Origin: Chamaesiphon sp. | GTDB lineage: Bacteria; Cyanobacteriota; Cyanobacteriia; Cyanobacteriales; Chamaesiphonaceae | Direction: 5' to 3' | Assembly: GCA_041738715.1 (NCBI GenBank) | Contig: JBGSPI010000130.1 | Location: forward strand, 1-24,000 | Length of the DNA stretch: 24,000 nucleotides | Shown: piece by piece, positions 1 to 24,000 of the stretch | Numbering within the stretch: position 1 is the first letter of the stretch | How the letters are laid out: the number at the start of each line of letters is the position of its first letter | Made by a program: the position numbers and the translations under genes | Notes under the pieces: model-generated | Database searches by the model: none | What the model was told of the DNA's origin: nothing | Seen by the model: only the letters and a program-made list of their open reading frames with translations

Positions 1-100
1 GTCGATTCAATGTCTAGTAATTGGCAGGTTGTTGTTGAATTAATGTCTTTATCCCCACACAAACTACCTAATTATCAACAAGGCTTGAGAGCTATGAGGC

Positions 101-454
101 TTATTCTATCAGCTTTATAGGCGGCTTGTCGCCCCGACAGGCACCTAGGATAAATGCCCCAATCATCAGCCAAACAATGCGATCGCCCAATGAAGCAAAC
201 ATTTGCGCTTGGGGTAACACCCCAGTTACAACCAGTGTTAACGCCGCAAAGATTGCCACATAGCTCACCTTTAATTGTGTCGATGTCCAAGTAATTACGG
301 TGATCCCGAAAATTAGGAGCGACAACCGACCAGCTATTGCCAGATCTGCAATTAAACTTACGCCGATGGCGACTCCAATTACGCCCAAAAAAGGGAATAA
401 AAGTTTGAGTCGGTTTCGGTATTGAAAAATATTAGAGTCGATCGAGTTCATCAA
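101..454 (-). pseudogene. N-terminal fragment of an SLC13/DASS-type (ArsB/NhaD superfamily) anion permease, truncated and probably frameshifted
   Basis: The 117-aa ORF is hydrophobic, and LGDRIVWLMIGAFILG resembles the N-terminal helices of SLC13 permeases. The reading frame stops at 101. A +1 frame (tail of ORF 75..290) continues with LSGRQAAYKADRISLIALKPC and then also stops. Full-length family members are several-fold longer, and no further coding sequence is visible toward position 1. Confidence 0.4.
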
Positions 455-658
455 TTGTCTGCCCGATTAAGAACTGCAATGGTTAGTTTTCGCACCTTAG
501 CTCTAAACTTAACTAGTTATTAACCTCAGCTTAATCATTGCTAATAAGAAGACAATGAAGAATAGATGAGAAATTTCTTAGATTAGCGATTCTGACTCGA
601 TCGAAAGTCTAGGTTATCCTAAAAGGTGTTCCTTGTTGCGTGCTTGTGATTAGCTGCT

Positions 659-1330
659 ATGCCCCATATTTTGATTGTGGAAGACGAACCTCGGATTGCT
701 GCTTTTGTCGAGAAAGGGTTGAAGTCCAGTGGCTACACAACAGATGTGGTTGCAGATGCCCTAACCGCAGTAGAGGTTGCCCTAAATAATTCTTGTGATT
801 TGATCCTGTTGGATTTGGGTTTGCCAGGTAAAGACGGTTTAGCTGTTTTGGAAGAGTTGCGCGGGCAAGGATGTAATACACCAATCGTCATTTTAACCGC
901 ACGTGACGATCTTCAAGATAAAGTGGCCGGATTTAAGCGTGGAGCGAATGATTATGTGACGAAACCCTTCCGATTTGAAGAATTGCTGCTGCGGATTGAA
1001 GCTAGATTGCGAGATCGAGTGCCAGATGTCCCCTTCGCCGAATCACTCATGTTGCAAGTAGGTGATCTGTGCCTGGATTTAAGAACTCATCAAGTCAAGG
1101 TCGCCGAGCAATGGGTCGAATTTCCCGGTCGCGAGTTCAACCTTGCGGAGATGTTTTTTCGCCATCCTGGACAGATATTGACGCGGGAGCAGTTACTCGA
1201 TCGCGTGTGGGGCTATAGTTACGATCCTGGCTCGAATGTGGTCGATGTCTATGTGGGCTATCTCCGCAAAAAATTAGGCAGTGATCGGATTGAAACTGTG
1301 CGCGGGGTGGGCTATCGGCTGCGCGCTTAG
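659..1330 (+). CDS. OmpR/PhoB-family response regulator (receiver plus winged-helix DNA-binding domain)
   Basis: The receiver motifs are present: ILIVEDE, LLDLGLPGKDG (phospho-acceptor Asp), ILTARD and TKPF. The C-terminus has the winged-helix signature LTREQLLDRVWG...VDVYVGYLRKKL...TVRGVGYRL. Confidence 0.9.
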   Translation: MPHILIVEDEPRIAAFVEKGLKSSGYTTDVVADALTAVEVALNNSCDLILLDLGLPGKDGLAVLEELRGQGCNTPIVILTARDDLQDKVAGFKRGANDYVTKPFRFEELLLRIEARLRDRVPDVPFAESLMLQVGDLCLDLRTHQVKVAEQWVEFPGREFNLAEMFFRHPGQILTREQLLDRVWGYSYDPGSNVVDVYVGYLRKKLGSDRIETVRGVGYRLRA

Positions 1331-1550
1331 TTGCATAATTAATAAATCAGCAAATGGTCAAAATGACAACTATCTTCTTGGTAGATTAGGTAATAATTTC
1401 CGCTCTAGGGATAGAAAAGCTATTAGATAATTCTCCTTTATTTAGATCCATTCATGTTGATAAATAAAGTAAAATTATGACTTCACTCGTCAAAAATATT
1501 CAAGATGAGTAAATCTAGCTATTTGCACATCACAACACTCTGATCTCTGA

Positions 1551-1907
1551 ATGAACCGAATTCTGATTGTTGAAGATGAAAGTCGATTAGCGGCTTTTGT
1601 CGAGAAAGGGCTGCGTCGATCTGGGTTTGATACTACCATCGCTGAAGATGGTCAGATTGCTCTAAATCTTTTAGCAGCAGAAAATTTTGACCTCGTATTG
1701 CTCGATTTAGGTTTACCAATTATTGATGGTTGGACGGTATTAAAACAAATGCGTCAACAGGGGCAAATAATCCCCACGATCGTGATTACGGCAATGGGCG
1801 ACAATGGCAATTTCGATCGAGCAGTCTCTATGGGTGCTAATGCCTTTGTCTTAAAGCCATTTAAATTTCGCGAACTGTTAGATTGTATTCAACGATTATT
1901 AACTTAA
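1551..1907 (+). CDS. Single-domain CheY-like response regulator (receiver only)
   Basis: The 118-aa product has ILIVEDE, LLDLGLPIIDG, VITAM and LKPF. Its N-terminus is clearly paralogous to the receiver of the upstream regulator (shared AAFVEKGL). It has no output domain. Confidence 0.85.
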   Translation: MNRILIVEDESRLAAFVEKGLRRSGFDTTIAEDGQIALNLLAAENFDLVLLDLGLPIIDGWTVLKQMRQQGQIIPTIVITAMGDNGNFDRAVSMGANAFVLKPFKFRELLDCIQRLLT

Positions 1908-1942
1908 ATTACTAGTTACGGCGTTGCTGGGGTCATTACATT

Positions 1943-3322
1943 TCACCGTTTAACTAAAATATATGCCTTTGTATATTCGGGTAACTTCCGAGTATAAGCG
2001 GTGAATTCATCTTTGCTATTAAATACTCCAGCTAAAAAGTCTAACTGATGCAAATTAGGCAAAAATGCTCCACCTGTATCGGCAATAATCCCCATTTGTA
2101 ACTGTGGTTTACCTCCACGGGAATGTTCGATCGCGATAATTTTACCCAAGCCAATATTTAACACATCTCCGGCAAATGTGACACCTGGTTTAATCGAGAT
2201 CTTTGTCTCGATCGAATCACCATAACCCTTAATCGCCGTTACAGGTTTAAAATACCAGTAACGCTGTTGTTCTGTGGGCGTTAATCCTTTGACAAAGGGA
2301 ATACCATTATTTCGATCAACATTAAAAAATTCTGATGTACCATCAGTAAATTTAACTAAAATTGTCCCTTCCATCAAAGCTGATTCCAGTCCCTCGCGAT
2401 CGAGATAGGCTAGCGGTTCAACAGTTCCGAATTCTTTACCATTAGGTTCATAGATATTTTTCAATACATCTTGTTTTGTGTATTTAAGTCTTAATTCTTC
2501 AGTATTTGAATTAGGTTTAAGAGCATAGATTCCCACATTAAATTCCTGAGTAGGTTTCCGAGAACCAGGATGAGTAAAGACCGCATATTTAGTCAAACGT
2601 AGCCGTTTTTCATCTTGATTCACCGGATTAAATGCCGTCCATTGAATTGTCCGAAAGTGTTTGTTAATAAATTTTGGATCTTGGAGTCTGATTGGGCGTT
2701 TGGCTTGCATATCCTGCTGGAGTGTCAACACCATGAAATCCAGTGTTTTAGTCACTTCACTAACTTTTATCCCTTGAGTAGCTAAAATTCCTTCCCGTTG
2801 CAGATCCGGATCGCTATTCCATCGATCTTGAAAATATTGCCGCGTGTTATTCAAAACTACCAGCAAATCTGATGGATTAAAATTTACTTTAACCGTGGGT
2901 AGTTGGGTGGGTTTAAATATTTCCTGACTCCGGGCGACGAATTGAGGTTTTTTCAACTCATCAATTACTTGATACTCGCCAGCTTGTAATGGTTTACTGG
3001 TAGGGGTAAGTGTTGGTAATGTTGGAATGCTGGGAATTAAGCCAGCATTTGGCGCGGGTGCAACTGTTGGTGTTGGCTGAATGCTAGTGGGAGTCGGTGA
3101 GGGGGAAATTGTTGGTTTTGGCTGAGTGCTAATTGAGGTAGTGGGTGAGGGTGAAGCTATTGGTGTTGGCTGAAGGCTAATTGAGGGAGTTGGGGTGGGT
3201 GAAACTATTGGCGGAATGGGTGTTAAAGGTTTAGCGACAGGACGATTACAAGCCGTTAAAACGATCGAACTGATGCCAATAAGTAGTGCGGAGTATTTCA
3301 CTTGATTAAATTCAGGACTCAA
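1943..3322 (-). CDS. mltA: MltA-like lytic murein transglycosylase lipoprotein with a Pro/Thr-rich linker
   Basis: The signal peptide ends in the lipobox LTAC. A P/T/S-rich repetitive linker follows. The C-terminus resembles the MltA and 3D domains (ALMEGTILVKFTDG..., IADTGGAF...LDFLAGVF). Confidence 0.7.
   Translation of the reverse strand: MSPEFNQVKYSALLIGISSIVLTACNRPVAKPLTPIPPIVSPTPTPSISLQPTPIASPSPTTSISTQPKPTISPSPTPTSIQPTPTVAPAPNAGLIPSIPTLPTLTPTSKPLQAGEYQVIDELKKPQFVARSQEIFKPTQLPTVKVNFNPSDLLVVLNNTRQYFQDRWNSDPDLQREGILATQGIKVSEVTKTLDFMVLTLQQDMQAKRPIRLQDPKFINKHFRTIQWTAFNPVNQDEKRLRLTKYAVFTHPGSRKPTQEFNVGIYALKPNSNTEELRLKYTKQDVLKNIYEPNGKEFGTVEPLAYLDREGLESALMEGTILVKFTDGTSEFFNVDRNNGIPFVKGLTPTEQQRYWYFKPVTAIKGYGDSIETKISIKPGVTFAGDVLNIGLGKIIAIEHSRGGKPQLQMGIIADTGGAFLPNLHQLDFLAGVFNSKDEFTAYTRKLPEYTKAYILVKR
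3040..3235 (-). repeat. Imperfect in-frame tandem repeats (~48 bp, about 3 units) encoding the P/T-rich linker of the MltA-like protein
   Basis: The protein shows repeated units of the form SPTPTPSISLQPTP / SPSPTTSISTQPKP / SPSPTPTSIQPTPT. The DNA shows recurring ggtgttggctga..ctaattgagg motifs. Boundaries are approximate. Confidence 0.5.
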
Positions 3323-3434
3323 GAGTTGAAAATTGGGTTCTACGATTCACCCTTCTGCTGATGCAAACGCTACGTGTTGGCGCAGCCTGTGCGTTGCGCT
3401 TACGACAAGCTCAGGGCAAGCTATTCACTATCCA

Positions 3435-4601
3435 CTAACTCAACAATTTCTGGATTCTCTCACCAGTGCGTTGATTTTCCGATGGAGAACCAATCGAAAT
3501 TCGCAATCCGCCACCCGTATATCTAATCAAAGTTCCCTGTTTTTTCAACTGTGCGACTAGCTCTGCCATTGCCAAATCAGGGTTACTTAAACCCTGAATT
3601 CTGGCATACAAGAAATTAGCATTACTTCGCCAGATTTCGAGATGATTAATTTTAGCTAATTGATTAAATAATCGATCGCGTTCACCAATTATTTCAGGAA
3701 TAACTGCAAGTAGCGAATTACGATTTTTCAAGACTAATTCTGCGGCTGCAAGTGAAAAACTTGGTAAATTATAGGGCAACCTGACTTTCTCCAATGCCGC
3801 GATTAATTGGGGATCCCCAATCCCATAACCCACACGATGAGCCGCTAGTCGAAATGCTTTCGAGAAAGTGCGCAACACAATCCAATTTGGTCGTTGGGTT
3901 AATTCAGCTACTACTGTATGTTGACTGAACTCAAAATAAGCTTCATCCACTACTACTAAAATATCTGACGGCAAACTGCGTAACCATTCTAATTCAGCTA
4001 CCGTCAAGGCATTACTAGTTGGTGAATTAGGATGCACCATAAAGACCACCCGAATCGGTGGATCTGTTTGAGTATCAATAGCCTTCTGCGCCGCCGCTAA
4101 ATCCACTGCAAAATCCACTGGAGATCGATCGACACTCACCACTGGAATCCCCAATGTTTGGGCTAAAATTCCATACATACTAAACGTAGGATTAGCGACT
4201 AAAATACTGCCGGCACCATCGATACAAGTAGCGATTAAAATCGATCGAATTAACTCATCCGAACCATTCCCTACCGTAATCCGATCGGGTAAAATTTCGA
4301 GATTACCACCCGCCGATTCTGCTATATATTTGGCGATCGCCACCTTGAGATTACCATGTCCACCATCAGGATAACGATTGCTCTCGATCGATTTCACCCA
4401 GATCTGCGCTAACTCCTCCTTCAGAGCTAATGGCAAATCGTAGGGATTTTCGTTCGTATCCAATCGATCAATCTCCATCGCCACAGATTGCCCATCAGTA
4501 CCACCAGGATGGGGCGTGTAGGCTTGGAACCTCGTAAGTTCGGGACGAACGAAGGATAGTGCGGTTGTTGTTGGCGGAACGCTCTGCTGATCGGTAGTCA
4601 T
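3435..4601 (-). CDS. hisC: Histidinol-phosphate aminotransferase
   Basis: The product carries the TNENPYDLP motif and the PLP-lysine context RTFSKAFRLAAHRVGYG, and it has class-II aminotransferase length. I place the start at the ATG at 4601 (MTTDQQ...). The track ORF extends to a GTG at 4661, inside the hairpin-rich IscB element end. Confidence 0.85.
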   Translation of the reverse strand: MTTDQQSVPPTTTALSFVRPELTRFQAYTPHPGGTDGQSVAMEIDRLDTNENPYDLPLALKEELAQIWVKSIESNRYPDGGHGNLKVAIAKYIAESAGGNLEILPDRITVGNGSDELIRSILIATCIDGAGSILVANPTFSMYGILAQTLGIPVVSVDRSPVDFAVDLAAAQKAIDTQTDPPIRVVFMVHPNSPTSNALTVAELEWLRSLPSDILVVVDEAYFEFSQHTVVAELTQRPNWIVLRTFSKAFRLAAHRVGYGIGDPQLIAALEKVRLPYNLPSFSLAAAELVLKNRNSLLAVIPEIIGERDRLFNQLAKINHLEIWRSNANFLYARIQGLSNPDLAMAELVAQLKKQGTLIRYTGGGLRISIGSPSENQRTGERIQKLLS

Positions 4602-4687
4602 AAGAAAATAATGGGAGGTCGGGAAACCCCGTCGTTTCAACGCGGGGAGGAACGACGACACGAGCGGTTTTAACCGCTTGAATGCGC

Positions 4688-6016
4688 CTACGAGTGAAAC
4701 TGGTAGTTGTATCCGTCTTTACGATGAATCACTTCACAATATTTATGACTAATACCCTGCACTAAACCAATTTTTGTTGAGATGTTAAATGACCCTGATG
4801 TTCTAACCGCAATCCGACCGACATAAAGACCTATCTTCTTGCCAGTTGTCACAACAGATTTCACAATATCTCCTGTTTGAAATCCTCTAACAAATTTGTC
4901 GCGGGGGACAAATCGGTTAGGGAATCCAAACTTATCGGTACGGCACATCTGTCTAGTGCCGTGACCTTGTGCTTTAATCAGCAACGGTTGAGTAATTAGC
5001 ACGAATAGAGTTTCAACAACACCAACACAAGCGGCATCCAGCCAGTGAGTTTTAGGTAAACCCAATCGAGTCCTGTTGAACTTAGTTAAGCCACCAGAAC
5101 ACGTTTTCACTGGTAATTCAGTCGCTTTTAGAGCATTGAATAATGCCCATCGAGTTGAGTTAATCGCAGCCGCATCCTTTAAGGGACGTTTAGCTTGAAG
5201 TTGGATTTTCTTCAGCAATTCAGGTTTCTTTGACAAGAAATCTTTAATATCCAAAGTTCCTTTCTTCTGGTTACACTTTTCACAAGCCAAGCATAAATTA
5301 GAGATCCGATTAGATCCTCCTTTAGCCTTGGGTTGGATATGTTCAATTTGAAGCGGAACATTTTCAACCTGACAGTAGGCGCATTTTCGCGCCCACTTAT
5401 TGAGTAGGTATTCGCGAACTTCGTAGCCTAATAATTCGCCTTGCTGGTATTCAACCCCAGAGATTTCAGGATTCTCTAACTGCTGAAGATCGAAGCGAAC
5501 CAACTCTTGAACAATCGAGCCAATCGGTGCGAACTTAATTAGTTTGTTAACCCAAGTTAGAGTCGTGTCAACTCGATGTTGGAGGCTAGGAGCTAACCAA
5601 CCCTTTGCCCTTGTTCGATTGAGAAATCTGGCTTGACGATATCGAGTCTTTCGGTTGCGCCTGCCGCGTCGCAATTGACGACGGGACAATAGTGCAGCTT
5701 TGATGGTTGCACCTCGATGAGTTAGTTCCGCCGCCCAAATAACCTTGTCGTTTTGAAGCAATGCGATACCAGTAGTTTTACTACCAGGGTCAAGTTTGAC
5801 AACGATAGGAGTTGGGGTTCGATCGACTTCAGACTTGCGGCGCATCGAAGTTGAGGTTTCCTCAACTTTGTGTGCGTCAAGACAGAGGATGATCGTAAAT
5901 GGGTAAACCCTGTAGACAGCAGCTTTGCCAGCCTTGAGTAGCCGTCTAGCCGCCCCTGGATGGATTGGATCTAATGGTTGTTTATTTGAGTTGAGAACGA
6001 AAGTGAAATTAGACAT
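4688..6016 (-). CDS. iscB: IscB RNA-guided endonuclease (PLMP-like N-terminus, RuvC-I, Arg-rich bridge helix, RuvC-II, HNH, RuvC-III, C-terminal TAM-interacting region)
   Basis: Motifs in N-to-C order:
- PLMP-like region: NKQPLDPIHPGAARRLLKAGKA
- RuvC-I: VKLDPGSKTTGIALL
- bridge helix: RRQLRRGRRNRKTRYRQARFLNR
- RuvC-II: IVQELVRFD
- HNH with two Cys pairs: CAYC...LQIEHIQPKAKGGSNRISNLCLACEKCNQKKG
- RuvC-III: THWLDAACVG
I place the start at the ATG at 6016 (MSNFTFVL), which is preceded by AAGGAGG (complement of 6023-6029). The track ORF adds 12 upstream codons that lie in the omega-RNA region. Confidence 0.85.
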   Translation of the reverse strand: MSNFTFVLNSNKQPLDPIHPGAARRLLKAGKAAVYRVYPFTIILCLDAHKVEETSTSMRRKSEVDRTPTPIVVKLDPGSKTTGIALLQNDKVIWAAELTHRGATIKAALLSRRQLRRGRRNRKTRYRQARFLNRTRAKGWLAPSLQHRVDTTLTWVNKLIKFAPIGSIVQELVRFDLQQLENPEISGVEYQQGELLGYEVREYLLNKWARKCAYCQVENVPLQIEHIQPKAKGGSNRISNLCLACEKCNQKKGTLDIKDFLSKKPELLKKIQLQAKRPLKDAAAINSTRWALFNALKATELPVKTCSGGLTKFNRTRLGLPKTHWLDAACVGVVETLFVLITQPLLIKAQGHGTRQMCRTDKFGFPNRFVPRDKFVRGFQTGDIVKSVVTTGKKIGLYVGRIAVRTSGSFNISTKIGLVQGISHKYCEVIHRKDGYNYQFHS

Positions 6017-6290
6017 TACTGTCCTCCTTGCGGGTAATGTTTGCTTCGTCAATGTTATTTAGGCTTGTGGTCGGGTCGGCGACCCGACCGGCTAAACGCA
6101 CTGTTCCAGTGACCTTAGAACTGTTTAACGAGTAGCGATAGAGCAAGGGACTAGCACGCATCCCAGGATATCGTGACCTAATTAACGTAGCTAGATTGCT
6201 CTAGCTAAGACTGGTCAGCACGGCATTAGACTAAGTAGCCTGATGCCCCGTCTCTTCAGAGCGGGGTTGCTGACGGTGAGTTGGCGCAAG
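6017..6290 (-). ncRNA. Candidate IscB omega-RNA (HEARO-class RNA). The 5' boundary and guide position are not resolved.
   Basis: This stretch directly upstream of iscB has no plausible long ORF and is dense in stems:
- 9-bp stem 6070-6078/6082-6090 (ggtcgggtc/gacccgacc)
- 7-bp stem 6190-6196/6201-6207 (agctaga/tctagct)
- bulged stem ccccgtctc/gagcgggg at ~6246-6266
- long-range ggtcagc (~6213) with gctgacg (~6269)
Its position and size match what is known for IscB omega-RNAs. Confidence 0.5.
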
Positions 6291-6416
6291 TCTGAACTCT
6301 TATCATAGATCGATCGCTGGTATTAGTCGGCATAAATCTGCTGCGGTGGAATCACGAGACGGCTCTACTCCCTACTGCAAAATTTTCAACCCTCAGAAAA
6401 AAATATCGTTTAGGTA

Positions 6417-6445
6417 TTGACAGCGAGAAAAATATCCCGTATATT
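6417..6445 (+). promoter_or_regulatory. Sigma-70-type promoter of tRNA-Glu
   Basis: TTGACA (6417-6422), a 17-nt spacer and TATATT (6440-6445). The -10 element ends 18 nt before the mature tRNA 5' end. Confidence 0.6.
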
Positions 6446-6463
6446 GATAAATGTCTGAAACGC

Positions 6464-6536
6464 GCCCCCATCGTCTAGAGGCCTAGGACACCTCCCTTTC
6501 ACGGAGGCGACAGGGATTCGATTTCCCTTGGGGGTA
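6464..6536 (+). tRNA. trnE: tRNA-Glu (anticodon UUC), CCA not encoded
   Basis: GCCCCCATCGTCTAGAGGCCTAGGACACCTCCCTTTCACGGAGGCGACAGGGATTCGATTTCCCTTGGGGGTA. It folds as a cloverleaf with acceptor GCCCCCA/TGGGGGT (G1-U72), anticodon loop CTTTCAC and a T-arm with GGATTCGATTTCC. It is very close to cyanobacterial and plastid tRNA-Glu. Confidence 0.95.
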
Positions 6537-6554
6537 TTTCAGAAATGATCAGTA

Positions 6555-6593
6555 AAAGAGGTCAGACAAAACTTGTCTGACCTCTTTTGTTTT
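6555..6593 (+). terminator. Rho-independent terminator of tRNA-Glu
   Basis: A perfect 15-bp stem (AAAGAGGTCAGACAA 6555-6569 with TTGTCTGACCTCTTT 6573-6587) and a 3-nt loop, followed by TGTTTT. Confidence 0.8.
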
Positions 6594-6618
6594 GGCAATA
6601 ATCTGTTGAAATTAAAAG

Positions 6619-7176
6619 ATGCAAGTCACCCAGACCCCTTTACCCGGCGTGCTTTTGTTTGAACCGCAAACATTTACTGACAATCGTGGCTGGTTTATCG
6701 AATCCTACAACGAAGAGAAGTATAGTAAAGCGGGTTTAACAGCCAAATTCGTCCAAGACAATCATTCATACTCCATCAAAAATGTGGTGCGGGGATTGCA
6801 CTTTCAGCAACATCATCCCCAAGGAAAATTAGTCCGAGTAGTCGTCGGCGAGGTGTTGGATGTAGCCGTAGATATTCGACGGGGTTCTCCCACGTTCGGA
6901 GAATGGTTTGGGGTAAGATTATCAGCAAGTAACAAGAAACAATTGTATATTCCACCAAATTTCGCCCATGGATTTTCGGTGCTGAGTGACAGTGCCGAAT
7001 TTCTATACAAGTGTACAGACTTTTATCATCCCGGCGATGAGATTGGACTACTGTGGAACGACTCCCGCGTCAATGTCGATTGGCAAATAGAGGGGGAAGC
7101 GATTGTATCAGAGAAAGATGCCATGTTACCAACATTGGAAGATGTTCACGATCGATTACCCATCTATACTGGCTAA
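6619..7176 (+). CDS. rfbC: dTDP-4-dehydrorhamnose 3,5-epimerase
   Basis: The 185-aa cupin has F.D.RG.F.E, RGLHFQ, the KLVRVV.GEV.DVAVD.R block and FAHGF, all typical of RmlC. Confidence 0.9.
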   Translation: MQVTQTPLPGVLLFEPQTFTDNRGWFIESYNEEKYSKAGLTAKFVQDNHSYSIKNVVRGLHFQQHHPQGKLVRVVVGEVLDVAVDIRRGSPTFGEWFGVRLSASNKKQLYIPPNFAHGFSVLSDSAEFLYKCTDFYHPGDEIGLLWNDSRVNVDWQIEGEAIVSEKDAMLPTLEDVHDRLPIYTG

Positions 7177-7185
7177 ATAATCCAA

Positions 7186-8046
7186 ATGGATGATTTTTTT
7201 CATATTCCAGTTTTGAGTCAGGAGATTATTCACGGCTTAGAAGTAGTTGCCAGTGGGTGGTATTTGGATGCAACGACGGGTGGTGGGGGACATAGTGAAC
7301 TGATTCTCCAAGCAGCACCAGACGTAAACTTGGTAGCAATCGATCGAGATATCCAAGCTCTAGAGGCAGCCAAGATCAGACTACAACCATATCAAAATCG
7401 CGTCCATTTTTGGCAAGGAAATTATGCCGACTATCAACCACAAGGGCAAAAATTTGATGGAATTATCGCTGATTTGGGGGTGAGTTCAGTCCAGTTAGAT
7501 GTCGCCGAACGCGGGTTTAGTTTTCGCCAGGAAGCCCCGCTAGATATGCGGATGGATAGATCCCAACCAACTACAGCGGCGGATATTGTCAACCATACCT
7601 CGGAAGTCGAATTAGCCAAGATTATCTTTACCTATGGTGAAGAAAGAATGTCACGCCAAATCGCCCGCGATATCGTCGCCCATCGGCCATTTACCACCAC
7701 TACACAATTAGCTTATACAATTGGTGGTGCCGTCCCCAAAGCTTATCGCTACGGCCGAATCCACCCAGCCACACGGACGTTTCAAGCTCTGAGAATTGCT
7801 GTCAATCAGGAGTTAAGTTCCCTCGAAAAATTTCTGGCAGTTGCCCCAACTTGGCTCAAACCAGGCGGGAAAATAGGCTTAATTAGTTTTCATAGTTTGG
7901 AAGATCGCATGATCAAACATACACTGCGAGAGCATCCGAGTTTGCAAGTATTAACTAAAAAACCGACGATCGCGACGGAAGCCGAAGTCAGTACAAATCC
8001 CCGCGCTCGATCTGCTAAACTACGGTGGGCAAAGTTAGTCGATTAA
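7186..8046 (+). CDS. rsmH: 16S rRNA (cytosine1402-N4)-methyltransferase RsmH/MraW
   Basis: [25 protein letters not shown]...[23 protein letters not shown] and SFHSLEDR. Confidence 0.9.
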
Positions 8047-8084
8047 CCACAGATTGTCCTCATCGCAACTAGTCGAAACCGTGT

Positions 8085-9434
8085 ATGAAAAAAGCTACTG
8101 TAATTGGATTGGGTCGATCGGGTATCGCCGCTGCGAAACTGTTAACTAAGCACGGCTATTCAGTTACACTCAGTGAAAGTAATCAAAATGTCAGTCTGGA
8201 AGAGCGACAGCAAGAATTAGCAAAAATTGGTATTCTGGTAAAGTTGGGAGACAAATTTAGCCCCGATCCTGAGATGGATCTAATCGTTGTCAGCCCTGGG
8301 GTGCCGTGGGATATCGCCCCCTTGGTTAAAGCCAGAGAAATGGGGATAGACACGATCGGTGAAATGGAATTAGCGTGGCGATATCTTCAAGATATTCCCT
8401 GGGTGGCAATCACGGGAACTAATGGAAAGACAACCACTACATCCTTAACTGATGCAATTTTTCAAGCCGCAGGATTGGAGACAAAAGGCTGTGGAAATAT
8501 TGGATTTGCTGCGTGTGAATTAGCATTACTCGAAACACCACCGGCTTGGATTATTGCCGAATTAAGTAGTTATCAAATCGAGTCATCCCAGACATTAACT
8601 CCACATATTGGCGTGTGGACAACCTTGACTCCCGATCATTTGGCCCGACACAAAACCGTTGATAATTATGCTGAAATTAAAGCTAAATTATTGAAGAATT
8701 CTCATCATCCAATCCTCAATGGTGACGATCCATATTTAGCTAATTTAGGCAAATCTGGTTGGCAAAATGCAACTTGGACGAGTGTTAAAGGCAAACAAAA
8801 TCTACCAGGAAATTCGGATCTAGGAGTTTGGATCGAGGAAGATCGAGTATTTTTTCGAGGTGAAAAAGTTTTACTAGCTAGTTCTTTAAAAATGCCTGGA
8901 GAACACAATCTTCAAAATCTGTTACTCGCTGTAGCTGTTGCCAAAATTGCCGGAATCGAAAATAGCGCGATCGCTAGTGCTGTGGCCAGTTTTCCAGGTG
9001 TGGCTCATCGCTTGGAATATATTTGCACCCATGCAGGTGTTGATTATATCAATGATAGTAAAGCAACTAATTATGATGCCGCTGATGTGGGATTGACAGC
9101 CGTAAAAGCACCGGTAATCTTAATTGCTGGTGGTGAAGCGAAAGAAGGTGACGATCTAAATTGGTTAAATACCATCAAGCAAAAAGCGGCTGCGGTATTA
9201 TTAATTGGTACAGCAGCCGATCTATTTGCCAACCGATTAACAGAAGTTGGCTATCATAACTTTGAAATTGTCGAAACGATGGCGAATGCTGTGGTGAAGT
9301 CGAGTAAATTAGCCCAGCAAACTGGGGCAAAAGTTGTCTTACTATCTCCCGCTTGTGCTAGTTTCGATCAATATTCTAGTTTCGAGCATCGCGGTGATGA
9401 TTTCCGCGCATTGTGTAAATCGCAATTATCTTAA
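8085..9434 (+). CDS. murD: UDP-N-acetylmuramoylalanine--D-glutamate ligase
   Basis: An N-terminal Rossmann fold (VIGLGRSG), the Mur ligase P-loop ITGTNGKTTT, GEHNLQN, HRLE and NDSKATN. Confidence 0.9.
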   Translation: MKKATVIGLGRSGIAAAKLLTKHGYSVTLSESNQNVSLEERQQELAKIGILVKLGDKFSPDPEMDLIVVSPGVPWDIAPLVKAREMGIDTIGEMELAWRYLQDIPWVAITGTNGKTTTTSLTDAIFQAAGLETKGCGNIGFAACELALLETPPAWIIAELSSYQIESSQTLTPHIGVWTTLTPDHLARHKTVDNYAEIKAKLLKNSHHPILNGDDPYLANLGKSGWQNATWTSVKGKQNLPGNSDLGVWIEEDRVFFRGEKVLLASSLKMPGEHNLQNLLLAVAVAKIAGIENSAIASAVASFPGVAHRLEYICTHAGVDYINDSKATNYDAADVGLTAVKAPVILIAGGEAKEGDDLNWLNTIKQKAAAVLLIGTAADLFANRLTEVGYHNFEIVETMANAVVKSSKLAQQTGAKVVLLSPACASFDQYSSFEHRGDDFRALCKSQLS

Positions 9435-10037
9435 TGGTTGATAGCCGCGCCAAACCCCCACTAGCACTCCCTGAAGTTGAACCTGAGCAGCTTCAGCCTC
9501 GATCGGTTTGTATTTGGGATTGGCTGGCTTGAGCGTGACAGTTTCACCCTGACGATGGTAACGTTTGAGCGTCGTACCTTGACCTTCAACCTGAGCCGCT
9601 ACAATCGTGCCATTTTTGACCTCAGTGGCATCTTTAACGGGCTGCATGATCGCCATATCACCATCGACGATCGAATCTTCGATCATGCTATCCCCCATCA
9701 CTTGGAGCGCGAAATAGTCGGACTGGTGAAAGATAAATGATAAGTCGAATCTTTCCTGATTATCAGTGAACGGTTCGACTAATCCACCTGCGGCGATCGC
9801 GCCGTGAATTGGGACACCACTAGCGGCATATTTAAGAATTTTGATTGTGCGGGCTTTACCTTCTGCCCATTCAATAAAACCTTTATTGCGTAAATGTTCT
9901 AACCGACTTTGAATCGGCGCGGGAGATTTGAGATTCATCGCCAGCATCATCTGGCGAATTGATGGTGCATGTTGATTGTCCCGAATATACTCTACGAGCC
10001 AGGTATAGAGTTCTTGCTGCGCTCTTGTTAATTCCAT
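9426..10037 (-). CDS. lexA: LexA transcriptional repressor with apparently intact autocleavage residues
   Basis: An N-terminal winged HTH (LT.AQQELY.WL..YI...HAPSIRQM), an Ala-Gly-type cleavage region (GAIAAGG), the S24 peptidase Ser in VMGDSM and the Lys in TLKRY. Its 3' end overlaps the 3' end of murD by 9 bp (convergent). Confidence 0.9.
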   Translation of the reverse strand: MELTRAQQELYTWLVEYIRDNQHAPSIRQMMLAMNLKSPAPIQSRLEHLRNKGFIEWAEGKARTIKILKYAASGVPIHGAIAAGGLVEPFTDNQERFDLSFIFHQSDYFALQVMGDSMIEDSIVDGDMAIMQPVKDATEVKNGTIVAAQVEGQGTTLKRYHRQGETVTLKPANPKYKPIEAEAAQVQLQGVLVGVWRGYQPLR

Positions 10038-10093
10038 AATTTATGACCGTTCGATTTAAATCGATGCAATTTTGACAAATATATAACTACTAT

Positions 10094-10107
10094 AGATCTG
10101 TCGTACT
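10094..10107 (-). promoter_or_regulatory. Candidate LexA box upstream of lexA (one mismatch to the cyanobacterial consensus)
   Basis: The minus strand reads AGTACGACAGATCT, against the consensus as I recall it, RGTACNNNDGTWCB (mismatch at the T of the second half-site). It abuts a -10-like TATAGT (minus strand, 10094-10089) and ends 56 nt upstream of the lexA ATG. Confidence 0.25.
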
Positions 10108-10152
10108 ATTAAAATCCACTTTTGTCTAGTAGTTCGGGCAAGTTTTTTTAAT

Positions 10153-13100
10153 TTAATTTTCGATCGCACCTAATAATCGCAGGGTTTGGCGTTGTCCGAG
10201 CAGTAATCCCGTCGCACCAGTGATATTAGTATCTGCATAGGGAGGTTTGAGTTCGAGGGAGTAGAGCGGTTGACTAGCAATCTCTTCGCCACCATCTGCA
10301 CTTAGATCCCAGATCTTGATCGTGCCATCTTCACTAGCACTAAAAATCGTTGGCGTAGCCTCTCCATCAGCGCATCGACCAGCGGGACTATAGCAGATTG
10401 ACCACACCCAATTAGTATGTCCAGAGTAAGTTTCGAGACAATTACCCGTGATCAGATCCCACCGTTTGATCGTCCGATCGCAACTACCAGTAATTAATTC
10501 AGTCGATCGATCGGGGCTAAAGGCAACATTCATAATCCAACCTTGATGACCAACCAGCGTTTGTACGCACTGCCAATTACTGGTATCCCAGACTTTGGCG
10601 GTTGTATCCATGCTGCCAGTTGCTAAATAGCCACCATTGGGACTAAAAGCGATCGAGTGAGTCCGCTGGTAAGTGCTAAAAGAGTGGAGAAATTCACCCG
10701 TACTCAGATCCCAAATCTTGATGGTACTTTCCCTGGCAGTGGCGATCAGATTGTGGATCCGACAAATTGCGACTGATTGAATCGTCGGCAGATCGACCGA
10801 TAGAGTTCTAATCAGATTACCTGTCGCAATCTCCCAAATCTGAACTTCACCATGTTTACAACCCGCAATTAACCAAGATCCATCAGGACTGAACACCAAA
10901 CACCAACTACCTTCAACTTCCGCCTCGATCGTCTGAATACAACTAAAATCCTGTAAATCCCACAACCGAATCGTTCGATCGATCCCACTACTAGCAAAAT
11001 AATCCCCATCAGGACTAACCGCGATCGATAGCACCCCGGCAGTATGACCAGCCAGCGTCTGAATCCAGGTGCGGGTATCTAAATCCCAGATCCGAATCAA
11101 GCCATCTCGATAACCGCCGATCAGCCAGCGACAATCGGGAACAAGAGAGATCGAGCGAATCCAGTTACCATAGCCATTAATTGTTTTCAAACATTTGCGC
11201 CGTTGGAGATCGCAAATTTTGATAGTTCGATCGTCACTCCCACTAATCAATAACTGTCCATCCGGTGAGGCATCGATCGCCCAAATCCTTTGCTGGTGAG
11301 CACGAGAGATATCTAGACAACTGCCCGTATCCAAATCCCACATGCGGATTGTCCGGTCTTCACCAGCACTGATCAGGGTCTTGCCATCAGGAGTGCAGGC
11401 GATCGACCAAACCCAATCAGTATGTCCAGTTAAGGTTTGAATTAATTTCCCAGAACTTAGATCCCAGACGTAAATAGTGGCAGACATGCCACTCACAATC
11501 AGCCGACGACCATCAGGACTAAAAACTGTCCGAATTACCCAATGCTGGTGCGACAGAACATGCAAACACACCCCGGTTTTCAGATCCCAAATCCGCACTG
11601 TGCTATCAGCACTGGCTGTCGCCAATTGGCTCTCATCTGGACTGAGAGCCACGGAAAAGACCCAGTGGGTATGTCCGACCAATTCTCGTCTTAAGTCAAC
11701 CTCGATCGCCTGATTTTGGGCATCTGAGTGGATCTGGAAGTGATAAATCCGCACATTGTAATCGTGACCACCAGTGAATAATTTTTGCCCATCACGACTG
11801 AAACAGATCCGGCGAAACCCGCGCTTGTCCAAGCCCCGCGCGGGGATTTGGCGACCAGTGTGGAGATCCCAAAAGTTGATCGTCAGATCGTCACCAGAAC
11901 TAGCTAAGATGTTCCCATTTGGCGTAAATGCCAAAGACCGAATCCAGTTGGCGTGTCCTTGGTAAATTGCTAACCGTTGACCATCGCTAGTCCGCCAGAG
12001 ATGAACATCGCCATTACCATCCCCAGTGGCAAATAAATCTCCGGTGGGATGAAAGGCAACGGAGACAATTCCACCGAAGGTTTGGGTAAAGACTGTGCGA
12101 TCGAATGCCGCTCCAGCAAAATTGACGCGATCGAGATTGACATCGACAAGATCGGCTGACCAAATCGGTAAACCAGAGCAGTCTAAATCAGCGATCGAGC
12201 CATCTGGAGCCAGTTCGATCGATAAATTGAGGATATTTCCCGCTAGATATCCCAAGGGGATCGGATTTTGCTCTCGCCATCTCGTCAGAATTCGCCGTAG
12301 ATGCTCACTGAACAATTCTGGCGTGTCCCAAATTACCAAACATCGATTGAGAATGGGGCGTAAGATCAGTTGTGTTTGCGCTTGGCGGAGATAATCTTTG
12401 GTTTGGGCTTTGATGATGGCGTAATTATTAAGATGCCAAAACTGAGATTGAAGATCCGATCCGCCTAAAGCGGCTGGATCTGCGGTGAGTTCGCCGACGA
12501 TTTCATCGATGATTTTGCCAGTGACATAAGCCATCATCACGGGTTCTAGCGACCAAGTTTGCTCCTGTCGGACAGCGACACAGCGACGGAGTAGGGACTG
12601 GAGCGCATTGAGAATTTCTCCACCAATTGCTGGGTGGGGGACTAGATTTTCGCGCAATTCTTTGCTCGTAACTGGTTCGCGCTCGATCGCTAACCAGTAA
12701 ACTAGCTGTTGTTCGGGTGGTGAAAGTCGGGCAAATTGACGCTGGAGAATATCTTCGATCGTCTGAAACTTTAATTTACCTTCTTTCATCAGTGGGTATA
12801 GTCCTAAGACTGCTTCACCCCCGCCAGTCATGTCGATCGCGGCAATTGCTGCCATTTTGAGCGCGAGGGGATTGCCACTATAGTGAGTATATACCTCTTG
12901 CCACATCTGCGCCGGGATCGGTGGACAACCGCAGGATTGAACGAGTTCGTGAGCCATATCTGGGGTCAATCCCCCAACCGCAAAGGATCTGACGAGTTTG
13001 GGATGAATGACTTCCGATCGAGCAATCGGCTGTGGTTTTTCGCGACTGGTGATGAGTAGACAACTTTGGTGCGGAAGTTCGCCAATTGCTTTGAATAATT

Positions 13101-13878
13101 GTTCGTAGCCTTCATATCCCGGCAAATACTGCCCAGCGTGAACTTGACCTTGGAGAACCGATTCCACATTATCTAGCACAACTAGCGCGCGGTTGTGGGT
13201 GAGGTATGCGATCGTTAACTCGATTTGCCCCTCCACTGTATCGGGCAAATCTGCCAATGGTTGCGGACTCAAAAACTGCAACAAGTCCCGCAGAATATCG
13301 GTCACAGGGGGCGCATTAAGTAGCGATCGCCAAATTGCACAATCGAAATGCTCAGTTAAGCCGCTGACAAGTTTCCCCGCTAGGGTGGTTTTGCCCATAC
13401 CACCCGTACCCAGCAACGAGATCAACCGACTGCGTTCTGTCACACACCAACTAGTTAGAGTGGCGAGTTCCTCTGTCCGCCCATAAAACGGTGCATCACT
13501 TGCTTGACTGCTATTTGGACGTTGAATACTCTCACCCCAATCGATTTTGCTGCGCTGGGGAGGATCCGCTCTAAACTGATGGGCGATCGCAAATTCCGGT
13601 TGCTTACTGTACCACAGCAACACCGCGACTAAATTTTTCTTCGTTACCTTTTGCCCTAATCGCCAACTAAGTGCTTGCCATAAGCTGGCTCCAGTTTCTT
13701 TGACATAACTGATCTTGTATCGGTGAGAACCTTTCGCCTGATCATTGGAGATCGCCGCAATAATTTCCTGGTAGGACTTATTGGCAATCACCCCCCGAAT
13801 AATCTGGATCTGTAGGGAACTGAGGGGTTTGGGGGTTAAAACAGTTTCAACGATCGCTATTGCTCGATCGATATCCAT
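10153..13878 (-). CDS. STAND (NB-ARC / AP-ATPase) NTPase with an HTH-like N-terminal domain, a short pentapeptide-repeat stretch and 14 WD40 repeats
   Basis: NB-ARC motifs:
- Walker A: LLGTGGMGKTTLA (aa ~155-167, nt ~13380-13415)
- Walker B: ALVVLDNVES
- RNBS-B-like: LLITSRE
- GLPLAL-type motif: YSGNPLALKM
The N-terminal ~95 aa resemble a LuxR / sigma-70 region 4 HTH (LSSLQIQIIRGVIANKSYQEIIAAI...). A pentapeptide-like stretch (ADLVDVNLDRVNFAGAAFDRTVF) follows, then 14 repeats ending in W-D/L-type dipeptides (e.g. VRIWDL, IRMWDL, IRLWDL, IKIWDL) from aa ~600 to ~1200. Confidence 0.85.
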   Translation of the reverse strand: MDIDRAIAIVETVLTPKPLSSLQIQIIRGVIANKSYQEIIAAISNDQAKGSHRYKISYVKETGASLWQALSWRLGQKVTKKNLVAVLLWYSKQPEFAIAHQFRADPPQRSKIDWGESIQRPNSSQASDAPFYGRTEELATLTSWCVTERSRLISLLGTGGMGKTTLAGKLVSGLTEHFDCAIWRSLLNAPPVTDILRDLLQFLSPQPLADLPDTVEGQIELTIAYLTHNRALVVLDNVESVLQGQVHAGQYLPGYEGYEQLFKAIGELPHQSCLLITSREKPQPIARSEVIHPKLVRSFAVGGLTPDMAHELVQSCGCPPIPAQMWQEVYTHYSGNPLALKMAAIAAIDMTGGGEAVLGLYPLMKEGKLKFQTIEDILQRQFARLSPPEQQLVYWLAIEREPVTSKELRENLVPHPAIGGEILNALQSLLRRCVAVRQEQTWSLEPVMMAYVTGKIIDEIVGELTADPAALGGSDLQSQFWHLNNYAIIKAQTKDYLRQAQTQLILRPILNRCLVIWDTPELFSEHLRRILTRWREQNPIPLGYLAGNILNLSIELAPDGSIADLDCSGLPIWSADLVDVNLDRVNFAGAAFDRTVFTQTFGGIVSVAFHPTGDLFATGDGNGDVHLWRTSDGQRLAIYQGHANWIRSLAFTPNGNILASSGDDLTINFWDLHTGRQIPARGLDKRGFRRICFSRDGQKLFTGGHDYNVRIYHFQIHSDAQNQAIEVDLRRELVGHTHWVFSVALSPDESQLATASADSTVRIWDLKTGVCLHVLSHQHWVIRTVFSPDGRRLIVSGMSATIYVWDLSSGKLIQTLTGHTDWVWSIACTPDGKTLISAGEDRTIRMWDLDTGSCLDISRAHQQRIWAIDASPDGQLLISGSDDRTIKICDLQRRKCLKTINGYGNWIRSISLVPDCRWLIGGYRDGLIRIWDLDTRTWIQTLAGHTAGVLSIAVSPDGDYFASSGIDRTIRLWDLQDFSCIQTIEAEVEGSWCLVFSPDGSWLIAGCKHGEVQIWEIATGNLIRTLSVDLPTIQSVAICRIHNLIATARESTIKIWDLSTGEFLHSFSTYQRTHSIAFSPNGGYLATGSMDTTAKVWDTSNWQCVQTLVGHQGWIMNVAFSPDRSTELITGSCDRTIKRWDLITGNCLETYSGHTNWVWSICYSPAGRCADGEATPTIFSASEDGTIKIWDLSADGGEEIASQPLYSLELKPPYADTNITGATGLLLGQRQTLRLLGAIEN

Positions 13879-14061
13879 ACATTACCTGTTGATTCTGGTC
13901 TTGGTCTGATGAGCGGTTAAGGAGTGGAAAAAAGCAGCGATGCTACTCCTTCACCCCTATATCCTACCGCCGACCCTACTTTTTCCATACTTTTATAGCA
14001 ATTAACTATATCATCAGTATGTCATAATGTGAAACACAGAGTGTTTGTGTGTTCAACTTTT

Positions 14062-14110
14062 GATTTGTTTGGCAATAACTTCACCTCCTGGAGTAATTGC
14101 CAAACAAATC
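14062..14110. repeat. Perfect 15-bp inverted repeat with a 19-nt spacer in the 382-bp divergent intergenic region
   Basis: GATTTGTTTGGCAAT (14062-14076) and ATTGCCAAACAAATC (14096-14110) are exact reverse complements. The spacer is AACTTCACCTCCTGGAGTA. Confidence 0.7.
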
Positions 14111-14260
14111 ATCTCCGGGTCTTGTTCGGTTCCACCAGATGAATCAGCAAAACCTGGGGGTTTTTTGTGGCAATTCGGTTTTTGATGGCGCGATTGGTTA
14201 AAGATCGGCATATAATCGCATCAATGCTAATCGAAATCTTGGATCACCAAATATTCACTT

Positions 14261-15442
14261 ATGAATTTAGCACTTCAAATTGGGGATAGTCTAATTCCGT
14301 GCGATCGAGTCTTACAACAATTATCTGAAGCTCAATTATTACCCCAATTGCTGCGAGAAATGGTGATCGATGACCTAATCGATCGCGTCGCGAGGGAGCA
14401 TCAGATTGACTTGACCCCAACGCCGGCAGAATTCGACAAATTGACCGAGCAAGTAGCTGGAATTACCCCCTTTCGCGGGATGAACTCAGCGCAAATTGAA
14501 GCAATTACCTACCGTACTCTCAAGCTCCACAAATTCAAACAAGCTGGATGGGGACATAAAGTTAGTAGCTACTACCAAACTATCCAACAAAAACTCTACC
14601 GTGTTTCCTACTCGATCCTCCAAGTCGAAGATGGTTTACTAGCTCAAGAATTGTTTTTTCGGATTCAATCTGGCGAACAATCTTTCGCTGAACTTGCCAT
14701 CAAATATTCCCACGATCCTTCCGCCAAAAAGGGCGGACTGATTGGTCCCATTTTCAGCCGCGAGATTTTAGCAACACATGGTCAAATTCTACAACAACTT
14801 GCACCTGGTGAATTGTCCTCTCTCTTCCGACTAGATGGCTGTTATGGCTTCATCCGGTTGAATGATGTGATCCCACCGCAGCTAGATGAGAACATGCATC
14901 AAATTCTCCTAGATGAGCTATTTGAAAGTTGGATTCAAGCGCAAATTGCCACCGAAGTCGATCCCGATCGGGCAACCGTCATTGCCCCCATAACCTCAAT
15001 CGTCCAACAGCCCCCGACCGAGATCCCCATTGTTGATATTTTTGCACCTGACTTTACCTATCGCCCAGAGATAGCGACAGCCCCACCCCAGTCCCCAGAT
15101 GTCCCAGAAGTTACCGTTGTCACCGAACCAGCACAAACAGATCTCGAAATCTCCACTGGCTTCTTTTTCCCCAATCGGCAGAAAAATACCTCGGTTCCCA
15201 CCTCAAATCTGACCAGCGCAACAACACCCTCAGCATCAGCCGCCAGTGACAATAGTGCATTCACTCTACCACCAGATCTGGAAGTGACAACCCCGCCGAT
15301 CGTTCAAGCTCAAAATCGATCGCGTCAACTTGTTATTGGCATCGCCATAATTGCTACCATCACTCTCACCGCAATTGGCGCAAATAGATATCTTGCTCAA
15401 TCTAACAATCCACCTCAGTTCGGAAAACCGCACACAGATTGA
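14261..15442 (+). CDS. PpiC/parvulin-type peptidyl-prolyl isomerase domain protein with a P/T-rich region and a C-terminal membrane anchor
   Basis: A parvulin-like block (FAELAIKYSHDPSAKKGGLIGPI...GELSSLFRLDGCYGFIRL), a Pro/Thr/Ser-rich low-complexity region, then the hydrophobic helix LVIGIAIIATITLTAIG near the C-terminus. Confidence 0.7.
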   Translation: MNLALQIGDSLIPCDRVLQQLSEAQLLPQLLREMVIDDLIDRVAREHQIDLTPTPAEFDKLTEQVAGITPFRGMNSAQIEAITYRTLKLHKFKQAGWGHKVSSYYQTIQQKLYRVSYSILQVEDGLLAQELFFRIQSGEQSFAELAIKYSHDPSAKKGGLIGPIFSREILATHGQILQQLAPGELSSLFRLDGCYGFIRLNDVIPPQLDENMHQILLDELFESWIQAQIATEVDPDRATVIAPITSIVQQPPTEIPIVDIFAPDFTYRPEIATAPPQSPDVPEVTVVTEPAQTDLEISTGFFFPNRQKNTSVPTSNLTSATTPSASAASDNSAFTLPPDLEVTTPPIVQAQNRSRQLVIGIAIIATITLTAIGANRYLAQSNNPPQFGKPHTD

Positions 15443-15453
15443 GCAGAATCCGT

Positions 15454-15480
15454 TTAGCACTCCTAGCCATAGAGTGCTAA
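15454..15480 (+). promoter_or_regulatory. CIRCE operator (HrcA binding site) upstream of groEL
   Basis: An exact match to the consensus TTAGCACTC-N9-GAGTGCTAA: TTAGCACTC (15454-15462), CTAGCCATA, GAGTGCTAA (15472-15480). It ends 31 nt before the groEL ATG. Confidence 0.9.
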
Positions 15481-15496
15481 ATTTTGGAAGAGATAA

Positions 15497-17182
<1,686 letters not shown>

Positions 17183-17370
17183 TTACACCCCCGGCATTTA
17201 CCTAGGGCTGATCTATTGGCAAAAGAATAATGCTAAAACCTAATTGTGTCGTTAAACTTCTATCTACATTCGATCGAGAGTTAACAACAGAAAAGGGTTA
17301 GAGTCGTTTTCTGTGGTGGGTGGATCAGCCCTGGACCAGACTCTGAAGCCTACAACATACCGATTGCGGT

Positions 17371-18791
17371 ATATCCCTCTTTTGTCACTTTAGTCAGAGC
17401 AAAATGGATGAACACTGAATAAACTCAAAGAATCAAAGGCATGAGCACAGAGATCGACAAAGGCAATCAACGTATTAAAACTCTGCTCCAAAAGTGGATT
17501 GCCAAAAATAGTCAGCCAGGGTTTAATTAAATTGAAGGCTAACAGCGGTAGCAATAATAGCTGAAGATTATTAAGGGCTGATTTCCAGCTTCGATGTTCA
17601 TCCCAATGAGGATGTTTTGCTAAATAACTCTTGAGTTCTGCTTCGACAATCTTTGGCTCAATCGATTCAGAGGCGATCGCGGGGAGAGACTGCAAACTAA
17701 CTAATAGAAATGCACAAGATATTATTTCCCACCACCGCGCAATATCTAAATAATTAGTTAGTCTAAAATCTGACCATCCTAGCTCGGATTTACACTGTCT
17801 AAATCCATACTCTACCCAAGTTCTCTCTCCGTAGATATTCCCAACGTCCGAACATTCAATGTTGGCAATGTTCGTCATAACATAGGATGTACTATTCGGC
17901 GGTAACGTTTTAGTATCTGTAGTTAAATCCCAATAAGTATAGTGTCCTCGTTGACCAAATATTACTTCACGAACATATCTAGTTTCTGGTGGATGAGCCG
18001 CAAACGTTCGGGTGAATTTACGCCATTTTGTCTGTCTAACCTTTGCCGTATCTGGCATCCACACTCCATGATTGCTTCTAATCGATACCATAAATTGTAA
18101 ATTTAATTTCTCCAATACTCTTAGTACAGCAGTTGGACTTTCTCCATATAAGCTGTCTGCTAGGACATAGCGAATATTAAATCCGAGTTCTACCAACTCC
18201 GTTACTAGTTTAGCTGCTATTTGCGGCTTACTCTGATAAATATCATCTAATTTCAGTGTGGATTTAGGTTTGTAGATCTCAAATATTAATGGAAATGTAA
18301 TTCCGTCTTTGACTCCATAAATATTCACGCTGACAATTCCATTATCAACTTTGCCCAGTCTACCTAAATATTGCCTAGCTACATAATCAGTATGAGTTCC
18401 TTTCTTGCGGTCGCCTGTTTCATCAATAATGATATCTATAGCTGCTTGTTTTAACCATTCTTTAGTTAGCTTGAGTCTATTTGCTCGTAACTGTTGATAT
18501 GACCAAGGTGACTCTGTGATAAAATTATGCAATGATTGGCTGTTTTTTAGTCCAACAATTTCTCCAATTGTTGTTAAACTCTTTCTCTGTGATGGTGTGA
18601 TAATTCCTAAGAGCATTCGCTTAAATGCTTCATAGCTTCTAACTTCTGGAAATATCTTTTGATACTGGCTGCAATATTGGTCGATTACACTAATTGTGGG
18701 TACTGCTGCTCTTGGCTGTGTCACATGCCCTGCTTGCTCTCTAGCCTTTTTATTCCATTTTAGCTCACCCAGAGTGACAGAAGAGGGATAT
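17371..18791 (-). mobile_element. IS701-family insertion sequence (1421 bp) with imperfect terminal inverted repeats
   Basis: The left terminus ATATCCCTCTTTTGTCACT (17371-17389) matches the reverse complement of 18773-18791 (ATATCCCTCTTCTGTCACT) at 18 of 19 positions. Similarity resumes further inward (..GAGC(T)AAAATGGA on both ends), so the repeats span ~40 bp. A single transposase ORF fills the element. Confidence 0.8.
17390..18724 (-). CDS. IS701-family DDE transposase
   Basis: The 444-aa product has an N-terminal block typical of the IS701 / SRSO17-type (COG5659) transposases, as I recall them (YEAFKRMLLGIITPSQRKSLTTIGE...SQSLHNFITESPWS). It also has IIIDETGDRKKGTHTDYVARQYLGRLGKVDNGIVSV (first catalytic Asp region) and a later LADSLYGES (second Asp). 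Its stop codon lies inside the left inverted repeat. Confidence 0.85.
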   Translation of the reverse strand: MTQPRAAVPTISVIDQYCSQYQKIFPEVRSYEAFKRMLLGIITPSQRKSLTTIGEIVGLKNSQSLHNFITESPWSYQQLRANRLKLTKEWLKQAAIDIIIDETGDRKKGTHTDYVARQYLGRLGKVDNGIVSVNIYGVKDGITFPLIFEIYKPKSTLKLDDIYQSKPQIAAKLVTELVELGFNIRYVLADSLYGESPTAVLRVLEKLNLQFMVSIRSNHGVWMPDTAKVRQTKWRKFTRTFAAHPPETRYVREVIFGQRGHYTYWDLTTDTKTLPPNSTSYVMTNIANIECSDVGNIYGERTWVEYGFRQCKSELGWSDFRLTNYLDIARWWEIISCAFLLVSLQSLPAIASESIEPKIVEAELKSYLAKHPHWDEHRSWKSALNNLQLLLLPLLAFNLIKPWLTIFGNPLLEQSFNTLIAFVDLCAHAFDSLSLFSVHPFCSD

Positions 18792-18858
18792 TGTAGACGC
18801 GTCGCACCTAATTTATCTGGCTGCTGTTGTTGTCATCTGGCTTAATTGATGACACCCC

Positions 18859-21072
18859 CTAGAGTTTCAATTTGGCGCGAACTAGTTTGATTTCTTCATA
18901 GTTATAACCATCGCCTAAATGCTCTTTAATCGGTGTGAGTCTGTCGGCTCCAATCGCATGAATGGCTTGCTCGATCGAGTGTTGTCGATCGAGTGATACG
19001 ATCCGATCGAGATTTAGGTCATAGCCGCATTCGAGTAATTTAACTAAATGATCGGTAATCGTATTTTCGCGCATTCGCCGCTCGATCGCGATTTCTTCTA
19101 TGGATAAACCCCTTTGATAAAAATCTAGGGTTTGTAAATGGGTGTGGGAGACATCGCTTTTACTTGAGGGTTGAATAGCTAGTGGGGGAGTAGGATCTGA
19201 TTCGGTTTGCACAGGCAAGCCAGATTCGCCCCTAAATGCTCTGATTTCGGCTGTGAACATTTCCCCGTATTGAGCGAGCTTTCGCGCCCCTACGCCGGAA
19301 ATTTGGGCAAATTGGGCGAGGGTTTGGGGTTGTTGCTTGGCCATCAGGCGGAGGCTAGAATCGGCAAAGATGACGTAGGGAGGAACTTTATTCGCATCAG
19401 CGTACTGTTTGCGGAGTTTTTGGAGACGGTTGTATAAAGCTTGAATTTCCGCAGTGTCGGTACTAATATCGCTAGTTTCGGCTTTGGGTTTGGTTGGGGT
19501 GATGGCAATTTCCACTTTGCGCTCACCTTTGAGGATTTCCCAACTCAAGGGATTAAGTGTCAAGACAGAGTAACCATCGCTAGTTTCATCGACTAAGCCT
19601 TGATGGAGGAGGGATCTGCCTAACATCCGCCATTCATCTAACGTCCGATCTTTCCCAATTCCATAAGTAGAAAGGGTATCATGTCCATTCTTCAATACGC
19701 GATCGCTTTTAGAACCGCGCAAGACATCGATGGTATAACTCAAGCCAAAATTTCGCCCCCGTTGGCTAAATCGCGCCACACAGGATAATAATTTTTGAGC
19801 TTCGATCGTCCAATCCGCGATCGGTCTAGGATATTTACAGTTATCGCAATTACCACAATTACCCGGAAAACTTTCGCCAAAGTAGCCGAGTTGAATAATC
19901 CGCCGACATTCACTTGCTTCAGCATAGTTAATTACCCTGCGCAATTGTTGGGTGGCAATTCGCTGTTCTTCTTCTAGGGCTACCCCAGTTTCGCGATCGA
20001 TCTTTTGGGCGATTAAATACTCGATGGTCTTAATATCGCCCATGCCAAAATAGAGGGTACAATGAGCGGGTTCGCCATCTCTACCCGCCCGCCCTGATTC
20101 TTGGTAATAACCTTCAATATTACGCGGCAAATCGTAGTGAATCACCACCCGCACATCTGGTTTATTAATCCCCATCCCAAAGGCGACCGTGGCGATCATC
20201 CACTGCACATCATCGCGAATAAAACTATTTTGATTATTCGTTCTAGTCTCACCATCTAATCCCGCATGATAGGGTAAGACTTTGATGCCATCTTGGAGCA
20301 GTTTTGCCGTTAATTCATCGACTTTTTTTCGACTCAAACAATAGATAATTCCCGAACCTTCTGTTTGTTTGACTTGGGCGAGTAATTCACGATAGGGAGT
20401 AGTTGTTTTGCGCCGAACTTCATAATATAAATTCGGTCGATTGAAGCTGGCAACATGAATATCTGGATCGCGTAAATCTAGCTGCTTGATGATATCCTGA
20501 CGCACCCTATCGGTTGCTGTTGCTGTCAATCCCAAAAATGGAACCTTGGGAAAATATTCGCGTAATTGGGAAAGTTTCCGATAATCCGGTCGAAAATCAT
20601 GCCCCCATTCCGATACACAATGCGCTTCATCGATCGCAAAACTAGCAATCCCAACTTCCTGATGTAAATCGATTAAGAAATTACTAATAAATTCCTGATT
20701 TAATCGTTCTGGTGCGACATATAAAAGTTTCACCTCACCATTATAAATTGCCTTGGCTCGATCGCGTCTTTCTTCCGTACTGATACTACTATTTAAAAAC
20801 GTCGCCGGAATCCCATTATTCGCCAATAATTGCACCTGATCCTGCATCAGCGCAATTAATGGCGAAACGACGATGGTTATGCCCTGTTTTAATAATGCTG
20901 GTAACTGAAAACAGAGTGACTTCCCACCCCCTGTTGGCATCACAACTAATAGATCGCGATTTGCTAAAGCTGTGGTGACAATTTCACGCTGTCCCGATCG
21001 AAACTCATCATACCCAAAATAATGCTTTAATGCCTGTTCTAAAGTATCAAATTGAGTCGAACCAGCAAGCAT
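18859..21072 (-). CDS. recQ: ATP-dependent DNA helicase RecQ with HRDC domain and an extra C-terminal HTH-like domain
   Basis: FGYDEFRSGQ, PTGGGKSLCFQLPA, DEAHCVSEWGHDFRPDY, the Zn-binding C..C..C..C cluster (CRR...CGNCDNC), an HRDC domain (...VPPYVIFADSSLRLMAKQQPQT...ISGVG) and ~100 additional C-terminal residues. Confidence 0.9.
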   Translation of the reverse strand: MLAGSTQFDTLEQALKHYFGYDEFRSGQREIVTTALANRDLLVVMPTGGGKSLCFQLPALLKQGITIVVSPLIALMQDQVQLLANNGIPATFLNSSISTEERRDRAKAIYNGEVKLLYVAPERLNQEFISNFLIDLHQEVGIASFAIDEAHCVSEWGHDFRPDYRKLSQLREYFPKVPFLGLTATATDRVRQDIIKQLDLRDPDIHVASFNRPNLYYEVRRKTTTPYRELLAQVKQTEGSGIIYCLSRKKVDELTAKLLQDGIKVLPYHAGLDGETRTNNQNSFIRDDVQWMIATVAFGMGINKPDVRVVIHYDLPRNIEGYYQESGRAGRDGEPAHCTLYFGMGDIKTIEYLIAQKIDRETGVALEEEQRIATQQLRRVINYAEASECRRIIQLGYFGESFPGNCGNCDNCKYPRPIADWTIEAQKLLSCVARFSQRGRNFGLSYTIDVLRGSKSDRVLKNGHDTLSTYGIGKDRTLDEWRMLGRSLLHQGLVDETSDGYSVLTLNPLSWEILKGERKVEIAITPTKPKAETSDISTDTAEIQALYNRLQKLRKQYADANKVPPYVIFADSSLRLMAKQQPQTLAQFAQISGVGARKLAQYGEMFTAEIRAFRGESGLPVQTESDPTPPLAIQPSSKSDVSHTHLQTLDFYQRGLSIEEIAIERRMRENTITDHLVKLLECGYDLNLDRIVSLDRQHSIEQAIHAIGADRLTPIKEHLGDGYNYEEIKLVRAKLKL

Positions 21073-21178
21073 GATCTTTAAATTCGCAATCAGAATTTTA
21101 CAAACATCAGTACTAATATTAGCGTAGATTGCCGATACCAGTCTAGCGACTCACTCTCTAAAGCCTAGTCCCTATTCC

Positions 21179-21409
21179 CTAGTGTGAATGATACAGGAAA
21201 TCATCCGCCTCGATTCCTGTTTGTTTAAGGATTTGGCGGAGAGTGCCTTCGGGCATATCACCATTATGATTGGGGACAGTGGTATATTTACCACTGTGGT
21301 CATTAAACCAGATTTCATGACTACCAGAAGCCTGACGATCGAGTGCAAATCCGTAGAATCGCAACACCTTGGCTACTTCACGGTATCGGAAACCTGATAA
21401 CCTACCCAT
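21179..21409 (-). CDS. hicA: HicA-family mRNA interferase toxin
   Basis: The 76-aa product has ...VAKVLRFYGFALDRQASGSHEIW...TTVPNHNGDMPEGTLRQILKQTGI, the typical HicA (YcfA) dsRBD-like signature including the catalytic His context GSH. Confidence 0.8.
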   Translation of the reverse strand: MGRLSGFRYREVAKVLRFYGFALDRQASGSHEIWFNDHSGKYTTVPNHNGDMPEGTLRQILKQTGIEADDFLYHSH

Positions 21410-21414
21410 GCTAC

Positions 21415-21696
21415 CTATCGACTGACTACAAGTGGACAGTCAAATTCATCTGCCAGCATCGGAAAACACTCAACGATTTGATTCCGTTCTGCCATTGCTG
21501 CTAAAAGTTGCTTGGCAACATCTTGAGCTATTTCGAGAGTTTCAGTAAGACTTGGAGCTTGAGCGATCAATCCGGGCAAAGCATCTGAAGTAGCTAAGTA
21601 GTACCCTTCAGGTAGTTTCTCGATATGTACGTTGATTAGTCTTTCCACTGAATTACTATCGTGCAATTTTAAAAGTTTGGTAAAAGCTGTGAGCAA
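21415..21696 (-). CDS. hicB: HicB-like (UPF0150 / DUF1902-type) antitoxin with no obvious DNA-binding domain. The start codon is uncertain.
   Basis: The product has VHIEKLPEGYYLATSDALPGLIAQAPSLTETLEIAQDVAKQLL, which fits the HicB RNase-H-like fold signature. It ends 5 bp upstream of hicA. An internal GTG (..SVERLINVHIE) may be the true start. Confidence 0.6.
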   Translation of the reverse strand: MLTAFTKLLKLHDSNSVERLINVHIEKLPEGYYLATSDALPGLIAQAPSLTETLEIAQDVAKQLLAAMAERNQIVECFPMLADEFDCPLVVSR

Positions 21697-21814
21697 AATC
21701 GAGCGAAGCTAAGTATTGCGAACTATCAATCTAGTAATAATTTAATTATGACATATCTAGCTAGATGGTAGTTGTTTCTGGATGTTGCGTTTAATTAAAT
21801 TTCAGTATCTTGGC

Positions 21815-22270
21815 TTACAGATCTCTGTACTGAGTATCGGATGTTAATGGTTCTTCTGGTTTACGTGAAGTTAAATTTGTCAATGTCGATAATTCCTGGA
21901 GAAGTAGATCTTGTTCTTGATTGAGCAGATACAACCGATCGACTATTCGATCGATTCGTTCAGCGGTAGGGCTGTGAGTGGGTTTGGTGTTGACAGGATT
22001 AGTATACCCAAATATTCGTCGCATCGCGACCCAAATCAGCCTAAAAATCGGCTGGAGCAGTTTAAATGGTGTTTTGAGTAGAAATAACCAAATCTGCTCG
22101 ATTCCCCGCCCGATCGCCTTAATTAGCCCCCACAGAGTGAAGATCCCTAACAGCAATAAGCATAAACTAGGAATTGGATGAGCGATCGACCAAGCGAGAT
22201 AGGGGTGTTGTGCTAACCACTGACTAAAGTAGCTAGAAATTGCTCGTTCGATCGATTCCGAAATGTCCAT
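21815..22270 (-). CDS. Hypothetical membrane protein (151 aa)
   Basis: The ORF has one or two hydrophobic helices (PIPSLCLLLLGIFTLWGLI). I recognise no family. The start codon is directly preceded by a C-rich repeat and no Shine-Dalgarno sequence. Confidence 0.45.
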   Translation of the reverse strand: MDISESIERAISSYFSQWLAQHPYLAWSIAHPIPSLCLLLLGIFTLWGLIKAIGRGIEQIWLFLLKTPFKLLQPIFRLIWVAMRRIFGYTNPVNTKPTHSPTAERIDRIVDRLYLLNQEQDLLLQELSTLTNLTSRKPEEPLTSDTQYRDL

Positions 22271-22272
22271 CT

Positions 22273-22313
22273 GGGGACGGGGGGACTAGGGGACGGGGGA
22301 CTGGGGGACGGGG
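22273..22313 (+). repeat. Degenerate heptamer-type tandem repeat (GGGGACN on +, GTCCCCN on -), STRR1-like, with six G-runs of at least 4
   Basis: G-runs at 22273-76, 22279-84, 22289-92, 22295-99, 22303-07 and 22310-13, separated by AC / ACTA / AC / ACT / AC. The minus strand contains CCCCAGT-type units. Confidence 0.75.
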
Positions 22314-22376
22314 CTTCTTTTAACTTCTATTCACTATTCACTATCCCTAATGCTCAATTACCAATTTTCCATTCCC

Positions 22377-23675
22377 CTAAACATTAGGATTAGCACCAAT
22401 ACTCTCACTATCGAGATTAAAGAGTACCTGGAGAGTTTGCATGGCTTTTCTGCGGGCTTCGATATCCTGTTGGGCGCGGAGTTGTACCATCGGATCGTGG
22501 AGAATTTTATTGACAATTCCTTTAGTTAAAGCTTCGATCACATCTTGATGACGTTCGGCAAATTCGGAGCCTAATCGAGATAGAGCTTTTTCTAATTCTT
22601 GAGCGCGAATTGTTTCCATTTTATCGCGCAAACAACTGATTGTGGGGACGGTTTCTAGCGATCGCCACCAACTATTAAAGTTATCGACTTCTTCGGCGAG
22701 GATACCTTCGGCTTCTAGAGCCATTTTCCTGCGGCTCTCTTGGTTTTGGGCAACGACGGCTTTGAGATCGTCCACATTGAAGGCATGAATATTTGTCAAT
22801 GTATTCACATCACTATCCACATTTCGGGGGACAGAGATATCAAAAATCATTAATGAGTGATGGGGGTCTAATACTGCTGCTAATTTAGCGGCATTTAATA
22901 AAGGTTCGGTGGCGGACGTACTGGTAAAAACGATCGTCGAAGTTGATATCGCATTCATCATCTCATCGATCGGGCGCAGTTGCAGATCGATCGCGTTAAA
23001 CATCTGCTTGAGATCTTCAGCGCGTTTTGCCGATCGATTTAAAATGGTGATATCGGTAGCACCTTTAGAAATCAAATGCTGTACCAACAGCCGCGACATT
23101 TTCCCTGCACCCAAGATGGCAATCCGGTGATTGGTGAAATTACAGACTTTCATGTAGGCTAGTTCTACCGCCGCTGAACTGATCGATACAGCCCCAGTAC
23201 CGATGCTAGTCTCTGTGCGGACTCGTTTCCCTGCCGTTAGAGCTTGTTTAAATAACCGATTGAGAATCGAACCCATCCCTTGATATTGCTGGCCGATTTT
23301 GTGCGTCTGTTTGACTTGGGCGAGGATTTGTCCTTCACCTAAAACTAAACTATCTAATCCTCCGGCTACCCGCATTAAGTGCATCACCGCATCTTCATGG
23401 AGGAGGATAAATAAATGATGCTTGAGATCGGTCAGGGAAATTTTACCAAATTCTGACAGAAATTGAATTGCATCTTGCACACCGCGATCGGCTGTCGGCG
23501 TGACAATATAAATTTCTAACCGATTGCAAGTACTCAGGATCGTCGCTTCCTGGATGTGGGGATGATTGCAAAGGTTTTGAATCGCTGCTTCCATCTGCGT
23601 ATCTGGAACGCTAAGTTTTTCCCGGATGTCTACAGGTGCGGTTTTATGACTCAAACCAATGACAGCAATATTCAT
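22377..23675 (-). CDS. hemA: Glutamyl-tRNA reductase
   Basis: [21 protein letters not shown], the catalytic Cys context STCNRLEIY, the NADPH-binding block [10 protein letters not shown] and a C-terminal dimerisation helix. Confidence 0.95.
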
Positions 23676-23931
23676 TTTTACTCCACGCTCAAAGGATAGT
23701 TATTTTAAAATTTTGTTATTTAAGTTACGGATATTTAACTATTAACAATGCACTATATGTGCTATCAATCTCATAGCAATCCGGCTTGTTATTATATATA
23801 ATCGCTGTCTATCTTGCGCTAATCCGATGGAGTTGTAAATATTTTGTTATGGTTCTTCACTCTAGGGGGGAAAGGGAAAAGGGGAAAGGAATGTAAGCAT
23901 CATCAGATTACAAACCCTTTAATCTTAAAAA

Positions 23932-23959
23932 CTAACCCCTAAAGCCTAACCCCTAAAGC
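23932..23959 (+). repeat. Perfect 14-nt tandem duplication, CTAACCCCTAAAGC x2
   Basis: Positions 23932-23945 and 23946-23959 are identical. The repeat lies in the AT-rich region upstream of hemA, near a G-run tract at ~23865-23890. Confidence 0.6.
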
Positions 23960-24000
23960 TTAATTCCTAGCGAAGACTAACAGTCTTAGGATTGCCGGTC

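Follow-up and report, generated by a model that had tools for sequence, protein, structure and literature searches.

The 24-kb stretch of cyanobacterial DNA that was analyzed (the window) carries on its minus strand a gene for the RNA-guided endonuclease IscB, an omega-RNA directly upstream of that gene, and the host gene hisC directly downstream (Table 1). The window also includes tRNA-Glu, rfbC, rsmH, murD, and lexA, in line with the housekeeping neighborhood described in an earlier note that was made from the sequence alone. A longer iscB open reading frame (ORF) of 454 amino acids with a TTG start at 6052 is unlikely. The ATG at 6016 is preferred because it is preceded by a Shine-Dalgarno sequence and because relatives of the protein begin with MSNF.

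Table 1. Features of the IscB locus (positions in the window)
Feature	Position	Strand	Sequence or product	Basis or remark
hisC	3435..4601	(-)	Histidinol-phosphate aminotransferase, 388 aa + stop	Pfam Aminotran_1_2; homologue names
Target/transposon-adjacent motif (TAM)	4598..4601	(-); TCAT on IS top strand	ATGA	Host sequence
Transposon left end (LE)	4602..4687	(-); IS top strand = window + strand		Conserved across loci; compensatory hairpin changes
LE hairpins	Within 4602..4687		GCGGTTAAAACCGC and CCCCGCGTTGAAACGACGGGG (4627-4647)	
iscB ORF	4688..6016	(-)	442 aa + stop; ATG at 6016, stop 4690-4688	Profiles, residue alignment, dN/dS
48-nt imperfect palindrome in iscB	5838..5885	(-)	In frame, copy specific	Absent from all aligned relatives
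Shine-Dalgarno sequence for iscB	6023..6029	(-)	AAGGAGG	Read from sequence, 6 nt ahead of ATG
Omega-RNA scaffold (HEARO)	6034..6274	(-)		Rfam RF02033; 5' end coincides with the right end
19-nt palindromic insertion in omega-RNA	6071..6089	(-)	GGTCGGGTCGCCGACCCGA, copy specific	Not present in L089, the nearest full-length relative
Right end (RE) subterminal hairpin	6246..6266	(-)	CCCCGCUCUGAAGAGACGGGG	Resembles LE hairpin
Predicted omega-RNA guide	~6275..6290	(-)	5'-CUUGCGCCAACUCACC-3'	Host hisC 5'-UTR abutting RE

The gene is a real and intact-looking iscB whose product is predicted from its sequence to be an active nuclease. The protein matched the NCBIfam equivalog model NF040563 ("RNA-guided endonuclease IscB") with 460.3 bits against a cutoff of 175, over profile positions 2 to 314 of 314, and Pfam RRXRR with 235 bits over profile positions 2 to 174 of 174. 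Matches to Pfam HNH and HNH_5 cover residues 212 to 254 in the 442-aa numbering used here (224 to 266 in the TTG-start ORF that was scanned), and the RuvC domain is split. The N terminus aligns with residues 4 to 115 of OgeuIscB-type chains ("kPLmP" versus "qPLdP"). The RuvC catalytic residues D76 (RuvC-I, within LDPGS), E171 (RuvC-II), and H324 and D327 (RuvC-III) align with the IDPG, ELnRF, and HylDA motifs of solved IscBs. The HNH residues are H226, which aligns with the catalytic histidine of OgeuIscB, N240, and N249, and the zinc cysteines C212, C215, C245, and C248 have the CxxC...CxxC arrangement. With OgeuIscB and TbaIscB as structural references, no catalytic residue was substituted, and all of the listed RuvC, HNH, and zinc residues were invariant in 47 relatives. 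The equivalog model and the structure alignment thus agree with the earlier note, which had proposed the full IscB domain order (PLMP, RuvC-I, Arg-rich bridge helix, RuvC-II, HNH, RuvC-III) with intact catalytic residues. The dN/dS ratio relative to L089 (87% amino acid identity) was 0.08, a value that averages over both lineages, and indicates that IscB has been under purifying selection.

OgeuIscB is a CRISPR-independent nuclease with the TAM NWRRNA; the TAM predicted for the IscB described here is ATGA. The two proteins share their domain order, and the catalytic residues seen in the OgeuIscB-omegaRNA structures (PDB 7UTN, 7XHT, and 8CSZ) align with D76, E171, H226, H324, and D327. OgeuIscB is longer (496 versus 442 aa), and the sequence alignment covers only the N-terminal ~330 residues (phmmer E~1e-24), with the C-terminal TAM-interacting region unaligned. 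Across the family, residues ~335 to 442 are conserved (full-length matches reach as low as 40% identity), and they have no sequence alignment to the TAM-interacting domains of solved structures. An AF2 model built from 47 sequences, each of which was 75% or more identical to the query, had a mean pLDDT of 48 and a pTM of 0.34, too low to assign a fold to this region. The best match among solved structures was TbaIscB (PDB 9K30; E=6e-38, profile E=2e-50), which aligns over the bridge helix, RuvC-II, HNH, and RuvC-III; TbaIscB (1068 aa) has a large extension at its N terminus that the protein described here lacks. Type II CRISPR-Cas9 and Cas9d have a homologous RuvC and HNH core and likewise combine a guide RNA with a 3' adjacent motif, but the system described here has no REC lobe, CRISPR array, tracrRNA, or cas1/cas2. 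Scores with the Cas9d model (37.7, cutoff 375) and the Cas9 model (12.9, cutoff 100) were both far below the cutoffs.

The prediction in the earlier note of an omega-RNA just upstream of iscB was confirmed with a covariance-model search, which returned a full-length HEARO match (RF02033; 134.7 bits, gathering score 83, E=3e-28, model positions 1 to 211 of 211). The match has the same orientation as iscB and stops 18 nt short of its ATG, consistent with the known position of HEARO RNA directly 5' of an HNH/RuvC ORF. The minimum free energy z-score of the region was -4.3, and HEARO lay upstream of IscB in 10 of the 10 related loci tested. In the omega-RNA, the RE hairpin doubles as the first of the inner stem-loops.

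The ends of the element were fixed by comparing ~80 cyanobacterial loci and insertion-free orthologous loci. The right end is sharp: across 72 loci, conservation is 100% at 6274/6273 and at background level at 6275. At the left end, conservation among loci reaches the base preceding ATGA. ATGA adjoins this conserved end in all 80 of the loci with downstream sequence to examine, the window counted as one; the base that follows, the fifth TAM position, varies among loci and is C in the window. Thus, the span of 4610-6300 in the earlier note was close, but the exact values are 4602-6274 for the element, with a guide extending to ~6290 and the motif at 4598-4601. Both ends have subterminal hairpins (CCCCGCGTTGAAACGACGGGG in LE, CCCCGCTCTGAAGAGACGGGG in RE) rather than terminal inverted repeats. 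These two hairpins are similar, and LE/RE pairs covary between element subfamilies, as in IS200/IS605 elements.

The insertion point lies between the hisC 5'-UTR and the hisC ATG. The ATG of the flanking ATGA is the hisC start codon, and ATGA is uninterrupted in insertion-free relatives. There is no target-site duplication at the element, and the joined flanks are colinear with empty orthologous sites across the junction. Loci L084 to L088, which do not have the insertion, keep the order rsmH-rfbC-tRNA-Glu-hisC, and HisC identity at orthologous loci without the element is 78 to 79%. Therefore, the insertion is lineage specific. The tRNA-Glu gene was considered as an integration target and rejected because the order of tRNA and hisC is identical in relatives without the element. 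The empty joint at the locus would read ...CAACTCACCATGACTACC... Neither the exact empty junction (GCCAACTCACC joined to ATGACTACCG) nor the occupied junction, used as a control, was found in JGI metagenomes (0 matches each). This result indicates that the organism is outside the JGI collection and makes the null result for the empty junction uninformative on the empty allele.

Landing ahead of ATGA start codons is general for this IscB element family. In 44 of 78 loci, the ATG of the flanking ATGA opens an ORF that is 100 codons or longer; among control ATGA sites, the proportion is 14%. HEARO elements reportedly integrate immediately upstream of ATGA or GTGA, often a start codon, and both the locus counts and the empty-site comparison agree with this rule.

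The host sequence abutting RE is the predicted guide. Its length of 16 nt was assumed by analogy with OgeuIscB; a range of 16 to 20 nt is used in the mechanism proposed below. The homologous stretch leads directly into the hisC ATG in insertion-free relatives. The guide sequence is unique in the window, in which there is no second guide target and no second IscB or HEARO copy. A promoter scan of the minus strand ahead of the guide detected no canonical sigma-70 promoter; the region contains only a conserved TATGAT at 6307-6302.

The interpretation that best accounts for these features, to which we assign a probability of roughly 85%, is that positions 4602-6274 are a 1673-bp nonautonomous IS200/IS605-family (ISC/OMEGA) element that carries IscB and its omega-RNA and is probably mobilized and retained by the published mechanism. 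There was no Y1 transposase (Y1_Tnp/TnpA) among window ORFs of at least 110 aa, and there were no cas genes, including cas1/cas2, or CRISPR array-like repeats in the 24-kb window, in agreement with the description in the earlier note of a minimal nonautonomous unit. The absence of TnpA in cis is expected because the element is nonautonomous and because only ~1.5% of iscB genes have a tnpA nearby (bioRxiv 10.1101/2023.03.14.532601). L089 is in an unrelated, phage-like context, and its similarity to the element stops at the same two boundaries, demonstrating that the subfamily has moved. Several genomes have multiple copies, for example, Microcoleus Neu2020_600 with 8 listed loci.

The closest functional precedent is the GstIscB element of Geobacillus stearothermophilus, for which the mechanism, the position of the omega-RNA at RE, and the TAM TTCAT (ATGAA on the IscB strand) have been published (Meers et al., bioRxiv 10.1101/2023.03.14.532601). 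That element is likewise a nonautonomous IS200/IS605-type element with an omega-RNA upstream of iscB that is bounded by RE and uses the flank as guide. Its LE-abutting TAM has the same ATGA core as the TAM predicted here, whereas its host belongs to a different phylum. By analogy, transcription that reads in from the hisC promoter region would produce an RNA in which the first 16 to 20 nt are a guide from the host 5'-UTR (6275-~6290), fused to the HEARO scaffold and followed by the iscB mRNA and probably also hisC. IscB would bind the omega-RNA. If another part of the genome encodes a Y1 TnpA, that enzyme would excise the element, and the resealed donor joint, CTTGCGCCAACTCACC followed directly by ATGA, would then offer a match to the guide and a 3' TAM. 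IscB may cut both strands of this joint with RuvC and HNH, and repair of the cut donor joint would restore the element. The occupied locus would be immune because GTCA, not ATGA, comes after the guide match.

It is also conceivable, but improbable, that the element is a recently inactivated relic that looks intact but was made nonfunctional or immobile by insertions or by the missing TnpA. The conclusion in the earlier note that nothing looks degenerate holds for the catalytic residues and the reading frame, but this copy has two private palindromic insertions, which might impair activity. The first, 48 nt long, adds the 16 residues CLDAHKVEETSTSMRR (aa 45 to 60) between the PLMP domain and RuvC-I, and includes a perfect hairpin, GTTGAGGAAACCTCAAC, at 5850-5866 that is unique in the window. 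The second is a 19-nt hairpin, an insertion relative to the HEARO model in a junction region of the RNA. The absence of the 16-aa and 19-nt insertions from every aligned relative would fit inactivation, as would the single copy and the lack of TnpA in the window. However, the reading frame is kept with all catalytic residues intact, and the 16-aa insertion is in an interdomain linker; relatives tolerate other in-frame insertions both there and in the bridge-helix region. Furthermore, the HEARO score is not below that of L089 (134.7 versus 131.1), LE and RE are intact, and the low dN/dS, though averaged over both lineages, also argues against a relic.

Domestication, in which IscB and the omega-RNA would have lost their selfish character and would work for the host (for instance, in the regulation or protection of hisC expression), is very unlikely. 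The position of the element exactly at the hisC start codon, where it is probably cotranscribed with hisC, could be read as host use, and the same protein and context were found in three independent sequencing runs (Logan: SRR28170473, SRR28170474, and ERR14788459). However, placement at start codons is general for the family, the element is missing from orthologous loci at 78 to 79% HisC identity, its transposon ends and TAM are intact, and its closest relative occupies an unrelated site. We give practically no credence to a plain HNH/McrA-type restriction endonuclease that is not RNA guided, a reading suggested by JGI automatic names that call many homologues "5-methylcytosine-specific restriction endonuclease McrA" and refuted by the HEARO RNA upstream, by an HNH domain of only ~45 residues inside a split RuvC fold, and by the fit of the whole protein, from PLMP through RuvC-III, to the IscB equivalog and to solved IscB structures.

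A mobile, nonautonomous IscB element thus remains the preferred interpretation, and as such, it is one of thousands with near-identical architecture in filamentous cyanobacteria. It is ordinary in the sense that the family is very large (898 clusters at 50% identity, E<=1e-30) and already named by NCBI curated models, close homologues being designated "RNA-guided endonuclease IscB." IscB-omega-RNA systems, the HEARO RNA, the logic of the TAM, and a role in transposon retention have all been described previously, and reference annotation already has a name for this abundant clade. The protein is compact and has a predicted 4-nt TAM, and it could be considered in screens for editors, as could thousands of equivalents. 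The small palindromes private to this copy might be traces left by another class of in-frame palindromic inserts, one not yet described.

The locus provides a clean natural example of an IscB element located precisely at a start codon, in which the host 5'-UTR would become the guide and for which an insertion-free orthologous site is available for comparison. A further suggestion, which we regard as doubtful, is that the element and hisC are now one obligate transcription unit. In that case, an IscB lineage that lands at start codons by targeting ATGA would borrow a host promoter and 5'-UTR for its guide RNA, and hisC would depend on read-through across the element, with the left end as its new leader. 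The dosage of IscB and omega-RNA would then be coupled to the regulation of histidine biosynthesis.

The IscB element in the window is real, was correctly interpreted by the earlier note, and is ordinary. The protein that the note had called a 442-amino-acid IscB scored 460 bits against the NCBIfam equivalog NF040563, "RNA-guided endonuclease IscB" (cutoff, 175), and Pfam searches found a complete RRXRR domain (235 bits) plus HNH/HNH_5, which bears out the assignment. The TTG start at 6052 in a mechanical ORF list was rejected; relatives all start with MSNF at the ATG at 6016, and the length of 442 amino acids is therefore correct. The top matches among solved structures were TbaIscB (9K30), several OgeuIscB entries (7UTN, 7XHT), and HfmIscB, with IsrB and Cas9-like chains scoring lower. 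Replacing the single sequence with a family profile raised the scores of all of these matches. The catalytic residues, which had been described as apparently intact, and the four zinc cysteines align with those of solved IscBs and are invariant in 47 relatives. As far as sequence can tell, the protein has all of the testable defining features of IscB, leaving aside the C-terminal TAM-interacting domain. That region is conserved within the IscB family, but it had no alignable homologue among solved structures with either the single sequence or the family profile, and the quality of the AF2 model was too low for placing the domain.

The omega-RNA predicted to lie just upstream of iscB was found there as a full-length match to the Rfam HEARO model (134.7 bits; gathering score, 83), in a region that folds more stably than shuffled sequences (z = -4.3). 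The claimed absence of TnpA, a CRISPR array, and cas1/cas2 also held: the 24-kb window has neither a Y1 transposase nor a cas gene, nor any array-like repeats. More than 8000 homologues sharing words with the protein were returned, the family comprises 898 clusters at 50% identity (E ≤ 1e-30), and close relatives are already labelled "RNA-guided endonuclease IscB" by NCBI. The element is one more member of a known family. The JGI "McrA" names are automatic and HNH-based, and they misname the protein as a whole.

Element boundaries were determined with 80 loci encoding IscB relatives, fetched from species-representative genomes. Nearly all are from filamentous cyanobacteria (e.g., Microcoleus, Tychonema, Planktothrix, Scytonema, and Anabaena), and several of the genomes have many IscB copies. 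When the upstream regions of 72 loci were aligned with the window, column conservation was 100% at G6274 and T6273 and at background (about 30%) from 6275 outward, which makes the omega-RNA scaffold's first base the terminal base of the element. Beyond the iscB stop, a conserved structured tail ends directly before ATGA in 80/80 loci examined, and the related sequences diverge past this ATGA. The nearest HisC homologues (78-79% identity) are on contigs with the rsmH-rfbC-tRNA-Glu-hisC order of the window, without IscB. The window flanks, joined in silico, were colinear with insertion-free orthologous sites across the junction (...GATCTATGATAAGAGTTCAGAC-(16 nt)-ATGAC...), with no gap or duplication there in the alignment. 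The conservation boundaries and the colinear empty sites thus define the element and assign the ATGA to the host.

A hairpin lies close to each end of the element, CCCCGCTCTGAAGAGACGGGG on the omega-RNA side and CCCCGCGTTGAAACGACGGGG on the opposite side; the two are similar and co-change across element subfamilies. Such co-changing, like end hairpins are a hallmark of IS200/IS605 elements, in which two ends are read by one TnpA. The GstIscB TAM, TTCAT, is ATGAA on the IscB strand (bioRxiv 10.1101/2023.03.14.532601), and the plus strand of the window is therefore the IS top strand, with TCAT abutting the left end (LE) and the right end (RE) closing the element. In 44/78 loci, the ATG of the flanking ATGA starts an ORF with 100 codons or more, versus 14% of control ATGA sites. 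A tendency to insert, or to survive, immediately ahead of start codons is thus shared across the IscB family. The original HEARO description reportedly remarks on this as well. In many subfamilies (e.g., loci L046, L054, L071, L078, and L009), GGAGG or GGGGG lies 8-12 nt before the flanking ATGA, a Shine-Dalgarno-like motif whose position would suit the host start codon that follows; the window LE has CCTCCC there.

Up to the element boundaries, the flanks of three related Microcoleus loci (L057:3700-5340 compared with L077:3700-5340 and L083) share 95-98% identity, and these loci have the same guide flank and a common downstream ATGAGTAAAATATC. The IscB elements enclosed by these flanks are only ~55-70% identical, with different LE/RE hairpin types. 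Near-identical flanks around dissimilar elements thus place two IscB subfamilies at exactly one site in different strains, either by independent insertion or by replacement.

The closest full-length relative (L089, Logan assembly; 87% amino acid identity) is in an unrelated phage-like neighbourhood, and its similarity to the window ends at the identical two element boundaries. Therefore, the subfamily has transposed. The dN/dS between the two iscB genes is 0.08 (dS, 0.73), which indicates strong purifying selection. It is possible but not likely that the window copy is inactivated by the two palindromic insertions private to it. Unrelated insertions, likewise in frame, are tolerated by other relatives in the linker between the PLMP domain and RuvC-I as well as in the bridge-helix region, and the HEARO score is no lower than that of L089, which is why inactivation was judged not likely. 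In three relatives (P0014, P0016, and P0034), a different insert, also in frame and encoding AKSAVLGFPQVEHLFKT, lies elsewhere. The sequences suggest that these genes often contain, and tolerate, very small hairpin-type inserts.

Features of the IscB element and of the surrounding window
Feature	Position	Strand	Remarks
IscB element	4602-6274		1673 bp
iscB ORF	ATG 6016, stop 4690-4688	-	442 aa
AAGGAGG	6 nt upstream of iscB ATG	-	Shine-Dalgarno type; sequence reading
RuvC-I Asp	D76		in LDPGS
RuvC-II Glu	E171
HNH His	H226		aligned with OgeuIscB catalytic His
Zinc cysteines	C212, C215, C245, C248
RuvC-III His and Asp	H324, D327
HEARO match	6034-6274	-
16 nt before scaffold	6275-6290		CTTGCGCCAACTCACC; once hisC 5'-UTR
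Flanking ATGA	4601-4598		host sequence; its ATG is the hisC start codon (388 aa)
Private insertion 1 (versus L089)	5838-5885		48 nt, in frame, palindromic, GC-rich; adds CLDAHKVEETSTSMRR between PLMP domain and RuvC-I
Private insertion 2 (versus L089)	6071-6089		19 nt, palindromic, GC-rich; in omega-RNA junction
Promoter TTGACA-17-TATATT	6417-6445	+	near consensus; just upstream of tRNA-Glu(UUC)
tRNA-Glu(UUC)	6464-6536
Inverted repeat	6554-6588		perfect, 16 bp; right after tRNA-Glu; conserved in relatives
WD40-repeat protein	10153-13878	-	1241 aa
Unrelated IS	17371-18791		DDE_5/DDE_Tnp_1 transposase ORF 17390-18724 (-)
Inverted repeats of unrelated IS	17371-17389, 18773-18791		19 nt

The inverted repeat after tRNA-Glu is likely its terminator. 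Three independent assemblies with an identical IscB protein (Logan contigs L001-L003) all break at one point inside this tRNA gene (~6486-6492 of the window), which points to a repeat, such as a multi-copy tRNA, or to strain variation there. Most direct-repeat families in the window are internal repeats of the WD40-repeat protein.

Transcription of this ordinary IscB element would, judging from the family, most likely enter from the hisC promoter region. The TATGAT block (6307-6302) is 100% conserved versus insertion-free relatives; a promoter scan of the minus strand upstream of the guide detected no canonical -35/-10 pair. A start a few bases downstream of TATGAT would give a guide of ~16-20 nt joined directly to the scaffold. 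IscB with this omega-RNA would recognise the 16 nt before the scaffold followed by ATGA, a combination expected nowhere but in the donor joint that forms when TnpA excises the element precisely. After cleavage, a sister copy would serve as the template for homologous repair and the element would be regained, a course of events demonstrated for Geobacillus elements (bioRxiv 10.1101/2023.03.14.532601). The occupied site would not be targeted because GTCA, not ATGA, follows the guide match, and the window contains no further guide match.

No part of the hisC leader is more diverged than the predicted guide: about half of its positions differ from the insertion-free orthologous loci L084-L088. Immediately upstream of it, 23 nt match those loci exactly. 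The divergence may only reflect an unconstrained 5'-UTR. The intergenic region of L084-L088 also lacks ~67 nt present in the window between the tRNA-Glu promoter region and the TATGAT block (~6311-6385). With the element in place, hisC is now 1.67 kb away from its promoter and must therefore be expressed through transcription that reads across the element or starts inside it.

Follow-up and report, generated by a model that had tools for sequence, protein, structure and literature searches.

The window analyzed here, 24,000 nucleotides of Chamaesiphon sp. DNA (assembly GCA_041738715.1, contig JBGSPI010000130.1, positions 1 to 24,000), carries an iscB gene behind a long structured leader, and raises the question of what RNA this leader encodes, where its guide lies and what that guide would target. 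Read on the minus strand, host DNA is followed by GUCAGC (from 6274), a 241-nt structured stretch, AAGGAGG and the iscB ATG (6016). A cmscan search against Rfam recovered one RNA family at the leader, HEARO (RF02033), aligned over model positions 1–211 of 211 at 6034–6274 (minus strand) with 134.7 bits (gathering score, 83; E = 3.1e-28), and this is the only HEARO match in the whole genome. The scaffold so delimited ends at 6034, directly upstream of iscB and on the same strand, the intervening 3' tail of the leader (6017–6033, minus strand) holding the iscB Shine–Dalgarno sequence AAGGAGG (6029–6023). HEARO RNA was later shown by experiment to guide IscB, according to papers that cite Weinberg et al. 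2009 and Altae-Tran et al. 2021. Because the match is full length, exceeds the gathering score and directly precedes an IscB equivalog in the same orientation, we assign the structured leader to the ordinary full-length IscB guide RNAs (omegaRNA, Rfam HEARO).

The nuclease gene itself (4688–6016, minus strand; 442 aa) encodes a protein with Pfam RRXRR (235 bits) and HNH domains, which scores 460 bits against the NCBIfam equivalog NF040563, “RNA-guided endonuclease IscB” (guided_IscB; cut-off 175), and matches solved IscB structures. Its translation contains RuvC-I D76, RuvC-II E171, HNH H226/N249, and RuvC-III H324/D327, together with the HNH cysteines C212, C215, C245, and C248. With residue roles assigned by motif, the catalytic motifs are intact and the protein is predicted to be an active nuclease. 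The nearest IscB relative retrieved (L115), at 89% amino acid identity, is itself truncated. It comes from a 2.8-kb contig assigned to a Burkholderiales MAG and contains neither the omegaRNA nor the first ~60 codons; this bin assignment is doubtful, as all other close IscB relatives are cyanobacterial.

Four stems on the minus strand had been claimed for the leader in an earlier note made from the sequence alone, and a reading of the sequence finds all of them in place: a 9-bp stem (GGUCGGGUC at 6089–6081, loop GCC, GACCCGACC at 6077–6069), a 7-bp stem (AGCUAGA at 6206–6200, loop GCAA, UCUAGCU at 6195–6189), a bulged CCCCG...CGGGG stem within 6266–6246, and a long-range pairing of GUCAGC (6274–6269) with GCUGAC (6219–6214). 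Three of the four are consensus helices of Rfam HEARO. The remaining one, the 9-bp hairpin with its GCC loop (6069–6089), appears as inserted residues in the cmscan alignment and is thus an insertion relative to the Rfam consensus; of two same-genus copies with this hairpin, L038 matches it exactly and L025 departs from it by one wobble and two compensatory changes. The statement that the leader has no credible open reading frame holds in general, but a 50-aa frame at 6161–6009 spans the structured RNA and the iscB start.

Folding and comparative evidence both point to a structured RNA. The 281-nt leader folds at -97.7 kcal/mol versus -78.2 +/- 5.2 for shuffled sequences (z = -3.75), and none of 200 shuffles folded as well. 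For covariation, the HEARO structure from cmscan was mapped onto an alignment that MAFFT had built, with no structural information, from 23 copies in related genomes. Paired cells made up 78.8% of this alignment versus 31–44% when partners were slid by one to three columns, 47 of 67 base pairs showed compensatory change on both sides, and none of 500 shuffles matched any covariation measure. The compensatory changes for which the earlier note had looked to homologous copies are therefore clearly present, extending over 14 helices and 240 nt, and its candidate omegaRNA is borne out by the RF02033 match, the IscB equivalog downstream and the covariation together. The window copy resembles other HEARO/IscB omegaRNAs in its full-model match, its position and orientation relative to iscB, its variable guide directly abutting the conserved GUCA at the scaffold's 5' end, and its multi-helix covarying fold. 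It differs from them by the 9-bp hairpin at 6089–6069, which is common to some same-genus copies, and 10 of the 67 consensus pairs are noncanonical in it.

Since the genome holds a single copy of the element (one HEARO match and one iscB) and so offers no paralogous copies, its boundaries were mapped with empty sites in relatives, as the earlier note had advised. The 5' end of hisC lies ~150–270 nt from tRNA-Glu in 8 of 11 same-genus loci versus 1862 nt in the window, and in at least five same-genus genomes the empty site can be read to the base, hisC passing into the tRNA-Glu spacer without interruption. Eight empty same-genus sites were aligned with the window. With junctions marked by a slash, the empty sites read ...TTCAGACTTCACCACGCACC/ATGACTA... 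and the window reads ...TTCAGACTTGCGCCAACTCACC/GTCAGC...(element)...TATTTTCTT/ATGACTA...; the empty-site junction is thus ...CACC/ATGACTA, and from 6275 onward the window is homologous to the empty-site flank. By this comparison the element is the 1673 bp at 4602–6274, inserted without target duplication or a single duplicated base, and its omegaRNA-side boundary is fixed at 6274/6275.

Conservation among the 23 copies starts exactly at GUCA, and the preceding 25 nt are unrelated between copies. In published IscB work, the spacer lies directly 5' of the scaffold and has an effective length of 15–16 nt. Because of the 6274/6275 boundary and the start of conservation at GUCA, the guide is CUUGCGCCAACUCACC (6275–6290, minus strand), host DNA outside the transposon that lies directly 5' of the scaffold and flush with its start at 6274. 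Its working length of 16 bases is presumed from the published systems, and it may extend 5' to about 6297. Before the insertion, this segment formed the 3' portion of the leader of hisC. It lies nearer to the scaffold than the interval 6285–6315 proposed earlier, reaching at most to about 6297, and GATCGATCGC at 6308–6317, described then as host-like, belongs to the host DNA that precedes a conserved TATGAT resembling a -10 box, and is not guide. The genome contains one perfect match to the guide, its own site, and no site in the genome with three or fewer mismatches to the guide has ATGA following it. For these reasons the guide spells only the element's own empty site, and its predicted target is the donor joint that excision would create.

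The other end of the element was delimited by the empty sites, a homologous element in the same genome (on contig C79), an alignment of 21 left ends, and L115, which aligns with the window's left end through ATGA and then diverges. This left end (4602–4687, minus strand) carries two subterminal hairpins and finishes ...UAUUUUCUU, placing the target junction ...TTCTT/ATGA at 4602/4601 and the opposite terminus, GTCAGC, at 6274. ATGA or GTGA adjoins nearly all related left ends with a locatable boundary, and by analogy with these and with the N/ATGA rule, the ATGA of the window (4598–4601, minus strand; TCAT on the plus strand) is the target and the likely TAM of its IscB. Both ends of the element carry subterminal hairpins with compensatory changes relative to C79 and other copies; at the omegaRNA end, the scaffold's first hairpin (6266–6246) doubles as the subterminal hairpin. 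A profile of the 21 left ends showed a common architecture and hairpin covariation, and the element has neither terminal inverted repeats nor a target-site duplication. In the canonical IS200/IS605 TnpA frame, the omegaRNA end is the right end and the left end is at 4602, downstream of iscB. The earlier note had placed the guide at the 5' end of the RNA, at or beyond the transposon's left end: the guide does lie outside the boundary and 5' of the scaffold, but the end that it adjoins is the right one, the left end being that flanked by TCAT/ATGA at 4602. Meers et al. (bioRxiv 10.1101/2023.03.14.532601) likewise assign the HEARO region to the right end and locate the TAM next to the left one.

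The element is of a kind already known, a non-autonomous ISC element of the IS200/IS605 superfamily. Kapitonov et al. (2016; PMC4810608) described ISC elements as having a 5'-GTCA terminus, an N/ATGA target in cyanobacteria and no duplications, and as sharing their ends with a TnpB element of opposite gene orientation. Like ISC1-1_MA of Microcystis aeruginosa and similar elements (PMC4810608), the window element begins with 5'-GTCA, is inserted at N/ATGA without duplication, has subterminal hairpins but no tnpA of its own, and shares an end with an opposite-strand TnpB-only element. In contrast to them, it resides in a different host lineage as a single copy, and the nearest relative retrieved reaches no more than 89% identity to its IscB. 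The TnpB-only element of the same genome lies on contig C79 (165–1500, locus L054); its end upstream of tnpB is 88% identical to window positions 4602–4658 and also adjoins ATGA, with a compensatory change from CCCCG/CGGGG to CCGCG/CGCGG between the two left ends. At its other end, which is laid out like the omegaRNA end, a G-rich hairpin precedes a short tail that finishes with AC. With the shared ends in register, tnpB lies on the strand opposite to iscB. Among the HEARO copies of relatives are also ORF-less mini-elements of ~360–450 bp in which a full scaffold is joined to a left end with no iscB (L056, L058, L060, L062, L063, L065, L069, L074, and most G041/G038 loci, L076–L114).

Three Y1 TnpA (Y1_Tnp) loci are present in the genome, one of them with an internal stop. 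Searching the genome with the left end, by BLAST and an nhmmer profile, recovered the element itself, the TnpB element of contig C79, a relic on contig C24 and a few further marginal matches, none of them at a TnpA locus. The relic (C24:7993–8072; nhmmer E = 6.5e-5) is degenerate and left-end-like, lacks RTGA, and lies just upstream of a co-oriented glutamate-synthase-like gene. The element may be mobilized by one of the genome's TnpA genes; these searches linked none of the three loci to it.

The host gene at the left end is hisC (histidinol-phosphate transaminase; 3435–4601, minus strand; NCBIfam NF002726 equivalog, 590 bits, cut-off 391), whose start codon (4601–4599) follows the element directly and is the ATG of the ATGA target. 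Elsewhere in the genome the only hisC paralogue is one at 27% identity. As hisC now begins directly after the left end, its expression presumably depends on read-through from the element, which a weak terminator-like hairpin and U-run in the left end (4630–4615) could limit. The DNA upstream of the guide is the divergent hisC/tRNA-Glu spacer, in which GATCTATGAT (6311–6302) is invariant among nine aligned same-genus spacers with varying surroundings. This conserved block contains TATGAT (6302–6307, minus strand), a putative -10 box of the native hisC promoter; a strict sigma-70 scan found no full minus-strand promoter upstream of the guide. The omegaRNA is probably transcribed from this host promoter. 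If TATGAT is the hisC -10 box, transcription would start at ~6297–6293 and the RNA 5' end would fall 3–7 nt before the 16-nt guide, so that the old hisC leader would serve as guide with little or no 5' trimming. The only promoter found by the sigma-70 scan is a near-consensus one (TTGACA, 17 nt, TATATT; 6417–6445, plus strand) before tRNA-Glu(UUC) at 6464–6536, and the tRNA is followed by a 35-nt inverted repeat (6554–6588) that is kept in relatives and placed like a two-way terminator.

Our preferred reading, to which we assign a probability of about 85%, is that 4602–6274 is a non-autonomous ISC element, consisting of omegaRNA scaffold, iscB, and left end, which sits between the hisC leader and the hisC ATG and whose nuclease cuts its own donor joint. 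Minus-strand transcription would begin outside the element, in host DNA, with the native hisC promoter ~20 nt upstream as its probable origin, giving an RNA that comprises the host-derived guide (6290–6275), the scaffold (6274–6034), iscB, and probably hisC. IscB would bind the scaffold. If a trans-acting Y1 TnpA excised the element, it would leave a resealed donor joint, CTTGCGCCAACTCACC/ATGA, that combines the guide match with a 3' TAM; the IscB–RNA complex would cut this joint, and recombination with another chromosome copy would restore the element. For the IscB element ISGst of Geobacillus stearothermophilus, the part of Meers et al. considered here (bioRxiv 10.1101/2023.03.14.532601) likewise has the guide outside the element boundary, so that its synthesis requires outside transcription. 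As presented there, ISGst and the window element are alike in an omegaRNA bounded by the right end, in such an outside guide, and in a TAM that is the TnpA target beside the left end (TTCAT in ISGst, TCAT in the window). Donor-joint cleavage is proposed for both, the window element being known from sequence alone. They differ in placement: the window element is inserted precisely at a host start codon, which that part of Meers et al. does not discuss.

The main competitor of this reading concerns present activity and leaves the identity of the RNA untouched. The element could be an inactive resident, a recently arrived and stranded copy with no cognate TnpA, whose guide never meets a target and whose complex is idle or decaying. 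It is present once in the genome, no TnpA locus has matching ends, and many relatives are gutted, being reduced to a scaffold plus left end without an ORF or, in L115, carrying a truncated iscB. The 442-codon frame of the window, however, is open with every catalytic motif in place, the scaffold is full length at 134.7 bits, and a coexisting TnpB element with the same ends suggests that a shared transposase was present recently; we consider an inactive resident improbable.

Two further alternatives touch the RNA itself. If transcription began further upstream, the RNA would carry a longer 5' extension, and the guide might then lie at 6285–6315 or be set by processing instead of being the 16 nt flush with the scaffold. 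This is very unlikely, given that IscB spacers lie directly 5' of the scaffold and are effective at ~15–16 nt in published systems, that the copies are conserved from GUCA onward with no linker between spacer and scaffold, and that 6302–6311 is conserved in genomes without the element and hence is a host signal. The structure might instead be a cis-acting leader affecting translation or stability of iscB or hisC, or mere DNA hairpins of a transposon end, in keeping with the coincidence of the first hairpin with the right-end DNA hairpin and with a leader that ends at the iscB ribosome-binding site. Covariation over 14 helices and 240 nt goes far past the terminal DNA hairpin, though, ORF-less copies retain the whole scaffold, and the cited accounts give HEARO as experimentally established IscB guide RNA, which together make this the least credible of the alternatives.

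The placement of the element on the hisC start codon recurs among related elements. Among the window copy and those of five related genomes (set 1; relatives' loci L055–L114), 16 of 31 assignable left ends adjoin an RTG that opens a frame of at least 75 codons, and several of these frames are recognizable as gene N-termini (thrB, purT, sufB, recQ, and rubredoxin). In an independent set from a wider genome collection (set 2; L115–L194), 22 of 38 left ends are on such an RTG frame; a pair among the 22 resembles a single orthologous insertion, and for two of the 38 the sequence ends too few codons past the ATG for an assessment. As a control, 17.9% of all 64,524 RTGA sites in the window's own genome open a frame of at least 75 codons. 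When an in-frame upstream stop is also required, the control falls to 2.9% (stop within 12 codons) or 5.1% (within 35), compared with 11 and 16, respectively, of the 31 set 1 left ends; this comparison applies to set 1, the 5' scaffold profile used for the right-end boundary having recognized 15 of the 80 set 2 loci. About half of the related HEARO/IscB insertions thus end exactly on the start codon, ATG or GTG, of a host gene in the same orientation, against an RTGA background of 3–5%. Start codons go unmentioned in Kapitonov et al. (2016; PMC4810608). In many relatives, GGAG or GGAGG stands 5–9 nt ahead of the target ATG, where a ribosome-binding site of the docked gene would be expected (L095–L111, L062, L063, L069, L157, L165, and others); the motif is absent from the left ends of the window element and the contig C79 element (...CCCATTATTTTCTT/ATG).

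One tentative explanation, which we rate at slightly less than even odds, is that these cyanobacterial IscB/HEARO elements have been selected for docking exactly on the start codons of co-oriented host genes, whereby ATGA would provide the ATG, the host promoter and its short leader would provide the guide, and the host gene would be expressed by read-through, helped in many relatives by GGAG. The window element on hisC would then be one instance of docking, with the former hisC leader as its guide. Much of the enrichment may also be mere survival of insertions that do not disrupt genes.

The element is a textbook IscB–omegaRNA element of a well-known kind, and what is newly settled is the location of its guide. 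The value of the locus is thus one of annotation, guide and target now being given to the base. A guide directed at the element's own vacant site fits the published role of IscB in homing and retention; nothing points to a novel function or target. The element occurs once, its nuclease is intact and sister species provide exact empty sites, which makes the locus a clean natural case in which to ask whether the guide is supplied by a host promoter. It is also one more independent case of docking on a start codon.
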